From Actinomycetota bacterium (GTDB taxonomy: Bacteria; Actinomycetota; UBA4738; HRBIN12), in NCBI GenBank assembly GCA_036374435.1, contig DASUTU010000153.1:7393-71392 (forward strand): a DNA stretch of 64,000 nucleotides. The letters are read 5' to 3'. The translations under genes and the position numbers were made by a program. The notes under the pieces were generated by a model, which worked only from the letters and a program-made list of their open reading frames with translations, did not search any database and had not been told where the DNA came from. Below are positions 1 through 64,000 of this stretch, piece by piece. Positions within the stretch are counted from its first letter, which is position 1. Each line of letters opens with the position of its first letter.

Positions 1-683
1 ACGATGGCTCGGAACCGCTCGTCGGCCATGTTCGGGTCGCCGTCGCGGTCGGTGGCCCCCCCGGCGCCGGGGGGCTCGGGGCGGGGCGTCCGGGGAGTGT
101 CGAGGCGACCGGCCAGCTCGTCCAGCGCCTCGACGCCGGCGTCGTAGCCGCCCGCCGGCATGTGCGCCACGAGGAACAGCCGCTGTCGCCAGTGGTCGAA
201 CACCACGGCCCGGTCGATCACCAGCAGGCCGATCGGCGGCGCGGGCACGTCCCCGGCCGGGAAGGGGTGCCCGTCCAGGAGCGCTCCCGCCTCGTAGGAC
301 AGGTACCCCATCAGCCCCCCGGTGAGCGGCGGCAACCCGTCCGGCCGCGGGGCCCGAAGGCTCCGTGCCAACGCGACGAGGTCCTCCCGGGCGTCTCCGG
401 TGCGGGGTCCGTCGAACCCGAGGTCCCGGACCACCGCCTCCACCCGAAGGCCCGTCGGGTCGGCCACGACGAGGGCCGCCGGGTCACCCGCGACGAACGA
501 GTACCGCCCCCACCGCTCGGAACGTTCCACGCTCTCCAGGAGCACGCCGGGTCCCTCGCCGGCCAGGGCGGGGAACACCCCGACCGGCGTCGAGACGTCG
601 GCCAGGAGCTCGGTCCAGACCGGAACCAGGGCGTGATCCGAGGCGAGCGCCTCGAACGTCGCTCGGTCCGGTTGCACGTTCAC
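1..683 (-). CDS. trpE: anthranilate synthase component I, N-terminal ~227 aa; gene continues past window start
   Basis: Minus-strand translation from GTG (683-681) preceded by GAGGAGG gives MNVQPDRATFEALASDHALVPVWTELLADVSTPVGVFPAL...GYLSYEAG...LVIDRAVVFDHWRQRLFLV. These are TrpE N-terminal hallmarks. It is missing from the ORF track because there is no stop inside the window. Confidence 0.8.
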   Translation of the reverse strand, partial: MNVQPDRATFEALASDHALVPVWTELLADVSTPVGVFPALAGEGPGVLLESVERSERWGRYSFVAGDPAALVVADPTGLRVEAVVRDLGFDGPRTGDAREDLVALARSLRAPRPDGLPPLTGGLMGYLSYEAGALLDGHPFPAGDVPAPPIGLLVIDRAVVFDHWRQRLFLVAHMPAGGYDAGVEALDELAGRLDTPRTPRPEPPGAGGATDRDGDPNMADERFRAI

Positions 684-705
684 GTCCGCACCTCCTCGAT
701 CCCCT

Positions 706-737
706 CGAAGACGCGAAACCCCGGGGCTCGCCCGGGG
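706..737 (-). terminator. trp attenuator terminator: stem CCCCGGG/CCCGGGG with a 5-nt loop, then UUUCGCGUCUUCG
   Basis: The minus-strand RNA reads ...GAGCCCCGGGCGAGCCCCGGGGUUUCGCGUCUUCGAGGGGAUCGAGGAGGUGCGGAC-GUG(trpE). A 7-bp GC stem plus U-rich tail lies between the leader peptide and the trpE SD. Confidence 0.5.
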
Positions 738-786
738 CTCTCGTCGCCGTGCCGATGGGTGGTGCCGAGCGCGCCGGAGCCGGGCG

Positions 787-831
787 TCAGACGCCCGTGA
801 ACCAGGACCAGCGCCGCACGCGCTCGTTCAT
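787..831 (-). CDS. trpL: trp operon leader peptide (14 aa: MNERVRRWSWFTGV) with two Trp codons
   Basis: ATG AAC GAG CGC GTG CGG CGC TGG TCC TGG TTC ACG GGC GTC TGA sits about 100 nt upstream of trpE on the same strand. The TGG-TCC-TGG pair lies just ahead of a terminator hairpin. Confidence 0.55.
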   Translation of the reverse strand: MNERVRRWSWFTGV

Positions 832-952
832 GTGTGGCCGATGGTCGCAGCCGGCCGGAGCGGCGTCAACGGCGACCGCCCTCGAGCGTCGAATGCGTGG
901 GACGCGCAACCCCCGGTTCGGTAGGGTCCCCCCGACCCGGGCAGGGAGCTCG

Positions 953-2539
953 ATGCGCACGTTCACCCGATCCGCTTCCCTCATGGCCGCGCTGGCGGTC
1001 CCAGCGGTCCTCGTCGCCGGCGTCGTGGCCCGGCCCGCCACGGCCGAACACGACGTGGGCGAACCGGCGTGGTCGGTGGCGCGCGCTGCCGTGGTCCACG
1101 GTCGCGATCCCGGTGGGTCGGAGCGGCGTCCCACCTCCTTCGAGGTCTTCGCCCGGCGAGGACGGCCCGCCCGGGCCGGGGGAGCGGCCCCGGGCCCGGC
1201 CCCGCGAACCCCGCAGCCCGTGTCGGGGTTCGACGCGTTGTCCGACCCGTTCGCCGTCCCGGCGGACCCAACCGGGGCCCTGGGGGTCGACTTCGTGCTG
1301 GCGGCCGTCAACACGCAGGCCGCGGTCTACGACCGCACGGGTGCGCTCGTCGGCTCCCCGATCCAGCTGGCCGCACTGCATCCCGAGTCCCTGGGCCGGT
1401 TCGCGTTCGACCCCAGGGTCGTCTACGACCAGTACGCGGACACCTTCGTGCTGACCTATCTGGTCCAGCGCGATCGTCCGAAGTACTCGCGGATCATCGT
1501 GGTGGCGATCCCGAACGCGACGGCGGACGACCCGCTGACGTGGTGCGCGACGGCGTTCCTCGGCGACCTGGTGCCCGGCAGACCACGGGTGTGGGCGGAC
1601 TACCCGGGCCTCGGCTACAACCACGATCGCGTCACGATCACGACGAACCAGTTCACGTTCCCGGCGCTCCGGGCCAGGTTCCGCTACGCGCAGGTCCTGT
1701 CGATCCCGAAAGCCGAGCTCTACGACTGCGCGGTCCCGGTGGTTCCGGACGTCTTCGCCGGCACCCAGACCGCCGACCCGTCCGGGCGGCAGTCGTTCAC
1801 GCTCCAGCCGGCGCAGTCGGTCGACGGATCCGGGCCCCAGCACCTGTTGTCGTTCGAGCTTTTCGGCAAGCGGTCCTACCTCGTGGTGTGGCGGATCAAG
1901 AACACGCGAGCCGGGCTTCGGCTCCAACGCGCCGAGATCGGCGTGGGCCGGGCGGGCCGTCCTCCGCTCGGCACCCAGGGCGGGGGAGGGCTGGCCGATC
2001 CGGAGACGTTCTGGGACGCGGGGGACGAGCGGTTGATCAACGCGTACCACGAGGTCGACACGAGGGCCTTGTACGCCGCCCACGCGGTGTTCCGGGACCT
2101 CCGTCCCGATACGCTCACCGGGGCCTACCCCGAGTCCACGATCCGGTGGTACGAGGTGCGACCGACCCGGAGGCTGGGGAGATCGTCGCTGATCCGCAAG
2201 GGGACGATCGGGGCTCCGGAGGTGGACGTGGGGTGGCCCACCGTAGCGACCGACGGGAACGGCTCGCTGTTCGTCGCATACAGTCGGGCCGGGGCCGTTC
2301 GCAGCGAGTTCCTCTCGGCCTGGGTCGCCGAGATCCTCCCGGGGCGCCGGGCCGCGACCCAGACGTTGCTCGCGCCCGGCCTGGCCACCTACGACGCGCT
2401 CCCCGGGCCCGAACGTTGGGGGGACTTCACGGCGATCAACCGCGACCCTCTGGATCCCGCTCGGCTGGCCACGTTCAACCAGTACGCGCTCGACCCGGTG
2501 AGCTGGCAGCAGGTCGTTCACTTCGTCGAACACGGATGA
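953..2539 (+). CDS. secreted hypothetical protein (~528 aa) with N-terminal signal peptide
   Basis: ATG at 953 gives MRTFTRSASLMAALAVPAVLVAGVVARPATA (signal peptide). The rest has normal composition (VYDQYADTFVLTYLVQRDRPKYSRIIVVAIPNAT...) and no recognised family. The 365..2539 ORF upstream of 953 is low-complexity R/P/G overprint. Confidence 0.6.
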   Translation: MRTFTRSASLMAALAVPAVLVAGVVARPATAEHDVGEPAWSVARAAVVHGRDPGGSERRPTSFEVFARRGRPARAGGAAPGPAPRTPQPVSGFDALSDPFAVPADPTGALGVDFVLAAVNTQAAVYDRTGALVGSPIQLAALHPESLGRFAFDPRVVYDQYADTFVLTYLVQRDRPKYSRIIVVAIPNATADDPLTWCATAFLGDLVPGRPRVWADYPGLGYNHDRVTITTNQFTFPALRARFRYAQVLSIPKAELYDCAVPVVPDVFAGTQTADPSGRQSFTLQPAQSVDGSGPQHLLSFELFGKRSYLVVWRIKNTRAGLRLQRAEIGVGRAGRPPLGTQGGGGLADPETFWDAGDERLINAYHEVDTRALYAAHAVFRDLRPDTLTGAYPESTIRWYEVRPTRRLGRSSLIRKGTIGAPEVDVGWPTVATDGNGSLFVAYSRAGAVRSEFLSAWVAEILPGRRAATQTLLAPGLATYDALPGPERWGDFTAINRDPLDPARLATFNQYALDPVSWQQVVHFVEHG

Positions 2540-2660
2540 GACGATCCGGTCCCGGGGCGGAGGGGGGCGGCGTCCCTGGTTCGCGGCTCAAGCCGGCGTA
2601 GCCTCGCGACGAAACCACCCCCCACGAGGAAACCACTCCCACACGGGAGAGGAGGGCATC

Positions 2661-4472
2661 GTGTCCAACGTTCGAAAGCTGATCGCGCTCGCCGCCGTCC
2701 TGGCGCTGGGATCCGTGGCTCCCGCCTCCGCCGGGACCGCTCCCGAAACGGCCCGCACCCGAGAGCCGGTGTCGGTGACGCTGCGGCCACCTGCGGAGAA
2801 ACCGTCCATGGCGCAGCGGGTCGCCCTCGGCCGCGAGCTCATCGTGCGGTTCCGCTCCGGAGCGGCCGACCGGGACCGCGCCGCGGCGCATCTGGCCGCC
2901 GGAGCGCTCGTGGTCGACCGGGTGGCCGGCCGCGGGCTCACGCTCGTGCGGGTGCCCGAGGGCGTGGAGCCGGCCGTCGCGATGCGTGCGTACCGGCGGA
3001 GCGAGGCAGTGGCCTTCGTCGAGCCGAACGTCGAGCGTCCGCTGCTCGAGACCGTGCCGAACGACCCCTTGTTCCCGGAGCTCTGGGGACTGCGGAACAC
3101 GGGCCAGGCGCACGGGCTCACCGACCCGCCACCTCCGACCTTCCCCGGCCTGTCGGACGCCGACATCGACGCCGGCGACGCCTGGGACGCCACGACCGGG
3201 TCGTCGGCCACGGTCGTCGCCGTGATCGACACCGGCATCGACCTGAGCCACCCCGACCTCGCGCCGAACCTGTGGGTGAACGCGGACGAGATCCCGGCGA
3301 ACGGGATCGACGACGACGCGAACGGCTACGTCGACGACGTGAACGGCTGGGACTTCATCGATGACGACGCCGTACCGCAGGACACGGACGCCCACGGCTC
3401 CCACGTCTCCGGGACGATCGCCGCGGCGATGAACAACACGATCGGGGTCGCGGGGGTCTGCCCCGGCTGCCGGATCATGCCGTTGCGGTTCGACCTCGAC
3501 GTGTTCACCGAGCTCCGGGCGATCGACTACGCGATCGCAAACGGCGCCCACATCATCAACGCGAGCTTCGGCGGCGACGTGTTCTCCAAGGCCGAGCGCA
3601 ACGCCATCGGACGAGCGAACGATGCCGGGATCTTGTTCGTCGCTGCCGCTGGGAACGAGTTCGCCGATCTGGACATCTGGATCCCCGGTCTCTCGCCGTC
3701 GTTCCCGGCCGCCTACGACTTGCCGGGGATCGTCTCGGTCGGCGCGAGTAACGATTACGACGAGATCGGGTACTTCAGCGGCTGCGCCCTCGCCGGGAAC
3801 GACTTCTTCGACTGTGTGTTCAGCAACTTCGGGCACGATGCCGTCGACCTGTTCGCTCCGGGCGTGGACATCCTCAGCACGGTTCCCGGCAGCGCGTATG
3901 CCTACTTCAACGGGACGTCGATGGCCTCGCCGCACGTCGCCGGGGTGGCCGGACTGGTCAAGTCGCTCCATCCGGACTACACGCCGCTCCAGCTCCGGAA
4001 CGCGCTGCTCAACTCGGTGGACACGGCGGAGAACCTCACGCTTCTGGCTGACGGGCTCACTCTGACCGATGGGCGCGTGAACGCGGCGGCGGCCTTGAAT
4101 GCGTCGACCGCGACCACCTACCCCGTCAGCTCCGGGAACATCCAGACGGCACAGACCCTGAGGTCCAGGGCCAACGGCAGGGTCTCGTTCCCCGGGAACG
4201 TGAACGACGTGTTCAAGAAACGGCTGCGGAAGGGCGCGCGGTACGCCGTGTTCCTCGACGTCCCGAGGCGGACCGACCTCGATCTGTTCGTGTGGAAGCC
4301 GGGCACGTTCCAGATCTTCCAGGGCCTGAGGCAGCTTGCCGGGGTGAGCGGAGACGGCGCCGGCCGGGACGAGCTGGTGGTGTTCAAGGCGAGGAAGGCC
4401 GGCATCTACTACTTCCACGTGGAGGCATTCTTCGACACGGGCCGGTACACGCTGGAGGTCGCGCGGGTCTGA
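2661..4472 (+). CDS. secreted subtilisin-like serine protease (peptidase S8)
   Basis: SD GGAGAGGAGGG before GTG. Signal peptide MSNVRKLIALAAVLALGSVAPASA. Catalytic triad motifs VAVIDTGID (Asp), HGSHVSGTIAA (His), GTSMASPHVAGVAGL (Ser). Confidence 0.9.
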   Translation: MSNVRKLIALAAVLALGSVAPASAGTAPETARTREPVSVTLRPPAEKPSMAQRVALGRELIVRFRSGAADRDRAAAHLAAGALVVDRVAGRGLTLVRVPEGVEPAVAMRAYRRSEAVAFVEPNVERPLLETVPNDPLFPELWGLRNTGQAHGLTDPPPPTFPGLSDADIDAGDAWDATTGSSATVVAVIDTGIDLSHPDLAPNLWVNADEIPANGIDDDANGYVDDVNGWDFIDDDAVPQDTDAHGSHVSGTIAAAMNNTIGVAGVCPGCRIMPLRFDLDVFTELRAIDYAIANGAHIINASFGGDVFSKAERNAIGRANDAGILFVAAAGNEFADLDIWIPGLSPSFPAAYDLPGIVSVGASNDYDEIGYFSGCALAGNDFFDCVFSNFGHDAVDLFAPGVDILSTVPGSAYAYFNGTSMASPHVAGVAGLVKSLHPDYTPLQLRNALLNSVDTAENLTLLADGLTLTDGRVNAAAALNASTATTYPVSSGNIQTAQTLRSRANGRVSFPGNVNDVFKKRLRKGARYAVFLDVPRRTDLDLFVWKPGTFQIFQGLRQLAGVSGDGAGRDELVVFKARKAGIYYFHVEAFFDTGRYTLEVARV

Positions 4473-4545
4473 AGAACGTCCCTCGTCGAGCTCGGGGGCC
4501 GGAGCGGGCGTGGGCGGCCCGCTCGGCCGGTATCCTGAGCCCTCC

Positions 4546-6255
4546 ATGAGGCTGTCCAACGCGTTCGTTCCGACGCTGCGCGAGGACCCCTCCGAGGCGG
4601 AGGTCCCCTCGCACCGCCTGCTGCTGCGGGCCGGGTTCATCCGTCAGGTGGCGGCCGGGATCTACACGACCCTGCCGCTCGGCGTGCGCTCGATGCGCAA
4701 GATCTCCGAGATCGTCCGGGAGGAGATGGACGGGTCGGGGGCCCACGAGATCCGGATGCCGATCACGCTTCCGGCGGAGCCGTGGAAGGCGACCGGCCGG
4801 TGGGACCTCTACGGTGACCTCCTGTTCCGGCTGACCGACCGGCACGGGCGGGAGATGCTCCTCGGCCCCACCCAGGAGGAGGTGGCCACGCTCCTGATCG
4901 ACGGCGAGCTGCCCTCGTACCGCGACCTGCCGATGAACGTGTACCAGATCGAGTGGAAGTACCGGGACGAGTACCGCCCGCGGTTCGGCCTGCTTCGAGG
5001 CCGCGAGTTCCTGATGAAGGACGCCTACACGTTCGACCGCGATGAGGAGGGCATGGCTCGCTCGTACGACGTGATGCTCCAGGCGTACAAGCGCGTCTTC
5101 GACCGGTGCCGATTGTCGTACGCGGTCGTCGAGGCCGAGCCGGGGCAGATCGGCGGCGGCGTGAACCACGAGTTCATGGCGCGGGCCGAAGTGGGGGAGG
5201 ACCTGTTCGTCGAGTGCGAGAACGGGGACTACCTCGCCGACCAGAAGGCCGCGACCCCGATGCCGCCGGAGCCGGCCGCGCCGGACGCGCTCGAGGAGCT
5301 GACCCGGGTGCCGACGCCGGGTGCCTCGACCATCGAGCAGCTCTCGGCGTTCCTGCAGCGCCCCGCGCGCGAGACGCTCAAGTGCCTGCTGTTCGACGCC
5401 GGCGGCGAGCCGGTGGCCGCCCTGGTGCCGGGCGATCGAGAGGTCGAAGAGGCCAAGCTCGAGCGGCTGCTGTTCCCGGCGCCGGTCCGGCCGTTCGAAG
5501 ACGTCGACTTCGAGACCCGCGGCTTCGTCAAGGGCTTCGTGGGCCCGCAGGGGCTCGGCGAGGGCGTGCGCATCCTGGCCGATCATTCCGTCCGCGGCGG
5601 CGCGAACTGGATCACCGGCGCCAACGAGATCGACCACCACGTCACCGGCGCGAACACCCCCCGGGACTTCCGCGTCGACGCGTACGAGGACCTGGTGTCC
5701 CTGCGCGATGGTGACCGGTGCCCGGTCGACGGCGGCAGCCTCCACGTGGGGCGGTCCATCGTGGTTGGGCACATCTACCAGCTCGGCACCCGGTACTCCG
5801 AGCCGCTCAAGGCGCGGTTCGTGGACGAAGACGGCATCGAGCGGCCGTATTACATGGGCTCGCACGGGATCGGGATCTCGCGGATCCTCGCGGCGGCCGT
5901 CGAGCAGTTCCACGACGAGGTCGGCCTCCGGCTCCCCAGGGTCCTGGCCCCGTTCGACGTGGTGGTCGTGATCGCCAACCGCGACGACGACCGGGTGGTC
6001 GCCGAGGCCGAGCGCCTGTACGAGGAGCTTCGGTCCCGGGGCGCGGACGTCGTGCTGGACGACCGGGAGGAGACCGCCGGGGTGAAGTTCGCCGACGCCG
6101 ACCTGGTCGGGCACCCGGTCCAGGTCGTCGTGGGCCGCCGTGGGGTGGAGGCCGGAACCGCCGACCTGAAGCTCCGGGCCACCGGCGACCGATCCACGGT
6201 GCCGCTCGCCGACGCCGCCGGGGCCGCGATGGACCTGCTCGCCTCCGCGCCGTAG
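4546..6255 (+). CDS. proS: proline--tRNA ligase
   Basis: MRLSNAFVPTLREDPSEAEVPSHRLLLRAGFIRQVAAGIYTTLPLGVRSMRKISEIVREEM aligns with ProRS N-termini. Class II motifs follow: FRLTDRHGREMLLGPTQEE, QIEWKYRDEYRPRFGLLRGREFLMKDAYTF. Confidence 0.9.
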   Translation: MRLSNAFVPTLREDPSEAEVPSHRLLLRAGFIRQVAAGIYTTLPLGVRSMRKISEIVREEMDGSGAHEIRMPITLPAEPWKATGRWDLYGDLLFRLTDRHGREMLLGPTQEEVATLLIDGELPSYRDLPMNVYQIEWKYRDEYRPRFGLLRGREFLMKDAYTFDRDEEGMARSYDVMLQAYKRVFDRCRLSYAVVEAEPGQIGGGVNHEFMARAEVGEDLFVECENGDYLADQKAATPMPPEPAAPDALEELTRVPTPGASTIEQLSAFLQRPARETLKCLLFDAGGEPVAALVPGDREVEEAKLERLLFPAPVRPFEDVDFETRGFVKGFVGPQGLGEGVRILADHSVRGGANWITGANEIDHHVTGANTPRDFRVDAYEDLVSLRDGDRCPVDGGSLHVGRSIVVGHIYQLGTRYSEPLKARFVDEDGIERPYYMGSHGIGISRILAAAVEQFHDEVGLRLPRVLAPFDVVVVIANRDDDRVVAEAERLYEELRSRGADVVLDDREETAGVKFADADLVGHPVQVVVGRRGVEAGTADLKLRATGDRSTVPLADAAGAAMDLLASAP

Positions 6256-6265
6256 GCTCGCCCCG

Positions 6266-6547
6266 ATGTCCGTCCGTGCGCCCTCCCACCTGCGCGAGTT
6301 CGTGAAGATGCGGCCGGAGGTCGAGGCCGTGCTCCAGCACGTCGGGCGCCGGACCTGGGATCTGGTGCTCGTGGACGTCGAGGGGCTGTGGGTGCGCGAG
6401 GAGTTCGAGAGCGAGGAGGCCGCCGAGGCCGCGTGCCTGGACCTCGGCATCCGGATGCACCGCGGGTGGGACGACCAGCGCCTGGTCCGGCGGATGCGCC
6501 GTCGGGACCACTGGGGCCAACCCGGCGGGCAGCGCCGGGCGCGCTAG
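6266..6547 (+). CDS. small hypothetical protein (93 aa)
   Basis: Intact ORF with ordinary composition in the proS-rimP gap (MSVRAPSHLREFVKMRPEVEAVLQHVGRRTWDLVLVDVEGLWVREEFESEEAAEAACLDL...). No family recognised. Confidence 0.35.
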   Translation: MSVRAPSHLREFVKMRPEVEAVLQHVGRRTWDLVLVDVEGLWVREEFESEEAAEAACLDLGIRMHRGWDDQRLVRRMRRRDHWGQPGGQRRAR

Positions 6548-6635
6548 GCGTCCGGAGCCTCTGACCTGCGGATTCGGGCACCATTCGCGCCGGCTCGGCT
6601 ATACTCCTACTGGTCAACGGAGCGGTTTCACCCGG

Positions 6636-6664
6636 AAGTGGGCTCGCGCCCACTTTCTTTTTCG
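6636..6664 (+). terminator. leader terminator/attenuator of the rimP-nusA-infB operon: AAGTGGGC-tcgc-GCCCACTT then TCTTTTTCG
   Basis: Perfect 8-bp stem plus T-tract, about 35 nt downstream of a TATACT -10-like hexamer (6599-6604) and directly before the rimP SD GGGAGGGGA (6671-6679). Confidence 0.5.
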
Positions 6665-6685
6665 CAGGTCCGGGAGGGGATCGCG

Positions 6686-7144
6686 GTGCAGGTGCGGGTC
6701 GAGGAGCTGGTGGAGCCCGTCGTCGAGGCCTCCGGCCTGGAGCTGTGGGAGGTGTCGTTCGGCAAGCAGCGCGGCCGCTCGGTCCTGCGGGTGGTGGTGG
6801 ACCGGGAGGGCGGCGGCGTCGACCTCGACACCATCTCCGAGGTCTCCGAGCGCCTCTCGCGGCGCCTGGACCTCGAGGGATTCTCCGGCGACCGGGCGTA
6901 TTCGCTCGAGGTGAGCTCGCCGGGCGTGGAGCGGTCGCTGCGCGAGCCGCGGCACTTCCGGCGGAGCGTCGGCGAGCGGGTGAAGGTGAAGACGGCGGTG
7001 CTGGTGGAGGGGCGCCGGGTGGTCGAGGGCGCGCTGGTCTCGGCCGACGCGGAGGCGATCGTGGTCGCATCCGACGGCGGAGAGCTGCGCGTCCCCTACG
7101 CGGACGTGGCGTCCGCCCGCACCGTGTTTCGATGGGGATCGTGA
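6686..7144 (+). CDS. rimP: ribosome maturation factor RimP
   Basis: VQVRVEELVEPVVEASGLELWEVSFGKQRGRSVLRVVVDREGGGVDLDTISEVSERLSRRLD...YSLEVSSPGVERSL matches the RimP family. GTG start after the SD; upstream ORF codons overlap the terminator hairpin. Confidence 0.85.
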   Translation: MQVRVEELVEPVVEASGLELWEVSFGKQRGRSVLRVVVDREGGGVDLDTISEVSERLSRRLDLEGFSGDRAYSLEVSSPGVERSLREPRHFRRSVGERVKVKTAVLVEGRRVVEGALVSADAEAIVVASDGGELRVPYADVASARTVFRWGS

Positions 7145-7157
7145 CGGGAGCAGGGAC

Positions 7158-8309
7158 ATGAACCAGGAGATGATCGCGGCGCTCCGTGAGCTGGAGCGCG
7201 AGAAGGGGATCGCGTTCGAGACGATCCTCGCCGGGCTCGAGGAAGCCATGGCTTCCGCCTACAAGTCGTGGTGGAAGCAGCAGCATCCCGAGCTCGAGGA
7301 GGAGACCGTCGGCGTGCGGGCGCAGATCGATCCCGAGTCGGGCGACCTGCGGGTGTGGCTGCAGAAGCTCGAGGAGATGGAGCACGAGGACGAGGAGACC
7401 GGCGAGATCACCACCGAGTACCGCGTGCTGTCCGAGGACGAGGTCGAGGTGACCGACGAGTTCAAGGGGCGCATCGGCGCGCAGACGGCCAAGCAGGTGA
7501 TCTTCCAGAAGCTGCGCGATGCCGAACGCGAGATGACCTACGAGGAGTTCGCCGGGCGCGAGGGCGACATCGTAACCGGGATCGTCCAGCAGTCCGAGCG
7601 ACGGTACACGCTGCTCGACCTCGGCAAGGTCGAGGCGTTGCTGCCGCAGGCCGAGCAGGTCCCGTCCGAGCCCTACCGCAACGGCGAGCGGCTCAAGGCT
7701 TACATCACCGAGGTCCGCAAGGGCACGAAGGGGCCGCAGATCGTGGTGTCCAGAACGCACCCCGGCCTGCTGAAGAAGCTGTTCGAGATGGAGGTGCCCG
7801 AGGTCGAGGAGGGCATCGTGGAGATCAGGGCCGTCGCCCGCGAGCCGGGGCACCGGTCCAAGATCGCCGTCGCGTCCAACGAGCCGGCGGTGGACCCGGT
7901 CGGCGCCTGCGTCGGACCGAAGGGGTCGCGTGTGCGCAACGTCGTGACCGAGCTGCGGGGCGAGAAGATCGACGTCGTCCCCTGGAGCGCGGACACGTCC
8001 ACGCTCGTGGCGAACGCCCTCCAGCCGGCGAAGGTCAAGGAGGCGCGCGTCGATCCCGACACGCAGACGGCGCTGGTCATCGTGCCCGACTACCAGCTCT
8101 CGCTGGCGATTGGGAAGGAGGGCCAGAACGCGCGGCTGGCGGCCCGCCTGACCGGGTGGCGGATCGACATCAAGAGCGAGACGCAGTTCGTCGACGAGCA
8201 GCGGGCTCCGAAGAAGGTCCCCCCGGCGGCCGTCGGTGAGACCGAGGAACCCGTGGTCGTGGAGGAGACCGCCGAGGAGGCGCCGGCGGAGGAGCGTGCG
8301 GAGGCCTGA
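7158..8309 (+). CDS. nusA: transcription termination/antitermination factor NusA
   Basis: MNQEMIAALRELEREKGIAFETILAGLEEAMASAYK..., then S1 and KH domains (KIDVVPWSADTSTLVANALQPAKV). Confidence 0.95.
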   Translation: MNQEMIAALRELEREKGIAFETILAGLEEAMASAYKSWWKQQHPELEEETVGVRAQIDPESGDLRVWLQKLEEMEHEDEETGEITTEYRVLSEDEVEVTDEFKGRIGAQTAKQVIFQKLRDAEREMTYEEFAGREGDIVTGIVQQSERRYTLLDLGKVEALLPQAEQVPSEPYRNGERLKAYITEVRKGTKGPQIVVSRTHPGLLKKLFEMEVPEVEEGIVEIRAVAREPGHRSKIAVASNEPAVDPVGACVGPKGSRVRNVVTELRGEKIDVVPWSADTSTLVANALQPAKVKEARVDPDTQTALVIVPDYQLSLAIGKEGQNARLAARLTGWRIDIKSETQFVDEQRAPKKVPPAAVGETEEPVVVEETAEEAPAEERAEA

Positions 8310-8314
8310 CCACC

Positions 8315-8590
8315 GTGGGGGCCGCGCGCGAGCCGGTTCGGACGTGTGTGGGATGTCGCACGGCGGCGCCGAAACGTTCGTTGCTCAGGATCGCGCGGTT
8401 GCCCGACGGGCGGGTCATCGTCGATCCGACCGGGAAGGCGCCGGGGCGTGGGGCGTACGTGCACCGCGATCCGGGGTGCGTCGACGCGGCGCTGGCGCGC
8501 GGCGGACTGTGGCGGATGTTGCGGACGGGGGCGGACCTGGACGCAGCCGCTAGGCTTACGCAGGAGATCGAGGGGGCAATCCGGACGTGA
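8315..8590 (+). CDS. ylxR: YlxR/DUF448 RNA-binding protein of the nusA-infB operon
   Basis: PVRTCVGCRTAAPKRSLLRIARLPDGRVIVDPTGKAPGRGAYVH is the typical YlxR motif; position between nusA and infB. Confidence 0.85.
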   Translation: MGAAREPVRTCVGCRTAAPKRSLLRIARLPDGRVIVDPTGKAPGRGAYVHRDPGCVDAALARGGLWRMLRTGADLDAAARLTQEIEGAIRT

Positions 8591-10704
8591 GGGTTCACGA
8601 GCTGGCCAAAGAGCTCGGCGTCGCGAGCAAGGAGCTGCTCGCCGCGTTGAAGGAGATGGGGGCCGACGGGCTGACGGCCTCGTCGTCGGTTCCCGACCAG
8701 GCCGTGCCGCGCCTGCGCGCCTCCGGCGGCAAGGCCGTGCCGGAGGCCAAGCTGAAGGAGGCGGTGGAGGAACCGCTGCCGCGGCCGCGGCGCAAGAAGG
8801 TGCCCGCCGAGGTCTCGGCGCCGGGCGCCGAGGCCCCGGTGCCGGCCGAGACGGCACCCGCCCCGGCCCCCGTGGAGGAGGCGGCGCCTGCGCCGCCCGC
8901 CGCCCCCGCCGCCGCAGCCGTGCCGACGACGACCGCGGTCATCGAGACCGAGCGGCCGACGGTCAAGCTCTCGCACGGCGCCACTCCCCAGGACGTGGCC
9001 GAGAAGACCGGCCGAGGGGTCGCCGACGTCGTCAAGGCCTTGATCGGGCTCGGCGAGATGGCCACCGCCTCGCAGTCGTTGTCGGACGACGCCATCTCCC
9101 TGGTCGCGGCCGAGCTCGGGTTCGAGGCCGAGATCGTGGGGGTCGAGGAGGAAGAGCTCGAAGAGGAGGAGGAGCCGGTCGACGAGAGCCGCCTGGTGCC
9201 GCGGGCGCCCGTCGTCACGATCATGGGCCACGTCGACCATGGAAAGACGCTCCTGCTGGACGCGATCCGCAGGACCGACGTGGTGGGCCATGAGTTCGGC
9301 GGCATCACCCAGCACATCGGCGCCTACCAGGTGCACGTGGACGACCGCGAGGTGACGTTCATCGACACGCCCGGGCACGAGGCCTTCACCGCCATGCGGG
9401 CCCGCGGGGCGCAGGTGACCGACATCGCCGTGCTGGTGGTCGCGGCGGACGACGGCGTCAAGCCGCAGACCGTGGAGGCCCTGGACCACGCCAAGGCGGC
9501 CGGGGTCCCGATCGTGGTCGCGGTCAACAAGGTGGACAAACCCGAGGCCGACCCGCAGCGTGTTCGGACCCAGATGGTCGAGCTCGACATCGTGCCGACG
9601 CAGTTCGGTGGCTCGTACGAGTTCGTGGACGTCTCGGCGAAGGCGCGGACCAACCTCGACGCGTTGCTCGAGACGATCCTGCTGGTGGCCGACCTCGAGG
9701 ACCTCAAGGGGGATCCGGAAGGCCGGGCCCGAGGGACCGTGCTCGAGGCCCACCTGGACAAGGGACGCGGACCGGTGGCGACGGTGCTCGTGCAGAAGGG
9801 AACGCTCGAGGTCGGAGACACTCTCGTCTCCGGCGTCGCCTGGGCGAAGATCCGCGCGATGCTCGACGAGAACGGCCGGCCGGTGAAGGTGGCGGGACCG
9901 AGCAAGCCGGTGCAGATCCTGGGGTGGTCGGCCACACCGGAGGCCGGCGACGACGTTCGCGAGGTGGCGGACGAGCGAACCGCGCGCCATCTCGCCCAGG
10001 AGCGGGAGGCCAAACATCGCGCCGCCGATCTCGTCACGACCCGCCCGGTCACGCTCCAGGAGCTCACCGCCCAGGCCCGGCACGAGCAGGTGCCGGAGCT
10101 GAACCTGATCGTGAAGGCCGACGTGCAGGGTTCGATCGGTGCGCTCGTGGACGCGTTCGGGAAGCTCCCGCAGGACGAGGTGCGGGTGAACGTGATCCGC
10201 AGCGCCGCGGGCGCCGTCACCGAGAGCGACATCAACCTGGCCCTCACGTCCAACGCCATCGTGGTCGGCTTCAACGTCCGGCCCGACGTGCAGGCGCGCG
10301 AGCTCGCCGAGAAGGAGGGCGTCGACGTCCGCCTGTACCGGGTCATCTACGATGCGATCGACGACGTTCGGACCGCCCTGTCCGGGATGCTCTCGCCCGA
10401 GGAGCGGGAGACCGAGCTCGGAGCGGCGGAGGTCCGGGCCCTGTTCCGTGTCCCGCGGGCCGGCGTCATCGCCGGCTGTTACGTCACCCGCGGGACCGTG
10501 CAGCGCAACGCTCGCGCGCGGGTGGTGCGGGACGGCGTCGTCGCGTACGACGGCCGGATCGGATCGCTGCGGCGGTTCAAGGACGACGTCCGCGAGGTCG
10601 CCGAGGGGTTCGAGTGCGGGATCGGCATCGAGAACTTCAACGACATCAAAGAGGGCGACGTCATCGAAGCGTACGAGGTGCGCGAGGTCGCCCGAGAGCT
10701 CTGA
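8587..10704 (+). CDS. infB: translation initiation factor IF-2
   Basis: MRVHELAKELGVASKELLAALKEMG N-terminus. GTP-binding G domain (IMGHVDHGKTLLLDAIR, DTPGHEAFTAMRARGA, NKVDK). Pro/Ala-rich linker. Confidence 0.95.
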   Translation: MRVHELAKELGVASKELLAALKEMGADGLTASSSVPDQAVPRLRASGGKAVPEAKLKEAVEEPLPRPRRKKVPAEVSAPGAEAPVPAETAPAPAPVEEAAPAPPAAPAAAAVPTTTAVIETERPTVKLSHGATPQDVAEKTGRGVADVVKALIGLGEMATASQSLSDDAISLVAAELGFEAEIVGVEEEELEEEEEPVDESRLVPRAPVVTIMGHVDHGKTLLLDAIRRTDVVGHEFGGITQHIGAYQVHVDDREVTFIDTPGHEAFTAMRARGAQVTDIAVLVVAADDGVKPQTVEALDHAKAAGVPIVVAVNKVDKPEADPQRVRTQMVELDIVPTQFGGSYEFVDVSAKARTNLDALLETILLVADLEDLKGDPEGRARGTVLEAHLDKGRGPVATVLVQKGTLEVGDTLVSGVAWAKIRAMLDENGRPVKVAGPSKPVQILGWSATPEAGDDVREVADERTARHLAQEREAKHRAADLVTTRPVTLQELTAQARHEQVPELNLIVKADVQGSIGALVDAFGKLPQDEVRVNVIRSAAGAVTESDINLALTSNAIVVGFNVRPDVQARELAEKEGVDVRLYRVIYDAIDDVRTALSGMLSPEERETELGAAEVRALFRVPRAGVIAGCYVTRGTVQRNARARVVRDGVVAYDGRIGSLRRFKDDVREVAEGFECGIGIENFNDIKEGDVIEAYEVREVAREL

Positions 10705-10722
10705 TCCGTCGGAGGGCCCGCG

Positions 10723-11016
10723 ATGCTCGTGGCGCTCGAACGCTTCGACCTGCGGATCCCCGCCTGCGGCTCCCTGAAGGAGAAGCGGCACGTCGTGAAG
10801 ACGCTCACGAGCGCCATCCGGTCGAAGTTCAACGTCTCGGTGTCCGAGGTGGACCACCACGACCTGTGGCAGCGAACGGCCCTCGCCGTGGCCGTGGCGG
10901 CGGGCGACGGGTATCACGCCCGGCGGGTCCTGCACGAGGTGGAGAAGCTCGTGGACCGCTGGCTGGAGGTCGAGGTGATCGACACGGACGTCTCGCTCCA
11001 TTACCCGGAGACCTGA
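10723..11016 (+). CDS. DUF503 (YlxP-like) protein
   Basis: MLVALERFDLRIPACGSLKEKRHVVKTLTSAIRSKFNVSVSEVDHHDLWQRTALAVAV. Conserved position between infB and rbfA. Confidence 0.8.
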   Translation: MLVALERFDLRIPACGSLKEKRHVVKTLTSAIRSKFNVSVSEVDHHDLWQRTALAVAVAAGDGYHARRVLHEVEKLVDRWLEVEVIDTDVSLHYPET

Positions 11017-11020
11017 GCCG

Positions 11021-11395
11021 GTGACGGACGGGAGCCGGCCGAGCCGCGTGGCCGAGGAGTTCCGGGAGATCCTTGCCGAGGAGATCCCTCGGCTGAAGGA
11101 CCCGCGGATCGGGTTCGTCACGGTGACGGGGGTGAAGGTCACGGGCGACCTGCGGCACGCCCGGGTGTTCTACACGGCGCTCGGGGACGAGCGGGCTCGC
11201 CGGGCCACGGCCGCGGCGTTGCGGTCGGCGCGCGGGCATCTGCGCCGGGTGATCGGGGACCAGGTCCGGATGAAGGTGCTCCCGGACCTGGCGTTCGAGG
11301 AGGACGAGACGGCCGAGGCCGCGGACCGCATCGAGTCGGTCCTGCGCGAGCTCCACACGTCGGAGGGGCAGCCGAGGGAAGGGGAGGGAGAGTGA
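11021..11395 (+). CDS. rbfA: ribosome-binding factor A
   Basis: RVAEEFREILAEEIPRLKDPRIGFVTVTGVKVTGDLRHARVFYTALGD matches RbfA. Confidence 0.9.
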   Translation: MTDGSRPSRVAEEFREILAEEIPRLKDPRIGFVTVTGVKVTGDLRHARVFYTALGDERARRATAAALRSARGHLRRVIGDQVRMKVLPDLAFEEDETAEAADRIESVLRELHTSEGQPREGEGE

Positions 11396-12372
11396 AGGAC
11401 TTGCTGGCCGAGGCGGCTCGGGCGCTCGCGGACGCGTCCGAGGTGGCCATCGCGGCCCACGTGAACCCGGACGCGGACGCCCTCGGCTCGGCGCTCGGCC
11501 TGTCGAACTTCCTCCGGGCCCGCGGCGCGTCGACCGTGTGTTCGTTTCCCAACGAGCCCTACCACCCGCCGAGATGGGTCGAGCTGCTCCCCGGCAACGA
11601 CGCGCTGGTCCCGCCGCGCGAGTTCCCCAAAGCGCCGGCGGTCATGGTGACCTGCGACGTCGCCTCGACGGACCGGCTGGGGATGCTCGCGCCGGCCGCG
11701 GCGAAGGCGGAGACGCTCGTGTGGATCGACCACCACGTGAGCAACGAGGGCCACGGGACCATCCCGCTGATCGACCCCACCGCGAGCTCGACCGCCGAGG
11801 TCGTGTGGCGGCTGCTCCGCGAGATGGGCGGAGAGATCTCGGAGGCCTCCGCGGTGTGCCTGTACGCGGGCGTCGTCACCGACACGGGCCGGTTCCAGTA
11901 CGAGGCCGTGACGCCCCAGACGTTGCGGCTGGGCGCCGAGCTCCGGGAATACGCGTTCGACCACACGCGGCTGGTCCAGGGCTTGTACGAGGACAACGGC
12001 CTGGCGTACCTGCGGCTGCTCGGCGTGGCCCTCGAACGCATCGCGCTCGAGCCCGACGCGGACCTGGTCTGGAGCTACCTGACGCAAGCCGACCTCGGCT
12101 CGGCGGGGGTGCACCCGGCCGAGACCGACGACCTGATCGACGTCGTCCGCACGGCGAGGGAGGCGGACGTCACGGCCGTGATCAAGGAGCAGATCGACGG
12201 CCGCTTCAAGGTCAGCTTGCGTTCGAAGCGAGGGCACGACGTCGCGGCGGTCGCGGCGCAGTTCGGCGGCGGCGGGCACCGGCTGGCCGCCGGCTACACG
12301 TCGCCGCACGGGCTCGCGGAGACCGTCGACCGGCTGAAGGCCGCCCTTCGGGCTCCGGGCCACGGGGCCTGA
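11392..12372 (+). CDS. nrnA: DHH-family phosphoesterase NrnA (bifunctional oligoribonuclease / pAp phosphatase)
   Basis: DHH motifs HVNPDADALGSALGL and WIDHHVSNEGHG. Conserved position between rbfA and truB. Confidence 0.85.
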   Translation: MKDLLAEAARALADASEVAIAAHVNPDADALGSALGLSNFLRARGASTVCSFPNEPYHPPRWVELLPGNDALVPPREFPKAPAVMVTCDVASTDRLGMLAPAAAKAETLVWIDHHVSNEGHGTIPLIDPTASSTAEVVWRLLREMGGEISEASAVCLYAGVVTDTGRFQYEAVTPQTLRLGAELREYAFDHTRLVQGLYEDNGLAYLRLLGVALERIALEPDADLVWSYLTQADLGSAGVHPAETDDLIDVVRTAREADVTAVIKEQIDGRFKVSLRSKRGHDVAAVAAQFGGGGHRLAAGYTSPHGLAETVDRLKAALRAPGHGA

Positions 12373-12377
12373 CCGGC

Positions 12378-13226
12378 GTGAGCGGCGAGCGTGGCGGGCT
12401 CCTGCTCGTCGACAAGCCGGCGGGCGTCACCTCTCACGACGTCGTGGACGCGGTGCGCCGGGCGTTGGGGACGAAGAAGGTGGGGCACGCCGGCACGCTC
12501 GACCCCATGGCCACCGGGCTGCTGCTGGTCGGGGTGGGCCGCGCCACCCGGCTCCTCCGGTACTTCGGCGACCTGCCGAAGGTGTACGAGGGCACCGCGC
12601 GGCTGGGGGTCGAGACCGACACCCTGGACGCCGAGGGCACGGTCGTCCGCACGTCCGAGGTTTCGGTCACGCTGGACGACGTCGAGCGGGCCTTCGTGGC
12701 GCTGGTTGGCCCCTCCCTCCAGCGCCCGCCGGCGTATTCGGCGGTGAAGGTGGGGGGCCGGAAGCTCTACGAGGCGGCGCGCGCCGGCGAGGCCCTGGAG
12801 GCGCCGCCCCGCCCGATCCGGGTCGACGAGATCCGCGTGCTCGCGTTCGACGGGACCGACGTCGAGTTCTCCGTGGTGTGCTCCGGGGGAACGTACGTGC
12901 GGGTGTTGGTCGCCGACGCCGGGGTGTCGCTCGGATGCGGCGCTCACCTGCGGCGGTTGCGACGGACCGGGATCGGGCCCTACCGGGTCGCCGACGCCGA
13001 CCCGCTCGGCACGCTGGGCTCCCCGCTGTCCCTCGAGACCGCGGTGGCCCACCTGCCGAAGATCGATCTGTCCGACGAGGAGGCCCGGGCGGCGTCGAAC
13101 GGGAGCATCCTGGCGCCGGCCGGCCTCGACGCGCCGTACGCGGTGTTCGATCGGGGTGGTCGGCTGATCGGGATCTACCGGGACCAGGGCGCGAAGGCCC
13201 GTCCAGAGGTCATACTGCCCCGATGA
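12378..13226 (+). CDS. truB: tRNA pseudouridine(55) synthase
   Basis: GLLLVDKPAGVTSHDVVDAVRRALGTKKVGHAGTLDPMATGLLLVGVGRATRLL (catalytic Asp in GTLDP). GTG start; the long 11538..13226 ORF is in the same frame, but its upstream part is junk. Confidence 0.9.
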   Translation: MSGERGGLLLVDKPAGVTSHDVVDAVRRALGTKKVGHAGTLDPMATGLLLVGVGRATRLLRYFGDLPKVYEGTARLGVETDTLDAEGTVVRTSEVSVTLDDVERAFVALVGPSLQRPPAYSAVKVGGRKLYEAARAGEALEAPPRPIRVDEIRVLAFDGTDVEFSVVCSGGTYVRVLVADAGVSLGCGAHLRRLRRTGIGPYRVADADPLGTLGSPLSLETAVAHLPKIDLSDEEARAASNGSILAPAGLDAPYAVFDRGGRLIGIYRDQGAKARPEVILPR

Positions 13227-14326
13227 CCGAACCGATCACCGCCGCGCGAGAGGCGCTCGTCACCCCGGCCAGGGGCGGTGCGACCAAACGGGTCCTCCAG
13301 GTGGTCGTCTCGGTTGCGATCGTCGTCGGTATCTTCGCGTTCGCCATCCCGCGGATCGCCGACTACTCGGCGGTCTGGGGCACCATGTCCGACCTCTCGT
13401 GGCTGGAGCTATGGTCGCTGATCGGGATCACGGTGCTGAACCTCGCCACGTACTGGTTCGCGAACATGGCGGCGCTCCCCGGCCTGACGCTCGGCAAGTC
13501 CGCGGTCCTCACGCAGACGACGACGTCGGTGGCGAACACCCTGCCGGCCGGCGGGGCCGTGGCGGTCGGGCTCACGTACACCATCCTGCGGTCGTGGGGG
13601 TTCCACCGGCAGTCGATCGCGTTGTACGTCGGCGTTACGGGCGTCTGGAACATCTTCCTGAAGCTCGCCCTGCCCATCTTCGCGCTGTCGCTGCTCGCGC
13701 TCGTGGGCGGCGCCACCGCGGCGCTGGTGGTGGCCGCGCTCGTCGGCCTGGGGGTCCTCGGCGCGGCCGTGACGTTGTTCGCGCTCGCCTTGTGGAAGAA
13801 GGAGTTCGCCCGCCGGATCGGGGACGGGCTCGGGCGCGCCGCCTCCGCGCTCCGTCGGATCGTCCGCCGCCCGCCGATCCGCGACTGGGGCGAACACGCG
13901 GTGGCCTTTCGCAAGCGGACCATCGCCCTCGTGGTCGACCGGTGGCCCTGGCTGACCCTCACGACGGTCGTGTCGCACCTGATGTTGTGGGTCGTGCTCC
14001 TTGCTGCGCTCCGCCACGTGGGAGTGTCGCAGCAGGAGGTGAGCACGCTCGAGACGCTGGCCGTGTTCGCGTTCGGCCGTCTGCTGACGGCGCTGCCGAT
14101 CACGCCCGGGGGGCTCGGCGTGATCGAGCTCGGCTACATCGGCGGCCTGGTCGCGGCCGGTGGGAACGAGCCGCAGGTGGTGGCGGCGGTCCTGCTGTTC
14201 CGGGTCTTGACCTACGGCGTGCCGATCCCGCTCGGCGGCGCGACGTATCTGGTCTGGCGAGGCCGCTCGAGCTGGCGCCGGTCCGAAGCCCCGACGCCAA
14301 CCGCCACCCCGCCGGCGCCGGGTTAA
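13223..14326 (+). CDS. polytopic membrane protein, lysylphosphatidylglycerol-synthase transmembrane-domain / flippase-like family
   Basis: ATG overlaps the truB stop (ATGA). About 8 TM helices with family-typical LFRVLTYGVPIPLGGATYLVWRG and GRLLTALPITPGGLGVIELGYIGGLVAAG motifs. Confidence 0.75.
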   Translation: MTEPITAAREALVTPARGGATKRVLQVVVSVAIVVGIFAFAIPRIADYSAVWGTMSDLSWLELWSLIGITVLNLATYWFANMAALPGLTLGKSAVLTQTTTSVANTLPAGGAVAVGLTYTILRSWGFHRQSIALYVGVTGVWNIFLKLALPIFALSLLALVGGATAALVVAALVGLGVLGAAVTLFALALWKKEFARRIGDGLGRAASALRRIVRRPPIRDWGEHAVAFRKRTIALVVDRWPWLTLTTVVSHLMLWVVLLAALRHVGVSQQEVSTLETLAVFAFGRLLTALPITPGGLGVIELGYIGGLVAAGGNEPQVVAAVLLFRVLTYGVPIPLGGATYLVWRGRSSWRRSEAPTPTATPPAPG

Positions 14327-15030
14327 GACGAACGCGCCGCCTCGTCCGGCTCGGGTGCCGGGGCGTGCGGCCCGCGGTGCAGCGCCAGGTCGCGGATCTC
14401 GGTGACGATCGCGGCGGTGGCCACCGCCACGCCCGATCCGAGGAGGACCCCGGCCACGACGTCGGACAACCAGTGGGCGCCGAGGTAGACGCGGGAGAGG
14501 CCCATGAGGAACGCGAACCCGGCGGCCGCCCACTCCCAGCGACGACGGGCCGGTCCCGCCGGCATGACCACGAGCACGAGCGCCACGGCGATGGCGGCGC
14601 CGGCCACGGCGTGACCGGAGGGGAACGAGAAGCTGCCGCCGGTGTCCACGAGGGCCCCGGAGGGCCGCCCTCGGTGGAAGGTGCTCTTGGACAGGGTGAG
14701 CAGGAGCTCGGCCATCGCCGCCGTCACCGCCCAGACCGCGAATGCGCGCCACCTGGTGCGGACGGCCAGCCAGGCTCCCACCACGATCCGGAGCGGGATC
14801 GTCACGATGCCGGCCCCGAGCACGTTCAAGGCGTGGGCCAGGGCGGTGAGGGGGGCGCTCCTGACGTCTTCCATCCAGCCGTGGACGGCTCGGTCCCACT
14901 CGCCGATGAACCGCACGCTGGTCGCCGGGGCGCGGGCGGTGGGGTGCACGCCCACGCCGGCGAACATCAGCGCCACGACCGCCAGCAGGCCGACCGCATA
15001 CCACAGGGCCCGCCGGTGATCGGCCAGCAC
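14323..15030 (-). CDS. PAP2-family lipid phosphatase (canonical motifs)
   Basis: All three acid-phosphatase motifs are intact: KSTFHRGRP (KX6RP), SFPSGHA (PSGH), SRVYLGAHWLSDV (SRX5HX3D). GTG start lies 2 nt after the upstream gene's stop (TGA-CC-GTG). The N-terminal extension in the ORF track is overprint. Confidence 0.8.
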   Translation of the reverse strand: MLADHRRALWYAVGLLAVVALMFAGVGVHPTARAPATSVRFIGEWDRAVHGWMEDVRSAPLTALAHALNVLGAGIVTIPLRIVVGAWLAVRTRWRAFAVWAVTAAMAELLLTLSKSTFHRGRPSGALVDTGGSFSFPSGHAVAGAAIAVALVLVVMPAGPARRRWEWAAAGFAFLMGLSRVYLGAHWLSDVVAGVLLGSGVAVATAAIVTEIRDLALHRGPHAPAPEPDEAARSS

Positions 15031-15032
15031 GG

Positions 15033-15584
15033 TCAGTCGGTCCCGGGACAGGGCGGCGCGCCGGCCCCGCACAACACGATGCCGAGATCGGCCAGCCGTC
15101 GCACCAGGCTCGCGCGAGGGCGGAACCCGATCGCCTGGTCGGCCTGGAGGACCTCCGTGGGGTCGCCCGATCCGAACCGGTACTCGACCCGGACGCACCC
15201 GCCGGCGAACGTGTAGTACCGGTTGGCGGCGAAGACCGGGTCGAGCGACAGCGGCTCCTCGAACCGTCGGGTCCCCTCCTCGCCGGGCGCGGGGACGACC
15301 TCCACCGCCGCGGAGAGATCGCACTCGGAGACGAGCTCCACGCGCACCGTCCGGATCCCGGTGCGGTCGGAGCTGAGCCAGAACCGGTAGGCGCCGTCGG
15401 TGATCTGGATCCCCTCGAACGACCAGCCGGGCAGCAACACGTCCAGGCACGGCAACATCGTGGCGGTGGGCACGGCCTGCGCGGCGAGCGTCAACACGCG
15501 GGTGGACTCGTCGCCCACCCGGCATTCGGGTGCCACGTCGACCGCCTGGACACACGCCGGAAGGAGGGCGGCCACGGTGATCAT
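15033..15584 (-). CDS. putative lipoprotein (183 aa), unknown function
   Basis: MITVAALLPACVQAVD... signal peptide with a lipobox-like LPAC. Normal composition (FWLSSDRTGIRTVRVELVSECDLSAAVEVV...). Tightly packed between the two PAP2-type genes. The larger 15033..16991 ORF overlaps the real upstream gene and is R/G/P-rich. Confidence 0.55.
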   Translation of the reverse strand: MITVAALLPACVQAVDVAPECRVGDESTRVLTLAAQAVPTATMLPCLDVLLPGWSFEGIQITDGAYRFWLSSDRTGIRTVRVELVSECDLSAAVEVVPAPGEEGTRRFEEPLSLDPVFAANRYYTFAGGCVRVEYRFGSGDPTEVLQADQAIGFRPRASLVRRLADLGIVLCGAGAPPCPGTD

Positions 15585-15604
15585 CGCGACGGCCGCTCTC
15601 CGCC

Positions 15605-17287
15605 TCACGCGAAGACCGCCCAGTTGCTGGCCACGAGCCCCAGCAGCAGCAGGCCGACGATCACCACGGCCAACGTCCGCGCGACCCGTCGCACGCTCCA
15701 CCGCTGGATCGGTATCGGGTCGTGAGCGGGAGCGAGGCGACGGAACTCCTCGAGCAGGTTGCGGCCGTCGCGCCGGATCATCACCCGGAGCTGCGTCGGG
15801 CTGGCCACGCCGCGGGTGGCCGCGAAGGCCTCGGCGATCTCCTCCGGGGTGAAATGCCGCGACGCGACGCGGTACACGGTCTCGGGGTCCGACCGCAGCC
15901 CGAGCACGAGCATCATGTTCGCCAGGTCGACGGCCTGCCGCCACGGCGAGGGACGGACCTGCACGAAGAAGACGTCGATCAGCCGCAGCCGCCGGTCCTC
16001 GAGCATCAGGTTGGCCGGCTTGATGTCGCGGTGGGCCAGGCCCGTCTCCCACAACCGCCGGATCAGGCCGAGGCCCTGGTCGATGACGTCTTCGTCCACC
16101 TCGGCGTCGCCGAGCTCCACCGCGCCGGGGAAGAACTCCATGACGATCATGTACTCGCGCTCCGGCGTGATCTCGACGACCCCGAACGGATGCGGCGTCG
16201 GCAACCCGGCGTCGGCCATCAGCCGCAGCGTGTAGTCCTCGTATTCCACGAACCGCCGAACGGTCTGGAACGGGGTCTCGTCCTCGAGCGCGCCGTACAG
16301 GATCTGACGGCCGAGCTTGTACCAGCGGTCCGCCCGGACGTGGTTCTTGGCGTACAGCTTGGCGAACGCGTACCGGCGGAGCCCACCCGTCTCGTCGACG
16401 AGCGTCAGGCGCAGCGGCGTCGATCCCCCCGACCCCGCCAGGCCGATCGGCCGGACCTCCGCCACGTCCACGCCCAGCTGGTCCCGGACGGCCCGCACGA
16501 TGGCCTGCCCGCGCCGCCCCGAGACATCGAGGTGGGCGGTCTTGCCGCGGCGGAACGTCACCGGGAACACGTCGTTGGGCGCGAACCAGCGGAAGGCGAC
16601 GATCGGCACGGTCACGCCGATCAACACCCCGAGGACCTGGTCGCTCAGGTGATCGACGCCGAGGTAGGAGCGCGCCAACGCCACCGTCCCGACCACGATC
16701 GCCGCCGCCGCCTTGGCCTTGAACCTCGGCCGGCCGGCCGGCACGAGCGCGTACGCCATGCCGGCCAGGGTGACGGCGAGCGAGGCGATCGGCCGCGAGG
16801 GGAAGGAGAACCCGACCCAGTCCGTGGCGATCTCGACGCCGAACGGCCGCGACCGGCCCACGGCGAGCGACGTGGCGTAGGTGACGTACTCCACCGTGAG
16901 CAGGGAACCGACGAACACGGCCAGGTGCCGCCATCGCCGGAAGAGCACCAGGGCCAGCAGCGTGGCCCAGCGCAACCCCCGGAGCGGCCATCGGCTCGCC
17001 AGGCCGTCCAGGAGCTGCATCACGTCCGTGACCGCGCCCACCCGGATGCGGGCGAACGCGCGCACGAGCGACGAGTCGATCTGGTCGATCGCGGTGGCCC
17101 GGGTGCCGATCAGGGCCGCGGCCACCGTGAGGCCGGCCCCGATGGCGACGAGCATCAGCAGGAGGCGTCCGGTCCGGCCGATCTCGCGGGGCAGCGGCGG
17201 GGGTTCCCCCGAGGGGCGCCGCCGGAGGCGGCGAAGGCTCCGCTGGCCGATCGACGAAGGCTGTTCCACCCGCTCCACGCCGCGCAC
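15605..17287 (-). CDS. membrane protein: N-terminal degenerate PAP2-like domain fused to a C-terminal protein-kinase-like domain
   Basis: PAP2 fold is recognisable but its catalytic motifs are lost (LAVGRSRPF, FPSRP in place of PSGH, ARSYLGVDHLSD). Kinase-like part has YAFAKLY (VAIK-like Lys), LAHRDIKPANLML (HRD catalytic loop) and LIDVFF (DFG-like). A final TM helix follows. GTG start lies 1 nt after the upstream OpuAC stop. Confidence 0.75.
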   Translation of the reverse strand: MRGVERVEQPSSIGQRSLRRLRRRPSGEPPPLPREIGRTGRLLLMLVAIGAGLTVAAALIGTRATAIDQIDSSLVRAFARIRVGAVTDVMQLLDGLASRWPLRGLRWATLLALVLFRRWRHLAVFVGSLLTVEYVTYATSLAVGRSRPFGVEIATDWVGFSFPSRPIASLAVTLAGMAYALVPAGRPRFKAKAAAAIVVGTVALARSYLGVDHLSDQVLGVLIGVTVPIVAFRWFAPNDVFPVTFRRGKTAHLDVSGRRGQAIVRAVRDQLGVDVAEVRPIGLAGSGGSTPLRLTLVDETGGLRRYAFAKLYAKNHVRADRWYKLGRQILYGALEDETPFQTVRRFVEYEDYTLRLMADAGLPTPHPFGVVEITPEREYMIVMEFFPGAVELGDAEVDEDVIDQGLGLIRRLWETGLAHRDIKPANLMLEDRRLRLIDVFFVQVRPSPWRQAVDLANMMLVLGLRSDPETVYRVASRHFTPEEIAEAFAATRGVASPTQLRVMIRRDGRNLLEEFRRLAPAHDPIPIQRWSVRRVARTLAVVIVGLLLLGLVASNWAVFA

Positions 17288-17288
17288 T

Positions 17289-18200
17289 CTAGCCCTCGCC
17301 CGCCACGAGGCCGCGCCCCACCAGCCACGTTCGAGCGACCTCGGCGGGGGTCAGGTCGGCCACCTCGACCCGGAGGTTCATCAGGCGGAGCTCCGCGGTG
17401 GTCAGGGAGGCGGACACGCGGTTGACGGCCTCTTCGAGCCGCGGGCCGAACCGCTCGACCGCCGCGGCGTTGGCCACGGGCGTGACGTGCTCGGCCGGTT
17501 GCAGGTGGCGGTCGTCCTCCAGGAGCACGAGGTCGCTTCGGAGGACCTCGGGGCTCGTCGTGAACATCAGGCCGACGTCCACGAGGCCCCGCACCAACGC
17601 CTGCGCGGTGAGCGGGCCGCTCGAGTCCAGGGGGACGAACGAGTCGAACGTGATCCCGTACGTCTCCTCGAGCCCCGGCTGGCACAGCGGACGGCGGGGG
17701 CACTCGGCTGGGCCGCCCAGGGCGAGCCCCTCGTCCCCCGCGAGGTCCGAGAGCCGGGCCACCCGGGCGGCGCGGGCCAGGTCGGCCGAGACGGCGAACG
17801 CGTTTCGGTTCTGCGCTCGGGCCGACTCGAAGGCCACGAGCCCGCGCGCGTCGAGCTCGACGGCGAGGGCCCCTCGCACCACGCCGAGGTTCGAGGAGGC
17901 CGAGCCGCCGGTGACGAACTCCAGCAGGCTGCCGGCGTATTCGGGCACGAGCTCGATCAGGCCTCGCTGGAGTGACGGCTGGACCAGCTCGCGTGGCCCG
18001 ATGTCGAACCGCCGGACGACGCGGATGCCCTCGGCCTCGACGGCCTGCGCGTAGAGCTCGGCGAGCAGAACGCTCTCGCCGAAGTTGAACGAGCCGACGG
18101 TGAGCGCGTCGTCCGTCAGGGCCTGGGGCTCCCGGGGCGGCACCGGAGCGCACGCAGTCAGGATCGCCGCCGCGAGGAGCACCAGCAGCCGGGACCGCAC
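17289..18200 (-). CDS. glycine betaine/choline-type substrate-binding lipoprotein (OpuAC/ProX family), without cognate permease or ATPase
   Basis: MRSRLLVLLAAAILTACAP lipoprotein signal. OpuAC hallmarks TVGSFNFGESVLLAELYAQAVEAEG, ELVPEYAGSLLEF, ECPRRPLCQPGLEETYGI, VLLEDDRHLQPAEHVTPVA. The GTG start is approximate. Confidence 0.8.
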   Translation of the reverse strand: MRSRLLVLLAAAILTACAPVPPREPQALTDDALTVGSFNFGESVLLAELYAQAVEAEGIRVVRRFDIGPRELVQPSLQRGLIELVPEYAGSLLEFVTGGSASSNLGVVRGALAVELDARGLVAFESARAQNRNAFAVSADLARAARVARLSDLAGDEGLALGGPAECPRRPLCQPGLEETYGITFDSFVPLDSSGPLTAQALVRGLVDVGLMFTTSPEVLRSDLVLLEDDRHLQPAEHVTPVANAAAVERFGPRLEEAVNRVSASLTTAELRLMNLRVEVADLTPAEVARTWLVGRGLVAGEG

Positions 18201-18254
18201 AAACGTGACAGTAGCGGACCCGGAGGCCGCGCATCCGTTCGCTACCCTTCCGAC

Positions 18255-19190
18255 GTGGAGCGAGCGGACGGGCTCGGTGGCCTGCCGATCACCCCGGAGG
18301 CGAGCGTCGTCACGGTCGGCTTCTTCGACGGCGTGCACCTCGGGCATCGCGCCGTCCTCGAGGCCACGGTCGTCGCCGCCCGCGATCGAGGCCTGCCGGC
18401 GGTGGCCGTCACGTTCGACCGCCATCCGCGCGAGATCCTCACGCCGGGGCGGGAGCCGCGGCTGCTCACGACCGTCGAGCGCAAGGCGGCCCTGATCGAG
18501 GGGCTCGGCGTCGACCTGCTGGTCGTGCTCGAGTTCACCGAAGAGTTCTCTCGATGGCCGGCCGATCGGTTCATGGGCGAGGTTCTCCGGGACGGCCTGC
18601 ACGCCCGGCATTGCGTGATGGGGGCGAACTTCACCTTCGGCCACCGGGCGCTGGGGACGGTGGACACCTTGATCGAGCGGGGCGGCCGGTACGGGTTCGG
18701 CGCCGAACGGGTGGAGCTGCGCGACCTCGAGGGGCTCACGGTGTCCTCCTCGGCGGTGCGGGACGCCGTCTCCCGCGGAGATCTGGAGTGGGCCCGGCGC
18801 GCGCTCGGCCGCCGGTTCGTGCTCGACGGCACCGTCGTGAGCGGGGCGGGACGGGGGCAGGGCCTGGGCTACCCGACGGCGAACCTGCGCACCTGGCCGC
18901 GGCTGCTGCTGCCGGGACAGGGCATCTACGCCGGCCGCGCGAAGGTCGACGGTCGGGCCCACGTCGCCGCGATCGACGTCGGCACCAACCCGACGTTCGG
19001 CACCGAACCGCTCCACGTCGAGTCGTACCTGCTGGATTTCGACGGCGATCTGGTGGGGCGCCCGATGGCCGTGGAGTTCTGGGCGTTCCTTCGGCCCGAG
19101 GTCCGCTTCGAGTCCCCCGAGGAGCTGGTGGCCGCAATGGACGACGACGTGGATCGCACCCGGGCCCTGGTCGACCCCCACGCGCCGTGA
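18255..19190 (+). CDS. ribF: bifunctional riboflavin kinase / FMN adenylyltransferase
   Basis: VVTVGFFDGVHLGHRAVL (FAD synthetase) and GRGQGLGYPTANL...ESYLLDFDGDLVGRPMAVEF (riboflavin kinase). Confidence 0.9.
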   Translation: MERADGLGGLPITPEASVVTVGFFDGVHLGHRAVLEATVVAARDRGLPAVAVTFDRHPREILTPGREPRLLTTVERKAALIEGLGVDLLVVLEFTEEFSRWPADRFMGEVLRDGLHARHCVMGANFTFGHRALGTVDTLIERGGRYGFGAERVELRDLEGLTVSSSAVRDAVSRGDLEWARRALGRRFVLDGTVVSGAGRGQGLGYPTANLRTWPRLLLPGQGIYAGRAKVDGRAHVAAIDVGTNPTFGTEPLHVESYLLDFDGDLVGRPMAVEFWAFLRPEVRFESPEELVAAMDDDVDRTRALVDPHAP

Positions 19191-20278
19191 GCTGGGGCCG
19201 CCACGCTCGCCCGTCCCGGCTGCCGTTGGGTCTCCTCGTGGGCGCACTGATCCTGGCCGCCGTGGGGGCCGGCGCCTGGGCCATCACGCGACCCCGCGAC
19301 GGGTCGGATCGGGTCCAGACCTCGCCTGATCCCCCGACGCCGAGCGAGGTCGCGGCGGCCGCGGAGGGCAGCCCGCCCGGGCCGGCCGCGGCGACGCCCC
19401 CGACCCCGAGCCCTTCCGCGGAGCCGAGATGGCCGCTCGTGGTCCATGGGACCGGCGACGTCAGCCTGGACCCGGAGTACATCTCGGCGTTCCGGTCGAA
19501 CGGATACGGGTGGGCGTGGAGCGGGCTGGGCGGGCTGTTCCGTCGAGACGACCTCACGGTCATCAACCACGAGTGCCCCTCGACCGACATCGTCGCGCCG
19601 CTTCCCAAACAGTTCAACTTCCGGTGTGACCCGGAGGCGCTGCCCGCCGCGAGACGGGCCGGGGTGGAGGTCCTCAACCTGGCGAACAACCACGGGTACG
19701 ACCACGGCCCCGAGGCGCTGCTCGACTCGATCCGCAACATCCGCCGGGCCGGGCTGGTCCCCGTGGGAGCCGGCCCGAACGAGCGGGCGGCGGACCGACC
19801 CGCCTTCGTCGAGGTCGGGGGGTGGCGCATCGCGGTCGTCGGTATTAGCCAGGTGCTCGACCCCGTGAACCAGGTGGCCGAAGGGGACAGGCCGGGGACG
19901 GCCGTGGGCCACGACTTCGACCGGGCCCTCCGGGCCATCCGAGCCGCGGAGCAGGAAGCCGACCTGGTGCTGGTGACGATCCACTGGGGGGTCGAGCTCG
20001 ACACGGAGCCGCGCGACTACCAGATCGAGCAGGCCCGAGAGATGATCGAGGCCGGAGCTGACGCGATCTTCGGGCACCACGCGCACCGCCTGCAGCCGAT
20101 GGACACGTATCGCGGCCGCCCGATCTTCTACGGCCTCGGGAACTTCGTGTGGCCGAACTTCTCGGTGGAGGGCTCCACGACGGCCGTGGCCGAGGTCCGG
20201 GTCTCGGCGGACGGGCGGGTCCGGGGGAGGCTCCTCCCGGCGTTCATCACCGCTCCCGGCCACCCGGAGCTCCGTTGA
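19187..20278 (+). CDS. CapA-family (poly-gamma-glutamate synthesis-like) metallophosphatase, membrane-anchored/secreted
   Basis: GTG overlaps the ribF stop. N-terminal TM LPLGLLVGALILAAVGAGAWA plus a Pro/Ala linker. CapA motifs VINHECP, NLANNHGYDHG, VTIHWGVE, FGHHAHRLQP. Confidence 0.8.
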   Translation: MSWGRHARPSRLPLGLLVGALILAAVGAGAWAITRPRDGSDRVQTSPDPPTPSEVAAAAEGSPPGPAAATPPTPSPSAEPRWPLVVHGTGDVSLDPEYISAFRSNGYGWAWSGLGGLFRRDDLTVINHECPSTDIVAPLPKQFNFRCDPEALPAARRAGVEVLNLANNHGYDHGPEALLDSIRNIRRAGLVPVGAGPNERAADRPAFVEVGGWRIAVVGISQVLDPVNQVAEGDRPGTAVGHDFDRALRAIRAAEQEADLVLVTIHWGVELDTEPRDYQIEQAREMIEAGADAIFGHHAHRLQPMDTYRGRPIFYGLGNFVWPNFSVEGSTTAVAEVRVSADGRVRGRLLPAFITAPGHPELR

Positions 20279-20317
20279 GGGGTATCCGAAAGTCGTCTGG
20301 TAGCCTTTGCGCTGGTC

Positions 20318-20587
20318 ATGACCCTCACGAAGACGCAGAAGTCCGAGATCATCTCCGAGCACCGCCGCTCCGGCGCGGACACCGGTTCCGCCGAGGTCCA
20401 GATCGCGGTGCTCAGCAAGCGGATCTCCGACCTCACCGAACACCTGAAGACCCACAAGAAGGACCACGCCTCGCGGCGGGGCCTGCTGATGCTGGTCGGC
20501 CGCCGCCGCCGCCTGCTGGAGTACCTGCGGCGAGAGGACGTCGAGCGATACCGCGGCATCGTGGCCAAGCTCGGATTGAGGCGGTAG
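20318..20587 (+). CDS. rpsO: 30S ribosomal protein S15
   Basis: [70 protein letters not shown]. Confidence 0.95.
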
Positions 20588-20789
20588 GCGGGGGCCCGGC
20601 CGCCGCCCGTAGGAGGGATGCCAACGAACCACTGACCGATCCGGAGTGACGGTCGGTCCCGGTCGGTTCTCAGTCGCGAGCCTCCGATGCCCCCATCGGC
20701 GGTTCACCACTGACAACCGGCCGCACCGATCCTCCACCGCAACCGCGGCGCGTCCGCGCCGCGCCGAACCTCGAAGGAGGACCCGGCCG

Positions 20790-23087
20790 ATGGCCACCAC
20801 CCTTTCCCGCGAGATCGGGAACCAGACCCTGACGTTCGAGAGCGGAAAGCTCGCCCAGCAGGCGGGCGGCTCGTGCGTCGTGACCTACGGCGAGACCCAG
20901 GTGCTCGCCACCTGTACCACCGCGAAACCCCGCGAGGGGATCGACTTCTTCCCCCTCACGATCGACGTGGAGGAGCGGATGTACGCCGCCGGGAAGATCC
21001 CCGGCGGTTTCTTCCGGCGCGAGGGGCGGCCGTCGGAGACGGCTATCTTGACCGCCCGCCTGACCGACCGGCCCATGCGCCCGAGCTTCCGCGAGGGGTA
21101 CCGAGACGAGGTCCAGGTCGTCATCACCGTGTTGTCGGTGGACATGGCCAATCCCTACGACATCCCCGGCATGAACGCGGCCAGCCTGGCCACGATGATC
21201 AGCGGGATCCCCTTCGAGGGTCCCGTGGGGTCGGTGCGCCTGGGGCTGATCGGCGCTGAGTGGGTGATCAACCCGACGTTCCAGCAGGTCGAGGAGGCCA
21301 CGTTCGACATCGTCGTGGCCGGCCGCCGCAACGACGCCGGCGAGATCGACATCCTCATGATCGAGGGCGAGGCCCCCGACGACGCCTGGCAGCTCATCGC
21401 GGCCGACACGGGCGCCGTGGCGCCGACCGAAGACGTCGTCGCGCGCGGCCTCGAGGTCGCCAAGGCGGCGATCGACGAGCTGGTCGACCTCCAGCTCGAG
21501 TTCGTGGCGTCCCTGGACGCGAAACCCCGGCCGTTCGAGCCGACCCCGCTGTACGGCGCCGACACGTGGTCGCTCGTGCAGTCCTTCGCCAAGGAGCGCG
21601 TGGAGACGGCCCTCGTCCCCGACCGGGTCGAGCGCGAGGCCGCGCTCGACCAGGCGAAGGAGGACCTCAAGGCGCACGCGCTCGCGACCTGGGGCGAGGA
21701 GGTCTTCGCTCAGCGCCAGGCGGAGATCGGTCCGGCCTGGAAGGACCTGCAGAAGAAGGTCATGCGCGCCCGGGTCATCGAGCACGGGGTGCGCCTGGAC
21801 GGCCGCGGCCCGAAGGACATCCGTCCGCTCTCGGCGGAGGTCGGCCTGGTGCCCCGCGCCCACGGCTCGAGCCTGTTCCAGCGGGGCGATACGCAGGTCC
21901 TGAACGTCACCACCCTCGGGATGCTGCGGATGACCCAGATGATCGACACGCTCGATCCCGAGGAGACCAAACGCTACATCCACCACTACAACTTCCCACC
22001 GTTCTCGACGGGCGAGGTCGGGCGAATCGGCTCCCCCCGGCGGCGCGAGATCGGACACGGCGCACTCGCCGAACGGGCGCTCGTCCCGATGATCCCTCCG
22101 GAGGAGGAGTTCCCCTACGCGCTGCGGCTGGTCTCCGACGTGTTGGGCTCCAACGGCTCCACGTCGATGGCCAGCGTCTGCGCCTCGACGTTGTCGCTGA
22201 TGGACGCCGGCGTGCCGATCAAGGCGCCGGTGGCGGGGATCGCCATGGGCATGATCGCCGAAGGTGACACGTTCGTGACGCTCACCGACATCCTCGGCGC
22301 CGAGGACGCCCTCGGCGACATGGACTTCAAGGTGGCGGGCACGCGCGAGTTCGTCACCGCGATCCAGCTCGACATGAAGGTCACCGGCCTCCCCGGCGAG
22401 GTCCTGGCCGACGCCCTCCAGCAGGCCAGGGAGGCGCGGCTGAAGATCCTCGAGGTCATCATCGACGCCATCCCGACGCCGCGCACCGAGGTCAACCCGA
22501 AGGCGCCGCGCATCCTGACGCTCCAGATCCCCGTGGACAAGATCGGCGAGGTGATCGGACCCAAGGGGAAGAAGATCAACGAGATCGTCGCATTGACCGG
22601 CGCCGACATCGACATCCAGGACGACGGCACGGTGTTCATCGGGGCCCGCGAGGGCGCCGGGGCCGACGAGGCCGCTCGGATCATCGACGAGATCGCCAAC
22701 CCACGACCGATCACGGTCGGCGAGCGGTTCACCGGCACCGTGGTGAACACCACGACGTTCGGCGCGTTCGTGAACCTGGTTCCGGGCCGCGACGGGCTGA
22801 TCCACATCTCCAAGCTCGGCCGGGGTCGCCGGATCGCGAACGTCGAGGAGGCCGTCTCCGTGGGCGACACGCTCGAGGTCGAGGTGCAGGACATCGACGA
22901 CCGCGGCAAGATCTCGCTCAAGCCGGTCGGCGCCGAGTGGGAGATCCCCGAGGGCCAGGAGCCCGAGGTCTCGACGGACCGGCCGCCGCGGCGCGACCGC
23001 GGTGACCGGCGCGGCCCGCGCGACCGGGACCGCCGCCCGCGCGACCGCGATCGCCGTCCTCGCGAACCCCGATCGCCGGAGGGCTGA
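20790..23087 (+). CDS. pnp: polyribonucleotide nucleotidyltransferase (PNPase) with a C-terminal Arg/Asp-rich tail
   Basis: SD GAAGGAGG before ATG 20790 (MATTLSREIGNQTLTFESGKLAQQAGGSCVV). Two RNase PH domains, KH and S1 domains. Tail RPPRRDRGDRRGPRDRDRRPRDRDRRPREPRSPEG. Confidence 0.95.
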   Translation: MATTLSREIGNQTLTFESGKLAQQAGGSCVVTYGETQVLATCTTAKPREGIDFFPLTIDVEERMYAAGKIPGGFFRREGRPSETAILTARLTDRPMRPSFREGYRDEVQVVITVLSVDMANPYDIPGMNAASLATMISGIPFEGPVGSVRLGLIGAEWVINPTFQQVEEATFDIVVAGRRNDAGEIDILMIEGEAPDDAWQLIAADTGAVAPTEDVVARGLEVAKAAIDELVDLQLEFVASLDAKPRPFEPTPLYGADTWSLVQSFAKERVETALVPDRVEREAALDQAKEDLKAHALATWGEEVFAQRQAEIGPAWKDLQKKVMRARVIEHGVRLDGRGPKDIRPLSAEVGLVPRAHGSSLFQRGDTQVLNVTTLGMLRMTQMIDTLDPEETKRYIHHYNFPPFSTGEVGRIGSPRRREIGHGALAERALVPMIPPEEEFPYALRLVSDVLGSNGSTSMASVCASTLSLMDAGVPIKAPVAGIAMGMIAEGDTFVTLTDILGAEDALGDMDFKVAGTREFVTAIQLDMKVTGLPGEVLADALQQAREARLKILEVIIDAIPTPRTEVNPKAPRILTLQIPVDKIGEVIGPKGKKINEIVALTGADIDIQDDGTVFIGAREGAGADEAARIIDEIANPRPITVGERFTGTVVNTTTFGAFVNLVPGRDGLIHISKLGRGRRIANVEEAVSVGDTLEVEVQDIDDRGKISLKPVGAEWEIPEGQEPEVSTDRPPRRDRGDRRGPRDRDRRPRDRDRRPREPRSPEG

Positions 23088-23098
23088 GGCACCCGCCG

Positions 23099-24358
23099 AT
23101 GGCCATCGGTCGGACCGAGCTCGGCTCTGGCCTTCGCGTCGTCACCGAGCGGATGCCGGACGTGCGTTCGGTGGCGCTCGGGTTCTGGGTGTTGGCCGGC
23201 TCGCGCGACGAGCCGCCGCCCATCAGCGGCTCGAGCCATTTCCTCGAGCACCTGCTGTTCAAGGGGACGAAGAGGCGCAGCGCCCGCGACATCGCCGAAG
23301 CGTTCGACGCGGTCGGCGGCGACGTCAACGCGTTCACCGCCAAGGAGTACACGTGTTTCTACGGGCGCGTTCGCGACCGGGACCTCCCGATGGCGGTGGA
23401 GCACCTGGCGGACATGGTCCAGAACTCCGTGTTGCGCGAGCCCGACTTCCGGTCGGAGAAGCGCGTCATCCTCGAGGAGATCAACGTCCACGAGGACACC
23501 CCCGACGACCTCGTCCACGACCTGTTCGTCGAGTCGTTGTGGCCCCACCACCCGCTGGGTCGGCCCGTGCTGGGGACCAAGCGCAGCATCCGGGCCGCCA
23601 CGCGCGACCAGGTTCGCCGGTTCTACCGGAAGCACTACGTCCCGGGGAACCTCGTCGTCGTCGCGGCGGGCAACCTCCACCACGACCGGCTCCTCGAGCT
23701 CCTGTCGGACGTGATGGACATCGGACCGGTCCGCGCCGAGGGGCCGGCCGCGTGGAACCTCCGGCGGGCCGGCCCTCCGCCGAGTCCCTCGGGCCGCACC
23801 GTGGTGAAGTCGCGCGATACCGAGCAGGCCCACATCTGTGTCGGCACCAGCGGCCTTTCCCGGACGGACCCGGACCGCTTCGCCTTCGGCGTGGTCAACA
23901 ACGCGCTGGGCGGCGGGATGTCCTCGAGGCTGTTCCAGGAGGTCCGCGAGCGGCGCGGCCTCGCGTACAGCGTCTACAGCTACCACTCGATGTACGCGGA
24001 GGCGGGCGTGTTCTCGGCGTACGCCGGCACGACGCCGGGCCGGGCCAAAGACGTCTTGTCGATCGTGCGGGGCCAGCTCCAGGACGTGGCCGAGCACGGC
24101 CTGCGGCCCGACGAGTTCGAGCGCGCCAAGGGCCACATGAAAGGGGCGCTCGTCCTGTCGCTCGAGGACCCCGGCGGCCGGATGTCTCGGCTGGGCAAGT
24201 CCGAGATCGGCCACGGCGAGACCTTGACGCTCAACCAGATGCTCGCTCGGATCTCCGCGGTGACGCCGGAGGACTCGCGCCGGGCGGCCGACCGGGTACT
24301 CTCGCAACCCATGACCACCACCGTGCTGGGTCCGTTCGACCGGCGGTCGATCAGATGA
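23099..24358 (+). CDS. M16-family zinc peptidase (pitrilysin-like)
   Basis: HxxEH zinc motif in GSSHFLEHLLFKGT. Conserved position downstream of pnp, as in mycobacterial pepR. Confidence 0.85.
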   Translation: MAIGRTELGSGLRVVTERMPDVRSVALGFWVLAGSRDEPPPISGSSHFLEHLLFKGTKRRSARDIAEAFDAVGGDVNAFTAKEYTCFYGRVRDRDLPMAVEHLADMVQNSVLREPDFRSEKRVILEEINVHEDTPDDLVHDLFVESLWPHHPLGRPVLGTKRSIRAATRDQVRRFYRKHYVPGNLVVVAAGNLHHDRLLELLSDVMDIGPVRAEGPAAWNLRRAGPPPSPSGRTVVKSRDTEQAHICVGTSGLSRTDPDRFAFGVVNNALGGGMSSRLFQEVRERRGLAYSVYSYHSMYAEAGVFSAYAGTTPGRAKDVLSIVRGQLQDVAEHGLRPDEFERAKGHMKGALVLSLEDPGGRMSRLGKSEIGHGETLTLNQMLARISAVTPEDSRRAADRVLSQPMTTTVLGPFDRRSIR

Positions 24359-25152
24359 TCCGGGTGGGCGTCGTCGGCGCCTGCGGGCGGATGGGGCAGA
24401 TGGTGTGCCGGTCCGTCGCCGACGCCGACGACCTGGCGCTCGTCGCGGCCATCGATCGGTCGAGGATCGGCCAGAGCATCGGCCCGCTGATCGGCCACCC
24501 CGAGATCGACGTGCCGGTCTCGGACGAGCTCGACCGGCTCCTGGAGGCCGAGGTCGAGGTGGCGGTCGACTTCACGCATCCGGACGTCGTCATGGAGAAC
24601 GTCCGCTGGTGCGTCAACCACGCGATCCACCTCGTGGTCGGCACCACCGGCATCACCGAGGACGACCTGCGCGAGATCGATGTCGCCATCGGCGACGAAG
24701 GGGCCGAGTCCAACGTGATCGTGGCCTCGAACTTCGCGCTCGGCGCCGTGTTGATGTTGCGGTTCGCCACCGAGGCCATCCGGCACCTTCCGGCCGTCGA
24801 GATCATCGAGCTGCACCACGACCAGAAGGCCGATGCCCCGTCCGGCACGGCGTTCGCCATGGCCCGTCGGCTGGATGCCGAACGCGCCGAGCCGTATCGG
24901 GGACCGACGGCGGAGAGCCTCCGGGGGGTCCGGGGCGGGGAAGAAGACGGGATCCGGGTCCATTCGGTGCGGCTCCCCGGGCTGGTGGCGCACCACGAGA
25001 TCATCTTCGGGGGGCAGGGGCAGACCCTCACGATCCGTCACGACTCGACGGATCGCAGCTCGTTCATGCCGGGCGTGTTGCTCGCCGTCCGCGCCGTGCT
25101 GACCAGGCGGGGGCTGACCGTCGGCCTCGAGCCGCTCCTGTCCTCCCCGTGA
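24355..25152 (+). CDS. dapB: 4-hydroxy-tetrahydrodipicolinate reductase
   Basis: ATG overlaps the peptidase stop (ATGA). MIRVGVVGACGRMGQMV NAD(P)-binding N-terminus; EIIELHHDQKADAPSGTA; IRHDSTDRSSFMPGVLLAV. Confidence 0.9.
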   Translation: MIRVGVVGACGRMGQMVCRSVADADDLALVAAIDRSRIGQSIGPLIGHPEIDVPVSDELDRLLEAEVEVAVDFTHPDVVMENVRWCVNHAIHLVVGTTGITEDDLREIDVAIGDEGAESNVIVASNFALGAVLMLRFATEAIRHLPAVEIIELHHDQKADAPSGTAFAMARRLDAERAEPYRGPTAESLRGVRGGEEDGIRVHSVRLPGLVAHHEIIFGGQGQTLTIRHDSTDRSSFMPGVLLAVRAVLTRRGLTVGLEPLLSSP

Positions 25153-25928
25153 CGCGCCGCGTCACGTGCGTCTTCGCGCACCCGGACGACGACACGTACG
25201 GCGTGGCCGGATCGCTCGCCCTGGAAGCCGATCGAGGGGTCGAGGTCACCGTGGTCCTCGCCACCAGCGGCGAGGCCGGGCTGATCGCCGACGCCAGCCT
25301 GGCCACCCGCGAGACCCTGGCCGCGGTCCGAGAGGCCGAGGACCGCGCGTCGTGGGAGGCCCTCGGGCTCGAGCCGGCCGTCAAGTTCCTGCGGCACCCC
25401 GACGGCCGCCTCACCGAGATCCCCCGCGAGCAGCTCGTGGCGGAGGTCCTGGCGATCCTCCAGGAGGCACGTCCCGACGTCGTGGTCACGTTCGGCCCCG
25501 ACGGCGTCACCGGGCACGCCGACCACGTCGCGATCGGCGCCGTCACCGCCGCGGCCTTCCACGCCGCTCGGGCGGCCGGCTCGGACGGGTTCCACCGCCT
25601 CCTTCAGGTGGCCATCCCGCAGTCCCGGATGGACCGGATGAACGAGCTCCTGCGCGAGCGGGGGTTGAACCCGATCGACCCGACCCAGGAGTTCCAGCCC
25701 CGGAGCGTGCCCGACGAGTCGATCGGGGTCCTGGTGGACTGCTCGTCGGTCTACGACCGGAAGCTCGAGGCGCTGCGACGACACCGGACCCAGGCCGAGC
25801 TCCAGGACGTCCCGTTCGAGATGTGGCCGGAGCTCCTTTCGGTGGAGGCGTTCGTCCCGGCGTTCCCGGAGCGCGAGCCCGAGGCGCCGGTCCTGGACGG
25901 GCTGTTCGACGGGCTGGCCGGTCCGTAA
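25149..25928 (+). CDS. PIG-L / LmbE-family N-acetylglucosaminyl deacetylase-like protein
   Basis: GTG overlaps the dapB stop. LmbE signature VFAHPDDDTYGVAG and GPDGVTGHADHVAIGAV. Confidence 0.8.
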   Translation: MTRRVTCVFAHPDDDTYGVAGSLALEADRGVEVTVVLATSGEAGLIADASLATRETLAAVREAEDRASWEALGLEPAVKFLRHPDGRLTEIPREQLVAEVLAILQEARPDVVVTFGPDGVTGHADHVAIGAVTAAAFHAARAAGSDGFHRLLQVAIPQSRMDRMNELLRERGLNPIDPTQEFQPRSVPDESIGVLVDCSSVYDRKLEALRRHRTQAELQDVPFEMWPELLSVEAFVPAFPEREPEAPVLDGLFDGLAGP

Positions 25929-25939
25929 GCTCGAACGCC

Positions 25940-27157
25940 ATGGACGTGACCATCCGGACCATCACGCAGGAGGAGCTCGTGCCGTTCCTCCAGGCGAACG
26001 ACGCCGCCTTCAGCTCGGCGCCGTCCGAAGAGGACATCGAGCGCGCCCGCAAGCTGGTCGAGCTCGACCGCTGCTTCGTCGCGTTGGACGGGACCGACAT
26101 GGTCGGCACCGCGGCCGTCTTCACGATGCCGATGACCATCCCGGGCGGCGAGCTCGACGTCGGCTACGTCACCGGCGTCGGGGTCAAGCCGACCCACCGG
26201 CGGCGCGGGATCAACACGGGGCTGATGCGGACGCAGCTCGAGCAGGCGCGGGAGCGAGGCGAGCCCGTGGACGTCCTGTACGCCTCGGAGGGGGGCATCT
26301 ACGGACGGTTCGGCTACGGCCTGGCGACGTTCGGGCTGGCCATGGAGGTCGACAGCGCCCGAGCGGCGTTCGTGCGTGGGTATCGACCGTCGGGTTCGAT
26401 CCACCTGGCCGAGTGGGGAGACGCGCTGCCCCGGATCCTCGCCGTCCACCACGCCGTCCGTCCCCGGCGGCCGGGGATGGTCGCGCTCGACGAGGCTCGG
26501 CTCCAGGACACCCTGCACGAACACGGGTCGGAAAAGGAGCTGCCGCTGTTCGTGGCCCTCCATGAAGGCGACGACGGGATGGACGGCTACGTGTTGTACC
26601 GGGTGCGCCACGAGTGGCCGGCCGGAATGCCGCAGTCGACGCTCATGGTGAAGGACCTCCAGGCGACGACGCCCGGCGCGAACGCGGACCTATGGCGATA
26701 CGTGTTCGACGTGGACCTCACCGAGAAGGTCGGGGCCTGGAACCGGGCCGTGGACGACCCGCTGCTGCACCTGGTCGCCGAGCCGCGGCGGCTCCGCGCC
26801 ACCGTGCGCGACAACCTGTGGCTGCGGCTGGTGGACGTCGCCGCCGCGCTCGCCGCTCGGCGGTACGCGTCGCCCGGCGAGGTCGTGCTCGAGGTCCAGG
26901 ACCGGTTCTGCTCGTGGAACGACGGCCGGTACCTGCTGGAGGTCGCGCCCGACGGGACCGCCTCGGCCGGGCCGACGAACCGCGAGCCGGATCTCGTGTG
27001 CCCGGTGAGCGAGCTCGGGGCCGCGTATCTCGGCGGCACCTCGTTCCGCCGGCTCCAGCGGGCCGGGTTGGTGGAGGAGCGCTCGGACGGCGCGCTGGCC
27101 CGGGCGGACGCGATGTTCACCTGGGACCCGGCCCCCTGGTCTCCCTACGTGTTCTGA
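25940..27157 (+). CDS. GNAT N-acetyltransferase with C-terminal sterol-carrier-like extension (Eis-like architecture)
   Basis: GNAT core VKPTHRRRGINTGLMRTQLEQARERGEPVDVLYASEGGIYGRFGY, followed by about 250 aa of Eis-like C-terminal region. Total about 405 aa. Confidence 0.7.
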   Translation: MDVTIRTITQEELVPFLQANDAAFSSAPSEEDIERARKLVELDRCFVALDGTDMVGTAAVFTMPMTIPGGELDVGYVTGVGVKPTHRRRGINTGLMRTQLEQARERGEPVDVLYASEGGIYGRFGYGLATFGLAMEVDSARAAFVRGYRPSGSIHLAEWGDALPRILAVHHAVRPRRPGMVALDEARLQDTLHEHGSEKELPLFVALHEGDDGMDGYVLYRVRHEWPAGMPQSTLMVKDLQATTPGANADLWRYVFDVDLTEKVGAWNRAVDDPLLHLVAEPRRLRATVRDNLWLRLVDVAAALAARRYASPGEVVLEVQDRFCSWNDGRYLLEVAPDGTASAGPTNREPDLVCPVSELGAAYLGGTSFRRLQRAGLVEERSDGALARADAMFTWDPAPWSPYVF

Positions 27158-27164
27158 ACCCCCC

Positions 27165-27623
27165 TCACCGCGAGAGCCGGATCTCCTCGACCTCCACGGG
27201 CGCGTCGTCGCCGGCCCGGGTGATCACGACGCCTTCACACTCGGCGAGCTGTTCCACCTCTCGAGCGGTCAGGCCGAGCACGGCGCGTTCGATCAGCGGG
27301 GTGTGGGAGATCGCGAGCCCGCTCCCGCCGTCCGGGACGGCATCGAGCAGCGCGGAGACCACGCCGGCCATGGCCAGCGGCGAGGCGTCGTTGTCCTTGC
27401 CGGCCAACCCCGGGACCACCGCGTGCGGCGGGAGCTGGCCCCCGGACCCCCGCAACATCCAGGCGACCGTCTCCGCGGCACGCTGGGCCGGCGAGATGAA
27501 GACCACGTCGTAGCCGCCGTCGAGGTCGCGGCCGACGTCTTCGGCCCGCGCCCGCCCCGCCGCCGAGAGCCGGTCCGCGGCCGGGTCGCGCTGGGCGTGG
27601 CGGCGGATCTCGAGTCGCTTCAT
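27165..27623 (-). CDS. histidine phosphatase superfamily protein (SixA / phosphoglycerate-mutase-like)
   Basis: MKRLEIRRHAQRD (RHG-type catalytic His near the N-terminus) and DVVFISPAQRAAETVAWM. Longer ORFs in other frames over this locus are R/G-rich overprints. Confidence 0.65.
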   Translation of the reverse strand: MKRLEIRRHAQRDPAADRLSAAGRARAEDVGRDLDGGYDVVFISPAQRAAETVAWMLRGSGGQLPPHAVVPGLAGKDNDASPLAMAGVVSALLDAVPDGGSGLAISHTPLIERAVLGLTAREVEQLAECEGVVITRAGDDAPVEVEEIRLSR

Positions 27624-27657
27624 CCGCGTGGATCTCCTCGTCGGGGCGTCGTGTAGC

Positions 27658-28143
27658 ATGCCCGCGCCCGTGAAGCGTACCCACGCCGTCGCCGTGTTCA
27701 CCCTCGCCCTCGCCGTGTTGGCGGCGTCGTGCACCGGAGACGGCGACGACGACGGGAACACCGGCGCGACCGGGGCGACGGCCGGGGCGACCGGCGCGAC
27801 CGGGGGGGAGGGGCCGACCCCGGTCCAGTCCGGGTCGGACACGGCCGGCACCTACGAATACTCGAACGCCGGCCTCGTGGCCGTGCTCGAGCTGGACGGG
27901 GCCGCCGGGAGCCTCGAAGTGGACAACGGCACGGACCACGAGCTGCCCGACCCGGGCTTCTACGCCCGCCACGCGCTCACCGGCGCCCGAACCGACGGCG
28001 TCGTGACCGACCCCGCCCCGATCCCACCCGGCGAGACCGGGACCTTCGAGATCGAGCTCGAGGGCCTCACGGTCGGGGACATCGGCGTCCTGGGGCTGTT
28101 GTTCGGCGAGGAGGACTACGGCCTGCTCGTGCGAACGGCCTGA
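27658..28143 (+). CDS. small secreted lipoprotein, unknown function
   Basis: MPAPVKRTHAVAVFTLALAVLAASCTGDGDDDG (lipobox LAAS-C), then a Gly/Thr/Ala-rich linker and a small domain. The start could instead be the GTG 9 nt downstream. Confidence 0.5.
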   Translation: MPAPVKRTHAVAVFTLALAVLAASCTGDGDDDGNTGATGATAGATGATGGEGPTPVQSGSDTAGTYEYSNAGLVAVLELDGAAGSLEVDNGTDHELPDPGFYARHALTGARTDGVVTDPAPIPPGETGTFEIELEGLTVGDIGVLGLLFGEEDYGLLVRTA

Positions 28144-28148
28144 AGCGC

Positions 28149-28697
28149 TCAGGCCCGGCTGGGGGGTTCGTCCTCGCCGGCCACGGCCCGGGCCAGGACG
28201 AACAGCAGGTCCGACAGCCGGTTCACGTAGTGGAGCACCGACTCGTTCACCTCGGCCCCGCCGTCGCGCAGGGCGACCACGCGGCGTTCCGCCCGGCGCG
28301 CCACCGCCCGGGCCAGGTCGAGCGCGGCCGAGACCGGGTTGGCCCCCGGCACCACGAACACGCCGGGCAAGGGACGGGCCCCGACGAGGTCGTCGATCCA
28401 GGCCTCGAGCCCGGCCACCATGTCCGGCGCCGTGAGCGACACGCCGGCCTCCAGCCGGGCGCGTTCGGCCGGGTTCGTGGCCAGGTCGGCGCCGAGCACG
28501 AACAGCTCCCGCTGGAGCCCGAGGAGGTCCTCCGCGAGCTTCGGATCCTCGGTCCGGGCCCGGGCCACGCCGAGCGCCGCCACCACCTCGTCGAGCGTGC
28601 CGACGGCTTCGGCCACCGGGTCGGCTTTGGTGATCCGGCCCCCGTACAACAGCCCGGTCGATCCGTCGTCCCCGGTCCTCGTGTAGATGCGAGGCAT
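28149..28697 (-). CDS. ATP:cob(I)alamin adenosyltransferase, PduO-type
   Basis: MPRIYTRTGDDGSTGLLYGGRITKADPVAEAVGTLDEVVAALGVAR is the classic PduO/MMAB N-terminus. The ORF-track start further upstream is an unlikely extension. Confidence 0.8.
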   Translation of the reverse strand: MPRIYTRTGDDGSTGLLYGGRITKADPVAEAVGTLDEVVAALGVARARTEDPKLAEDLLGLQRELFVLGADLATNPAERARLEAGVSLTAPDMVAGLEAWIDDLVGARPLPGVFVVPGANPVSAALDLARAVARRAERRVVALRDGGAEVNESVLHYVNRLSDLLFVLARAVAGEDEPPSRA

Positions 28698-28974
28698 CCG
28701 GCTAGGATAGCCGCAGGACCGCCCGCCCTCGGGCGGCACGAGTGACCCGGCAATCTCGAGGGGCTCGAGCATGACGACTGCCGCAAGGGACACACGTTCC
28801 ACAGAATGCACCAGGAGCGCGTGCATCTCGCGTGGCCCTCAGGCCTCTCGTGATCCTTACCTATACTCGTGCAACGTGTGGCACATGTGATTCTTGTGAG
28901 GATGGAGGCTCGGGTGCTACGCTGACCGGCCCGGTCGGCCGGAGCCCTCGAGCTCATCGACGGAAGGAGGCAAC

Positions 28975-29859
28975 ATGGCCGGGAGGTTCGGGGCGGTGGT
29001 CACCGCCATGGTCACGCCGTTCAGGGAGGACCATTCGCTGGACCTCGACGCCGCGAGCAGCCTCGCCGCGTACCTGCTCGAACACGGCACGGAGTCGATC
29101 GTCGTGGCCGGGTCCACCGGCGAGTCCCCCACGCTCACTCACAAGGAGAAGCTCGAGCTCTTCCGCGCCGTGATCGAGGTCGCCGGCGACGACGGCAAGG
29201 TGATCTGTGGCACCGGGACCTACAACACGGCCGAGACGATCGAGCTCTCGCGCGAGGCCGAGGGGCTGGGCGCGGACGGGCTGCTGCTGGTCACGCCCTA
29301 CTACAACAAGCCGCCGCAGCGGGGCCTGCTCGAACACTTCCGTCGCGTGGCGGCGGTGGTGGACCTGCCGATCATCGCCTACAACATCCCCGGGCGGACC
29401 GCCACGCGGATCGAACACGCCACGCTCCTGGAGATGGCGGAGGTGCCGAACATCGTCGGCGTGAAGGACTCGACCGGCGACTTCCAGGCGATCTCGCGTC
29501 TCATCAGCGAGGCGCCCCCCGAGTTCGAGGTCTACTCGGGCGACGACTGGGCGACCTTCGGTTACCTGTGCCTCGGCGCGGTGGGCATCGTGTCGGTCGC
29601 GGCGCACCTGGTCGGAGATCGGATCCGGCAGATGTGCGACCTGATCTTCTCCGGAGACATCCCGGCGGCCCGCAAGATCCACGAGGAGCTCACGCCGCTG
29701 TTCAACGCCCTGTTCATCACGAGCAACCCGATCCCGGTCAAGACGGCGCTCGAGATGGTGGGGCGCCCGGTCGGGCCGCCGCGCCTCCCGCTCGTCCCGG
29801 CCACCCGCGAGGAGCGGGAGCGGATCCGCCGGGCGCTGGCCGATGCCGCGCTCCTCTGA
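28975..29859 (+). CDS. dapA: 4-hydroxy-tetrahydrodipicolinate synthase
   Basis: SD GGAAGGAGG before ATG. GAVVTAMVTPF, VVAGSTGESPTLTHKEK, LLLVTPYYNKP, and the catalytic-Lys region IVGVKDSTGD. Confidence 0.95.
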   Translation: MAGRFGAVVTAMVTPFREDHSLDLDAASSLAAYLLEHGTESIVVAGSTGESPTLTHKEKLELFRAVIEVAGDDGKVICGTGTYNTAETIELSREAEGLGADGLLLVTPYYNKPPQRGLLEHFRRVAAVVDLPIIAYNIPGRTATRIEHATLLEMAEVPNIVGVKDSTGDFQAISRLISEAPPEFEVYSGDDWATFGYLCLGAVGIVSVAAHLVGDRIRQMCDLIFSGDIPAARKIHEELTPLFNALFITSNPIPVKTALEMVGRPVGPPRLPLVPATREERERIRRALADAALL

Positions 29860-31558
29860 GCCGGTCCTTCCCGCACCCCCCGAGACGCTCCGACGTCCGG
29901 ACGGGCCCGCCAGGGTCGTCTTCCTCGGCGGCGTCGGCGAGGTCGGCCGCAACATGGCCTGCGTCGAGCTCGACGGGCGCCTGCTGATCCTCGACGCCGG
30001 CCTGTCGTTCCCGCACGCCGAGATGCCGGGCATCGACCTGGTGCTCCCGGACTTCGAATACGTCCGAGGGCGCCTGGGCGACGTGGAGGCGGTCGTCCTC
30101 ACCCACGGACACGAAGATCACATCGGCGCGATCCCGTACCTGCTCCGCGAGCTGGCGCGGCCCGTTCCCGTGTACGGCACGGCGTTCACGCTGGCCCTGC
30201 TGGAGGGCAAGCTCGAGGAGCACGGCGTTCGCGAACGGGCCGAGCCGCGGCGCGTGGTGCCCGGCGAGGCCGCCCGGGTGGGGCCGTTCTCGATGCGGTT
30301 CCTGCGCGTCACGCACTCGATCCCGGATGGCATGGCCGTGGTAATCGACACGCCGTTCGGCTCGATCCTGCACACGGGCGACTTCAAGATCGACCAGACC
30401 CCGCTGGACGGCCGGCCCACCGACCTGCACGGGCTGGCCGAGGAGGCGGGCCACGGGGTCCACCTGCTGCTGTCCGACTCGACGAACGCGGAGGAGGGCG
30501 GCTACACGACGAGCGAACGCAGCGTCGGTCCCGTGCTGCAGGAGATCATCTCGCGCGCGCCGCAACTCGTCGTGGTGGCGTGCTTCAGCAGCCACATCCA
30601 CCGCATCCAGCAGGTGGTGAACGCCGCCCGGGCCGACGAGCGCGTCGTGGCCTTCCTCGGGCGCTCCATGCACCAGAGCGTCGAGGCAGCCCGGACGCTC
30701 GGCATCCTGCACGCCCCCGAGAGCGACGTCGTGCCGATCGAGGAGGTGGAACGCCTGGACCCCGCGCGGGTCGTCGTCATCTGCACGGGGTCCCAGGGCG
30801 AGCCGCTGTCGGCGCTCAGCCTCATGGCGGCGCGCGAGCACAAGTGGGTGACGCTCCGCGAGGGCGACAGCGTGGTCCTTTCGAGCAGCCTGATCCCCGG
30901 CAACGAGCCCGCCATCCACCGGGTGGTGGACGGGTTGTACCGGACGGGCGCCGACGTGTTCCACCTGCCGACCTATCCGGTCCACGCGAGCGGGCACGCC
31001 GCCGCCGAGGAGCTGCGGCTCATGTTGTCGCTGGTCCGGCCGCGATGGTTCGTCCCGATCCACGGCGAGCGCCGCCACCTGGCGCATCACGCCAAGATCG
31101 CCACCGAGGTCGGCATCCCGCCCGACCACGTCCTGATCTGCGAGGACGGAGACGTCCTCGAGGTGGGGGAGAAGGTGGAGATCGTTGGGCGGGTTCCGGC
31201 CGGCATGACGTTCGTGGACGGGCTCGGCATCGGCGACGTCGGCGACGTGGTCCTGCGCGACCGCCGCAAGCTCTCCTCCGAGGGCGTGGTCGTGGTGGTC
31301 ATCGCCGTCGACGCGCACCACGGACAGCTCGTGGCCGGCCCGGACATCGTCAACCGCGGGTTCGTGTTCGACGAGACCTCCGGCGACATCCTTGAAGCGG
31401 CCCGCGAACGCGTCATGCTCTCGTTGCGGGAGTCGGCCGAGGCCGAGGTGGTCGACCGGGGCGTGCTCGAGCAGAACGTCCGGCGCACGCTGAGCCGGTA
31501 CTTCTACGAGCAGACCCAGCGCAAGCCGGTGATCCTGCCGGTCATCCTGGAGGTGTAG
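29843..31558 (+). CDS. rnj: ribonuclease J (metallo-beta-lactamase / beta-CASP)
   Basis: HxHxDH motif in VVLTHGHEDHIGAIPYLL; beta-CASP region; C-terminal domain. Conserved position next to dapA. Confidence 0.9.
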   Translation: MPRSSEPVLPAPPETLRRPDGPARVVFLGGVGEVGRNMACVELDGRLLILDAGLSFPHAEMPGIDLVLPDFEYVRGRLGDVEAVVLTHGHEDHIGAIPYLLRELARPVPVYGTAFTLALLEGKLEEHGVRERAEPRRVVPGEAARVGPFSMRFLRVTHSIPDGMAVVIDTPFGSILHTGDFKIDQTPLDGRPTDLHGLAEEAGHGVHLLLSDSTNAEEGGYTTSERSVGPVLQEIISRAPQLVVVACFSSHIHRIQQVVNAARADERVVAFLGRSMHQSVEAARTLGILHAPESDVVPIEEVERLDPARVVVICTGSQGEPLSALSLMAAREHKWVTLREGDSVVLSSSLIPGNEPAIHRVVDGLYRTGADVFHLPTYPVHASGHAAAEELRLMLSLVRPRWFVPIHGERRHLAHHAKIATEVGIPPDHVLICEDGDVLEVGEKVEIVGRVPAGMTFVDGLGIGDVGDVVLRDRRKLSSEGVVVVVIAVDAHHGQLVAGPDIVNRGFVFDETSGDILEAARERVMLSLRESAEAEVVDRGVLEQNVRRTLSRYFYEQTQRKPVILPVILEV

Positions 31559-33753
31559 TGGGAACGAGGTCGAAGGGCCGCTCGGGCCGAACCCGAACGG
31601 GCCGCACGCCGGTGCGTCAACACGTCGCCCCGTGGGCGCGCGACGCGTTCGGGATCGGGCTCGTGGTGCTCGGGCTCCTGGCCGTGCTGGCGTTGTGGTT
31701 CGAGGCGGCCGGGCCCGTGGGCGGGGGCGTCGACTGGCTGCTGCGGGGCTCGATCGGGGTGGCGGCGACTAGCTTCCCCGTGATCGCCCTGTACTGGGGG
31801 GTCGTGCTCCTGCGAGGGCGTCCGGAGGAGGAGCGCGTCCGGATGTTCATCGGGTTCGCGCTGGCGCTCGTCGCGGCGTTGGCCCTGCTCTCTTTGTGGA
31901 ACGGGAACCCCCGTCCGATCGCCGGCCACGCCAAGGTGAGCGAGGCCGCCGGCGTGGTGGGCGCGCTGGCGTCGTGGCCGCTCGGCAAGCTGATCTCCAA
32001 GACCGGGACGGCGATCGTGTGGTCCGGCGCCGTGGTCCTCGGCCTGCTCATCTTCACCGGGACCCCGCTCGCGTCGGTGTTCACCTGGGTGCGCGAACGC
32101 GTGGCCCGGAATGAAGAGGCCGAGGAAGAAGAGGACGAGGAGCCGCGTCCGGCCCGGCGTCCGCCTCGCGTGATCCACGCCGACGACGAGGCCGTGGTCG
32201 AGCTCCTCGACGAGCCGCCGCCGTCGGAGCCCCAACCCGAACCCGAGCCGATCGAGGTCCCCGAGCTGGTTCGGCCGCGTCCGGGGGGCGGGCGGTACGA
32301 GCTCCCCCCGCTGGACCTGCTGCGGATCTCACCTCCCTCTGCCGGGAGCACCCGGGACGAGGAACACACCACCGAGGCGTTGGAGCGCACGTTCCACACG
32401 TTCGGCGTGCCGGCCCACGTCGTGGCCTCGCACCGCGGCCCCACGGTGACGTTGTACGAGGTCGAGGTCGAGGCCGGGACGAAGGTCAACAAGGTGCTCT
32501 CGCTCGCCGACGACATCGCCTACGCGCTCGCCACGCCCGACGTCCGCATCATCGCGCCGATCCCGGGCAAGTCCGCCATCGGCGTGGAGGTGCCCAACAA
32601 GGTCCGTGACTTCGTCATGCTCGGGGACGTCCTGCGGTCTCGCACGGCGGCCGAGGACCGGCACCCGCTGGCCGTCGCGCTCGGCAAAGACGTGCACGGG
32701 CGGGCCCAGCTCGTGAACCTCACTGCGATGCCGCACCTGCTGATCGCCGGGGCGACCGGCGCCGGCAAGTCGAGCCTCATCAACTCGTTCATCAGCTCGG
32801 TGTTGATGCGGGCCACGCCGGACCAGGTCAAGCTCGTCCTGGTGGACCCCAAACGGGTCGAGCTCACGCACTTCGCGGACCTGCCGCACCTGCTGGTCCC
32901 GGTGATCGTGCACCCCAAACGCGCCGCCGAGGCGTTGTCGTGGGTGGTGCGGGAGATGGAGCAGCGGTACGAGGTGCTGGCCATGGTCGGCGTCCGCGAC
33001 ATCGACGGGTACCGCGCCGGCCTGGCGGAGGGGACGTTGCGGATCCCGCCGGGGCAGGAGGAGCGGGCCGTCGAGTTCCCCTACCTCCTGGTCGTGATCG
33101 ACGAGCTCGCCGACCTCATGATGGTCGCTCCCCGCGACGTCGAGGACGCGATCTGTCGGATCGCGCAGATGGCGAGGGCGGTGGGCATTCACCTGGTGGT
33201 CGCCACGCAGCGGCCGAGCGTCGACGTCGTGACTGGGCTCATCAAGGCGAACATCCCCAGCCGGATCGCGCTGATGACCTCGAGCCAGGCCGACAGCCGG
33301 GTGATCCTCGACATGAACGGGGCCGAGAAGCTGGTGGGGCACGGCGACCTGCTGTTCGCCCCCTCGTCGGCCTCCAAGCCCACCCGGCTCCAGGCGGCGT
33401 GGGTCACCGAGAAGGAGGTCCAGCAGGTGGCGGAGTGGGTCCGGGCGCAGCGGGCCGCCGACTACGCCATAAGCGTGGAGGGTCTCGGCCGGCCACCGGT
33501 CGACGACGAAGGCGACGCGGGCCTGGGGGGCGACGACGAGCTGCTCGAGCAGGCCGCCGACCTGGTGATCCGCTCGCAGCTCGGCTCGACCAGCATGCTC
33601 CAGCGCAAGCTGAAGGTGGGCTTCGCCCGCGCCGGCCGGTTGATGGACCTGCTCGAGGAGCGCGGGCTGGTGGGGCCATCGCAGGGATCGAAGGCCCGCG
33701 ACGTGTTGATCACGCCGGAGGAGTGGGAGGAGTCCCGCTCGGCGTCGGCCTGA
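31558..33753 (+). CDS. ftsK: DNA translocase FtsK/SpoIIIE
   Basis: N-terminal TM helices, acidic/Pro linker, motor domain with Walker A LLIAGATGAGKSSLINS, VVIDELADLMM and HLVVATQRPSVDV, and the gamma domain at the C-terminus. Confidence 0.95.
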   Translation: MGTRSKGRSGRTRTGRTPVRQHVAPWARDAFGIGLVVLGLLAVLALWFEAAGPVGGGVDWLLRGSIGVAATSFPVIALYWGVVLLRGRPEEERVRMFIGFALALVAALALLSLWNGNPRPIAGHAKVSEAAGVVGALASWPLGKLISKTGTAIVWSGAVVLGLLIFTGTPLASVFTWVRERVARNEEAEEEEDEEPRPARRPPRVIHADDEAVVELLDEPPPSEPQPEPEPIEVPELVRPRPGGGRYELPPLDLLRISPPSAGSTRDEEHTTEALERTFHTFGVPAHVVASHRGPTVTLYEVEVEAGTKVNKVLSLADDIAYALATPDVRIIAPIPGKSAIGVEVPNKVRDFVMLGDVLRSRTAAEDRHPLAVALGKDVHGRAQLVNLTAMPHLLIAGATGAGKSSLINSFISSVLMRATPDQVKLVLVDPKRVELTHFADLPHLLVPVIVHPKRAAEALSWVVREMEQRYEVLAMVGVRDIDGYRAGLAEGTLRIPPGQEERAVEFPYLLVVIDELADLMMVAPRDVEDAICRIAQMARAVGIHLVVATQRPSVDVVTGLIKANIPSRIALMTSSQADSRVILDMNGAEKLVGHGDLLFAPSSASKPTRLQAAWVTEKEVQQVAEWVRAQRAADYAISVEGLGRPPVDDEGDAGLGGDDELLEQAADLVIRSQLGSTSMLQRKLKVGFARAGRLMDLLEERGLVGPSQGSKARDVLITPEEWEESRSASA

Positions 33754-33754
33754 C

Positions 33755-34003
33755 CTACAAGGTCGAGAGCAGCTCGTTGAGCAGCAGGAGGGTCTCGGCC
33801 TGGACCTCGTCGTCCGCGGCGTAGGTGCCGCGCCAGACCTCTTCCTGCCAGTAGCGATGGATCGTCGCCGGCGTCCACCCGCGAAGCAGCGCGGAGCGGT
33901 GGCCGCGGGCGAACTCGCTGCCCTCCCACAGGGCCCACGGATGGACCAGGAACCCTCCCCGCTCGCCGTCGGCCGAGAGCCACAACGCCCCGACGGGCCT
34001 CAC
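33755..34003 (-). CDS. small Trp-rich hypothetical protein (82 aa)
   Basis: Convergent with ftsK (stops 1 nt apart). GC3 about 93% in this frame. GTG overlaps the stop of the upstream 44-aa ORF (GTGA). MRPVGALWLSADGERGGFLVHPWALWEGSEFARGHRSALLRGWTPATIHRYWQEEVWRG... Confidence 0.4.
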   Translation of the reverse strand: MRPVGALWLSADGERGGFLVHPWALWEGSEFARGHRSALLRGWTPATIHRYWQEEVWRGTYAADDEVQAETLLLLNELLSTL

Positions 34004-34134
34004 ACCCCATCGTCCTGTTTGCCCCGCATCAACAGGTACCGGACGCGTCCTTCGTCGGTCAGCTCCGGGGTGGTGGGAAGGCGGACGATCGAGAACGGAG
34101 ACCTGGCCCCGATCTGGGTTCGTTCGGTGATCAT
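34000..34134 (-). CDS. very small hypothetical protein (44 aa), translationally coupled to the 82-aa ORF
   Basis: ATG preceded by AGGGGGA at -14. MITERTQIGARSPFSIVRLPTTPELTDEGRVRYLLMRGKQDDGV. GC3 about 80%. Confidence 0.35.
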   Translation of the reverse strand: MITERTQIGARSPFSIVRLPTTPELTDEGRVRYLLMRGKQDDGV

Positions 34135-34257
34135 GGCGTCGGTCCCCCTGAACCGATCCGTCCGGCAAGACGGTATCCCCTGACCCGTTCCATGGCATCG
34201 GCCGTGCGCCCTCAGACCTTGGGCGGCGGTCGTGGGCTCCCCACACGGTGAGAGTGC

Positions 34258-34995
34258 GTGTTTCTGCTCTCGGCTCGGGATCCGAATCGGCCGTTGCAGC
34301 TACCAGCCGTGTTCGAAGACGACCCCTCCCACCGAACGTCGCCGTCCAAAGGACGAGGTGCGGTCGCGGATTCCTCCGTTGGAGCTGCGGAGCGCGAGCT
34401 CCATCAGCAGCAGGCGCTGGCCGACCTGGCGCTGGCCGAGCTGGCGCTGGCCGAGCTGGCGCTGGCGTTGGGGTCGGACCGGCCCTTCGACGATCTCATC
34501 CAGCTCGTGACGGACCGGGCTCGCGAGGTCATCGGGGCGGACCTGGCGCTCACCAGCCGGATGGGCGGCGGGCCGGCCGGCACGGTCACGCGGATGTCCC
34601 TGTCGGCTCGGATGGCCGGATGTCGCGACCTCCCCGTCCCGCCGCACGAGGCGGGCCTGCCGGCGCTCGTCTGCGAGCGCAATCGATCCATGCGACTCAC
34701 GCAGGCCGAGCTCCACCATCCTGTACCGCGTGGCGCAGGAGGCGCTGGCGACATCCGCAAACACGTCGCCGGCGCGTCGTTCGAGCTGATGCTCTCGGGG
34801 CGGGACGGCGGCCACCTGCTCGAGATCCGCGACGACGGCCCGGGGTTCGATGTGGACGCCGTGCACGCGGGCGGGTTCGACCTCGGCCTGGCGTCGATGC
34901 GCGAACGCGCCGAGCTCGGCGGCGGCTGGTTCGTGGTCCACAGCGCACCCGGCGAGGGAACGTCGCTCCGGGTGTGGATCCCAGATACGGCCTGA
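34258..34995 (+). CDS. GAF/HATPase sensor-kinase-like protein, apparently internally shortened (possible degenerate histidine kinase)
   Basis: C-terminus is a NarL-class HATPase (LLEIRDDGPGFD...GGFDLGLASMRERAELGGGWFVVHSAPGEGTSLRVWIP). A partial GAF-like start (FDDLIQLVTDRAREVIGADLALTSRM) and a weak H-box (ERNRSMRLTQAELHH) are compressed into 245 aa. Contains a 15-bp tandem repeat. Confidence 0.5.
   Translation: MFLLSARDPNRPLQLPAVFEDDPSHRTSPSKGRGAVADSSVGAAERELHQQQALADLALAELALAELALALGSDRPFDDLIQLVTDRAREVIGADLALTSRMGGGPAGTVTRMSLSARMAGCRDLPVPPHEAGLPALVCERNRSMRLTQAELHHPVPRGAGGAGDIRKHVAGASFELMLSGRDGGHLLEIRDDGPGFDVDAVHAGGFDLGLASMRERAELGGGWFVVHSAPGEGTSLRVWIPDTA
34411..34470 (+). repeat. about 4 tandem copies of the 15-bp unit CTGGCGCTGGCCGAG, in frame (encodes (A/Q)LALAE)n)
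   Basis: caggcgctggccgac / ctggcgctggccgag / ctggcgctggccgag / ctggcgctggcgttg are read directly from the sequence. Confidence 0.65.
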
Positions 34996-35061
34996 GCGGT
35001 CCACTCCGATCGTTTGGCTAGGATGGGGCGGATCACACGGCTCACATGAGGGGTTGCGCCG

Positions 35062-35778
35062 TTGCAGGACCGGATGACGATCGGCGTTGGGCACGCCCTG
35101 AAGAAGGTGCGGGAGTCGCGCGATCTGGAGCTCGAGGAGGCGGCGCGGGACACGCGCATCCGCTCCGAGTTCCTCCAGGCGATCGAGGCAGACGACTTCG
35201 ACCGCCTGCTCGGGGACGTTCACACACGGGGGTGCCTGCGGACCTACGCGTCGTATCTCCGCCTCTCGCCTGAGAAGGTGATCGCCGCGTACGAGTCGTC
35301 GATGCCGGCGCGGAGCGTCGAGGCGGCCGGCGCGCAGGGCCTCGCGCCGCCGGAGATGCCGACGCTGGGGCGTCGCCGTCTTCGCGACAATCATCGCCTC
35401 CTCGGCATGATCGCGGCGACGATCCTGGTGCTCGCAGCGGCGTTCGGGGTGCTCTCGGCGCGCCAGCCGGCGCCGGCGCCGGCCGAACCGGAGACCGAGG
35501 CTCCCGCGGCCGCGGTGGACCCCGAGCTCTCCATCACGGTGACGATCACGGCGCGCGAACCCGTCGACGTCACGATCGTGGCCGACGGAGGAGAGCCGGA
35601 CCGCTACCGGCTGGAGGCCGGAGAGGGCCGCTCGTTCGACGGCAAGGGCTCGATCAAGGTCTGGCTCTCGAGCGGCGGCGTGGCCAGGGTCACGGTGAAC
35701 GGCCGCGACCTCGGGTTTCCCGGTGTGAAGGGCCGCCCCTGGGAGGACACCTTCGCCTTCGGCACGCCGTCGCCGTGA
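35062..35778 (+). CDS. XRE-type helix-turn-helix protein with TM segment and C-terminal DUF4115 (RodZ-like architecture)
   Basis: HTH TIGVGHALKKVRESRDLELEEAARDTRIRSEFLQAIEADDF; TM LLGMIAATILVLAAAFGVL; DUF4115-like VTITAREPVDVTIVADGG...GSIKVWLSSGGVARVTVNG. Confidence 0.7.
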   Translation: MQDRMTIGVGHALKKVRESRDLELEEAARDTRIRSEFLQAIEADDFDRLLGDVHTRGCLRTYASYLRLSPEKVIAAYESSMPARSVEAAGAQGLAPPEMPTLGRRRLRDNHRLLGMIAATILVLAAAFGVLSARQPAPAPAEPETEAPAAAVDPELSITVTITAREPVDVTIVADGGEPDRYRLEAGEGRSFDGKGSIKVWLSSGGVARVTVNGRDLGFPGVKGRPWEDTFAFGTPSP

Positions 35779-37040
35779 AGGCGGAGGTCGTCGGCGTCGG
35801 GACCGAGCTGCTCCTCGGGCAGATCGTCGACACGAACGCCGCCTGGATCGGGGAGCGGCTCGCCGAGATCGGCGTGGACGTGCTGCACCATCAGGTGGTC
35901 GGCGACAACGTGGGGCGCATCGTGGAGGTGCTCACGTTGGCGCTGTCCCGATCGGACGCCGTGATCGTCACCGGCGGGCTGGGCCCCACCCAGGACGACG
36001 TCACCCGGCACGCCCTCGCCGAGGCGACCGGGGTGGCGCTCGAACGCCGGCCCGAGCTCGCCGAGATGATCCGCGAGCGATTCACGCGCGCGGGCCGCGA
36101 GATGCCTCTGTCGAACCTCGTCCAGGCCGACCTGCCCGCGGGGGCGCGAGCCATCGTCCCCCGGCGGGGAACCGCGCCGGGCATCGTGGTCGACCTCGCC
36201 GACCGGCGGGTGTACGCCGTGCCGGGTGTCCCGGCGGAGATGCGGGAGATGATGGAGGGGACGGTGCTCCCGGAGCTCGCCGCGGCGGCCGGCCCCGCCA
36301 CGATCGTCTCGCGGATCGTTCGCTGCGTCGGCATCGCGGAGTCGCGCGTGGCCGAGCTCCTGGACGACGTGTTCCAGGGGTCGACGAACCCGACCGTGGC
36401 CTACCTGGCCGGCGGGGGAGAGGTGAAGGTGCGCCTCACCGCCAAGGCCCCCACCGCCGAGGAGGCCGGGGCGATGCTCGTGCCCGCGATCGAGACCGTG
36501 GTCGAGCGCGTCGGCGACTTCGTCACCTCGACGTCGGACGAGGACCTCGAGGAGGTGGTGGGGCGGCTGCTGCGGGCCGCGGGATCCACCGTCGCCTGCG
36601 CCGAGTCGCTCACGGCCGGGTCGCTCTCGGCCCGGCTGGCGAGGGTCCCGGGGGCCTCCGACTACCTGCTCGGCTCGGCGGTGACGTACGGTGCCCGGGC
36701 CAAGCGCGACCTGCTCGGGGTGTCCGAGGCGACCCTGGCCGGCCCCGGCGTCGTCAGCCGCGAGTGCGCCGCCGAGATGGCCGCGGGAGCCCGGCGGGCC
36801 TTCGGCGCCGATCTCGGCCTGGCGCTCACGGGAGCGGCGGGCCCCGAGCCCCACGACGGCGCGGAGCCGGGCACCGCCTGGGTGGCGCTGGACGGCGAGG
36901 AGATCGCCCATCAGCGGAAGATCCGGGCGCCCGGCGACCGGCCGATGGTGGTCCGCTGGTCCGAACAGGCGGCGCTCGACCTGGTGCGGCGCCACCTCGA
37001 GGGCCGGCCGCTGCCGGACGCCGAACCCGTGGTTCGCTGA
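35775..37040 (+). CDS. cinA: competence/damage-inducible protein CinA (MocF-like plus NMN deamidase PncC domain)
   Basis: MKAEVVGVGTELLLGQIVDTNAAWIGERLAEIGVDV...TGGLGPTQDDVT; C-terminal CinA domain CAESLTAGSLSARL. Confidence 0.9.
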   Translation: MKAEVVGVGTELLLGQIVDTNAAWIGERLAEIGVDVLHHQVVGDNVGRIVEVLTLALSRSDAVIVTGGLGPTQDDVTRHALAEATGVALERRPELAEMIRERFTRAGREMPLSNLVQADLPAGARAIVPRRGTAPGIVVDLADRRVYAVPGVPAEMREMMEGTVLPELAAAAGPATIVSRIVRCVGIAESRVAELLDDVFQGSTNPTVAYLAGGGEVKVRLTAKAPTAEEAGAMLVPAIETVVERVGDFVTSTSDEDLEEVVGRLLRAAGSTVACAESLTAGSLSARLARVPGASDYLLGSAVTYGARAKRDLLGVSEATLAGPGVVSRECAAEMAAGARRAFGADLGLALTGAAGPEPHDGAEPGTAWVALDGEEIAHQRKIRAPGDRPMVVRWSEQAALDLVRRHLEGRPLPDAEPVVR

Positions 37041-37625
37041 ATGGCCCGGGATCGCGCGTCGCGTCCGGAGGCGAAGCCGCTCCGGCTGTTCGTGGCGTTC
37101 GACGTGCCCGAGCCGGTGCTGGACGCCGTGGAGGCCGCCGAGGCGCCGCTCCGCGAGCAGTTCCCCCGCGCGCGATGGGTGCCGCGCCAGAACCGCCACG
37201 TTACGGTGAAGTTCCTGGGCTCGACGTGGCCGAGGCTCGTCGACTGGGTCCTCACGTCCGTGGCGACTGCCGCTGCCGCCGCCGAGCCCGTGCCGACCCG
37301 CGTGACCGGGCTCGGCGTCTTCCCGAACGCGCGGCGCGCCCGGGTGCTCTGGGCAGGCCTCGACGACGGCGACCGCGTCCTGGCCCGGCTGGCGGCCGGC
37401 CTGGACGAGGCCCTGGCCCGCGAGTTCACGCCCGAGAAGCGGGCGTTCACCGCGCACCTGACGCTCGCCCGGTTCGACCCGTCCGTCCCGATCGGGGACC
37501 TGCCGCCGGCGGACGCGCTCGGCGACCCGTTCACGGTGGACCGGATCGTCTTGTATCGCAGCCACCTGCGGCGCCCGGCCCCCGTCTACGAGGCCTTCGA
37601 GACGTTCTCGCTCGGACGTCGTTGA
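37041..37625 (+). CDS. thpR: RNA 2',3'-cyclic phosphodiesterase (2H family, ThpR/LigT)
   Basis: Two H-x-T/S-x motifs, HVTVKFLG and HLTLARF. RLFVAFDVP N-terminus. Confidence 0.85.
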   Translation: MARDRASRPEAKPLRLFVAFDVPEPVLDAVEAAEAPLREQFPRARWVPRQNRHVTVKFLGSTWPRLVDWVLTSVATAAAAAEPVPTRVTGLGVFPNARRARVLWAGLDDGDRVLARLAAGLDEALAREFTPEKRAFTAHLTLARFDPSVPIGDLPPADALGDPFTVDRIVLYRSHLRRPAPVYEAFETFSLGRR

Positions 37626-37650
37626 CCTCGAACACGTGTTCGACTAAGGT
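37622..37650 (+). promoter_or_regulatory. recA promoter with embedded LexA (SOS) box: TTGACC - TCGAACACGTGTTCGA - c - TAAGGT
   Basis: Perfect 16-bp palindrome TCGAAC-ACGT-GTTCGA (37628-37643) lies between a -35 TTGACC (37622-37627) and a -10 TAAGGT (37645-37650). It is about 160 nt upstream of the recA ATG. Confidence 0.75.
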
Positions 37651-37809
37651 CGGGGTTGCACGTGGCCCGGTTCCGGGCCTAGTTTCAGGGGTGTAATCAC
37701 AGGAGCGTGGTTCGTGTCGGACCCTCACGGTAACGTCCGTCCCGCACTCGGGGAGGGGCTCACCGGCGTGGTGAAGCGGTGGGCGAGGGATCAGAAGGAG
37801 GCTTCGCGC

Positions 37810-38910
<1,101 letters not shown>

Positions 38911-38947
38911 GGGAAGGGTCGGCCGGCCCCGGTCTCTCGCTGCCTCC

Positions 38948-39421
38948 ATGGCCAAGACGCCGCTGGACTGCCACGAGCGGGCCCTCGGCCTGCTGGCCGT
39001 CCGGCCGCGGTCGCGCCGCGAGCTCCGCACCCGGCTCCTGCGGGCAGGGTTCGAGGCGGGCGAGGTCGACGGGGAGCTCGAGCGGCTCGAAGCGGTGGGG
39101 CTCGTGGACGACGACGAGTTCGCCCGCCGGGTGGCCGAACACGAGCTCTCGGTGCGGTTGTCCGGGCGGCGGGCCATCGAGAACCGGCTGGCCGCCAAAG
39201 GCGTGGACCGGGCCACGATCGACCGTGCCCTGGAGGACGTCGGCGTTCCGGACGAGGAGCGTGCTCTCGAGCTGGCGCGGGATCGAGCCCGCCGGCTGGG
39301 CGGCCTCCGGCCCGAACAGGCCTACTCCCGCCTGGTGTCGTTCCTGGCCAGGCGGGGCTATGAGCCCGGCATCGCCCACAGCGCCGCCCGGGCCGCGCTC
39401 GGGGCCGGGACGGAGGAGTGA
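38948..39421 (+). CDS. recX: RecA regulator RecX
   Basis: MAKTPLDCHERALGLLAVRPRSRRELRTRLLRAGF, repeated three-helix modules. Directly downstream of recA. Confidence 0.85.
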   Translation: MAKTPLDCHERALGLLAVRPRSRRELRTRLLRAGFEAGEVDGELERLEAVGLVDDDEFARRVAEHELSVRLSGRRAIENRLAAKGVDRATIDRALEDVGVPDEERALELARDRARRLGGLRPEQAYSRLVSFLARRGYEPGIAHSAARAALGAGTEE

Positions 39422-39620
39422 GGGGTGTGGAGGCCACCCTTGCCTCATCGTGCGAGAGGCCGTACCCTCGGCGCAGAAGGTTCATCGGATCGTCAACTGT
39501 TCGAGACGCGCCTGACACGTCGAGATCGAAGACACAAGGTTCCCAGGTAGCAGACCGGATCCGGGGAGGCGAAGGGCCGCACAGGCAGCGCCGTCCCTAG
39601 ATCATCCGTATCGGACGCAC

Positions 39621-39670
39621 GGCCGAACAGGGCCCGGTGGGCCTCGGTTCGGCCGTGTTGTCGTTTTGTT
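39621..39670 (+). terminator. hairpin GGCCGAACAGGGCCCGGTGGGCCTCGGTTCGGCC then GTGTTGTCGTTTTGTTCG, just before the rny SD
   Basis: Long GC stem with internal GGGCCC sub-palindrome and a T-rich tail. Ends about 12 nt before the rny SD GGGAGG. Could be the recX terminator or an rny leader attenuator. Confidence 0.4.
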
Positions 39671-39682
39671 CGGGAGGCGACG

Positions 39683-41215
39683 ATGGAAGCGTTCGTGGCG
39701 GGTGCCGTGGCTCTCGCCGTCGGGATCGGCATCGGGTTCCTCGTCCGCAAGGTGATCGCGCAGTCGCAGGTCCACAGCGCGGAGGCGAGGGCGCAGAAGG
39801 TCATCCTCGAGGCCGAACGCGAGGCGGAACACCTGACGCGAGAGGCGCTCGTCGAGGCCCGCGACGAGATCGGAGGGCTCCGGCGAGAGGCGGAGGAGGA
39901 CCTGCGGTCGCGGCGGGAGGAGGTCAAACGTCAGGAGGAGCGCCTGGCGCAGAAGGAGTCGTCGGTCGATCGCAAGCTCGACGGGGCGGACCGCCGGGCC
40001 GAGGAGCTCGACGACCGCGACCGAAAGCTCCAGCAAGTGCGTCAGCAGCTCGAGCAGGCCGCGGAGCAACACCGCAAACGCCTGGAGGACATCGCCCACA
40101 TGACCGCGCAGGAGGCCAGGGAGGCCCTGCGCCGGCAGGTGGTGGAGGACGCCAAACGCGAGGCGATGGCCACCGTCCGCGAGATCGAGCAGCGGGCCAG
40201 GGAGGAGGGGGAGGAGCGCGCGCGCAAGATCGTGACGATCGCGATCCAGCGCGTGGCCTCGGAGCAGACGGCCGAGTCCTCCGTCTCGGTGTTCTCGCTG
40301 CCGAGCGAGGACATGAAGGGACGGATCATCGGACGGGAGGGCCGGAACATCCGGGCGTTCGAGGCCGTCACCGGCGTGAACCTGATCATCGACGACACGC
40401 CCGAGGCCGTCGTGTTGTCCTGCTTCGATCCCGTCCGTCGCGAGACCGCCCGCCTCACCCTGGAGAAGCTCGTCCAGGACGGCCGGATCCACCCGGCGAG
40501 GATCGAGGAGACGTTCGACCGTTCGTCGAGCGAGATCGAGGAGCGGATCCGTCGCGCCGGTGAGGAGGCCGTGATGGACGTCGGCATCACGGACATGCAC
40601 CCGGAGATGATCCGGCTCCTCGGCCGGCTCCAGTTCCGGACGTCGTACGGGCAGAACGTGCTTCGGCACCTGGTGGAGTCCGCGCACATCGCCGCGGCGA
40701 TCAGCACGGAGCTGGGCGTCGACCCCACGGTCCCCAAACGCGGCGCGCTCCTGCACGACATCGGCAAGGCCGTGACCCACGAGGTCGAGGGGTCGCACGC
40801 GATCATCGGCGCCGAGATCGCTCGGCGGATGAAGGAGGCCCCCGAGGTGGTGCACTGCATCGAGTCGCACCACGGCGAGGTCGAGCAGCGAACGATCGAG
40901 GCGGTCATCGCGCAGATCGCCGACGGGATCTCGGGCGGCCGTCCCGGCGCTCGCCGGGAGAGCCTCGAGACGTACGTGAAACGACTGGAGCGCCTCGAGG
41001 AGATCTGCACGAGTTACCCGGGGGTGGAGAAGGTCTACGCCATGCAGGCCGGCCGCGAGGTGCGTGTGATGGTCAAGCCCACCGACATCGACGACCTGTC
41101 CGCCCAGGTGATGGCGCGAGACATCGCCAAGCAGGTGGAAGAGGAGCTTCAGTACCCCGGCCAGATCAAGATCACCGTGGTCCGCGAGACCCGGTCGGTC
41201 GAATACGCGAAGTAG
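39683..41215 (+). CDS. rny: ribonuclease Y (N-terminal TM, coiled coil, KH and HD domains)
   Basis: MEAFVAGAVALAVGIGIGFLV TM; KH GRIIGREGRNIRAFEAVTGVNLIIDD; HD LRHLVESAHIAAAI...LLHDIGKA...ESHHGE. Confidence 0.9.
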   Translation: MEAFVAGAVALAVGIGIGFLVRKVIAQSQVHSAEARAQKVILEAEREAEHLTREALVEARDEIGGLRREAEEDLRSRREEVKRQEERLAQKESSVDRKLDGADRRAEELDDRDRKLQQVRQQLEQAAEQHRKRLEDIAHMTAQEAREALRRQVVEDAKREAMATVREIEQRAREEGEERARKIVTIAIQRVASEQTAESSVSVFSLPSEDMKGRIIGREGRNIRAFEAVTGVNLIIDDTPEAVVLSCFDPVRRETARLTLEKLVQDGRIHPARIEETFDRSSSEIEERIRRAGEEAVMDVGITDMHPEMIRLLGRLQFRTSYGQNVLRHLVESAHIAAAISTELGVDPTVPKRGALLHDIGKAVTHEVEGSHAIIGAEIARRMKEAPEVVHCIESHHGEVEQRTIEAVIAQIADGISGGRPGARRESLETYVKRLERLEEICTSYPGVEKVYAMQAGREVRVMVKPTDIDDLSAQVMARDIAKQVEEELQYPGQIKITVVRETRSVEYAK

Positions 41216-41249
41216 CCGCTCGCCCCGCTCGTCGCGGATGAGCAGATGA

Positions 41250-41298
41250 GCGGATGAGAGGAGTCTCATCCGCTCCTTACGGGGGCCTCACGCCCCCC
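41250..41298 (+). terminator. two consecutive hairpins downstream of rny (GCGGATGAGA-ggag-TCTCATCCGC, then GGGGGC-ctcac-GCCCCC)
   Basis: Perfect 10-bp stem followed by TCCTTAC, then a 6-bp GC stem. Weak U-tracts. Confidence 0.4.
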
Positions 41299-41347
41299 GG
41301 ATACCTTCGACTCGACGGATCGAGCGAGAAGAGGGGGAGGTATCCGC

Positions 41348-41716
41348 ATGATTCCGAAGATCCTGATGGGGCTCATGGTGGCGGCGCTCGTCGCCTTCGT
41401 GTATCCGGTCGCAACGCCGGCCGCAGGACGCGCCGACGACGAGGTCGTGGTGGCTCGCGAGGAAGACGTCGACGGCGAGGTCGTCTCCAACGACGACGGG
41501 GACGATGACGGCGGCGACACGAACGGCACCAACTCGTTCACGAGCGGGGTCGACAGCAACGACGGCACGAACAGCCGAGCGACGAGCGTCTCTCGAGGCG
41601 ACGATCGCAGCCGCGGGGACCTCACGCGGGACCGGACGAAGGACGGGCCCGGCTCCAGCACCCGCGACCGGTCACGACACCACACCAACGACCGGTCGCG
41701 GCACGACACCCGCTGA
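41348..41716 (+). CDS. small secreted acidic low-complexity protein (122 aa)
   Basis: SD GGGGGAGG before ATG. Signal peptide MIPKILMGLMVAALVAFVYPVATPAAG, then an Asp/Gly/Thr/Ser/Arg-rich tail (EEDVDGEVVSNDDGDDDGGDTNGTNSFTSGVDSNDGTNS...). Confidence 0.55.
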   Translation: MIPKILMGLMVAALVAFVYPVATPAAGRADDEVVVAREEDVDGEVVSNDDGDDDGGDTNGTNSFTSGVDSNDGTNSRATSVSRGDDRSRGDLTRDRTKDGPGSSTRDRSRHHTNDRSRHDTR

Positions 41717-41740
41717 CCCGGACCCGAGAGGACGGACGAG

Positions 41741-42643
41741 ATGGTGACCGCGACGAGCGACCTCCGCCGGGCCTGGGAGCTCGGCGCCGGGGACGAGATC
41801 GCCCCGGGGCTCCTCGCCCAGCAGCTGCTGGGCGGCGGGTCGAGGTACGAGGCGTACCTGGCGTTCGACGAGCGCCTGCATCACCTGGTCGTGGTGAAGG
41901 TCCTTCGCCCCGACCGGATCGGCGACGAGGCGGCCCGGAGCGGGCTCCGCGCAGAGGCGGAGGTGCTCGCCGCGGTCAACCACCCGGCGATCGCGCGCAT
42001 GCTCCGGGCCGGTCTGGACGACGAGCGCCCGCACTTGGTGCTCGAGTTCGTGGAGGGACCGCGCCTGTCGACGCTGATCCGCAGGTTCGGCCCGGTCGAG
42101 TCGGTCCAGGCGGCGCCCCTGGCGGTCGAGGTTGCCTCGGCGTTGCACTACCTGCACGGCCTCGGCCTGGTCCACCTGGACGTGAAGCCGAAGAACCTGA
42201 TCATGGGCGCACCCCCGCGCCTGATCGACCTCAGCATCGCCCGGTCGATCGAATCGGCGGCTCGGCTCGACGTGGCGATCGGGACCGACGCCTACATGGC
42301 GCCGGAGCAGTGCACGCCTTCACCCGGGCGCGTCGGGCCGCCCGCCGACGTGTGGGGTCTGGGCGTGACGTTGTACGAGGCGCTGGCCGGGCGCCCCGCC
42401 TTCCCGGCGGGTGATCCCGACGGCGCCTCGGCAGAAGAGCGGTTCCCGCAGCTCGTGTGTGGCGTGGAGCCGCTCCCGGAGCACGTGCCCGAGGAGCTGC
42501 GGAGCGCGGCCGAGGCCGCGTTGGCGTACGAACCCGCGGACCGGCCGGCCGTGGCAGAGCTCGCCGACCTGGTCGAGCCGCTCCTGCGGCACCCCCGGCG
42601 CCTGGTGCTCAACCAGCTGAAACCGAGAACGAGGAAGGAGTGA
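41741..42643 (+). CDS. Hanks-type Ser/Thr protein kinase, catalytic domain only (300 aa, no sensor or TM)
   Basis: G-loop LGGGSRYEAY, VVVKVL (Lys), HLDVKPKNL (HRD-like loop with Leu for Arg), IDLS (DFG-like), TDAYMAPE (APE). Confidence 0.85.
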   Translation: MVTATSDLRRAWELGAGDEIAPGLLAQQLLGGGSRYEAYLAFDERLHHLVVVKVLRPDRIGDEAARSGLRAEAEVLAAVNHPAIARMLRAGLDDERPHLVLEFVEGPRLSTLIRRFGPVESVQAAPLAVEVASALHYLHGLGLVHLDVKPKNLIMGAPPRLIDLSIARSIESAARLDVAIGTDAYMAPEQCTPSPGRVGPPADVWGLGVTLYEALAGRPAFPAGDPDGASAEERFPQLVCGVEPLPEHVPEELRSAAEAALAYEPADRPAVAELADLVEPLLRHPRRLVLNQLKPRTRKE

Positions 42644-42649
42644 GGGGAG

Positions 42650-43072
42650 ATGCCCTGGGGGAAGATCGCGGTGGTCGGGCTGGCCACGCTGGTCACGCTC
42701 GGCCTGGGATTGGTGGCGACGCAACCGTGGAAGGGGCCGAACCCGGTGGACGCCCTGGAGCTCGATCAAGCCTGGAAAGATGGCGATGCTCCCGACGGCG
42801 AGATCGGGGACGATGACGACGATGGCGACGACACCGGGACCCGCACCCGAGGCGGTGCACGGGACGCCTCTCGCACCGACGACGGCCGGGACGGAACCCG
42901 CGAGGGCGACACCCGCGGGGCACGCGGGACGGGAACGGCCGACAGCGTCGCGGTCGCGACCAACACCGGAGGGGACCGCGACACCAACGGCGGGGTCGTC
43001 ACGGCCACCGACGACGGGGGCGGGGCCCCCAGCGTCTCGCGGGACAGCGTCTCCGGAGGCAGCGATACCTGA
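42650..43072 (+). CDS. small secreted/membrane-anchored acidic low-complexity protein (140 aa), paralogue-like to 41348..41716
   Basis: SD GAGGGGAG before ATG, 7 nt after the kinase stop. MPWGKIAVVGLATLVTLGLGLVATQPW, then DGDAPDGEIGDDDDDGDDTGTRTRGGARDASRTDDGRDGTREGD... Confidence 0.55.
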   Translation: MPWGKIAVVGLATLVTLGLGLVATQPWKGPNPVDALELDQAWKDGDAPDGEIGDDDDDGDDTGTRTRGGARDASRTDDGRDGTREGDTRGARGTGTADSVAVATNTGGDRDTNGGVVTATDDGGGAPSVSRDSVSGGSDT

Positions 43073-43094
43073 TCCATCCGATCGAGATCCCGAC

Positions 43095-44579
43095 GTGGCC
43101 CCCGGGAGCGACTCCCGGGGGCCCGTTCCTTCGCGGCGGCGGTTGAGCTCGAGCATCGCCGTCCGGATCCTTCTCGCGTTCGCGGCGCTCATGACGGTCG
43201 CTACGGTGGTCTCGGTCATCTTGGTGCGGCAGGTGTTGTTCGCCGGGCTGGACGGCCGGATCGACTCCGACCTGGTTCAGGAATCGCGCGAGCTCACGCG
43301 CCTCGCTCGCGGGAACGACCCGGACACCGGCGAGCCGTTCGGGACCGACGTTCGGCGGATCCTCGAGGTCTTCCTCCAGCGGAACGTCCCGGCCCGCAAC
43401 GAAGCGTTGTTGTCCTTCGTGGGCGGGGAGCTCTTCGTGCGCAGCCGCAACGTGTTGCCCTACCGGCTCGACGAAGACGACGACCTGGTTCGCCGCTGGG
43501 TGGAGGCCTCGGACGTCCAGATGGACGCGGTGCAGACGCCGGGGGGCACGGTCCGGTACCTGGCCATGCCCGTGCAGGTGTCGGGTCGAACGGAGGCGGT
43601 GTTCGTGGCCGCCGTGTTCCGCGATCTCGAGGCCGAGTCGATCCAGCCGGCCGTTCGCGCGGCGGGCTTCGTCGGGCTGGGGGCCCTCCTGGTCGGTTCC
43701 CTCCTGGCGTTCCTGGTGGCGAGGAGGATCATCGACCGCGTGCAGGCGGTCGAGTTCAGCGCACGTTCGATCTCCGAGTCCGATCTCAGCCGCCGGGTGG
43801 AGGTGAGCGGCTCGGACGAGATCGCCCACCTCGCGCAGACGTTCAACGACCTGCTCGACCGCCTCGAGGGCGCGTTCCGAGCCCAGCGGGCGTTCGTGGA
43901 CGACGCGGGCCACGAGCTGCGCACGCCGATCACGATCATCCGCGGCCAGCTCGAGGTGCTCGGCGACGATCCACGACAACGAGAACACGCGGTGGCGCTC
44001 GTCACGAGCGAGCTCGACCGGATGAGCCGGATGGTGAACGACCTGCTCCTGTTGGCGAAGGCCGAGCAGCCGCAGTTCCTCGAGTTCGACCTCGTGGACG
44101 TCGGCTCGCTCACCCGTCGCGTGAACGAGAAAGCCGGGGCCCTCGCCGATCGGGACTGGCGGGTCGACGAGATCGCCGGCGGCGCCATCGTGGGCGACGG
44201 AGAGCGGTTGGAGCAGGCCCTGATCCAGCTCCTGCAGAACGCCGTCGATCACACGCCGGACGGAGCGGAGATCGCGGTCGGCTCGCGGATCCGCGACGGG
44301 GTCGCCGAGTTGTGGGTGCGGGACGCCGGGCCGGGCATCCCTCCCGAAGAACGTGAGCGCATCTTCGAACGGTTCGCCCGGGCCGGCGTCCGGCGCTCGG
44401 AGGGGGTCGGCCTCGGCCTGGCCATCGTGCGCGCGATCGCCGAAGGCCACGGCGGACGGGTCCGGCTGGACAGCGAGGTCGGGGTCGGGACCACGATCCG
44501 GATCGAGGTGCCGGTGGACCACGGGGCCGGCGCCGAGCTGCCGGAGGAACGCGAGGACGGCCCGGCGGAGCCCAGCTGA
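43095..44579 (+). CDS. sensor histidine kinase (2 TM, HAMP, HisKA, HATPase), start uncertain (GTG 43095 or TTG 43143)
   Basis: TM1 IAVRILLAFAALMTVATVVSVILV, TM2 AGFVGLGALLVGSLLAFLVA, H-box RAFVDDAGHELRTPIT, N/G boxes LIQLLQNAVDHT, VRDAGPGIP, GVGLGLAIV. Confidence 0.8.
   Translation: MAPGSDSRGPVPSRRRLSSSIAVRILLAFAALMTVATVVSVILVRQVLFAGLDGRIDSDLVQESRELTRLARGNDPDTGEPFGTDVRRILEVFLQRNVPARNEALLSFVGGELFVRSRNVLPYRLDEDDDLVRRWVEASDVQMDAVQTPGGTVRYLAMPVQVSGRTEAVFVAAVFRDLEAESIQPAVRAAGFVGLGALLVGSLLAFLVARRIIDRVQAVEFSARSISESDLSRRVEVSGSDEIAHLAQTFNDLLDRLEGAFRAQRAFVDDAGHELRTPITIIRGQLEVLGDDPRQREHAVALVTSELDRMSRMVNDLLLLAKAEQPQFLEFDLVDVGSLTRRVNEKAGALADRDWRVDEIAGGAIVGDGERLEQALIQLLQNAVDHTPDGAEIAVGSRIRDGVAELWVRDAGPGIPPEERERIFERFARAGVRRSEGVGLGLAIVRAIAEGHGGRVRLDSEVGVGTTIRIEVPVDHGAGAELPEEREDGPAEPS
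43099..43121 (+). promoter_or_regulatory. very stable hairpin CCCCCGGGAG-cga-CTCCCGGGGG (10-bp perfect stem)
   Basis: Lies 27 nt after the stop of the acidic-protein gene, at or just before the sensor-kinase start. Confidence 0.4.
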
Positions 44580-45244
44580 TGGGCGGCGCGCGGATCCTGA
44601 TCGCGGAGGACGAGGCCGGCATCTCGTCGTTCCTGGACAAGGGGCTCCGGGCCAACGGGTTCACCCCGACCGTCGTTGCCGACGGGGCCTCGGCCCTGGC
44701 GCTGGCCCGGACGGATCAGTTCGACCTCTTCGTGCTCGACCTCGGGCTCCCTTCGCTGGATGGCTTGTCGGTGTTGGAGGAGCTCCGCCGTACGGGCAGC
44801 CGGCTGCCGGTGGTGGTCCTCACGGCGCGGTCCGAGCTCGAGGACACCGTGGCCGGGCTGGACCTGGGCGCCGACGACTACGTCACAAAACCCTTCCGCT
44901 TCGAGGAGCTGCTGGCTCGCATCCGCGCCCGGCTCCGTACGGGAGGGGAGAAGCAGGAGCTCGAGCTGCTCGCCGGGGACGTCGCGCTCGACCTGCGTCG
45001 CCGACGCGCCCGGGTCGGAGAGCGGGAGGTGGACCTGTCCGCCCGCGAGTTCGCGCTCGCCGAGACCTTCTTCCGCCACCTGGGCCAGGTGTTGTCGCGG
45101 GAGCAGCTCCTCAGCCTGGTCTGGGGGTACGACCGTGATCCCGGGTCGAACGTCGTGGACGTGTACGTGGGGTACCTGCGCCGCAAGCTGGGGGACGACC
45201 TGATCTCCACGGTGCGGGGGATGGGGTACCGGCTCGAGGCGTGA
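44579..45244 (+). CDS. OmpR/PhoB-family response regulator
   Basis: ARILIAEDE...[10 protein letters not shown]...LTAR receiver domain; winged-helix [23 protein letters not shown]...[15 protein letters not shown] overlaps the kinase stop. Confidence 0.9.
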
Positions 45245-45264
45245 CGTTCGGTACCCTGCCCTGG

Positions 45265-46605
45265 ATGAGCGACCGCCGCTACCTGCTGCGCACCTTCGGG
45301 TGCCAGATGAACGAGCACGACTCCGAACGCATCGCCGGGCTGCTCACGGCCGACGGGTACGTCCCGACGGAGCAGGCGGCCGAGGCGAACGTGGTCGTGT
45401 TCAACACGTGCGCCATCCGGGAGAACGCGGACAACCGTCTGTACGGGAACCTCGGCCACCTGCGGCCGCTCAAGGAGCGCAACCCCCGGATGCGGATCGT
45501 CGTGGCCGGCTGTCTGGCGCAGAAGGACGGCGGACGGATCCAGGAGCGGGCGCCGTGGGTGGACGTGGTGATCGGCACCCACGCCCTGCCCGGGCTCCTC
45601 GAGCTGCTGCACCGCGCCGACGTCGAGGGGCCGCAGATGGACGTCCGCGAGTTCACCGAGGTGTTCCCCAGCGCCCTCCCGGCTCGCCGCGAGCTCGCCC
45701 ACCACGCGTGGGTCTCGATCGCGGTCGGATGCGACAACGCCTGCACGTTCTGCATCGTGCCGCTGGTTCGAGGCCCGCAGCTGTCGCGCCCGATCGGCGA
45801 CGTGCTCGCCGAGGTCCAGGCCCTGGCGCGCCGGGGCGTCGTCGAGGTCACGCTCCTCGGACAGAACGTCAACACCTACGGCCGCGACCTGACGGTCCCC
45901 GGATCTTCGCGCCGTCCGCTGTTCGCAGATCTCCTTCGAGCCGTGAACGAGGTGGACGGGATTCGCCGCATCCGGTTCACCAGCCCGCACCCGCACGACT
46001 TCACGCCCGACGTGGTCGACGCCATGGCCGACAGCGACAAGGTGTGTGAACACCTCCACTTCCCGCTCCAGTCGGGCTCCGACCGGATCCTGAAGGCCAT
46101 GCGCCGCAGCTACCGGCGCGAGCGGTACCTCGAGTGGCTCGAGCGGATCCGCGCCGCGGTCTCGGACGTCGCGGTCAGCACCGACGTGATCGTCGGGTTC
46201 CCCGGCGAGACCGAAGGCGACTTCGAAGACACGCTCGACGTCGTACGCCGGGCGCGCTTCGACCAGGCGTACACGTTCCAGTATTCGACCCGGCCCGGCA
46301 CCGTCGCCGCGACGATGGACGAGCACGTGCCGAAGGAGACCGTGCAGGAGCGGTTCGACCGGCTGGTCGCGCTCCAGGAGTCGATCTCGCTCGAACGCAT
46401 GCGCGAGCAGATCGGGACGACCGTCGAGGTGCTCGTCGAGGGTCGTGGGCGCAAGGGCCGGGTCCAGGGGCGGACCCGTACGAACCGGGTGGTGCACCTG
46501 GACGGCCAGCACGAGCCCGGCGAGTTCGTCGTGGCGACGATCGTCGGCGCCCATCCCCACCACCTGGATGGTGAACGCGTGAAGGAGCGGGTTCCGGCGG
46601 CCTGA
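45265..46605 (+). CDS. miaB: tRNA-i6A37 methylthiotransferase MiaB (radical SAM)
   Basis: [19 protein letters not shown]; radical-SAM CxxxCxxC in [14 protein letters not shown]; TRAM domain at the C-terminus. Confidence 0.9.
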
Positions 46606-47537
46606 TGGGCGGCAACGGAGAGGCGGAGCGGCTGCTCGCGCTCGTCGGGCCGACCGCCTCGGGGAAGACCGACGCCGCGATCGCGCTGGCCGAACGCCTC
46701 GGAGCCGAGATCGTCTCGGTCGACTCGATGCTCGTCTACCGGGGGATGGACGTGGGCACGGCCAAACCCTCCCCGGAGCAGCGGCGTCGGGTGCCGCACC
46801 ACCTCGTGGACGTGGCCGAGCCCTCCGAGCCGTTCAGCGTGGCCCGCTATCAGGCCCTCGCGCGCGAGGCGATCGCCGGCATCCGTGAGCGGGGACGGCG
46901 TCCGCTGCTGGTCGGCGGGACGGCCCTGTACCTCCGGGCGGTGGCGGACGACCTGGATCTCCCGCCGACCGACCCCGGCATCCGAGCGGCGCTCGAGGAC
47001 GAAGCCGGGCGCCTCGGCGCGATCGAGCTCTACGAGCGGCTGGCCCGCAGCGACCCCGTCGCCGCGGCGAAGATCGAGCCGGCCAACGTCCGGCGGACGG
47101 TCCGCGCGCTCGAGGTGGCCCAGCTGACGGGCCGGCCGTTCTCCAGCTTCGCCTCCGCCTGGGAACGGTTCGAGCCCTCGCGCCTGCGGGCCGCCGGCGT
47201 CGAGCTTCCTCGGCCCCGGCTCGCCGGACGGATCCGGGACCGCGTGGCGCGGATGCTCGAGCTCGGCCTGCTCGAGGAGGTCGCGGGTCTGGTCGAGCGC
47301 GGACTTGGGGAGTGGCTCACCGCGTCCCAGGCCATCGGGTACGCTGAGTTCGCGCGGCACCTGGCCGGCGAGCTGACGCTGGAGGAGGCCGTGGCCGGCA
47401 CCGGGCGGCGGACGACGGCGCTGGCGCGCCGACAGATGGCCTTCTTCCGGCGCGATCCCCGGATCCGGTGGTTCGAGACGGAAGGGGGAGGCGCCGAGCG
47501 GGTCGTGGACGAGATCGCGGAGCACCTCGATGGCTGA
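46605..47537 (+). CDS. miaA: tRNA dimethylallyltransferase
   Basis: P-loop LVGPTASGKTDAAIALAERLGAEIVSVDSMLVYRGMDVGTAKP. Confidence 0.9.
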   Translation: MGGNGEAERLLALVGPTASGKTDAAIALAERLGAEIVSVDSMLVYRGMDVGTAKPSPEQRRRVPHHLVDVAEPSEPFSVARYQALAREAIAGIRERGRRPLLVGGTALYLRAVADDLDLPPTDPGIRAALEDEAGRLGAIELYERLARSDPVAAAKIEPANVRRTVRALEVAQLTGRPFSSFASAWERFEPSRLRAAGVELPRPRLAGRIRDRVARMLELGLLEEVAGLVERGLGEWLTASQAIGYAEFARHLAGELTLEEAVAGTGRRTTALARRQMAFFRRDPRIRWFETEGGGAERVVDEIAEHLDG

Positions 47538-48402
47538 ACGGACGATGTGGAAGTACCACGGGACGGGCAACGACTTCGTCCTGCTCGAAGACCTCGAGGA
47601 CGAACGGCCGCTCGACCCGGACCTGGTCGCCGCGCTGTGCGACCGCCACCTCGGCGTGGGCGGCGACGGGGTGATCCGAGTGGTCCGCGGCCGGGACGGC
47701 ACGGACTTCTTCATGGACTACCGCAACGCGGACGGGTCGCTCGCCGAGATGTGCGGCAACGGCATCCGATGTCTCGGCAAGCTCGTCTACGACCGCGGCC
47801 ACACGTCGGCGACCGAGCTGGACGTGGACACGCGCGACGGCGTGAAACATCTCTCGCTCGACGTGCGCGAGGGCGTCGTGCATACGGTCACCGTGGGGAT
47901 GGGACCGCCGGCGTTCGCGCGCGGAGAGATCCCGATGGCCGGCCCCGCCGGTCAGCCGTTCCTGACCGAACCCTTCGACGTGGACGGACGGACGTTCAAG
48001 GCGACGGCCGTGTCGATGGGCAACCCCCACTTGGTGCTGTTCGTCGAGCGCGACCCGGCCGAGGTCGACGTCCGCACGATCGGCCCGAGGATCGAACACG
48101 ACCCGCGCTTCCCACAGAAGACCAACGTGGAGTTCGTCGCGGTGGAGGACGGCGGCGTCCGTGCCCGGGTGTGGGAGCGTGGCTCCGGCGAGACCATGGC
48201 CTGCGGCACCGGCGCGTGCGCCGTCCTGGTGGCGGCCAACGAGGCGGGGCTCGTGCCCTCCCGGGCCGAGGTCCGCTTCCCCGGCGGGACGCTCGTGGTC
48301 GAGCGCGCCTCCGACGAGGTCTTGCTCACCGGGCCGGCCGAGCTCGTGTTCGAGGCCACGATCGACCAGGCCTGGCTGGCGGCGAGAGGGTTCGGCGCGT
48401 GA
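47530..48402 (+). CDS. dapF: diaminopimelate epimerase
   Basis: KYHGTGNDFVLLED, MCGNGIRCL (active-site Cys), MACGTGACAV (second Cys). Confidence 0.9.
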   Translation: MAERTMWKYHGTGNDFVLLEDLEDERPLDPDLVAALCDRHLGVGGDGVIRVVRGRDGTDFFMDYRNADGSLAEMCGNGIRCLGKLVYDRGHTSATELDVDTRDGVKHLSLDVREGVVHTVTVGMGPPAFARGEIPMAGPAGQPFLTEPFDVDGRTFKATAVSMGNPHLVLFVERDPAEVDVRTIGPRIEHDPRFPQKTNVEFVAVEDGGVRARVWERGSGETMACGTGACAVLVAANEAGLVPSRAEVRFPGGTLVVERASDEVLLTGPAELVFEATIDQAWLAARGFGA

Positions 48403-49553
48403 AGGTCGCGAAGCGGATCGAAACCCTGCCGCCCTACCTGTTCGCAGAGCTGGACCGCAAGCTCGCGGAAAAGCGAGCGCAGGGTGTCGACGTGATCTCG
48501 CTCGGCGTGGGCGACCCCGACCGGCCGACGCCGGCGCACGTGGTCGAGGCGATGCGCGAGGCCGTGGGCGACCCGGCCACGCATCGGTACCCGAGCTACT
48601 ACGGCTCGCCCGAGTTCCGAACGGCCGTGGCCGGGTGGTACCGGCGGCGACACGGCGTCGAGCTCGACCCCGACACGGAGGTGATGGCGCTGATCGGCTC
48701 GAAGGAGGGGATCGGGCACATCGCGTTCGCGGTCCTCGACCCCGGGGACGAGGCCCTGGTCCCCGACCCGGGGTATCCCGTCTACGGGATCTCGACGCGC
48801 CTGGCCGGCGCCACCGCGGCGTCGCTGCCGATGCCGGCCGAGCGCGACTTCCGTCCGGACCTGTCGGCGGCCCGCGCCACCGAACGCACCAAGGCGCTCT
48901 GGCTGAACTTCCCGTCGAACCCGACGGCGGCCGTGGCCGACGACCGGACGTTCGAGGAGGCGGTGGCGTTCTGCCGCGAGCACGACCTCGTGCTCCTGCA
49001 CGATGCCGCCTACGAGGAGATCACGTTCGACGGGTACGTGGCGCCGTCGGCGCTCGCCACGCCGGGGGCGAAAGAGGTGACGCTCGAGTTCGGCTCGGCC
49101 TCGAAGTCCTTCAACATGACCGGCTGGCGGATCGGCTGGGCGGCCGGCTCGGCCGAGGCCATCCGCGCGCTCGGCGTGGTGAAGACCAACCTCGACAGCG
49201 GGCAGTTCACCGCGGTGCAGCGAGCGGCGATCGCCGCCCTCGAGGGTCCGCAGGAGCACGTGGACGAGGTCCGCGCCGTGTACCAGCGGCGGCGCGACGT
49301 CGTCGTCGGGACGCTGAACGGCCTCGGCTGGTCGCTGAAGCCGCCGCTCGGATCCTGTTATGTCTGGGCGCCGGTGCCCGAGGGCGAGACCTCGGTGTCG
49401 TTCGCCGACCGGTTGCTCGACGAGGTGGGGGTGTTCGTCGCGCCGGGCAACGGCTACGGCGAACGCGGCGAGGGATACGTGCGGTTCTCGTTGACCGTGC
49501 CCGACGAGCGCCTGGCCGAGGCGATGGATCGCCTGGGGCGGGTGTTGGCCTGA
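48399..49553 (+). CDS. class-I PLP aminotransferase, most consistent with LL-diaminopimelate aminotransferase (DapL); DapC-like alternative not excluded
   Basis: GTG overlaps the dapF stop. RIETLPPYLFAELDRKLAEKRAQGVDVISLGVGDPD; PLP-Lys region FGSASKSFNMTGWRIG. Confidence 0.65.
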   Translation: MKVAKRIETLPPYLFAELDRKLAEKRAQGVDVISLGVGDPDRPTPAHVVEAMREAVGDPATHRYPSYYGSPEFRTAVAGWYRRRHGVELDPDTEVMALIGSKEGIGHIAFAVLDPGDEALVPDPGYPVYGISTRLAGATAASLPMPAERDFRPDLSAARATERTKALWLNFPSNPTAAVADDRTFEEAVAFCREHDLVLLHDAAYEEITFDGYVAPSALATPGAKEVTLEFGSASKSFNMTGWRIGWAAGSAEAIRALGVVKTNLDSGQFTAVQRAAIAALEGPQEHVDEVRAVYQRRRDVVVGTLNGLGWSLKPPLGSCYVWAPVPEGETSVSFADRLLDEVGVFVAPGNGYGERGEGYVRFSLTVPDERLAEAMDRLGRVLA

Positions 49554-50896
49554 TGTCGCAGAACGGCCGGAAACGGCCCCGCGGCGTGCACCAGACCTCG
49601 ACGCTGGAGTCGCCGCTCGCCGCGACGTGGCGCCCGCGCGTCACGGAGAAGGCGGTGCTCGTCGGGGTGGGACGCGGCCTGGACGAGACCGACCTGGACG
49701 AGCTCGCGGCGCTCGCCGACACGGCGGGGGCCGTGGCCGTGGCGCGCGTGATCCAGACGCGACAGGAGCCGGACCCCGCGACGTTCGTCGGCAGGGGCAA
49801 ACTCGAGGAGATCCACCGCGAGGTGCACCGCACCGGCGCCGACGCGGTCATCCTCGACCAGGAGCTCTCGCCGGGCCAGCTCCGCAACCTGGAGGAGAAG
49901 CTCAAGATCAAGGTGGTGGACCGGACCGCCCTGATCCTGGACATCTTCGCCCTGCACGCGCGCAGCCGGGAGGGCAAGGCCCAGGTCGAGCTGGCGCAGC
50001 TCAACTACCTGCTCCCGCGCCTGCGCGGCTGGGGCGAGGCCATGAGCCGGGTCGGCGGCGGCGTAGGCGCGCGGTTCGGCCCCGGCGAGACCAAGCTCGA
50101 GGTGGACCGCCAGCACATCCGCCGGCGCATCTCGAAGCTGCGCAAGGACCTGAAGGACCTGGCGCGGACCCGCGACGTCAAACGATCCGGGCGCGAGCGT
50201 TCCGGGGTCCCGCAGATCGCGATCGCCGGCTACACGAACGCCGGCAAGTCCACGCTGCTGAACGCGCTCACCGGCTCGGACGTGGTGGTGGCCAACCAGC
50301 TCTTCGCAACGCTCGACCCCACGGTGCGCCGGATCGAGCTTCCCACCGGGCGCGCGGCGACGATCTCCGACACGGTCGGGTTCGTCAGCAAGCTGCCACA
50401 CGACCTGGTTGAGGCGTTCCGCTCGACGTTGGAGGAGGTGGCCCGCGCCACGTTGATCCTGCACGTCGCCGACGGCTCCTCGCCCGAGCTCCCCGAGCAG
50501 GTCGAGGCCGTTCGAACCGTGTTGCACGAGATCGGCGCGTCGCGCATCCCCGAGGTCGTGGCCGTCAACAAGGTGGACCTGCTGGACGACGACGCCCGGG
50601 CCCGCGCGCTGGCGCGGCTGGGCGGCGAGGCCGTGGCCATCTCGGCCCGGACGGGAGCGGGGCTCGAGCGGCTCCTGCAGCGTCTGGAGGACGCGCTGCC
50701 CCGGTTCCCCCTGGACGTCACGTTGCTCGTCCCCTTCGGGCGCGAAGACGTCACGGCGCTGCTGCACCGCGAGGCCGAGGTGGTCTCGCAGCAGGTCCGC
50801 GAGGACGGCACGCTCGTCCGCGCCCGGGTGGGCGAGCGCGTGTTCGCCGCCGTGGGCGAGTTCCGCCTGGACGCCGCGCCCACCGGCCGCGGCTGA
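49553..50896 (+). CDS. hflX: GTPase HflX
   Basis: N-terminal HflX domain (AVLVGVG...LILDIFALHARSREGKAQVELAQL); G domain IAIAGYTNAGKSTLLNALTG, DTVGF, NKVD. Confidence 0.9.
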   Translation: MSQNGRKRPRGVHQTSTLESPLAATWRPRVTEKAVLVGVGRGLDETDLDELAALADTAGAVAVARVIQTRQEPDPATFVGRGKLEEIHREVHRTGADAVILDQELSPGQLRNLEEKLKIKVVDRTALILDIFALHARSREGKAQVELAQLNYLLPRLRGWGEAMSRVGGGVGARFGPGETKLEVDRQHIRRRISKLRKDLKDLARTRDVKRSGRERSGVPQIAIAGYTNAGKSTLLNALTGSDVVVANQLFATLDPTVRRIELPTGRAATISDTVGFVSKLPHDLVEAFRSTLEEVARATLILHVADGSSPELPEQVEAVRTVLHEIGASRIPEVVAVNKVDLLDDDARARALARLGGEAVAISARTGAGLERLLQRLEDALPRFPLDVTLLVPFGREDVTALLHREAEVVSQQVREDGTLVRARVGERVFAAVGEFRLDAAPTGRG

Positions 50897-50942
50897 CGCG
50901 TTCGCGGTGAGCCGGCGGCGGCCGCCGGCGGGCGGTCGACCG

Positions 50943-51938
50943 TCAGCGGGCGCCCGGAGAGCCGATCGCCCAGAGTCCCTCGTCCGCCCAGGGTCCCTCG
51001 ATCGCGACGTCCGGGTTGTGGCCGCGTTCGACGGCCAGCCGGAGCGCGAGGACCTGGAGGCGGACCACCAGCGGGATCTGCGCGAGGACCGGCGGAAGGT
51101 CGGCCGGCTCGGACAGCCGGGTCACCGGGACGCCGGCGCGTTCGGCGGCGGTGGCGACGCCGTCGACGAGGCCGTGGGTGTCGGGCGGCGACAGGGCCAC
51201 CACGTGATCCTCGGCCCCGAGCGGCACGGCGTGGCCGTGCAGCAGCGGCTCGACGTCGTATCCCTCGGCCGCGACCCGGGCGGCCTCGCGCACCTTGAGG
51301 GCTCCCTCGCGGGCCGTGACCGCAGCCGGCCCCTCGCCCGTCAGGACCAGCAATCGCCCGGGGGCGGGGATCGACTCGGTCCCCGGTGCGGCCAGCGCCG
51401 CCCGGACCGCCCCGGGGACCTTCGACAGCGCGCCGCCGTCCAGCGTCTCGGCGCCGAGCTCCACGGCCAGCCGCGCCAGCAGCAGCAGGACGGCCGTGTA
51501 GCTGACGGAGTAGGTGTGGGACGTCTCCTTGTCCACGGTCTGGAGCGCTCGCGGCATCGCGCCGCCGCGCCGGGTGATCGGCAGGACCCCGAGCCCCGCG
51601 TTGATCGCGATGGTCCAGGCCGCCCCGGCGTACGCGGTCTCCGTGCCGGCGTTGTGGCTGATGAGGATGAGGGTGTCTTTGTGGTCGATCGGGGGCGCCC
51701 AGTTCACGAACTGCATCGAGCTCATGGCGTGGGCGCCGCGCCCGGCGTCGTGGAGCATCATCGCGCCGAGCTCGGCCGCGTGCTGGCTCGTCCCCGTGCC
51801 GACCACCCAGATGCGGTGGGCCTGCCGGAGCCCCTCGACGGTGTCGTGGGGGAGCGGCTCGTCCAGCAGCCGGGTGAGCTCGGCCGGCTGGGACGCGATG
51901 TGGCCCTCGAGCGCGGGCGGCGCGACGTCGTCGGGCAT
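50943..51938 (-). CDS. SIS-domain sugar-phosphate isomerase-like protein (GlmS isomerase-half / AgaS-like)
   Basis: Tandem SIS domains (WVVGTGTSQHAAELGAMML...LILISHNAGTE...LLVLTGEGPAAVTAREGALKVREAA). Starts 33 bp downstream of the lexA stop on the same strand. Upstream part of the ORF-track entry is overprint. Confidence 0.7.
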   Translation of the reverse strand: MPDDVAPPALEGHIASQPAELTRLLDEPLPHDTVEGLRQAHRIWVVGTGTSQHAAELGAMMLHDAGRGAHAMSSMQFVNWAPPIDHKDTLILISHNAGTETAYAGAAWTIAINAGLGVLPITRRGGAMPRALQTVDKETSHTYSVSYTAVLLLLARLAVELGAETLDGGALSKVPGAVRAALAAPGTESIPAPGRLLVLTGEGPAAVTAREGALKVREAARVAAEGYDVEPLLHGHAVPLGAEDHVVALSPPDTHGLVDGVATAAERAGVPVTRLSEPADLPPVLAQIPLVVRLQVLALRLAVERGHNPDVAIEGPWADEGLWAIGSPGAR

Positions 51939-51970
51939 GGAACCTCCAGGATCGGCGGGTGCGGCGGAGC

Positions 51971-52615
51971 CTAGAGCTTCCGCAGCACGGCCACCACCGT
52001 GCCCAGGATCCGGCCCTGCGGGTCCAGGTCGAACGGTTCGAGCGCCGGGTTCTCCGGAACGAGCGTCACCCGTCCCTTCGTCCGCTTGAGGCGCTTGACC
52101 GTGGCCTCGTCTTCGGCCGGGCCGGGAACCAACGCGACCACGATCCGTCCGTCCTCGGCGGCCGCACCGGCGCGGACCACGACCACGTCCCCGTCGAGGA
52201 TGCCGGCCCCGACCATCGAGTCCCCGCGGACCCGGAGCGCGAAGTGGTCCGCGCCGCTCACGAACCCCATGGGGACGGTGAGGTAGTCCTCGACGTGCTC
52301 GGCGGCCAGGATCGGGGCGCCGGCCGCGATCCGCCCGAGCACCGGGACGACCGCTCCCTCGACGCGTGGCTCGGCCAGGGTCATGGCGCGGGGTTTCGTG
52401 GGGTCTTTGTGGAGGAGCCCCCGCCGTTCGAGGTTCGCCAGCTGCGCGTGGACGCTCGAGGACGAGGTCAACCCGACGGCCTCGCCGATCTCGCGCACGG
52501 TCGGCGGGTACCCGCGTTCGCGAACGGCCTGGGAGATGAACCGCAGGATGCGCTCCTGCCGGGCGGTGAGCGGTGCCGCCGGTCCTGCCTGCGTGGTGGC
52601 CTCGTTGGTCGCCAT
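51971..52615 (-). CDS. lexA: SOS repressor LexA
   Basis: SD GGAGGGGG before ATG. LTARQERILRFISQAVRERGYPPTVREIGEAVGLTSSSSVHAQL HTH. Ala-Gly cleavage site and S24 peptidase (RVRGDSMVGAGILDGD...TVKRL). Confidence 0.9.
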   Translation of the reverse strand: MATNEATTQAGPAAPLTARQERILRFISQAVRERGYPPTVREIGEAVGLTSSSSVHAQLANLERRGLLHKDPTKPRAMTLAEPRVEGAVVPVLGRIAAGAPILAAEHVEDYLTVPMGFVSGADHFALRVRGDSMVGAGILDGDVVVVRAGAAAEDGRIVVALVPGPAEDEATVKRLKRTKGRVTLVPENPALEPFDLDPQGRILGTVVAVLRKL

Positions 52616-52667
52616 GTCGGTGCCCCCTCCTAGGCTTCGCGAAGGTACCACGGCGAGGAGGAGGATT

Positions 52668-52746
52668 CAAACATATGTTCGGTAGGGGCTTTGACGCCGA
52701 ACGTGCGTTCGATAAGATACCTGGCGTGAGCCGAACACGCGTTCGA
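52668..52746 (+). promoter_or_regulatory. three LexA/Cheo-type SOS boxes in the lexA / LysM-gene divergent region
   Basis: tcAAACATATGTTCgg (52668-52683, one mismatch), cCGAACGTGCGTTCGA (52697-52712) and cCGAACACGCGTTCGA (52731-52746). All fit GAAC-N4-GTTC, and the last two fit the extended TCGAAC-N4-GTTCGA form. Confidence 0.7.
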
Positions 52747-52767
52747 GGCCGCCGCCTGGCCGTCACG

Positions 52768-53022
52768 ATGGGCCTGGCGCTGATGGCGGCCGCCTGGGCG
52801 GGGCCGGCCGCGGCGGCCCTGGGCGGCGGGGACCGGGCCGAACCCGTCTCGCGCGCCACCCACCTGGTCCGGTCCGGCGACACGTTGTGGTCGATCGCCC
52901 GAGGCATCGCCCCGGGATCGGACCCTCGGCCGCTGGTCGACGCGCTCGTCGCGGCGAACGGCGACCTCGACCCGGGCGCCCTGGTGCCCGGCCAGGTCCT
53001 GGTGATCCCGGCCGCGCCCTGA
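52768..53022 (+). CDS. small LysM-domain membrane/secreted protein, probably SOS-regulated (divergent from lexA)
   Basis: MGLALMAAAWAGPAAAA signal/TM, then LysM (HLVRSGDTLWSIARGIAP...LVPGQVLVIP). Alternative starts are GTG 52726 or ATG 52675. It sits directly downstream of two SOS boxes. Confidence 0.6.
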   Translation: MGLALMAAAWAGPAAAALGGGDRAEPVSRATHLVRSGDTLWSIARGIAPGSDPRPLVDALVAANGDLDPGALVPGQVLVIPAAP

Positions 53023-53034
53023 CGACGTCCGGGG

Positions 53035-53661
53035 CTATCGCGGCAAGGCCATCGGTGCCGGCACCCCAACCAATGCCCGCCGCACCACCACCTCGTCCAC
53101 GATCCCGTAGTCCCTGGCCTGCTCGGGCCCGAGGATGAAGTCGCGCTCGGTGTCGGTGTGGATCTCATCGACCGAGCGACCGGTGTGTTCGGCCAGGATC
53201 TCCTCCACCCGCCGGCGCTGACGAAGGATCTCGCGGGCGTGGATCTCCAGGTCGGCCGACTGGCCCTCGATGCCGCCGTGGGGCTGGTGGAGAAGGATCC
53301 TCGAGTTCGGCAGGGCGAACCGTTTGCCGCGGGTCCCGGTGGCGAGGATCATCGCGGCCGCGGACGCCGCCTGGCCCAGGCAATACGTCGCCACGTCGGA
53401 CCTCAGGAACTGCATCGTGTCGTAGATCGCGAACAGCGCCGTCGAGGCGCCGCCGGGGCTGTTGACGTACAACGCGATGTCTTTGCCGGGCTCGACCGAG
53501 TCCAAGAACAGGAGCTGGGCGACCACCGTGTTCGCGACGGCGTCGTCGATCGGCTCGCCCAGGAACACGATCCGCTCCCGGAGCAGCCGCGAGTAGATGT
53601 CGAACGCGCGCTCGCCCCGCGCATTCTCCTCGATGACCGTGGGGACCAGCGTGCCGGGCAT
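53035..53661 (-). CDS. clpP: ATP-dependent Clp protease proteolytic subunit (solitary copy, not next to tig or clpX)
   Basis: SD AAGGAGG before [38 protein letters not shown]; catalytic Ser in [10 protein letters not shown]; His in LLHQPHGG; Asp later. Confidence 0.9.
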
Positions 53662-53693
53662 GGCGCCTCCTTGCGGCTGGGGCCCGGTACGAT

Positions 53694-53755
53694 GCAACCG
53701 TGCGGTTGCGGATCAGCCTACGACGCACGAGCCCGAAAGGCAACCGAACGGTTGC
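53694..53755. promoter_or_regulatory. two perfect 16-bp palindromes GCAACCG-NN-CGGTTGC, 46 bp apart, between clpP and the SRPBCC-ArsR operon
   Basis: GCAACCGTGCGGTTGC (53694-53709) and GCAACCGAACGGTTGC (53740-53755) are identical apart from the central dinucleotide. The first sits 33-48 bp upstream of the clpP ATG, the second about 25 bp upstream of the SRPBCC start. Confidence 0.55.
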
Positions 53756-53775
53756 GTGATCTGGTCGAGCGCTCG

Positions 53776-54114
53776 GTGGTGGTGCCCGCTCCTCGGCACG
53801 AGGTGTGGCGGGCGCTGACCAGCCTGGAGCTCGCCTCGGCGTGGCTGGGCGAGGTGGTCGAGCTCGAGGCACGGGCCGGCGGTACGGTGATCGTCCGCGA
53901 CGGGGACGGGACCACGCGCCGGGGGCTGGTCGAGCTGGTGGAGCCGGCCCGGTCGCTCGTCCTGCGGTGGCGCCGGCTGGCCGGCGCCGGACCGAGCCTG
54001 GAGGTCGGCGAGGCCACGCGGGTCGCGTTCGCGCTCGACGACGATCCCGGGGGCACCCGGCTCACCGTGACCGAGGAGCCGACGGCGCTGGTCGCCGTGG
54101 GAGGCGAACGGTGA
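53776..54114 (+). CDS. SRPBCC-superfamily (AHSA1 / polyketide-cyclase-like) small protein
   Basis: VVPAPRHEVWRALTSLELASAWLGEVVELEARAGGTVIVRDGDGTTRRGLVELVEPARSLVLRWR... is typical of Aha1/SRPBCC proteins paired with ArsR regulators. Start could be GTG 53776-53782 or TTG 53752. Confidence 0.6.
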   Translation: MVVPAPRHEVWRALTSLELASAWLGEVVELEARAGGTVIVRDGDGTTRRGLVELVEPARSLVLRWRRLAGAGPSLEVGEATRVAFALDDDPGGTRLTVTEEPTALVAVGGER

Positions 54115-54431
54115 CGGGGGAGCGAAGGGTGGACGCCGTCTTCTCGGCGTTGTCGGATCCCACGCGCCGGACCGTGATCCGCACGTTGTCCGAGGGCGGT
54201 CCGAGCACCGTGACCGAGCTCGCCGCGCGGCTGCCGGTCTCGCGCCAGGCCGTGGCCAAACACCTGGACGCGCTGGAGGCGGCGGGGCTGGTCTCGGCGT
54301 CGGCCTCGGGTCGGAGCCGCCACTACCGGCTCACCCCGGGACCGATGGCCGAGGCGATGGCGTGGATGACCGACGTCGGCGCCGAGTGGGACGAGCGCCT
54401 GGAGTCGCTCCGCCGGCTGTTCGAACCCTGA
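54111..54431 (+). CDS. ArsR/SmtB-family winged-helix transcriptional regulator
   Basis: GTG overlaps the SRPBCC stop (GTGA). VFSALSDPTRRTVIRTLSEGGPSTVTELAARLPVSRQAVAKHLDALEAAGLV. Confidence 0.8.
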   Translation: MTGERRVDAVFSALSDPTRRTVIRTLSEGGPSTVTELAARLPVSRQAVAKHLDALEAAGLVSASASGRSRHYRLTPGPMAEAMAWMTDVGAEWDERLESLRRLFEP

Positions 54432-54476
54432 TCCGCCGTTGACGCACCCCACATGGGCCCGTACCGTGCGCCCGAG

Positions 54477-54494
54477 CCACCACATCTAGTGCGG
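54477..54494 (+). promoter_or_regulatory. NrdR-box-like motif upstream of nrdR (CCACCACATCTAGTGCGG)
   Basis: Shares the core ACATCTAGTG with the two motifs upstream of nrdJ and resembles the CAC...ATAT...GTG-type NrdR operators. It is 13 nt before the nrdR start. Confidence 0.45.
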
Positions 54495-54506
54495 GGGTAA
54501 CGGCGC

Positions 54507-54983
54507 ATGCGATGCCCGTGGTGCGGGCAATTGGAGGATCGGGTGATCGACTCGCGCCCGGCCGACGGCGGCGAGGCGATCCGCCGACGACGCGAGTGCC
54601 GGTCGTGCGGTCGCCGGTACACGACGTTCGAGCGGGTCGAGGCGCCGGCCCTCCTGGTGGTCAAACGCGACGGCACCAGGGAACCGTGGGACCGGGCGAA
54701 GCTCCTGGCCGGCGTGCAGAAGGCGCTGGCCAACCGCCCGGTGGGCGAGGACCGCGTGCAGGCCCTGGTCGGCCGCGTCGAGTCGCGCCTGCGGCGCCGG
54801 GGGCCGGAGGTGACGTCCCAGCAGGTCGGCGTGGAGGTCCTGCAGGGGCTGCAGAAGCTCGACCAGATCGGGTATCTACGGTTCGCCAGCGTCTACAAGG
54901 ACTTCCAGGAGGTGGGCGACTTCGAGCGCGAGCTCGGCCTGCTCCTGCAGAAGAAGGAGCCGGCGAAGCGCCGGGCCAGGTAG
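54507..54983 (+). CDS. nrdR: transcriptional repressor NrdR (zinc ribbon plus ATP-cone)
   Basis: MRCPWCGQLEDRVIDSRPADGGEAIRRRRECRSCGRRYTTFERVE zinc ribbon; ATP-cone LLVVKRDGTREPWDRAKLLAGVQKA. Confidence 0.9.
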   Translation: MRCPWCGQLEDRVIDSRPADGGEAIRRRRECRSCGRRYTTFERVEAPALLVVKRDGTREPWDRAKLLAGVQKALANRPVGEDRVQALVGRVESRLRRRGPEVTSQQVGVEVLQGLQKLDQIGYLRFASVYKDFQEVGDFERELGLLLQKKEPAKRRAR

Positions 54984-54993
54984 TCGGAGCGAC

Positions 54994-55044
54994 CCACCAC
55001 AACATCTAGTGGTCGGCGGTCGTGCCGCCCACTAGATATCCTGG
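54994..55044 (+). promoter_or_regulatory. pair of NrdR-box-like motifs in inverted arrangement upstream of nrdJ (..CACAACATCTAGTGG..n16..CCACTAGATATCCTGG..)
   Basis: ATCTAGTGG (55004-55012) and its reverse complement CCACTAGAT (55029-55037). Followed by a TTGACG -35-like hexamer (55052-55057) and a moderately AT-rich promoter region before the nrdJ SD. Confidence 0.5.
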
Positions 55045-55143
55045 ATGCGGGCTTGACGGGAGCCGGGGCCGGGTGTTGAATGACACCCTTGTAGTTATCC
55101 ACATGTCCTTCCCCAGGTTTGGAAACAGCTACTGGAAAGGGGG

Positions 55144-57888
55144 ATGCCCGTGGCCACCAAGGAGGGGGACGTCCAGGTCATCCGCGACGGCCTGACGTTC
55201 AAGCGGTACTTCACGCGGGACGGGGTGCACCCGTACGACGAGATCGAGTGGGAGCGCCGCGACGCGGTCATCCCGAACTTCAAGGAAGGCGGGAACGCCT
55301 TCGAGCAGCGCGACGTCGATTTCCCCGTCACCTGGTCCCAGAACGCGACGAACATCGTCGCGCAGAAGTACTTCCGCGGCCCCCTCGGCAGCCCCGAACG
55401 TGAGTCCAGCGTCCGCCAGCTCGTCGGTCGGATCGTCGACACGATCACCGGCTGGGGCAAGAAGGGCGGCTACTTCGCGAGCGACCAGGACGCTCAGGTG
55501 TTCGCGGAGGAGCTCTCCCATCTGCTCGTCCACCAGAAGGCGGCGTTCAACTCGCCGGTGTGGTTCAACCTCGGCATCCCCAACACGGCCCAGCAGTGCA
55601 GCGCGTGTTTCATCCTCGCCGTGGACGACCAGATCTCCTCGATCCTGAACTGGTACGCGGAGGAAGGGGTCATCTTCAAGGGCGGATCGGGCTCGGGCAT
55701 CAACCTGTCCACGCTCCGCTCGTCCAAGGAACGGGTGAACGGAGGCGGGACCGCCAGCGGTCCGGTGTCGTTCATGCGGGGGGCCGACGCCAGCGCCGGC
55801 ACGATCAAGTCCGGCGGCAAGACGCGGCGGGCCGCGAAGATGGTCATCCTCAACGCCGACCACCCCGACATCCGCGACTTCATCTGGTGCAAGGCCCTCG
55901 AGGAGCGCAAGGCGCGGGCCCTGCGCGACGCCGGATTCGACATGGACCTGGACGGCAGGGACAGCTACTCGATCCAGTACCAGAACGCGAACAACTCGGT
56001 GCGCGTCGCCGACGAGTTCATGAAGGCGTACGAGCAGGACCAGGACTGGAAGCTCAAGGCCGTGCTCTCGGGCGAGCCGGTCGAGACGGTCCGGGCCCGG
56101 GACCTGATGCGCGAGATCGCCCAGGCTGCGTGGGAGTGCGCCGACCCCGGCATGCAGTACGACACCACGATCAACGAGTGGCACACCTGTCCGGCCAGCG
56201 GCCGGATCAACGCGAGCAACCCGTGCAGCGAATACATGCACCTGGACAACAGCGCGTGCAACCTGGCCTCGCTCAACCTGCTGAAGTTCCTCGACGCCGA
56301 TGGCAACTTCGACGTGCGGGCGTTCCGCAAGGCGGTGGACATCGTGTTCACCGCGCAGGAGATCATCGTCGGCAACTCGGACTACCCGACGGAGAAGATC
56401 GGCCTGAACGCGCGGGCGTACCGCCAGCTCGGGCTGGGCTACGCGAACCTCGGCGCGCTGCTGATGGCGCGGGGCAACGCCTACGACTCGGACGGCGGGC
56501 GGGCCTGGGCCGGCGCCATCACGGCGCTCATGACCGGACAGGCCTACCGCACCAGCGCCCGGATCGCCGGGGTGATGGGCCCGTTCGAGGGCTACGCGCC
56601 GAACGCGGACGCCATGCTCCGCGTCATGCGCAAACACCGCGCGGCGGCCGACGAGATCGACGGCGACCTCGTGCCGGAGGGCCTGCTGTCGGCGGCCAAA
56701 CAGTCGTGGGACGACGCGATCGCGTTCGGAGCGAAGCACGGCTACCGGAACGCGCAGGCCACCGTGCTCGCGCCCACCGGCACGATCGGGCTGATGATGG
56801 ACTGCGACACCACCGGCATCGAGCCCGAGCTCGCACTGGTCAAGACGAAGAAGCTGGTCGGCGGCGGCACGATGCAGTTCGTCAACCAGACGGTGCCCCG
56901 GGCGCTCGCGCGGCTCGGCTACACGCGCGAGGAGACCGAGGACATCGTGGCCTACATCGCCGAGAACAACTCGGTGGCCGAGGCCCCGCATCTCAAGCCG
57001 GAGCACCACGAGGTGTTCCACACGGCGATGGGGGACCAGCCGATCCAGTACATGGGGCACGTCCGGATGATGGCGGCGGCCCAGCCATTCATCTCCGGCG
57101 CCATCAGCAAGACGGTCAACATGCCCGAACACGTCACGGTCGAGGAGGTCGAGCAGCTGTTCCTCGAGTCGTGGAAGCTCGGCCTGAAGGCCGTCGCGAT
57201 CTACCGCGACAACTGCAAGGTGGCCCAGCCGCTCTCGGCCGACAAGAAGACGAAGGCAACCGTCGCCGAGCCCGCCGCGCTGCCGGAGCCGATGCGCAAG
57301 CGCCTGCCGCGGAGCCGGCCCTCGATCACCACGAAGTTCGAGGTGGCCGACGCCGAGGGCTACATCACGGCCAGCACGTACCCCGACGACGGGATCGGCG
57401 AGATCTTCCTGAAGACCTCGAAGCAGGGCTCGACGCTCGCGGGGATCACCGACGCCTTCTCGATCGCCGTCTCGATCGGCCTCCAGTACGGGGTCCCGCT
57501 CGAGACCTACGTGGCGAAGTTCATCAACATGAAGTTCGAGCCGAGTGGGATGACGAACGACCCGGACATCCGGTTCGCCACGTCGATCGTGGACTACGTG
57601 TTCCGCCGGCTGGCCCTCGACCACCTGTCGCAGGACAAGCGGGAGGGGCTCGGGATCCGCTCGATCGAGGAACGCAAGGAAACCGCGGCGTCGGAGGCGG
57701 CGGAGAAGATGAACATGCCGCCACCGCCGAAGGCGGAGGCCTCGAACCCGCGGCCGATCGAGCTCGTGCCCGGTCCGCAGGCGCAGGCCGCCGACGCGCC
57801 GCTGTGTTACGCGTGCGGCTCGAAGATGCAGCCGGCGGGAAGCTGCTACGTCTGCCCGAGCTGCGGCTCGACCAGCGGCTGCTCGTAA
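55144..57888 (+). CDS. nrdJ: class II (adenosylcobalamin-dependent) ribonucleotide reductase NrdJ
   Basis: 914 aa. NrdJ-specific N-terminus (IRDGLTFKRYFTRDGVHPYDEIEWERRD), active-site Cys regions (NPCSEYMHLDNSACNL), and a C-terminal Cys-rich zinc-ribbon tail CYACGSKMQPAGSCYVCPSCGSTSGC. Confidence 0.95.
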   Translation: MPVATKEGDVQVIRDGLTFKRYFTRDGVHPYDEIEWERRDAVIPNFKEGGNAFEQRDVDFPVTWSQNATNIVAQKYFRGPLGSPERESSVRQLVGRIVDTITGWGKKGGYFASDQDAQVFAEELSHLLVHQKAAFNSPVWFNLGIPNTAQQCSACFILAVDDQISSILNWYAEEGVIFKGGSGSGINLSTLRSSKERVNGGGTASGPVSFMRGADASAGTIKSGGKTRRAAKMVILNADHPDIRDFIWCKALEERKARALRDAGFDMDLDGRDSYSIQYQNANNSVRVADEFMKAYEQDQDWKLKAVLSGEPVETVRARDLMREIAQAAWECADPGMQYDTTINEWHTCPASGRINASNPCSEYMHLDNSACNLASLNLLKFLDADGNFDVRAFRKAVDIVFTAQEIIVGNSDYPTEKIGLNARAYRQLGLGYANLGALLMARGNAYDSDGGRAWAGAITALMTGQAYRTSARIAGVMGPFEGYAPNADAMLRVMRKHRAAADEIDGDLVPEGLLSAAKQSWDDAIAFGAKHGYRNAQATVLAPTGTIGLMMDCDTTGIEPELALVKTKKLVGGGTMQFVNQTVPRALARLGYTREETEDIVAYIAENNSVAEAPHLKPEHHEVFHTAMGDQPIQYMGHVRMMAAAQPFISGAISKTVNMPEHVTVEEVEQLFLESWKLGLKAVAIYRDNCKVAQPLSADKKTKATVAEPAALPEPMRKRLPRSRPSITTKFEVADAEGYITASTYPDDGIGEIFLKTSKQGSTLAGITDAFSIAVSIGLQYGVPLETYVAKFINMKFEPSGMTNDPDIRFATSIVDYVFRRLALDHLSQDKREGLGIRSIEERKETAASEAAEKMNMPPPPKAEASNPRPIELVPGPQAQAADAPLCYACGSKMQPAGSCYVCPSCGSTSGCS

Positions 57889-57892
57889 GACG

Positions 57893-58264
57893 ATGGGGTA
57901 CCGGGTCACCGGCCTGCACCACGTCCAGCTGGCCATGCCGCCGGCGGAGGAGGATGCGGGGCGAACGTTCTACGGCGAGCTCCTGGGCCTGCCCGAGGTG
58001 CCGAAGCCCGAGGCCCTCGCCCCGCGGGGCGGGTTGTGGTTCCGGGAGGGCCCGATCGAGGTCCACCTGGGGGTGGAGCGCGAGGGTTTCACCCCCGCCC
58101 GCAAGGCCCACCCGGCGTTCGTGGTCGAGGGCCTGAACGAGCTCCGGACGCGCCTCGAGGACGCCGGGTACCGGACCGCGGACGACGCGCCGATCGACGG
58201 CTACCGCCGGTTCCACGTCCGGGACCCCTTCGGCAACCGTCTCGAGCTCCTCGAACCGGCGTGA
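57893..58264 (+). CDS. VOC / glyoxalase-bleomycin-resistance family protein
   Basis: GLHHVQLAMPPAEEDAGRTFYGELLGLPEV...FHVRDPFGNRLELLE paired beta-alpha-beta-beta-beta modules. Confidence 0.8.
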   Translation: MGYRVTGLHHVQLAMPPAEEDAGRTFYGELLGLPEVPKPEALAPRGGLWFREGPIEVHLGVEREGFTPARKAHPAFVVEGLNELRTRLEDAGYRTADDAPIDGYRRFHVRDPFGNRLELLEPA

Positions 58265-58701
58265 CCCCCTCGCTCCCGTTCACGCGGCTGGACCCGGGCG
58301 CGGTGTTGCCCGAGCGGGCTCACCCGGGGGACGCCGGGCTCGACCTTCGCTCGGCGATCGACGTCGACGTGGGGCCGGGGGAGCGGGCCATGGTGCCGAC
58401 CGGCCTGTCGGTGGCGATCCCCGAGGGGCACGCGGGGCTGGTGCTGCCGAGGAGCGGCCTGGCCAGCCGGCAAGGGCTCACGCTCGCGAACGCACCGGGA
58501 CTGATCGACGCCGGGTACCGAGGCGAGGTCGTCTGCGCCGTGGTCAACCTCGACCGGAACGAGCCGGTCACGATCGCCAGAGGCGACCGGGTGGCGCAGC
58601 TCGTGATCGTGGCCGTGCCGGAGCTCGAGCCGGTCTGGGTGGAGGCGCTCCCGCCGTCCGCCCGCGGCGAGGGCGGGTTCGGCTCGACCGGGATGCAGTG
58701 A
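58261..58701 (+). CDS. dut: dUTP diphosphatase
   Basis: GTG overlaps the preceding stop. PGDAGLDLRSA, RSGLASRQGL, GLIDAGYRGEV, and GEGGFGSTG at the C-terminus are the five dUTPase motifs. Confidence 0.9.
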   Translation: MTPSLPFTRLDPGAVLPERAHPGDAGLDLRSAIDVDVGPGERAMVPTGLSVAIPEGHAGLVLPRSGLASRQGLTLANAPGLIDAGYRGEVVCAVVNLDRNEPVTIARGDRVAQLVIVAVPELEPVWVEALPPSARGEGGFGSTGMQ

Positions 58702-59246
58702 CCGTCCGGATCCGCCTCGAGGAGCCGGCCGACCGGGCGGTCTCCGTTGAGATCGAACGGTTGGCGTTCGGCTCGGACGCGGAGGCGGCGATCGTCGAAG
58801 CCGTGCGGGACGAGGACGGCTCGTTCGCCCTCGTCGCCGAGGAGGACGGCATCGTGGTCGGGCATATGCAGTTCAGCCGCGCCTGGGTGGGCGATGTCCC
58901 CGTCCTCGCGCTGGGCCCGATCGGCGTCCTGCCGGACCGGCAGGGGAGTGGGATCGGCTCCGCGTTGATGCGCGCGGGGCTGGACGAGGCGCGGGCACGC
59001 CGGGAAGCGGCGGTCGTCCTGTTCGGCGACCCGGCGTTCTATCAACGGTTCGGGTTCGAGCCCGGGATCAAGTTCGGGCTGCCGAACCCCTATACGGGCA
59101 TGTCGATGCCTGACGGGGAGGTCGTCGTGGAGGAGAACTTCCTGCTCGCGCCGCTGGACGAACGGGCGCGATCGCTGTCGGGGGCGGTCCGCTGGCATCC
59201 GGCGCTGGCCAACGCGCCGGTTGAAGGCGGGGGTCCGGCTCTCTAG
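58698..59246 (+). CDS. GNAT-family N-acetyltransferase
   Basis: GNAT core LGPIGVLPDRQGSGIGSALMRAGLDEARARREAAVVLFGDPAFYQRFGF. GTG overlaps the dut stop. Confidence 0.7.
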   Translation: MTVRIRLEEPADRAVSVEIERLAFGSDAEAAIVEAVRDEDGSFALVAEEDGIVVGHMQFSRAWVGDVPVLALGPIGVLPDRQGSGIGSALMRAGLDEARARREAAVVLFGDPAFYQRFGFEPGIKFGLPNPYTGMSMPDGEVVVEENFLLAPLDERARSLSGAVRWHPALANAPVEGGGPAL

Positions 59247-59262
59247 ACTCGATGGGCACAAC

Positions 59263-59338
<76 letters not shown>

Positions 59339-59369
59339 GGAGAACTGCCTCTGACCAGCGGCAATGCGA

Positions 59370-59396
59370 AGGCCCCCGGACTGGGGGCCTTTCTTT
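59370..59396 (+). terminator. intrinsic terminator after tRNA-Gly (AGGCCCCCGGACTGGGGGCCTTTCTTT)
   Basis: 7-bp GC stem GGCCCCC/GGGGGCC with loop GGACT, followed by TTTCTTT. Confidence 0.7.
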
Positions 59397-59689
59397 GCGG
59401 GCCGATCCACCAACGAAAGACCAACGAAACGTCTGACGGCTCGGCGTCCGGACCGTGGCCACGAGCGTTCCTGAGCGGCACGATCCCAGCGCCAGTCCTT
59501 GCCGGGGGCTGTGGTCGCGCCAGTCTTGCGGCCGTCGGGGTCGGAGCAGGGCATCGGTCATCCTCCGTGCAAGAGAGCGGGGGTCGAGAGCGCGTCGGTG
59601 CGAGTCGATAGCAGGCTCCCGTCTTCGCCGATCTCGATCGAGGCGTGCTGTTCGCCCAGGGGGCGGGACGCACTTCGTCGGGTCGAGGC

Positions 59690-60110
59690 GGTTGCAGGAA
59701 GCGAGGGCGACGACGTTCTCGGATGCAGACAACGACCTGTTCGGGTAAGGCGGGGATGACGTCCTCATCGGTCGGGACGCCCAAGCGTCGACGCGCTCGC
59801 CTCCATCGAGGCCGTCGGCAGAACGATCTTCGATGACGTGCTGCTGGGTGCTGGTGACAACCTCCTGGTCGGCTACGGGGGGAGTGACTCGATCTCCGGA
59901 GGTGCCGGGGACGATCTGCTCGATGGAGACACGTTCGTGTTGGGCGTTCCGTTCGACCTCGATGGGAACGACGACCTCATCGGGGGGGCGGGTACGGACA
60001 CCTGCCTCGGCGGGGAGATGCCGAGCGAATGCGAGAACCTCGAGCTGGCGAGCAGCGTTGCCGTGAGTGGCCCGACGGCACCCGGCTCGATGTATCTCGA
60101 GAGCTTGTCT
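59690..60110 (+). pseudogene. frameshifted remnant of a calcium-binding RTX-like (GGxGxD repeat) protein
   Basis: GGAGDDLL / GAGDNLL / GGSDSISGG / GSEGDDVLG motifs are spread over two reading frames with no credible start. The region is wedged between tRNA-Gly and the convergent large regulator gene. Confidence 0.3.
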
Positions 60111-60111
60111 C

Positions 60112-63100
60112 CTAGCGGACCCAGAGCTGGCCCACCAAGACGCCCCAGTGCGGATGGGCCTGGTAGTTCCCCACTCGGTCAGAGACGAGACGAACGTCGA
60201 AAGGGTTCGCGAGTGGGACCCAGGGAGCCTGGTCCACGATCCGCCGGTCGACGGCCGCCCAGAGCTTGGCCGCGGCGGCCGGTTCCGTTGTCTCCAACGT
60301 GCGGGCCTTGTCCATCATCGCGTCGATCCTCGGATCACAGAAGCCGTTGACGTTGTCCGGCGCGCCGCATTCGAGCTGCAACGATAGGAAGGTCGAATCG
60401 CCAGGGAAGTCGGCGCTCCAACCCCTGGGGAAGATGTGGATGCGCCGCTCTGGGTGGGCAATGCCATGTTCTTGGATGTACCGGGGGATGTCGTCCACCA
60501 CCTTGAGGCTCGACCGGTACCCGAGTTCTCGCAGGAGTTTGACGAGGTACCGAGCGATGGAGGGCGCCGCCCCCCTCACGTCCGCTCGCTGCGCCCACAC
60601 CCGAACGCGAGCCCCGGTCGTCCCGGAGGCAGCCACCAGATCCCGAGCGCGGACTGGATCGGGCGCGGTCCAGATGCCCGCCGTCCCTGGCCGGCTGGTA
60701 TACGGGCAGTACGGCTCGTACTGGGGGAAGGTGGGCGGGAGGACCTGGCAGGTTGGACGGGCCTGCCCTCCTGCCACCAGCTCTGCCACGCGCTGTCGAT
60801 CCACGGCGTAGTTCACGGCCTGCCGAGCCCTTACGTCGTTGAAGGGAGGCGCCATCAGGTTGAGGACCGCGAAGGCCGTCGTCGATGCCGGGAAGGTGTG
60901 CATCTGACCTGGGTTGTTCGCCATCAACCGCCCCACCCCATCGGGGGGAGGGGGGCGGAACATCACGTCGGCCCGACCTGCCAAGACCTCCTCCACCGCC
61001 CGCTCGGCGGGGACGCCGAATCGCCACACGATCCGATCGGGAAACCCCTCCGGCTGGGCGGCCGGGGACCACTCCTGGAACTCCGGGTTGCGCACGAGCT
61101 CGACCTGCTCGGGTGTGGAGCTTGCGATCATGTACGGCCCGGTCGCGGGGAGGAGCTCCGCGCCGATATCCGGATCGGGCGCTCCGGGCGGTACGGCGAA
61201 GGCGAAGGAGAGGGCGAGCTTCGACAGGAATTCCGTATCGGGTGCCTCGAGGAGGAACGTTACGGTGTTGGCCTCCTCATCCACCACGATGCCCTGATGA
61301 AGATCACAGCTTTGCGGTTGGCGGAGGCAGCCCTCGGCCCCGACGATGCTCCGGTAGAGGTCGGCCCGGGGGGACCCCAGGATGAGGGTCCTCTCGATTG
61401 CGCGACGGAAATCCTCTGGCCGGACTGTCGCGCCGTTCGAATACCGGATCCCGGAGCGAAGCTGGAACGTGTAGGTCGTCCCGCCTTCCGTGGGGGTGGG
61501 GAGCGACCGGGCAAGATTCGGAACCAGGGTGGTCCCCTCCAGGCCGCCGGCACGCTTGAAGGCGACGAGGCCGTCGTTGGTCAGACTCAGGATGCTCCAC
61601 GCAGCACCGGAGTAGGCCGTCGCCGGATCAAGCGAGCCCACCTCGTAGTCGACGAGCACCGTGAGGTTCCCCCCACGATGGGCCTCCTCGGCGGCACGCA
61701 CGCCCACCCACAGGGAGCCATCGACGCCCGCCGCCCCACCAGTCTCTGCTCCGACGGCGAAGCTCTCCACCTCGTTTGATCGAGGGTCGATCCTCGATAC
61801 CGTCCCGTCCAGCTCGTTGGCGACCCACACCCACCCCCCGCTCAGCACGACGGTCGCTGGACCGCCTCCGACTCGGATCGTCGACTCGACGGCGTTGGTC
61901 CTCGGATCGATCCTCGACACGGTGTCATCGAGTTGGTTGGCAATCCAGATGCCGCCTTCCCCGCTCGCAAGCCCCAGGGGTCCGTTCCCGACAGATACGG
62001 TCGCGACCTCGACCTCTCTCTTAGCGTCGATCCTCGAGACGGTGCCTGACCCATAGTTCGTGACCCATAGGGCGTCGTCGGCGACGACGATCCCGCTGGG
62101 CCGGTCCCCGACCGCGATCGAGGCTTCCACCTCGCCGATCTCGGGTTCGATCCGGGACACGGAGTCATCCAACGCATTCGCGATCCAGAGCGCGCCGCCT
62201 CCAACGGCGATTCCTACCGGTCCTCCTCTGGTTTCGACGGTCTCAACCACCGAGTTCGTGTCGGCACTGATCCGCGAGACCGAAGATCCTCCGGCGTTGG
62301 CGACCCACACGGAGCCGCCCGAAACAGCGATGGCCGAGGGATCTGGGCCGACCTGGATCGTGTCGACGACGGCCCGCGTGTCCGGATCGATCCGAACGAC
62401 GATGCCCCGGTCGGGTTGGGCCACCCAGACCGCCCCTTCCCCCACGACGAGGGCACCGGGCCTCCCATCGAGCTCGATGGCCCCGGCGATCTCGCCGGTT
62501 CGAGGATCGATGATGGCGACGGCGTCGTCGCCGATCTCGGTGACGGCTCCCCGATCGAGGAGCGTAAGCGGCACGGCCGCGGCTACGACCAAGGCAGTCG
62601 CAGCGACGAGGGAAGCGACCGGGTGGTTCCGGATCAGAGAGCCGCGGTAGCGAGGTCGGGAGACCTGCACGGTGCCCGTCGCCTCGGCGGAAGCCTTCGG
62701 GGGATCGAGCACGGGATCCTGGGCGAGGATCCGCTCGTGGAGCCGGGTCAGGTCTGTCGACGGATCGACGCCGATCTCCTCGGCGAGCGTTCGACGGGCG
62801 CGACCGAACGCCGATAGCGCGTCGGCCTGACGGCCGGAACGGTAGAGAGCCAGCATGAGATGCGCCCACAGCCGTTCCCGGAGCGGGTGCCTCGCCACCA
62901 GCCCCTCGAGCTCCGGGATCACGTCGCGGTGCCGGCCTAGGCCCAGGTCCGCGGCGAGGCGGTCCTCGAGTGCGGTCAGACGGATCTCCTCGAGGCGAGT
63001 GATCTCGCCGGCCAGGCTCGGCTCGTCGGCCACATCCGCGAGGGCCGGACCTCGCCAGAGCGAGAGCGCCTCCTCCAGGGTCGAGGCCGCGGCGTCCGGA

Positions 63101-63438
63101 TCGTCGGCGTGCTGTTTCCGGGCGTCAGTCACGAGTCGCTCGAACCGGCGGGCGTCCACCTCCTGAGGCTCGGCCTTGAGGGCATAGCCTGCCGGCCCGG
63201 TGGTGATCCTTTCGGCACCCAGGGCCTTGCGTAGATGCGAGATATGACTCTGCAGGGTGTTGCGGGCCGCCTCGGTGGCATGCTCCCGCCACAGCTCGTC
63301 GATCAGACGGTCGGGGGATACTGGTTGGTTGACTCGGGTGAGCAGGTACGCGAGCACCGCGCGCTGCTTCGGACCCCCGAGCGGGATCCGGCGGGTGTCG
63401 TCCGACACTTCCAACGGTCCCAGGACTCGGAAGTCCAT
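60112..63438 (-). CDS. 1108-aa one-component membrane regulator: SARP-type OmpR/PhoB winged-helix, BTAD, one TM helix, 7-bladed YVTN beta-propeller, then a family-5 solute-binding (SBP_bac_5, DppA/NikA-like) domain
   Basis: N-terminus MDFRVLGPLEVSDDTRRIPLGGPKQRAVLAYLL...ALYRSGRQADAL (SARP plus BTAD). TM HPVASLVAATALVVAAAVPLTLL. Seven repeats of about 40 aa (IDPxTxxVVxTIxVGxxPxGIAVxGGxxWVANxxDxTVSR). C-terminal 520 aa has SBP_bac_5 character (LTVLVDYEVGSLDPATAYS...WSADFPGDSTFL). Confidence 0.85.
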   Translation of the reverse strand: MDFRVLGPLEVSDDTRRIPLGGPKQRAVLAYLLTRVNQPVSPDRLIDELWREHATEAARNTLQSHISHLRKALGAERITTGPAGYALKAEPQEVDARRFERLVTDARKQHADDPDAAASTLEEALSLWRGPALADVADEPSLAGEITRLEEIRLTALEDRLAADLGLGRHRDVIPELEGLVARHPLRERLWAHLMLALYRSGRQADALSAFGRARRTLAEEIGVDPSTDLTRLHERILAQDPVLDPPKASAEATGTVQVSRPRYRGSLIRNHPVASLVAATALVVAAAVPLTLLDRGAVTEIGDDAVAIIDPRTGEIAGAIELDGRPGALVVGEGAVWVAQPDRGIVVRIDPDTRAVVDTIQVGPDPSAIAVSGGSVWVANAGGSSVSRISADTNSVVETVETRGGPVGIAVGGGALWIANALDDSVSRIEPEIGEVEASIAVGDRPSGIVVADDALWVTNYGSGTVSRIDAKREVEVATVSVGNGPLGLASGEGGIWIANQLDDTVSRIDPRTNAVESTIRVGGGPATVVLSGGWVWVANELDGTVSRIDPRSNEVESFAVGAETGGAAGVDGSLWVGVRAAEEAHRGGNLTVLVDYEVGSLDPATAYSGAAWSILSLTNDGLVAFKRAGGLEGTTLVPNLARSLPTPTEGGTTYTFQLRSGIRYSNGATVRPEDFRRAIERTLILGSPRADLYRSIVGAEGCLRQPQSCDLHQGIVVDEEANTVTFLLEAPDTEFLSKLALSFAFAVPPGAPDPDIGAELLPATGPYMIASSTPEQVELVRNPEFQEWSPAAQPEGFPDRIVWRFGVPAERAVEEVLAGRADVMFRPPPPDGVGRLMANNPGQMHTFPASTTAFAVLNLMAPPFNDVRARQAVNYAVDRQRVAELVAGGQARPTCQVLPPTFPQYEPYCPYTSRPGTAGIWTAPDPVRARDLVAASGTTGARVRVWAQRADVRGAAPSIARYLVKLLRELGYRSSLKVVDDIPRYIQEHGIAHPERRIHIFPRGWSADFPGDSTFLSLQLECGAPDNVNGFCDPRIDAMMDKARTLETTEPAAAAKLWAAVDRRIVDQAPWVPLANPFDVRLVSDRVGNYQAHPHWGVLVGQLWVR

Positions 63439-63828
63439 GCGCGAACGATACGCTCGCCGCAGTCGGGGGTGAACCCGTCAGCCGGCCTCCAGCGCGTTTC
63501 CAGCTCTCCGTCAGGCGCCGATCGCACCGTGCCGCCGAGAGCGCCCGAGGGGCGCGGGGAGAGAAGGGAGGCCCAGATGACCACCGAGATCGAGATGGGG
63601 AGACGGACCCGCGGGGGGCGGATGGCCGTCGGATTCTTCGTGGCGACGCCGGCCAACGCCGCGCGTCGCTCGTGTCTCGGTCGCAAGGCTCGATCCGAGG
63701 CGAGGGATTATGACCTCCATCCGACGCGCGTTCCTGGGCGCTTTGCGTCACGCAAACCCGCGCAACGGTCACTCCGATGATCCGCGCATGTTCACTGGGC
63801 AACCAGACGCCCGACCGCCCACCCCCGG

Positions 63829-64000
63829 TGAGACTTCGGTCGGCGCGCTCCCGCGCGAACGCGATCTGGCTTCTCATGGCGCTGACGCTTGCGGCCTGTC
63901 AAGGAGAAGTCGATCACGGACCAGGCGGAAGCACCGACACCGCTGCCGCGACACCCGTCGACCAGGGACCGACGCCGACCGAGGCTGCGGAACGAGCCGT
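63829..64000 (+). CDS. putative lipoprotein, N-terminal fragment (continues beyond window)
   Basis: GTG 63829: VRLRSARSRANAIWLLMALTLAACQGEVDHGPGGSTDTAAATPVDQGPTPTE has a lipobox LAAC, then a low-complexity linker. Confidence 0.4.

Follow-up and report, generated by a model that had tools for sequence, protein, structure and literature searches.

A conserved gene module around a receptor-like atypical kinase, with a possible role in envelope signalling, in uncultured soil Actinomycetota

What is the function of an operon in which a phosphatase fold devoid of its catalytic residues is joined to a kinase domain, next to a solute-binding lipoprotein and to an intact phosphatase of the same fold? 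By what means bacteria keep track of their supply of phosphorylated carrier lipids and envelope phospholipids is, to my knowledge, largely unknown. Here, I examine such a locus within a 64 kb stretch of DNA (the whole of which is referred to as the window); its features are collected in Table 1. Direct support exists for gene content, folds, the state of the motifs, the logic of the topology, co-conservation, the fusions of domains and purifying selection. That the locus encodes a conserved module for envelope signalling, centred on a receptor-like atypical kinase and with the roles for its parts discussed below, is a proposal to which I would give about an even chance.

Table 1. Features of the locus, in window coordinates
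Feature	Position	Strand	Length or residues	Remarks
OpuAC-family solute-binding lipoprotein	17289..18200	-	303 aa	PF04069; GTG at 18200, stop at 17289
PAP2-like::RIO/Bud32-like kinase fusion	15605..17287	-	560 aa	
Juxtamembrane motif RRRPSGEPPPLPR	17186..17224	-	aa 22-34	cytoplasmic
Dead PAP2-fold domain	16580..17176	-	aa ~38-236	
Degenerate C1, GRSRP	16844-16858	-		Lys lost, RP kept
Degenerate C2, PSRP	16790-16801	-		His lost
Degenerate C3, ARSYLGVDHLSD	16640-16675	-		Ser to Ala, nucleophilic His to Asp
Cytoplasmic atypical kinase domain	15698..16540	-	aa ~250-530	
C-terminal TM7	15608..15685	-	aa 532-554	AF2 helix
Cys-rich lipoprotein	15033..15608	-	191 aa	GTG start 15608
Intact PAP2 lipid phosphatase	14323..15030	-	235 aa	PF01569; GTG start 15030
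MprF-N-type flippase-like membrane protein	13223..14326	+	367 aa	PF03706

Coordinates and Pfam searches bear out the four packed minus-strand genes at 14323-18200 that had been reported from a first reading of the sequence. Their spacing is not the 1-17 nt then given: the OpuAC stop lies 1 nt ahead of the fusion start, a 4 nt GTGA overlap follows, and the last gap is of 2 nt. The flippase-like gene does run convergently on the plus strand, as described, but it does not end 4 nt away, for its stop overlaps that of the PAP2 gene in a common TTAA. In the HMM searches of the four proteins that had been called for, PAP2 and OpuAC scored above cut-off and the matches of the fusion to RIO1, Pkinase and APH were weak. 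The locus had also been taken for an island in a variable gap between truB and ribF; its GC content (0.71-0.75) is that of the flanks and the same layout is kept throughout the lineage, which rules out a horizontally acquired island. Chance ORFs are likewise ruled out, all four genes having homologues and high GC3. A scan for promoters and terminators gave no sites and is uninformative at 72% GC. Elsewhere in the window, at 41741-42643, lies a gene for a Hanks-type kinase.

Throughout the lineage the module has its fixed place between ribF and truB. Among genomes of related species, 67 have sufficient flanking sequence, and 60 of these carry all four genes in order, so that the co-conservation which was to be checked is real. 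The OpuAC gene lies upstream, in the same orientation, in 66 of 72 loci (and is missing from 6/72), the PAP2 gene is downstream in 67/72, and the flippase-like gene is adjacent in 51 of 62 loci; the 80 syntenic loci are not independent, because their ancestry is shared. Rearranged loci retain the fusion together with the ectodomain, the PAP2, the flippase-like gene or the OpuAC gene, and the association outlasts rearrangement or relocation in L081 (flippase-like gene co-directional with the fusion, and an OpuAC-domain protein near it), L083 (flippase-like gene overlapping the fusion by 4 nt, PAP2 adjacent), the relocated cluster L084 (PAP2 and flippase-like gene adjacent, OpuAC missing), L086 (OpuAC gene adjacent to the fusion but divergent), L088 (PAP2 adjacent) and the distant L089 (OpuAC gene overlapping the fusion by 4 nt). 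The flippase-like gene is counted as a real partner of the module, for there are relatives in which it runs in the same direction and overlaps. A PGA_cap gene, which follows ribF in only ~32 of 80 loci, is not counted as a member, and some distant relatives are solitary, without partners. The family amounts to ~500 clusters at 50% identity plus thousands of metagenomic sequences, all from uncultured MAGs or metagenomes; a homologue search with a divergent profile gave only the same uncultured clade, with no cultured or named member, and the family appears to be confined to abundant uncultured soil Actinomycetota.

The fusion protein consists of a cytoplasmic N-terminal tail, a dead PAP2 domain of six TM helices, a cytoplasmic kinase and a C-terminal TM7. 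Whether the N-terminal domain is PAP2-fold at all was a point to be checked, and it is: it scores 29.1 bits against PF01569 (cut-off 27.2), a fusion-family profile matches Bacillus subtilis PgpB (E=2.7e-8), and the six helices of the fold are there, with PgpB-like helices predicted. Its catalytic degeneracy, claimed earlier, is confirmed: C1 is without its Lys, C2 without its His and C3 without the nucleophilic His; the RP and both motif arginines stay, and a His is present in C3, displaced one position from the nucleophilic site. Some 60 representatives, with identities as low as 39%, share this degeneracy. Because these three residues are lost, the domain is without the phospho-histidine mechanism. 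In comparison with the PgpB/YodM-type PAP2s (B. subtilis PgpB, A. aeolicus LpxE, E. coli PgpB), the fusion thus has neither the catalytic Lys nor the His residues and carries a kinase; in the searchable literature no characterised PAP2 with an attached kinase was found.

In the sequence, Arg and Lys are abundant in the N-terminal tail and in the TM2-3, TM4-5 and post-TM6 loops. With TM7, the C-terminus of the fusion comes to lie outside the cell. The tail carries the motif RRRPSGEPPPLPR, which is invariant or nearly so among close homologues and kept to ~40% identity; a second paralogue has it as well, and so do the STAND and REC fusions described below. Its acceptor position is Ser or Thr in most members. 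On these sequence grounds it is a candidate phospho-acceptor or docking site; AF2 gives no confident contact between the motif and the kinase, the tail having a pLDDT of 31-44.

The kinase-like domain had been called intact-looking, and its ATP-binding and catalytic residues are indeed invariant across relatives: the P-loop GSGGST, the Lys in FAKLY, the catalytic loop HRDIKPAN and the metal loop IDVFF do not vary in 52 close and ~60 distant sequences. Both the PAP2-like and the kinase domain are under purifying selection (dN/dS 0.05-0.36), the kinase (0.05-0.14) being better conserved than its PAP2-like anchor. By fold, the domain matches RIO, Bud32 and APH kinases, with RIOK3, Rio1, Bud32 and RioK1 on top. 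By profile, it matches RIO1 weakly (PF01163, 21.1 bits, gathering score 22), falls below the cut-offs of Pkinase (PF00069, 19.9 bits versus 31.7) and of the Bud32/KEOPS model TIGR03724 (23.3 bits versus 125), and has a weak Pfam match to APH. With this Pkinase score, and with HRDxKPxN and the beta3 Lys but no DFG...APE activation segment in its sequence, it does not classify as Hanks-type. RIO and Bud32 kinases are soluble factors of ribosome biogenesis or tRNA modification; the kinase of the fusion departs from them in its Hanks-like loop (HRDIKPAN) and in its GSGGST P-loop.

The third gene had been described as coding for a separate lipoprotein. A lipoprotein it is, with the lipobox LLPAC and six invariant Cys, but its independence does not hold: its product is the split-off ectodomain of the fusion, to which it is joined in many relatives. 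In at least 12 full-length relative clusters the ectodomain is fused after the last TM helix of the kinase protein, directly after TM7 and without a second signal peptide. It has no Pfam or NCBIfam match; its fold is a Mog1/PsbP/LpqN-like alpha/beta fold, common to actinobacterial envelope lipid- or ligand-binding proteins and to the PknH sensor domain. Other relatives extend the list of fusions. P0155 combines an N-terminal intact PAP2, the dead PAP2, the kinase and the ectodomain on a single protein; some members bear an N-terminal REC-LuxR fusion, with an overlapping histidine kinase gene ahead; and an N-terminal STAND-HTH-TPR fusion occurs on 3 contigs. Two joins were discarded: P0357 (fusion, ectodomain and PAP2 in operon order), which is probably a frameshift artefact, since joined in this way the PAP2 would have its topology inverted, and, for a similar reason, P0188 (OpuAC C-terminus joined to the fusion).

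The OpuAC protein, with the signal peptide MRSRLLVLLAAAILTAC and the lipobox LTAC, covers positions 3-255 of the 257 of PF04069 (E=3.9e-38, 131.9 bits) and aligns end to end with solved two-lobe solute-binding proteins (SBPs), its PDB relatives being OpuBC, OpuCC, ProX, OsmF and EgtUC (E 1e-19 to 1e-10). Against the OsmF equivalog it scores 81 bits, the cut-off being 400. According to the alignment, two cage positions keep their aromatics (Y88, F213), whereas N133 and E237 replace aromatics, so that there is no four-aromatic cage; at least 63 of 68 orthologues share this remodelled cage, and the protein has a conserved extra Cys pair. The quaternary-amine-type binding once attributed to it is therefore probably not of the classical kind. 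As had been stated, no permease or ATPase is near: six frames of the 64 kb window contain no ABC signature (LSGGQ) or matching Walker A, and in the flanks (~8 kb) of related loci an ABC signature is absent in 79 of 80 and present in one. OpuBC, OpuCC, ProX and OsmF are thus members of the same family, PF04069, and the present protein differs in its remodelled cage, in having no permease or ATPase nearby and in its coupling to a kinase gene.

The stand-alone PAP2 was presented as canonical, with all three motifs, and this stands: it matches PF01569 (E=7e-20, 71.5 bits) and has a complete C1 (KSTFHRGRP), C2 (PSGH) and C3 (SRVYLGAHWLSD). Among solved structures, B. subtilis PgpB comes closest to it (E=1.1e-13), and it is below the cut-offs of the NCBIfam equivalogs SepP (40 versus 250) and PgpB (34.7 versus 261). 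The flippase-like protein scores 58.9 bits against PF03706 (cut-off 33.4), weakly against TIGR00374 (40.2, below the cut-off of 43.2) and 56.7 against NF033480 (cut-off 600); it comprises the TM region only, without a synthase domain, and is therefore not a bifunctional MprF. No solved relative of it is detectable by sequence.

The locus most likely serves to sense or control an envelope lipid; taken as a receptor-type module, it would sense lipid phosphate. The dead PAP2 domain may at most bind, and never cleave, a phosphorylated lipid head group in the outer leaflet, because the hydrolytic Lys and both His are lost and the arginines kept; candidate ligands are polyprenyl-P, polyprenyl-PP, PA and PGP. 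TM7 would lead outside to the disulfide-rich ectodomain, here split off as a lipoprotein, and the orphan OpuAC lipoprotein with its remodelled cage might act as a soluble extracytoplasmic co-receptor, like GlnH for PknG. The intact PAP2 could make or remove the lipid-phosphate ligand, or be itself the controlled enzyme, and the MprF-type protein would carry that same lipid across the membrane. The output would be cytoplasmic phosphorylation, probably starting with the RRRP(S/T)G juxtamembrane motif, and in relatives the module seems to be wired directly to REC-LuxR or STAND-HTH-TPR regulators. On a bolder and less probable reading, the fusion would be a pseudo-phosphatase receptor kinase that reads, with the help of the ectodomain and OpuAC, how much carrier-lipid or phospholipid phosphate there is in the outer leaflet, polyprenyl-P and polyprenyl-PP being among the candidates. 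The signal would cross the membrane to the RIO-fold kinase, and under the control of the latter would stand the PAP2 and flippase-like proteins encoded alongside or, in relatives, the fused transcription regulators. Ligand identity, kinase activity, substrate and signalling direction are what I infer here, and the "sensing and remodelling" suggested in the preliminary description for the four genes has to be read in the same conditional sense.

The same parts may be arranged in a metabolic rather than a signalling scheme. As a small-molecule or lipid kinase, comparable to WaaP, Kdo kinase, APH or choline kinase, the kinase domain would phosphorylate its substrate at the cytoplasmic face, be it a polyprenol, a lipid-linked sugar or the precursor of a head group. 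The product would be translocated by the flippase-like protein and dephosphorylated outside by the intact PAP2, leaving the dead PAP2 only to hold the lipid and OpuAC to deliver or capture the head-group amine. Such a lipid or glycolipid cycle agrees with the Kdo/WaaP and APH Pfam matches of relatives (E 1e-3 to 1e-6), with a kinase sequence that has no DFG...APE activation segment and with the persistence of a lipid enzyme and a transporter, namely the PAP2 and the flippase-like protein, as partners. I nevertheless consider it rather doubtful. The form HRDxKPxN is that of Ser/Thr protein kinases, APH and choline kinases having HGD/HxDxxxxN, and the loop of the fusion is of the former type; the dead PAP2 pocket and the kinase are on opposite leaflets; signalling proteins typically have such features as a receptor-style ectodomain, a partner SBP and fusion to regulators, here REC-LuxR (its cognate histidine kinase included) and STAND-HTH-TPR; and an invariant basic Ser/Thr motif lies on the same polypeptide.

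Within regulation, the kinase fold could instead be a RIO/Bud32-style ATPase switch, or a phospho-scaffold controlled by an STPK and without a substrate of its own, which regulates the PAP2 and the flippase-like protein. The top fold matches point this way, as does the NCBI name "RIO1 family regulatory kinase/ATPase" of some members; the layout has a precedent in Mycobacterium tuberculosis (Mtb) MviN, with a polytopic part, a kinase-like domain, a TM helix and an ectodomain (PMC12599244); and a Hanks-type kinase gene is at hand in the window. This remains unlikely, for the catalytic residues are all invariant, unlike those of the MviN pseudokinase, and no observation connects the operon with the distant Hanks kinase gene. 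The RIO signature motifs are STGKEA and HxDLSEYN, and both are absent from the fusion sequence. Less probable still is that OpuAC is the ordinary SBP of an osmoprotectant importer, with permease and ATPase encoded elsewhere, which owes its place in the operon to inherited synteny. It is a clear PF04069 member close to the solved OpuBC, OpuCC, ProX and OsmF, it is missing from L084 and from the six loci noted above, which are otherwise intact, and the transporter search covers 64 kb of the genome only. On the other side stand the single nucleotide between its stop and the fusion start, its overlapping, adjacent or nearby position in L089, L086 and L081, the two conserved cage changes, the low score against the OsmF equivalog and the near-complete absence of ABC signatures around the related loci.

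Among known systems, the combination had not been recognised as a characterised one, and indeed no such system is found in the searchable literature or among database names; the PAP2::kinase architecture is mentioned neither in the lipocone paper nor in the pseudokinase review. The nearest layout is that of Mtb MviN/MurJ (Rv3910), in which a polytopic domain is followed by an intracellular pseudokinase domain, a TM helix and an extracellular domain (PMC12599244). Both go from a polytopic lipid-handling domain through a cytoplasmic kinase fold and a single TM to an extracytoplasmic domain, and both are actinobacterial, with an envelope-related regulatory role that for the fusion is presumptive. 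They differ in their polytopic parts, a MurJ flippase in MviN and a PAP2 in the fusion; the kinase motifs of MviN are all degraded whereas those of the fusion are invariant, and the ectodomains are a carbohydrate-binding fold and a Mog1/PsbP-like fold, respectively; no sequence homology between MviN and the fusion was detected. In the GlnH-GlnX-PknG system of Corynebacterium and Mycobacterium, an orphan SBP lipoprotein is an extracellular sensor and not a transporter component (PMC6069109, PMC9769921). Here, too, an orphan SBP lipoprotein gene lies beside genes for a membrane protein and a kinase, an analogy which suggests a sensing role for OpuAC. GlnH, however, belongs to another, amino-acid-binding SBP family, GlnX, with four helices, is a protein of its own and PknG is soluble, whereas in the present case the membrane part, of PAP2 fold, and the kinase form one polypeptide.

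To sum up, a non-hydrolysing PAP2 fold joined to an intact kinase, and genetically tied to a PAP2, a flippase-like protein and an orphan SBP, makes this family a concrete candidate sensor. If the pseudo-phosphatase receptor reading is true, it would be a direct bacterial sensor of lipid-carrier status and a type of receptor kinase previously undescribed in bacteria. It would also show a pseudoenzyme that serves bacteria as a receptor domain, add a second route from SBP to kinase in sensing beside GlnH-PknG, and give an instance of a receptor whose ectodomain has become a separate lipoprotein. Apparently confined to abundant soil Actinomycetota, the family may matter for the envelope biology of a major soil lineage.

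Between truB and ribF lie five genes, in a backbone that follows the usual order (rimP-nusA-infB-rbfA-truB ... ribF-rpsO-pnp) and in a window of actinobacterial GC content (70-75%). The four on the minus strand encode an OpuAC-family lipoprotein, a 560-aa fusion of a PAP2-like domain with a RIO/Bud32-like kinase domain, a 191-aa lipoprotein and a stand-alone PAP2; the one on the plus strand encodes a flippase-like protein. Pfam and NCBIfam searches upheld the family assignments of the preliminary description, the fusion also giving weak RIO1, Pkinase, APH and Bud32 matches besides PAP2, and neither database yielded a match for the 191-aa lipoprotein. The minus-strand genes are indeed tightly packed, but their spacing from OpuAC to PAP2 is a 1-nt gap, a 4-nt GTGA overlap and a 2-nt gap, not gaps of 1-17 nt; likewise, the convergent flippase-like and PAP2 genes, formerly said to be 4 nt apart, have both stop codons within one TTAA. 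The DUF503 and DHH/DHHA1 genes of the table are ordinary features of the backbone. The PGA_cap/CapA-like gene comes after ribF in no more than about 32 of the 80 related loci and thus probably lies outside the module, and no link was seen between the operon and the Hanks-type kinase cluster further downstream.

Features of the truB-ribF region and of other genes in the window (window positions)
Feature	Position	Strand	Remarks
DUF503 gene	10723-11016	+	between infB and rbfA
DHH/DHHA1 (NrnA-like) gene	11392-12372	+	between rbfA and truB
truB	12378-13226	+	
Flippase-like protein	13223-14326	+	LPG_synthase_TM, 58.9 bits
Stand-alone PAP2, 235 aa	15030-14323	-	Pfam PAP2, E=7e-20
Lipoprotein, 191 aa	15608-15033	-	lipobox LLPAC
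Fusion, 560 aa	17287-15605	-	Pfam PAP2, 29.1 bits vs cut-off 27.2
Juxtamembrane motif RRRPSGEPPPLPR, fusion aa 22-34	17186-17224	-	placed in the cytoplasm
OpuAC-family lipoprotein	18200-17289	-	signal peptide MRSRLLVLLAAAILTAC; Pfam OpuAC, E=3.9e-38
ribF	18255-19190	+	
PGA_cap/CapA-like gene	19187-20278	+	PF09587, E=5e-66; N-terminal TM segment; start overlaps ribF stop by 4 nt
Hanks-type Ser/Thr kinase, then HAMP-HisKA-HATPase histidine kinase and response regulator	41741-45244	+	Ser/Thr kinase PF00069, E=6e-39

That the N-terminal domain of the fusion is a PAP2, as first proposed, is borne out by its Pfam score and by its best solved relative, Bacillus subtilis PgpB (5jki), which a 52-homologue profile aligns motif for motif (E=2.7e-8). 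The loss of all three catalytic motifs (C1 to C3) in the fusion, and their integrity in the stand-alone PAP2, can both be seen in the sequence as described: the latter carries KSTFHRGRP, PSGH and SRVYLGAHWLSD, and the former has lost the catalytic residue from each (C1 GRSRP, without Lys; C2 PSRP; C3 ARSYLGVDHLSD), both motif arginines, R147 and R206, being retained. This degeneracy is equally uniform throughout the fusion family, as far down as 39% identity: the Lys is gone from C1, which usually keeps the RP pair, C2 is mostly PSxP, its His missing, and C3 most often reads [AS]RxYLGVDHPSD, in which the nucleophilic His has become Asp and a His stands one position later. A dN/dS of 0.08-0.36 indicates purifying selection on the PAP2 anchor.

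The kinase domain is under purifying selection too (dN/dS 0.05-0.14), and its motif residues are invariant in close and distant homologues alike: a glycine loop (GSGGST), the beta3 lysine (in FAKLY), a Hanks-type catalytic loop (HRDIKPAN) and the metal-binding Asp (in IDVFF). An activation segment is absent from its sequence. From the charge distribution and the superposition on PgpB, the N-terminal tail, the short loops and the kinase are assigned to the cytoplasm and the degenerate PAP2 motifs to the outer leaflet; by way of the last helix (aa 535-560), the C-terminus comes to lie outside the cell. The juxtamembrane motif RRRP(S/T)GExPPLPR, in which basic residues precede the Ser/Thr position and a proline-rich stretch follows it, is conserved family-wide, the STAND- and REC-fused forms included; candidate roles for it are those of phospho-acceptor, pseudosubstrate and docking site.

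A search of 1.84 billion proteins in a representative library returned 2022 matches to the fusion family, 496 of them with E<=1e-30. Among the 150 best clusters, about 40 have the counterpart of the 191-aa lipoprotein joined to the C-terminus of the kinase, at least 12 of them as full-length proteins of 680-737 aa. There the domain adjoins the last TM helix and no second signal peptide precedes it, which marks these proteins as genuine fusions rather than read-through products; judged by sequence, the lipoprotein of the window is the kinase's own ectodomain in a split version. A single chain of 924 aa (P0155) strings together an intact PAP2, the RRRPSG motif, a dead PAP2, the kinase, a TM helix and the ectodomain. 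Fusions at the N-terminus of relatives tie the module to signal transduction: P0128 and P0138 bear a receiver domain and a LuxR-type HTH, the gene of the former being overlapped by 4 nt by a histidine kinase gene (locus L085), and P0124, P0131, P0133 and P0134 (about 1380 aa) bear a STAND NTPase and a TPR region, P0124 having been seen on three contigs. Two other merged ORFs are probably assembly frameshifts or read-through and were given no weight as evidence, namely P0357 (966 aa; fusion, ectodomain and intact PAP2 in operon order), where the join would invert the PAP2 topology, and P0188 (576 aa), where the OpuAC C-terminus runs directly into the fusion N-terminus.

Scanning one genome per species yielded 196 relatives, from which 80 loci were retained; every one of these belongs to a MAG of an uncultured member of the Actinomycetota, mostly of soil, at 56-87% identity. 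Counting for each gene only loci with enough flank, OpuAC lies upstream on the same strand in 66/72, and downstream are found the ectodomain (74/77), the PAP2 (67/72) and the flippase-like gene (51/62). Co-conservation of the four operon genes, on which the earlier proposal depended, was found in order in 60/67 loci; conservation extends to the flanking ribF and truB, so that the locus is not the variable island it had been taken for. About 14 genomes carry, between the flippase-like gene and truB, a second fusion paralogue that is missing from the window (loci L010-L015, L017, L027, L029, L032, L039, L040 and L065; at about 12100-13800 in most); its PAP2 is also dead (C2 PSWP, C3 SRLYLAADYPSN), its kinase is intact and no ectodomain gene follows.

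Because syntenic loci share a common ancestry, distant relatives were examined for independent evidence. At 43% identity, L081 has the fusion, an ectodomain-like gene and a flippase-like gene on one strand; in L083 the flippase-like gene overlaps that of P0155 by 4 nt, with another PAP2 next; in L084, although the genomic surroundings are unrelated, a 283-aa gene, a flippase-like gene and a PAP2 still come after the STAND-fused version. PAP2, fusion and a 197-aa gene succeed one another in L088, OpuAC adjoins the fusion divergently in L086, and in L089 its gene shares 4 nt with one that encodes kinase and ectodomain as a fusion. Of the most distant relatives, three have no partners beside them.

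As had been noted, no permease or ATPase accompanies the OpuAC protein: in all frames the 64 kb window is free of ABC-transporter signatures, and within about 8 kb only 1 of the 80 related loci has one, a stand-alone fusion copy. Among solved structures its nearest relatives are OpuBC-derived sensors, OpuCC, ProX, OsmF and EgtUC, and the score against the OsmF equivalog is 81 bits (cut-off 400). Alignment to these relatives maps four aromatic-cage positions, of which Tyr88 (in PEYAGS) and Phe213 are kept and the other two are Asn133 and Glu237; each of the four residues recurs in at least 63 of 68 orthologues, and the Cys pair in ECPxRPLC is for the most part retained too. A permease encoded beyond the 64 kb, the case that would tell against the earlier proposal, appears improbable. 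Coupling to a kinase gene together with a remodelled site argues for a sensory role. A 683-aa protein in L081 (4885-6936, minus strand), combining OpuAC, PG_binding_1 and polysaccharide-deacetylase domains near the fusion, ectodomain and flippase-like genes, hints that OpuAC-type domains here have to do with the cell wall rather than with osmoprotectant uptake.

In architecture the nearest precedent is Mycobacterium tuberculosis MviN, where a polytopic domain is followed by a kinase-like domain, a TM helix and an ectodomain (PMC12599244); in logic it is GlnH-GlnX-PknG (PMC6069109, PMC9769921). The membrane part of neither is homologous to that of the fusion. The kinase domain of MviN is dead, whereas that of the fusion looks alive; that the latter is instead a RIO-like ATPase or a scaffold, as with the MviN pseudokinase, appears improbable. 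The best-supported reading, at roughly even chances, is a receptor-type signalling module. The analysis establishes architecture, topological logic, gene association and selection, while ligand, activity, substrate and the direction of signalling are inferred. In such a receptor, a disulfide-rich ectodomain and a PAP2 pocket that binds phosphate but does not hydrolyse would face outwards and, assisted by the orphan OpuAC binding protein, would jointly control the cytoplasmic RIO-fold kinase, with the invariant RRRP(S/T)G motif as a possible first target. The flippase-like protein and the live PAP2 may supply, remove or move the presumed lipid ligand, or be the regulated effectors.

Database names for the family are limited to 'phosphatase PAP2 family protein', 'RIO1 family regulatory kinase/ATPase' or 'Bud32', and no description of the fusion family or of the module was found in the searchable literature. 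The module is rated as kin of the transmembrane receptor kinases that work with accessory binding proteins.

Follow-up and report, generated by a model that had tools for sequence, protein, structure and literature searches.

The gene described here raises the question of why a membrane domain of the phosphatase type, with its catalytic residues lost, should be joined to a kinase with its own retained, and whether such a protein is a working system or a relic. It lies on the minus strand (15605..17287) of a window of 64,000 nt, which is the whole stretch of DNA that was analysed, and consists of a single 560-aa ORF with a GTG start; unless noted otherwise, the features below are on the same strand. 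The product is 100% identical to P0001, from a MAG of Actinomycetota, which is annotated as 'phosphatase PAP2 family protein', and a search of the window found no extra copies of the fusion. A sequence-only reading of this DNA had described a mutated PAP2 fold joined to an HRD-type kinase, and the motifs that it quoted (LAVGRSRPF, FPSRP, ARSYLGVDHLSD, YAFAKL, HRDIKPANL and IDVFF) were each found where it had placed them. The protein is built of a six-helix PAP2-fold domain, followed by a RIO/Bud32-sized kinase and a C-terminal membrane helix.

The PAP2 homology of the fusion is genuine and not a chance resemblance of motifs. The Pfam PAP2 model (PF01569) scored the fusion protein at 29.1 bits, above its gathering threshold of 27.2, and matched 66 of the 85 family members at E ≤ 1e-3. 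The family profile matched B. subtilis PgpB (5jki) with E = 1e-7, and the AF2 model fitted 5jki in Foldseek with a TM of 0.82 and an rmsd of 3.1. By these four approaches (Pfam, profile, Foldseek and AF2), the PAP2-fold membrane domain covers residues 38-236 (16580..17176), and it is catalytically degenerate. The alignment to 5jki confirmed the earlier claim that KX6RP, PSGH and SRX5HX3D are all mutated. In the C1 remnant SLAVGRSRP (S140-P148; 16844..16870), Ser140 stands where KX6RP has its Lys, and R147 and P148 are retained; Lys was found at position 140 in 1 of 81 representatives. The C2 remnant is PSRP (P163-P166; 16790..16801), where the Gly of PSGH has become Arg165 and the general-acid His has become Pro166, with S164 retained, and no His was found at position 166 in the 176 homologous ORFs. 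In the C3 remnant ARSYLGVDHLSD (A205-D216; 16640..16675), Ala205 takes the place of the Ser of SRX5HX3D and Asp212 that of the nucleophile His, and R206 and D216 are unchanged. At position 212, 167 of the 176 homologous ORFs have Asp or Glu and none has His. The adjacent His213 is variable, being present in 112 of the 176 ORFs and otherwise replaced by Tyr, Gln or Ala.

These observations bear on whether the fusion is merely a decaying copy of the PAP2 gene close by, joined to a kinase by chance and thus a non-functional relic or an annotation artefact. The Pfam PAP2 score, which is barely over the threshold, would agree with such decay, and so would the relative P0234, in which a canonical PAP2 is joined to the kinase. 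Nevertheless, the fusion ORF is intact, the same substitutions are found in thousands of family members, and invariant residues lie on both membrane faces of the domain. The kinase residues K310, H419, R420, D421, K423, N426 and D438 were invariant in all 176 ORFs, and the pattern of a dead PAP2 with an intact kinase also held across 150 representatives with less than 50% mutual identity. The ratio dN/dS (omega), calculated against the closest orthologue, was 0.14 for the PAP2-like domain and 0.10 for the kinase; distant orthologues were unusable, because dS reaches a plateau of about 0.6–0.9 in this 72% GC genome and omega is therefore inflated for them. The PAP2-like domain is under purifying selection. 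P0234, the sole representative of this kind and as such a possible orthologue with intact motifs, was rejected as a broken or rearranged copy, since its gene is 319 aa long and stops before the HRD catalytic loop, the rest being called separately. The decay or pseudogene reading is ruled out by the conservation together with dN/dS, and we give it practically no weight. The earlier view of the PAP2-like domain as a conserved pseudo-enzyme was thus borne out, as the catalytic His is absent at both positions in all 176 ORFs. The loss proved uniform among the relatives, with exceptions in only 1–2 of about 100 cluster representatives at 50% identity. Canonical PAP2 motifs or a mutated kinase Lys or Asp in the orthologues would have spoken against that view, and neither pattern was seen in the 176 ORFs.

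The AF2 model has six helices ahead of the kinase. Lys/Arg residues number 9, 3 and 3 in the inner loops, where acidic residues are lacking except in the N-terminal tail, and the outer loops of the PAP2-fold domain are balanced in charge. The helix number and loop charges place the PAP2 pocket outside the cell and the kinase inside, the same as in PgpB. On the extracytoplasmic face, the Arg/Ser/Asp cluster of the PAP2-like domain is retained and enlarged, with R145 added family-wide and the conserved R103, R106 and R165 added in the close clade. The cytoplasmic face also bears invariant Arg and Trp residues, including R118, R120, R188 and R233. It had been proposed that the dead domain retained lipid binding, which it may do. 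The Asp or Glu in place of the nucleophile His could instead occupy the phosphate site itself; it could also neutralise the Arg cluster, in which case the pocket may bind nothing.

The cytoplasmic domain (residues 252-530; 15698..16534) was recognised by Foldseek and Pfam as a minimal protein-kinase-like domain. The lysine motif of beta-3, YAFAKL (K310; 16355..16372), the catalytic loop HRDIKPANL (residues 419-427; 16007..16033) and the metal-binding motif IDVFF (D438; 15965..15979) are present, in agreement with what had been read from the DNA, and none of the 176 ORFs deviates in their catalytic residues. Upstream of these, the glycine-rich segment PIGLAGSGGSTPL (residues 280-292; 16412..16450), with G282, S286, G288, S289, T290 and P291 invariant in alignment A1, is the probable nucleotide loop, as assigned from its position. 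In the AF2 model, IDVFF leads straight into an invariant RIO-like helix, RPSPWRQAVDLANMM, without an intervening activation segment; this helix begins about 9 residues past D438, and columns 445-459 are invariant in alignment A1. The description as an HRD-type kinase therefore holds for the Hanks-like catalytic loop, but the domain as a whole is of the minimal RIO/Bud32/Kdo-like kind without an activation segment. The residue set of an ePK (beta-3 Lys, HRDxKxxN and metal Asp) is complete, but a full-length ePK domain is not present: the Pkinase model (PF00069) reached 19.9 bits against a gathering threshold of 31.7, with the match confined to residues 402-438, and the usual peptide-binding lobe is absent.

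The best Foldseek matches of the kinase were RIOK1, RIOK2, RIOK3, A. fulgidus Rio1, PRPK/Bud32 and ePKs, and the domain has the RIO-type fold of a minimal kinase without an activation loop. The RIO1 model (PF01163) scored the fusion protein at 21.1, against a gathering score of 22, and its relatives P0121 and P0122 at 27.7 and 24.3. At E ≤ 1e-3, the RIO1, Pkinase and APH models matched 78, 76 and 28 of the 85 family members, respectively. A RIO-type catalytic loop, which reads HxDLSEYN, and a ribosome-biogenesis context were not found here; the loop is HRDIKPANL and the gene stands in a membrane/envelope operon. Of the Kdo/WaaP models in Pfam, neither PF06293 nor PF06176 matched the fusion protein, and the NCBIfam models RfaY and KdkA gave weak matches. 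Across the family, the Kdo model matched 4 of 85 close and 6 of 14 distant members. P0161 matched WaaY at 22.1 against a threshold of 20.3, and the loop of its subgroup, HRDFHMGN, is of the Kdo type. The characterised members of the RIO/Bud32/Kdo cluster are mainly ATPases or sugar/lipid kinases and not signalling protein kinases.

Past the kinase, the AF2 model shows a transmembrane helix (residues 532-554; 15626..15694), which puts the end of the chain outside the cell. This helix had gone unmentioned in the sequence-only reading. In relatives, the chain runs on past it into an extracytoplasmic Cys-rich domain. The gene that follows the fusion in this genome (15033..15608) encodes a Cys-rich lipoprotein of 191 aa with the lipobox LLPAC and invariant Cys residues, and its GTG start overlaps the TGA stop of the fusion in the tetranucleotide GTGA. 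Among 80 diverse metagenome loci, the Cys-rich domain was fused in-frame to the kinase in 40 and encoded directly downstream in 34; four of the six loci without it were at contig ends. To go by this gene arrangement, the lipoprotein is the split-off extracytoplasmic domain of the system, and the Cys-rich domain is the only universal partner of the fusion. Its fold gave no match in Pfam or in the PDB profile search, and Foldseek with the P0121 model returned kinases only.

The two genes belong to a tight operon of four, in the order OpuAC-type lipoprotein, fusion, Cys-rich lipoprotein and active-type PAP2, with a spacing of 1 nt, an overlap of 4 nt and a spacing of 2 nt. The first gene (17289..18200) encodes an OpuAC-type substrate-binding lipoprotein (Pfam OpuAC 131.5 bits; lipobox LTAC), and its TAG stop is 1 nt ahead of the GTG of the fusion. 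The PDB relatives of this protein bind choline, betaine or ergothioneine, and no transporter genes adjoin its gene. The last gene (14323..15030; Pfam PAP2 71.5 bits) starts 2 nt past the stop of the Cys-rich lipoprotein and encodes a canonical PAP2 phosphatase, in which a regular expression found the motifs KSTFHRGRP, PSGH and SRVYLGAHWLSD intact. It had been stated that the neighbouring standalone PAP2 keeps every motif, which is right as to the motifs, but the gene is not the immediate neighbour, as the lipoprotein gene at 15033..15608 lies between. Convergent with the operon, on the plus strand (13223..14326), there is a gene for an LPG_synthase_TM membrane protein (PF03706, 58.8 bits), which is MprF-flippase-like. 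The operon partners and the split extracytoplasmic domain were not part of the earlier description. Among the operon genes, none was seen for a PP2C phosphatase, an FHA-domain protein or any other obvious substrate. Near distant family members, at unrelated genomic positions, PAP2, LPG_synthase_TM and OpuAC are found again, LPG_synthase_TM for instance beside L081, L084 and L085. Counting the 22 metagenome loci with at least 3 kb on both sides, canonical PAP2 was present in 10, OpuAC in 13 and LPG_synthase_TM in 4.

Ahead of the first helix, a conserved RRRP[S/T]G forms the cytoplasmic juxtamembrane motif RRRPSGEPPPLPRE (residues 22-35; 17183..17224), which the earlier description did not include. 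In the 172 ORFs covering the site, R23, R24 and P25 are invariant, and G27 and a Ser or Thr at residue 26 were each found in 170. The motif persists in the multi-domain relatives. We regard it as a candidate phospho-acceptor or pseudosubstrate; the AF2 model gives the segment no confident placement, with a pLDDT below 50.

The family comprises at least 8,000 proteins in 2,022 clusters, with several paralogues per genome, and its hosts are uncultured Actinomycetota only. That the protein belongs to a family of thousands had not been noticed in the sequence-only reading. One relative, P0155, carries canonical PAP2, pseudo-PAP2, kinase and Cys-rich domain in a single chain, and others have an N-terminal STAND NTPase with TPR, or REC with a LuxR helix-turn-helix. 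At NCBI, one homologue goes under 'lipopolysaccharide kinase InaA family protein' and some others under 'RIO1 family regulatory kinase/ATPase'. Automatic annotation is thus inconsistent, and members of one family appear as 'PAP2 phosphatase', 'RIO1 kinase/ATPase', 'Bud32' and 'InaA'. A literature search turned up no description of a PAP2–kinase fusion, in line with the earlier statement that no described example was known to its author, and PAP2 is not mentioned in the microbial-kinome paper or in a 2025 review of bacterial pseudokinases.

Taken together, the data lead us to propose, tentatively and at somewhat less than even confidence, that the fusion is a receptor-like transmembrane kinase, whose dead PAP2 domain and outer domain would serve as sensors of a cue from the envelope. 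A PAP2-fold domain that lacks the catalytic Lys and both His residues would present its Arg/Ser/Asp cluster at the outer face. From helix 6, the chain would enter the cytoplasm as a minimal kinase with the complete set of ATP, Mg and catalytic residues, and it would recross the membrane once to end in the Cys-rich extracytoplasmic domain, to which it is here translationally coupled. The dead PAP2 and the Cys-rich domain would register the cue, which would most likely be an anionic lipid phosphate or pyrophosphate of the type on which the co-encoded active PAP2 and the flippase-like protein act; the OpuAC-type lipoprotein may bring a ligand as an alternative or additional cue. The cue would alter the activity of the cytoplasmic kinase. 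This would then phosphorylate itself, most plausibly at the RRRP[S/T]G site, or partners in the cytoplasm, or both. That the protein binds a ligand and that the kinase is active are predictions of this proposal, and so are the substrate and the direction in which the signal travels. Speaking against it are the ATPase or sugar/lipid-kinase character of the RIO/Bud32/Kdo cluster, the missing activation segment and peptide-binding lobe, a pocket that may be neutralised by Asp or Glu, the absence of an obvious substrate gene among the operon genes, and the presence of PAP2, OpuAC and LPG_synthase_TM in only part of the loci. The STAND-TPR and REC-LuxR fusions and the several paralogues per genome fit signalling better than metabolism, and we consider that the family probably relays a signal across the membrane. 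A more specific version, in which the dead PAP2 is the receptor for an outer-leaflet lipid phosphate or pyrophosphate and its occupancy gates the kinase via the helix bundle, is possible but distinctly doubtful. Undecaprenyl pyrophosphate could be such a ligand, or else some other carrier or head group that the partner PAP2 turns over.

The lack of an activation segment and the tethering of the kinase to the membrane at both ends would also suit a membrane lipid or glycolipid kinase, whose inner-leaflet domain phosphorylates a lipid-linked substrate, as KdkA and WaaP/WaaY act on LPS. The PAP2-like helices would then be a lipid-binding scaffold, and the flippase-like protein and the outer-face PAP2 would finish a pathway of phosphorylation, flipping and dephosphorylation. 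The matches to the Kdo/WaaP, WaaY, APH, RfaY and KdkA models are recurrent, though weak, and point the same way as the InaA name given by NCBI, the Kdo-type loop of the P0161 subgroup, the invariant Arg and Trp of the cytoplasmic face and the lipid-handling neighbours PAP2 and LPG_synthase_TM. However, the PAP2 pocket is on the opposite membrane face from the kinase, so that a head group in it would be out of reach of the ATP site, most members have an HRDxKPxN loop of the Ser/Thr-kinase type, many loci are without PAP2 and LPG_synthase_TM, and the REC-LuxR and STAND-TPR fusions and multiple paralogues favour signalling. We therefore consider a lipid kinase unlikely. The opposite position of pocket and kinase also bears on the idea that the PAP2-like domain has remained enzymatic by a non-canonical mechanism, using, for instance, Asp212 and His213. 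The prevalence of Asp or Glu at position 212 and the retained phosphate-coordinating residues R147, S164 and R206 would allow it, but His213 is variable, the exchange of Asp and Glu at 212 points to a role of charge and not of a nucleophile, and neither the Lys of C1 nor the general-acid His of C2 is left. As the pocket faces outward, away from ATP, any chemistry in it would be unlinked to the kinase, and this reading seems to us very improbable.

The closest structures to the kinase are RIOK1/2/3 and PRPK/Bud32, which raises another explanation, namely an ATPase switch or scaffold like RIO and Bud32, where ATP hydrolysis drives or gates a conformational cycle and there is no phospho-signalling. 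The pseudo-PAP2 would pair with the active PAP2, whose activity or localisation would be regulated in a pseudo-enzyme/enzyme heterodimer. The RIO1 'regulatory kinase/ATPase' names at NCBI, the direct fusion of an active-type PAP2 to the pseudo-PAP2 in P0155 and the active-type PAP2 gene in the same operon agree with this. The pseudo-PAP2 and its active-type neighbour also diverge at similar rates, with identities in L002–L004 of 65, 63 and 62% for the former and 69, 68 and 63% for the latter. Nevertheless, canonical PAP2 is nearby in only about 40% of the diverse loci, the catalytic loop differs from the RIO type, and the invariant RRRP[S/T]G resembles a phospho-acceptor. Such a switch is rather unlikely in our view.

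The receptor-like kinase that we favour can be compared with several known systems. Bacterial PAP2 phosphatases (PgpB/YodM 5jki, E. coli PgpB, BcrC and LpxE/F) have the six-helix fold and topology of the fusion, including the outward-facing pocket, and the fusion retains the R and P of C1, the P and S of C2 and the R and D of C3. It differs from them in the family-wide loss of the Lys in C1, of Gly-His in C2 and of the Ser and nucleophile His in C3, and in the addition of conserved Arg residues and a kinase. In eukaryotes, the lipid phosphate phosphatase-related PLPPR/PRG (plasticity-related gene) proteins are PAP2-fold proteins without catalytic residues that signal through cytoplasmic extensions; those tails are not kinases, and this is a general likeness at the level of the superfamily. 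RIO/Bud32 (KEOPS) proteins, the best structural match of the kinase, are of comparable minimal size and likewise have no activation segment, and what follows the metal-binding Asp in the fusion is RIO-like (ID..Q.V...P....L..D..N), but the fusion has an HRDIKPAN loop in place of one of the RIO or Bud32 type and is membrane-embedded, bacterial and without a ribosome or KEOPS context. The Kdo/WaaP/WaaY/InaA kinases resemble it as small, membrane-associated, protein-kinase-like enzymes of the inner leaflet with weak profile matches. However, the scores are at or below threshold, those families have no PAP2-fold fusion, and the host of the fusion is a Gram-positive-type Actinomycetota without LPS.

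Hanks-type receptor Ser/Thr kinases of Actinobacteria such as PknB-PASTA have the HRDxKPxN loop, K and D in common with the fusion. Both PknB-PASTA and the SBP-coupled GlnH-GlnX-PknG pathway follow the logic of an extracytoplasmic sensor with a cytoplasmic kinase, and, as in the latter, a substrate-binding lipoprotein is encoded beside the fusion kinase. The fusion differs in its partial, below-threshold Pkinase match, in having no activation loop, and in a sensor that would be a polytopic pseudo-enzyme and not a soluble ectodomain. In layout, it is most readily set beside MviN (Rv3910) of M. tuberculosis, which consists of a MurJ-type flippase, a cytoplasmic pseudokinase, a membrane helix and an extracellular carbohydrate-binding domain, and in which an active membrane enzyme is combined with a dead kinase (VALT, no HRD and no ATP binding) (PMC12599244). 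Both proteins are actinobacterial and envelope-acting, and both run from a polytopic lipid-handling domain through a cytoplasmic kinase fold and a membrane helix to an ectodomain, although this is an analogy only. The roles are inverted, since the fusion has the dead membrane enzyme and the invariant kinase catalytic residues, and the membrane folds (PAP2 versus MurJ) and kinase subfamilies (RIO/Bud32-like versus ActPs3) are different.

This analysis gives a context to the uncharacterised Cys-rich extracytoplasmic domain. If our reading is right, a bacterial pseudo-enzyme has been put to new use as the transmembrane sensor of an active kinase, and the family offers a testable candidate for how Gram-positive-type cells monitor outer-leaflet lipid phosphates or carriers. 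A lipid-carrier-sensing receptor kinase made from a pseudo-phosphatase would, if true, be the mirror image of the MviN-pseudokinase arrangement. With its thousands of members in abundant, uncultured soil Actinomycetota, the family would then represent a previously unrecognised class of signalling proteins that is widespread in these bacteria.

The fusion gene is a single ORF of 560 aa with a GTG start at 15605 to 17287 on the minus strand, exactly where the sequence-only reading had placed it. All the strings quoted there were located at the expected residues of the translation: the C1 remnant SLAVGRSRP (residues 140–148), the C2 remnant PSRP (163–166), the C3 remnant ARSYLGVDHLSD (205–216), the beta-3 Lys motif YAFAKL (K310), the catalytic loop HRDIKPANL (419–427), and the metal-binding motif IDVFF (D438). 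The GC content of the window is about 72%, at which long spurious ORFs are expected to cover true genes in alternative frames or on the opposite strand. One of 652 aa (15033 to 16991, minus strand) joins the genuine lipoprotein gene to a stretch of the fusion gene read in the wrong frame, and another of 567 aa (15722 to 17425, plus strand) overlaps real genes.

The N-terminal half is securely assigned to PAP2 by homology. Residues 124–236 score 29.1 bits against the Pfam gathering threshold of 27.2, a profile of 85 family members detected B. subtilis PgpB/YodM (5jki) with E=1e-7, and the AlphaFold2 model of the fusion protein (mean pLDDT 78.6) superposed on 5jki with a TM score of 0.82 and an rmsd of 3.1 Å. 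Residue-level alignment with 5jki indicated that the Lys of C1 (KX6RP) is replaced by S140, with R147-P148 retained; that C2 (PSGH) reads PSRP, with Gly changed to R165 and His to P166; and that C3 (SRX5HX3D) reads ARX5DX3D, with Ser changed to A205, the nucleophile His to D212, and R206 and D216 retained. Its fold makes the protein a member of the PAP2 superfamily, but all three catalytic motifs are degenerate. The phosphate site could be filled by the conserved acidic residue that has replaced the nucleophile, which is a caveat on any claim of retained lipid binding.

Orthologues with canonical PSGH and SRX5H motifs would mean that this copy is simply a decaying gene. The 176 homologous ORFs compared, which come from 160 loci, had His at neither catalytic position (0/176); position 166 was Pro in 148 ORFs, and position 212 was Asp or Glu in 167, while R147, P148, P163, S164, and R206 were each kept in about 90% or more. 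The kinase residues K310, H419, R420, D421, K423, N426, and D438 were present in all 176, so that neither the Lys nor the Asp residues of the kinase are mutated in orthologues. This pattern recurred across 150 mutually distant representatives. In the comparison with the closest orthologue (locus L001), the PAP2-like domain had a dN/dS of 0.14 and the kinase one of 0.10, and the PAP2-like domain diverges at about the rate of the active PAP2 of the operon. These findings indicate that the pseudo-enzyme and the kinase fused to it are both conserved, and decay of the gene is extremely improbable. The sole representative in which a canonical PAP2 (PSGH, SRAYLGAHWLSD) runs directly into the kinase N-lobe is the homologue P0234, on a JGI 3300050821 contig. 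Its gene ends ahead of the HRD loop and is followed by a 290-aa gene; being truncated and split, it was not taken as an intact-motif orthologue and probably represents a copy that was rearranged or broken.

In the AlphaFold2 model, the N-terminal tail is disordered and is followed by six membrane helices (38–60, 99–115, 119–143, 165–181, 186–208, 214–235) with two interfacial helices between the first and second, a kinase domain at about residues 252–530, and a last membrane helix (532–554). A kinase that comes after helix 6 must have access to ATP, which puts the N-terminus and the helix 2–3 and 4–5 loops in the cytoplasm. The C1, C2, and C3 remnants point outward, as in PgpB, and the loop charges are consistent with this arrangement.

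Landmarks of the kinase include a loop rich in Gly (GLAGSGGST), the beta-3 Lys, and a catalytic loop of the Hanks type. The metal-binding Asp is followed almost directly by the invariant helix RPSPWRQAVDLANMM, so that there is no activation segment. The earlier description as an HRD-type kinase holds for the catalytic residues, which are common to Hanks kinases, but not for the domain as a whole, which gave no full-length match. Pfam matches to RIO1, Pkinase, and APH at residues 339–439 were sub-threshold, and NCBIfam gave only weak matches (Bud32, Rio1, RfaY, KdkA). The best structural matches were RIOK1/2/3, A. fulgidus Rio1, and PRPK/Bud32; RIO kinases have a similar fold, but their catalytic loop and context differ. 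In Pfam, 78 of 85 close members matched RIO1, 76 Pkinase, 28 APH, and 4 Kdo, and the share with a Kdo match was higher among distant members. One distant subgroup, represented by P0161 (L084, 357 to 2015), has the Kdo/WaaP-like loop HRDFHMGN in place of HRDIKPAN and attains the WaaY gathering score; some members of the family may act on another class of substrate.

In the window, the fusion gene is the second of four tightly packed minus-strand genes: 1 nt separates the first two, the second and third overlap by 4 nt (GTGA), and 2 nt lie between the third and the fourth. The first (17289 to 18200) encodes an OpuAC-type substrate-binding lipoprotein with the lipobox LTAC. No ABC permease or ATPase gene lies beside it in the window, and among its relatives of solved structure, the closest bind choline, betaine, nicotine-sensor scaffold ligands, or ergothioneine; the lipoprotein may be a sensor partner that delivers a ligand. 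The third (15033 to 15608) encodes a Cys-rich lipoprotein of 191 aa with the conserved blocks AQAVPSAT.LPC, FWLDSDRAG, and F.GGC and four invariant Cys. It had no relative in Pfam or PDB, and in one fused relative this region is predicted to form a confident alpha/beta domain; it represents an unnamed extracytoplasmic domain family. The fourth (14323 to 15030) is the standalone PAP2, which does keep all three motifs as first described, but is not adjacent to the fusion gene, as the lipoprotein gene intervenes. An LPG_synthase_TM (MprF-flippase-like) gene is convergent with the operon. A PGA_cap/CapA-type gene (poly-gamma-glutamate capsule synthesis family; 19187 to 20278, plus strand) lies between ribF and rpsO and is conserved in only 32 of the best 80 GTDB loci.

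The operon order is retained in about 75 of these 80 loci (best 80 of 196). Since they share general truB-ribF-rpsO synteny, more distant members were also examined. Both P0161 (43% identity) and the homologue P0124, which lies in an unrelated region, are accompanied by a Cys-rich homologue and LPG_synthase_TM; P0161 also has an OpuAC-domain protein next to it, and P0124 a PAP2 gene. In P0155 (L081, 652 to 3426), canonical PAP2, pseudo-PAP2, kinase, membrane helix, and Cys-rich domain form one chain of 924 aa, whose gene has LPG_synthase_TM and another gene for a canonical PAP2 as its neighbours. Across 80 diverse metagenome loci (45–62% identity to the query), the Cys-rich domain was fused C-terminally in the reading frame of the kinase in 40, was the next ORF in 34, and was missing in 6, 4 of them at contig ends. 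Canonical PAP2 was found in 30, OpuAC in 31, and LPG_synthase_TM in 18. These counts define pseudo-PAP2, kinase, membrane helix, and Cys-rich ectodomain as the universal unit, of which the window carries the split form. In P0124 and P0131 (L085) and in P0128 and P0138 (L082, L083), the pseudo-PAP2/kinase follows added N-terminal modules, either STAND NTPase and TPR (about 1,380 aa in total) or REC and a LuxR helix-turn-helix (about 755 aa in total).

A cytoplasmic motif that the sequence-only reading had not mentioned, RRRP[S/T]GEPPPLP (residues 22–34; 17183 to 17224 on the minus strand for residues 22–35), lies just ahead of the first membrane helix. Its invariance equals that of the catalytic residues of the kinase, and it is retained in the multi-domain relatives. 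It is a candidate basophilic phospho-acceptor or pseudosubstrate.

The outward degenerate pocket and ectodomain, the inward intact kinase, the fusions to signalling modules in paralogues, and the orphan substrate-binding protein together make a receptor-kinase layout. We tentatively favour, at somewhat less than even confidence, a receptor kinase in which the dead PAP2 and the Cys-rich domain would read an envelope cue that controls the cytoplasmic kinase. The cue would most plausibly be an anionic lipid phosphate akin to what the partner PAP2 takes as substrate or yields as product, and a ligand brought by the OpuAC protein may be an alternative or additional cue. The RRRP[S/T]G site would be the first candidate target of the kinase.

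The Kdo/WaaP-like affinities and the tethering of the kinase domain at both ends would also suit a membrane lipid or glycolipid kinase, but the position of pocket and kinase on opposite faces and the signalling-module fusions argue against it, and we consider it unlikely. A RIO-like ATPase switch that regulates the partner PAP2 is a doubtful explanation too, of slightly lower standing. That the PAP2-like domain is a non-canonical enzyme using D212/H213 is quite improbable, as H213 is variable.

The protein-database search gave at least 8,000 matches at E<=1e-5, the best 120 of which were 59–100% identical and all from uncultured Actinomycetota, with names as inconsistent as 'phosphatase PAP2 family protein', 'RIO1 family regulatory kinase/ATPase', and 'Bud32'. 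HMMER, run exhaustively over 50%-identity cluster representatives, detected 2,022 clusters at E<=1e-3, of which 496 reached E<=1e-30. GTDB species genomes yielded 196 loci, the best 80 of which were all in MAGs. In some loci two members lie close together: 80 GTDB loci contained 95 fusion ORFs, and locus L117 has two (937 to 3477 and 4400 to 6625). Several MAGs have more than one copy, some on separate contigs. A distant member in an Ilumatobacter MAG is named 'lipopolysaccharide kinase InaA family protein'. All these database names are automatic and mutually inconsistent, and our literature search found no paper describing the fusion, in agreement with the initial statement that no described example was known.

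By layout, the nearest analogue is MviN of M. tuberculosis, in which an active MurJ flippase is followed by a dead kinase, a membrane helix, and then an ectodomain (PMC12599244). The present family mirrors it, as the membrane enzyme is dead and the kinase, judged from its residues, is probably live. Taken together, the family is solid, widespread, and unstudied, and its function, as we infer it, would be that of a receptor-type bacterial kinase with a pseudo-enzyme as its sensor.

Follow-up and report, generated by a model that had tools for sequence, protein, structure and literature searches.

We found that the five genes collected in Table 1 almost certainly constitute a genuine, conserved cassette. 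It comprises a secreted acidic protein (family A; sORF1 here), a minimal non-RD Hanks kinase, a membrane-anchored acidic protein (family C; sORF2 here) or a positional analogue of it, a sensor histidine kinase (HK) and an OmpR/PhoB-type response regulator (RR). By locus comparison, all five components occur together in Nocardioides, in Thermoleophilia (Gaiellales, Solirubrobacterales) and in many unclassified soil Actinomycetota. A and C are predicted to be exported, disordered, Thr/Asp-rich acidic proteins of unannotated families. Judging from sequence, we infer, as a tentative reading, that the cassette is an autoregulated, self-contained envelope signalling and secretion unit in which the kinase phosphorylates A and C prior to export. 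The first-pass annotation had not recognised the arrangement as a described module, and we likewise found no family or paper that describes it.

Table 1. Features of the cassette, in gene order, in window coordinates (the window is the whole 64,000-nucleotide stretch of DNA analysed)
Feature	Position	Strand	Description or evidence
Pho-box-like promoter/operator	41254-41307	+	Repeats, spacing, conservation
Promoter palindrome	41254-41269	+	ATGAGAGGAGTCTCAT
Direct repeats	41264-69, 41275-80, 41286-91	+	TCTCAT, CCTTAC, CCTCAC; 11-bp period
-10-like hexamer	41302-07	+	TACCTT; 10 nt after last repeat
sORF1 (A family), 122 aa	41348-41716	+	GC3, homologues, 120-sequence alignment
sORF1 Sec-type signal peptide	residues 1 to ~26
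sORF1 acidic block	residues 27-62		R-E-E-D + poly-Asp; net charge -12
sORF1 conserved C-terminal tetrad domain	residues 63-122 (nt 41534-41713)		Net charge +3; terminus ...TNDRSRHDTR
Kinase-domain-only Hanks Ser/Thr kinase, 300 aa	41741-42643	+	Pfam Pkinase
sORF2 (C family), 140 aa	42650-43072	+	GC3, homologues, motifs
sORF2 N-terminal parts			M-P-W-G-K + membrane helix 3-23; VDALELD helix 32-42; poly-Asp
sORF2 C-terminal parts			Invariant motif TDDGRDGTREGDT, then disordered Gly/Thr/Asp tail; terminus SGGSDT
GC-rich hairpin	43092-43127	+	Between sORF2 stop and HK TM1
Membrane sensor HK	~43095-44579	+	Pfam HAMP + HisKA + HATPase_c
OmpR/PhoB-family RR, 221 aa	44579-45244	+	Pfam Response_reg + Trans_reg_C

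All five proposed genes were present as open reading frames at the expected positions, and each was coding-like, with a third-position GC of 0.88 in sORF1, 0.93 in the kinase, 0.85 in sORF2 and 0.93 in the RR. From 42780 to 43072 the coding signal lies in the sORF2 frame and not in the overlapping long HK frame. The gaps on either side of the kinase, previously given as 25 and 7 nt, measured 24 and 6 nt. The Shine-Dalgarno reading of sORF2 was corrected as well: the functional sequence, GGAAGGAG (42633-42640), lies inside the kinase gene, at its 3' end. A Pfam and NCBIfam search in the window gave no match for either small protein. Both nevertheless proved to be conserved far beyond close relatives, and their export-type N-termini and predicted disorder were borne out, the AF2 models having a pLDDT of 54 for sORF1, with the N-terminal helix as its sole helix, and of 52 for sORF2, with helices at residues 3-23 and 32-42 only.

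The A family has 274 homologues, every one of them annotated as hypothetical and without a Pfam match. At 50% identity the family comprises at least 134 clusters, whose representatives are 41-194 aa long, and fusions were never seen. Members combine a Sec signal peptide, whose 120-sequence consensus shows an h-region, G/P breakers and A-x-A, with a poly-Asp block and, at the C-terminus, a near-invariant array of [ST]-[RKN]-D tetrads, a highly conserved motif that the earlier reading had overlooked. The sORF1 tail is not the free low-complexity sequence it had been taken for: 19 columns are invariant among 26 sequences, in agreement with the wider alignment. About 15 hydroxyl positions are conserved within its 60 residues, with a 4-residue period, and positions 79, 82, 109, 117 and 121 hold only Ser or Thr in 120 sequences. 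Divergent lineages replace this tail with pure TRDN, VTND, SRDG or TKDN repeats, so that the tetrad is the element retained.

The C family shows a membrane anchor followed by the VDALELD and TDDGRDGTREGDT motifs, and the Thr residues of D-G-T-R and G-D-T are invariant in it. The two small proteins had been called paralogues, which holds for a common N-terminal architecture; otherwise they are two distinct families. BLASTP found no match between sORF1 and sORF2, and profile-profile comparison aligned only their N-terminal 55 columns (95% probability, E 2.4e-8), which hold a hydrophobic segment, R-E/D-D-D and then poly-Asp.

The kinase matches Pfam Pkinase (6e-39) over residues 28-274 of 300, and no TM segment, signal peptide or sensor domain was found in it. 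Among solved structures, the kinase domains of PknB and PknA come nearest (E ~1e-31). We confirmed HLD in place of HRD and DLS in place of DFG, substitutions that had been read as signs of an atypical or weakly active enzyme. However, both are family-wide (about 80 homologues), and an 81-sequence alignment retains every catalytic residue; the GGGxxYE loop, the VVVK lysine, the alpha-C Glu, the Asp and Asn of HLDvKPkN and APE are intact, so that neither the catalytic Lys nor either Asp is missing. Because HLD and DLS are shared by the family and the core is otherwise intact, the sequence identifies a non-RD kinase rather than a dead or decayed one.

Downstream of sORF2, the hairpin reported at 43099 is real (-33.7 kcal/mol, z -4.26, with none of 200 shuffles as stable). 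Because it has no U-tract, a simple terminator scan missed it. An equivalent hairpin is found in six of seven close relatives, with different loops and outer stems. Its stem contains a candidate HK start codon, GTG 43095; the HK most likely begins there or at TTG 43143. The HK consists of TM1, a periplasmic domain of about 150 aa, TM2, HAMP, HisKA and HATPase_c, and its sensor domain carries motifs conserved in 59 homologues (DPxTGxPF and FLxRNVP). The start of the RR overlaps the HK stop, and the RR is 57-91% identical to cassette RRs from other lineages. The best NCBIfam models were those of heavy-metal sensing, at scores under cut-off (HK, TIGR01386, 210 bits against 292; RR, TIGR01387, 200 bits against 279); the PhoB/PhoR models also scored below cut-off, and no linkage of phoU to the two-component pair was found. 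The nearest solved structure to the RR is M. tuberculosis PrrA (183 bits).

A search for the kinase family found 218 places, and neighbourhoods were read from the 80 best loci. In most of these 80, A lies directly 5' of the kinase; where the kinase has no A upstream, C lies downstream of it. When loci were sampled from A instead, the kinase was immediately downstream in five of six. The three-gene sandwich, whose conservation the earlier reading had proposed to check, recurs in L001, L002, L004, L081, L086 and L088, and L003 shows the portion from the kinase through sORF2 and HK to RR, its contig ending at the kinase. L081, L086 and L088 are unrelated genomic contexts: the first two have the five-gene order, and in L088 the trio stands alone, inserted between rpoC and rpsL. 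HK and RR lie within 6 kb of the kinase in at least 59 of 86 loci, in three different orientations; they are not within 6 kb in L005-L007, L084, L085 and L088, and elsewhere they change position and strand. In Nocardioides and in the window's own clade, the gene immediately 5' of the HK encodes C or an anchored acidic protein analogous to it. Gene orders and surroundings vary among Nocardioides, Thermoleophilia and soil MAGs. No phosphatase, FHA domain or dedicated exporter was found linked to the cassette. Weak hints of metal were seen in the surroundings of L081 (ferritin/Bfd upstream), L084 (feoAB and a cation-efflux gene nearby) and L087 (a Cation_ATPase_N fragment upstream).

The family-wide promoter consists of a palindrome, ATGAGA-N4-TCTCAT, two more CTCAC repeats at 11-bp spacing and a -10 box 10 bp downstream; in other words, one inverted half-site and three direct CTCA(C/T) half-sites precede a -10 hexamer without a -35. 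The window holds a single exact palindrome site, upstream of sORF1, and L001, L002 and L004 share the conserved block. Related loci totalling 0.96 Mb contained 103 palindromes with at most one mismatch, against 0-1 in shuffles. Both extra repeats were in register at 100 of 138 sites, 92 of these 100 having nAnnnT exactly 10 nt beyond. Sites precede A, C and the sensor operon across loci, and Nocardioides HK operons are leaderless from this -10. The pattern probably marks control by an OmpR/PhoB-type regulator, and its place before A, C and the sensor operon suggests that the cassette's own RR binds the boxes. This response-regulator-type promoter, linking the genes as one regulon, had also been overlooked. 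The boxes are present in L085 and L088, where no RR lies within 6 kb.

In the mechanism that we propose, the RR would bind the promoter boxes and would therefore drive, in the window, one transcript A-kinase-C-(hairpin)-HK-RR, the hairpin reducing sensor and regulator output relative to the first three genes. A and C would probably be exported by Sec, and beyond the membrane they would form disordered chains of polyanionic or polyampholyte character. Their N-termini are positive-inside and their flanks strongly acidic, so the tails are predicted to lie outside; with the kinase predicted inside, any phosphorylation would need to come before export. Made from the same mRNA, the kinase would multiply phosphorylate hydroxyl tetrads of the unfolded precursors ([ST]-[RKN]-D-x, D-G-T-R and G-D-T-R as candidates), which would either load the exported chains with phosphate or gate their release, a logic like that of the cotB/cotH/cotG module and of secretory-pathway S-x-E kinases. 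The Ser/Thr-only columns, the tetrad period, the invariant Thr of the C family and the intact kinase core point to A and C as substrates, and we consider such action plausible at somewhat under even chances. Phosphorylation of an exported protein by a bacterial kinase is described for S. aureus BlaZ (PMC12432424), and phosphorylation of beta-lactamase by Pkn2 is reported, in work cited in PMC1262709, to block secretion. Alternatively, the conserved Ser, Thr, Asp and Asn of A and C could serve directly as ligands or form a docking motif. Once outside, the chains would bind hard cations with high capacity or serve as polyanions of the envelope, and the sensor kinase would monitor their level. 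A cation sponge of the SilE kind, with carboxylate and phosphate rather than His/Met ligands, is by analogy conceivable and rather unlikely; HK and RR fall under the heavy-metal cut-offs, and the metal idea draws on composition and weak gene context.

The main competing explanation, which we regard as doubtful, is that the kinase provides feedback or cross-talk within the two-component system: co-induced by the RR, it would adjust output by Ser/Thr phosphorylation of the RR or the HK, with A and C as unmodified outputs or periplasmic accessories that are never its substrates. It removes the topology conflict, some three quarters of loci have HK and RR adjoining the kinase, and Ser/Thr kinases exert critical control over PrrA, the relative noted above (PMC9371303, PMC9045387). 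However, the tightest and most invariant neighbours of the kinase are A (upstream) or C (downstream) and not the two-component pair, which moves between positions and strands and is missing from the 6-kb surroundings of the kinase in the loci named above, and the Ser-or-Thr-only columns and tetrad periodicity are left unexplained.

A quite improbable alternative is an autocrine loop, in which A is a Sec-exported pro-peptide releasing its conserved C-terminal end to the HK periplasmic domain, C is a membrane co-sensor (CpxP-, CseA- or LpqB-like) and the RR boxes give positive feedback. A small exported precursor with HK/RR and an autoregulated promoter recalls Gram-positive pheromone cassettes; the conserved block of A reaches the C-terminus, or lies within a few residues of it, in nearly all 134 clusters, and the position of C or its analogue directly upstream of the HK would fit. 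But pheromones normally diversify, whereas the C-terminal 60 residues of A are near-invariant from Nocardioides to Thermoleophilia; neither a processing protease nor an exporter is linked, and the kinase, the most constant partner of A, is given no role. We give very little weight to a secretion-load sensor, in which unexported A and C precursors titrate the kinase as substrates or pseudosubstrates and the kinase reports Sec stress to the RR. It would reconcile a cytoplasmic kinase with signal-peptide-bearing partners, and the genes are translationally coupled and predicted to be co-transcribed, but it is purely speculative and the boxes stand before no protease or chaperone output genes in the loci examined. 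Finally, the small ORFs might be chance high-GC frames beside a real kinase and two-component system, given their lack of Pfam/NCBIfam matches, their biased composition and an antisense ORF overlapping the region. Conservation refutes this: the called frames have a GC3 of 0.85-0.88, hundreds of homologues, invariant columns, a conserved position, and their own conserved promoters and Shine-Dalgarno sequences.

Among known systems, B. subtilis cotB/cotH/cotG places a kinase gene beside two genes for disordered tandem-repeat proteins rich in Ser/Thr and Arg/Lys, which are poly-phosphorylated substrates of the kinase and build an extracytoplasmic surface layer (PMC7821199). The cassette resembles it in clustering a kinase with two genes for disordered Ser/Thr-rich proteins. 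However, CotH is an atypical Fam20C-like kinase and not a Hanks kinase, its substrates lack signal peptides and undergo modification in the mother cell, the cluster has no linked two-component system, and phosphorylation, established there, is putative here. SilE, a small disordered periplasmic 'molecular sponge' of the sil operon, which also carries silRS, binds Ag+ via His/Met motifs (PMC5008109). Like SilE/PcoE, the cassette has a small signal-peptide-bearing disordered envelope protein beside a CusRS-type system, its HK and RR scoring best, below cut-off, against that heavy-metal subfamily; unlike them, it has a Ser/Thr kinase and no linked efflux pump, and A and C are Asp/Thr/Arg/Gly-rich, favouring hard cations if any. 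In class III/IV lanthipeptide synthetases (LanKC/LanL), to which the kinase has NCBIfam matches at kinase-domain level and far below cut-off, a kinase domain also adjoins a small Ser/Thr-rich peptide gene, but the cassette has no lyase or cyclase domains and its peptides carry Sec signal peptides instead of leader peptides and have no Cys.

The M. tuberculosis RRs PrrA, DosR and MtrA are under Ser/Thr-kinase control (PMC9371303, PMC9045387, PMC12919924). The cassette similarly brings an OmpR-family RR, nearest to PrrA, together with a Hanks kinase, but this kinase is a bare non-RD catalytic domain linked to two exported proteins and an RR-type promoter. The M. tuberculosis Ser/Thr kinases are generally encoded by unlinked genes and are mostly membrane receptor kinases. 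In E. coli and Streptomyces, PHO boxes are direct repeats of 11-bp period that stand in place of the -35, the last one ending 10 bp before the -10. The cassette repeats have the same period, end 10 bp before the -10 hexamer and have no -35, although the two-component system is not a canonical PhoRP, as its PhoB/PhoR scores and the phoU result indicate. They differ from PHO boxes in the repeat itself, CTCA(C/T), and in the extra inverted half-site that forms the palindrome.

Sequence comparison shows that the two small genes, the kinase between them and the two-component pair that follows make up a cassette of five parts, which has a promoter motif of its own. The gene order is recA, recX, rny, sORF1, kinase, sORF2, HK (membrane histidine kinase), RR (response regulator), miaB, miaA and dapF. 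The closest relatives of the window, whose GC content is about 71%, are unclassified soil Actinomycetota MAGs. The cassette sits between miaB and rny, which encodes RNase Y and adjoins recA-recX in this Actinomycetota genome, amid a housekeeping run that continues to hflX. All five reading frames described in the first-pass annotation were borne out, with coding-like third-position GC (sORF1 0.88, kinase 0.93, sORF2 0.85, RR 0.93); the gaps around the kinase, given there as 25 and 7 nt, measure 24 and 6 nt. The Shine-Dalgarno (SD) sequence of sORF1 is GGGGGAGG, and that of sORF2, GGAAGGAG, lies within the last codons of the kinase gene. A long ORF in the HK frame overlaps sORF2, and the coding signal in the overlap is in the sORF2 frame, so HK should start beyond 43072; GTG 43095 is the likeliest start codon, and TTG 43143 is the alternative. 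The source database records sORF1 as hypothetical protein VF129_13715, and neither small protein had a match in Pfam or NCBIfam.

Positions of the cassette genes, upstream elements and related features (window numbering unless a related locus is named)
Feature	Position	Strand	Remark
recA-recX-rny	37714-41215		housekeeping run
rny	39683-41215
GATGAG(C) copies	41237-41259		starts 41238, 41246, 41253
Palindrome ATGAGA-N4-TCTCAT	41254-41269		right arm is first CTCA(C/T) repeat
ORF beginning in palindrome	41254-41508	+
CTCA(C/T) direct repeats	41264-69, 41275-80, 41286-91	+	11-bp period
GGATACCT	41299-41306
-10-like hexamer TACCTT	41302-07		TAnnnT type; 10 nt past third repeat
AGGTATCC	41339-41346
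sORF1	41348-41716	+	A family
Kinase	41741-42643	+	Pkinase domain at residues 28-274 of 300 (Pfam)
sORF2	42650-43072	+	C family
Long ORF in HK frame	from 42780	+
Stem-loop	43092-43127
HK	~43095-44579	+
RR	44579-45244	+
miaB-miaA-dapF-hflX	45241-48402		housekeeping run
A with two tetrad domains	L084 8001-8561
Mis-start at operator (called product 150 aa)	L088 6001-6090
Second, more distant Pkinase gene	L085 7653-9065; L008 4698-5303; L075 2789-3655
Nocardioides third small protein	L009 ~10352-10740; L023 ~8980-9280	-	first gene of leaderless HK-RR operon

The kinase is of the Hanks Ser/Thr type (PF00069, 134 bits against a cut-off of 31.7), and its best PDB matches are the kinase domains of PknB and PknA. 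It had been suspected of being atypical or weakly active from its HLD and DLS motifs, and lack of the catalytic Lys or Asp in an alignment had been named as a finding that would count against the proposal. We aligned the window kinase with 80 homologues (81 sequences) and found that the GGGxxYE loop, the beta3 Lys (VVvK), the alpha-C Glu, HLD.KPsN, DLS and GTDAYMAPEQ are kept, and with them the catalytic Lys, the catalytic Asp/Asn, the Mg-binding Asp and APE. HLD, with no Arg before the catalytic Asp, and DLS are traits of the entire family, which makes this a non-RD kinase whose core is intact and not decaying. Almost all homologues, at 280-300 aa, consist of the catalytic domain only. The receptor-type features of PknB/PASTA-like kinases were not found in it (no hydrophobic segment, no second Pfam domain), and model NF033483 scored 138 bits against a cut-off of 450.

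sORF1 belongs to a family, A, that has 274 homologues at E<=1e-3 in a collection of 5.8 billion proteins, every one of them unnamed, and 134 clusters (41-194 aa) in a 50%-identity library; none of these clusters is fused to other domains, and the matches nearly always extend to the C-terminal end. Conservation was read from an alignment of 120 sequences. The protein begins with a classical Sec signal peptide (basic N-terminus, ~13-residue hydrophobic core, G/P breakers, A-x-A), followed by a middle block, V-x-x-A-R-[DE]-E-D ... V-L ... poly-Asp, and a C-terminal 60-residue block, FTSGVxSNDGTNSRxTxVSRxxDRSRGDLTRDRTKDGPGxxTRDRSxxxTNDRSRxDTR. Identical in 120 of 120 sequences are D72, T74, S76, D86, S88, T93, D95, T97, D107, T113, N114, D115, D120 and R122; positions 79, 82, 109, 117 and 121 hold Ser or Thr only, and a hydroxyl residue occurs at every fourth position over residues 93-121. 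The peptide GDLTRDRTKDGPG is an example of the tetrad motif, [ST]-[RKN]-D. In distant loci the tail consists instead of pure tetrad repeats (TRDN, VTND, SRDG, TKDN), and the signal peptide and a K-R-E-D-D ... poly-Asp block are kept. The net charge of the window's sORF1 is -12 over residues 27-62 and +3 over residues 63-122, and AF2 with a 26-sequence alignment gave an N-terminal helix only (pLDDT 54). Alignments and model together indicate that A carries an array of conserved motifs on a chain that is disordered and exported, and that it is more than unconstrained low-complexity sequence. One A-family member, in L084 (L001-L088 being related loci from other genomes), carries two tandem C-terminal tetrad domains.

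For C, the family of sORF2, a word-based search returned only 7 homologues. With an HMM of its N-terminus, C was located immediately after the kinase in L081-L083 as well as in the close relatives; 13 Gaiellales-like loci also had it there, at weaker scores. Conserved in C are M-[PR]-W-G-K, a membrane helix, QPW..P..VDALELD, R-R-E-D-D ... poly-Asp, the invariant motif TDDGRDGTR[ED]GDT and a C-terminal SGGxDT; the Gaiellales-like tails are tandem repeats of ~18 residues, GDGDDTRGNDGTSGGNNT. AF2 predicted helices at residues 3-23 and 32-42 of sORF2 and disorder in the remainder, and on these models (pLDDT 52-54, no tertiary structure) a folded domain in either small protein was discounted. The two had been called paralogues. 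They do have a common N-terminal architecture (hhalign, N-terminal 55 columns only, 95% probability, E 2.4e-8), but BLASTP gave no match between them; because nothing beyond that architecture aligns, we treat them as two families, with the short motifs N-D-G-T and G-D-x-T-R in both. Since A is conserved through its homologues and clusters and C through the HMM, the earlier concern that the small frames might be spurious falls away.

By their Pfam domains, HK (HAMP-HisKA-HATPase_c) and RR (receiver and winged-helix Trans_reg_C) make up a two-component system (TCS) of the OmpR/PhoB family. The best NCBIfam models were the heavy-metal CztS/SilS/CopS model for HK (TIGR01386, 210 bits against a cut-off of 292.6) and CztR/SilR/CopR for RR (TIGR01387, 199.6 against 279.2); with both below threshold, the pair was not placed among the heavy-metal sensor systems (CusRS/CztRS/SilRS). 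The HK sensor domain has the family-specific motifs DPxTGxPF and FLxRNVP. Between the sORF2 stop codon and the first transmembrane segment of HK lies a stem-loop (-33.7 kcal/mol, z -4.3) without a U-tract, in which the GTG start is buried in the window. It recurs in 6 of 7 close relatives when each sequence is folded by itself, with differing loops and outer stems, and may attenuate expression of HK and RR relative to A, kinase and C.

Alignment of the region upstream of sORF1 with L001, L002 and L004 brought out invariant blocks, namely the palindrome, the CTCA(C/T) repeats and the -10-like hexamer. In the PhoB pho-box design, direct repeats one helical turn apart end 10 bp from a -10, with no -35; the cassette promoter likewise has 11-bp repeats ending 10 bp from the -10 and no -35. 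The OmpR/PhoB-type RR of the cassette would be the natural candidate to bind these boxes. The only exact operator site in the 64-kb window is the one upstream of sORF1. With one mismatch allowed, the palindrome occurred 103 times in 0.96 Mb of related loci and 0-1 times in shuffles; at up to two mismatches, both further repeats were in register at 100 of 138 unique sites, and nAnnnT stood at the fixed distance in 92 of those 100. The operators lie ~95 nt before A, immediately before C in loci where C has a transcript of its own, and in the divergent HK/kinase spacer. Others precede the Nocardioides operon of a small protein, HK and RR, where 6-7 nt separate the -10 from the ATG, a spacing that is the signature of leaderless actinobacterial mRNAs. 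The MprA boxes of mycobacteria may resemble TCTCA-type repeats; a literature search for this comparison gave nothing usable. An Rfam scan of 41150-43250, covering the sORF1 upstream region and the hairpin, gave only sub-threshold chance matches, and a simple sigma-70 and terminator scan of 41100-45400, which is uninformative in an actinobacterium of 71% GC, gave none.

GGATACCT, which overlaps TACCTT, is the reverse complement of AGGTATCC, which begins in the sORF1 SD, and both are kept in L001, L002 and L004. We set aside an anti-SD pairing of the two because the bases of GGATACCT form the conserved -10, 10 nt after the repeat as in ~90 other sites. GGATACCT probably lies upstream of the transcript start, which is predicted near 41313-41316, and the match between promoter and SD is probably fortuitous; the pairing may take place in a longer read-through transcript from rny. 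The palindrome could double as the rny terminator hairpin. The tandem GATGAG(C) copies that run into it in the window are absent from L001 and may represent additional, degenerate half-sites or have arisen by local duplication.

Members of the kinase family turned up at 218 places in one-genome-per-species contigs, and the best 80 of these 218 loci belong to Nocardioides isolates and MAGs, Thermoleophilaceae, Solirubrobacterales, Gaiellaceae and many unclassified soil Actinomycetota. Cultured Nocardioides type strains with the cassette include N. deserti, N. gilvus, N. dubius and N. marmoriginsengisoli. The order A-kinase-C-HK-RR of the window was found again in L001, L002, L004, L081 and L086, and in part (kinase-C-HK-RR) in L003, whose contig ends at the kinase. 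In Nocardioides, A-kinase is convergent with RR-HK; in a third arrangement RR-HK is divergent from kinase-C, with A beyond RR in L008 and L054. The recurrence of the A-kinase-C sandwich in relatives, which the first-pass annotation had proposed to check, was seen in L001, L002, L004, L081, L086 and L088. HK and RR lie within 6 kb in at least 59 of 86 loci, and at least one acidic protein with predicted export flanks the kinase in nearly every locus. The heuristic detector of ORFs with a signal peptide and acidic tail was conservative and missed the window's own sORF1, and the numbers it gave are minimum values. Loci sampled by way of A instead of the kinase showed all five genes in unrelated contexts (L081, L086), an A-kinase-C trio between rpoC and rpsL (L088), A-kinase only (L084, L085) and A alone (L087). 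The differing contexts in the window, L088, L081 and L086 suggest that the cassette moves as a unit. A serine recombinase gene lies ~2 kb upstream of the cassette in L086. In some loci a second Pkinase gene stands beside the cassette kinase, and L075 holds a second complete RR-HK-kinase set, so the module appears to be duplicated within genomes.

Directly upstream of HK, Nocardioides has a different, unannotated small protein in which a membrane anchor is followed by D/E-P-x-P-R-[DE]-P-[VI]-[VI]-I, a linker of Pro, Ser and Thr, V-R-V-V-x-P-x-P and a tail of poly-Asp. It was rejected as a C homologue (hhalign 6% probability) and is a positional and compositional analogue only. An anchored acidic protein precedes HK in the window clade and in the examined Nocardioides loci.

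We have fair confidence that A, kinase, C and the TCS itself would be co-induced in an RR-dependent manner, and that A and C would be exported by Sec as disordered chains. The favoured targets of the kinase are A and C, which would be phosphorylated before export, because A or C, not the TCS, is the invariant neighbour of the kinase, because Ser-or-Thr-only columns imply that the hydroxyl itself is required, because the tetrad survives where the rest of the tail changes, and because the organisation mirrors cotB/cotH/cotG (PMC7821199). This last likeness is functional and organisational only, since CotH has an atypical, Fam20C-like fold whereas the cassette kinase is a canonical Pkinase; the Ser-or-Thr-only columns and tetrad periodicity point only indirectly to phosphorylation of A and C by the kinase. 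Topology is the main objection to a kinase that modifies A and C. Exported proteins are phosphorylated by bacterial kinases elsewhere: Pkn2 phosphorylates beta-lactamase, whose secretion is then blocked, according to a passage of PMC1262709 that cites the work, and S. aureus BlaZ is a further case (PMC12432424). In the main rival reading the kinase would engage in cross-talk with RR or HK, and A and C would be co-sensors or outputs that stay unmodified. Among solved structures the nearest to RR is that of M. tuberculosis PrrA (183 bits; PhoP scored 155), a regulator whose dependence on phosphorylation by Ser/Thr kinases is known (PMC9371303, PMC9045387).

As to function, a SilE-like 'sponge' of hard cations is weakly suggested by analogy, through the composition of A and C and the CusRS-like flavour of the TCS. 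The small proteins resemble SilE/PcoE (PMC5008109) in the signal peptide, seen in the A consensus, and in predicted disorder and TCS adjacency, but they lack the His/Met metal motifs and SilE homology and are rich in Asp, Thr, Arg and Gly. The tetrad-duplicated A gene of L084 adjoins feoAB and a cation-efflux gene, and ferritin and Bfd genes lie just upstream of the cassette in L081, contexts that point weakly to metal handling. Phosphorylation and cation binding could be combined in a secreted phosphoprotein system, where a constitutively active minimal Hanks kinase would poly-phosphorylate the A and C tetrads before export and so yield extracellular phosphate/carboxylate polyanions, controlled by the TCS and its pho-box-like regulon, for buffering or capture of hard cations or for mineral nucleation. 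Such polyanions would be a bacterial counterpart of caseins, osteopontin and phosphophoryn; we consider this system rather unlikely. Only the kinase domain aligns with class III/IV lanthipeptide synthetases (87 bits against a cut-off of 650), lyase and cyclase domains are absent, and neither small protein contains Cys. RTX nonapeptides (GGxGxDxUx) and the EF-hand DxDxDG loop had no Pfam match in sORF1 or sORF2, and AF2 gave no beta-roll. Gram-positive pheromone systems have a diversifying peptide, whereas the C-terminal block of A is near-invariant across classes, and no protease or ABC exporter was linked to the cassette in the loci checked.

Ser/Thr kinase-TCS links are known mainly as unlinked cross-talk in pathogens; here a single small cassette, portable and probably self-regulated, ties a kinase and a TCS to two protein families unnamed in databases. 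A Hanks kinase and an OmpR-type TCS are ordinary components. Pfam, NCBIfam, Rfam and the literature searched, which gave no description of the module, contain neither the two small-protein families nor the promoter motif nor the obligatory association. There is a minority chance that the cassette is a new kind of system, in which disordered proteins bound for secretion are phosphorylated as part of a programme. Should the exported proteins prove to be substrates of the kinase, bacteria would offer a genetically defined case of such programmed poly-phosphorylation; if the kinase acts on the regulator instead, the cassette would be a minimal model of kinase/TCS integration with a three-promoter regulon. 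Because cultured Nocardioides type strains carry it, promoter binding, export, phosphorylation and the sensor ligand are directly testable.

Either way, the promoter motif offers a handle for finding the regulon across whole genomes, and it accounts for an annotation error that is met repeatedly, in which sORF1 is started at the ATG within the operator: because the palindrome opens with ATG (ATGAGAG...), gene callers mis-start or extend sORF1-family genes. Fake N-termini such as 'MRALSS..H..LT' recur in these genes, including many Nocardioides loci. In the window the ORF 'MRGVSSAPYGGLTPPGYLRL...' begins in the palindrome, and in L088 the called product begins exactly at the operator.
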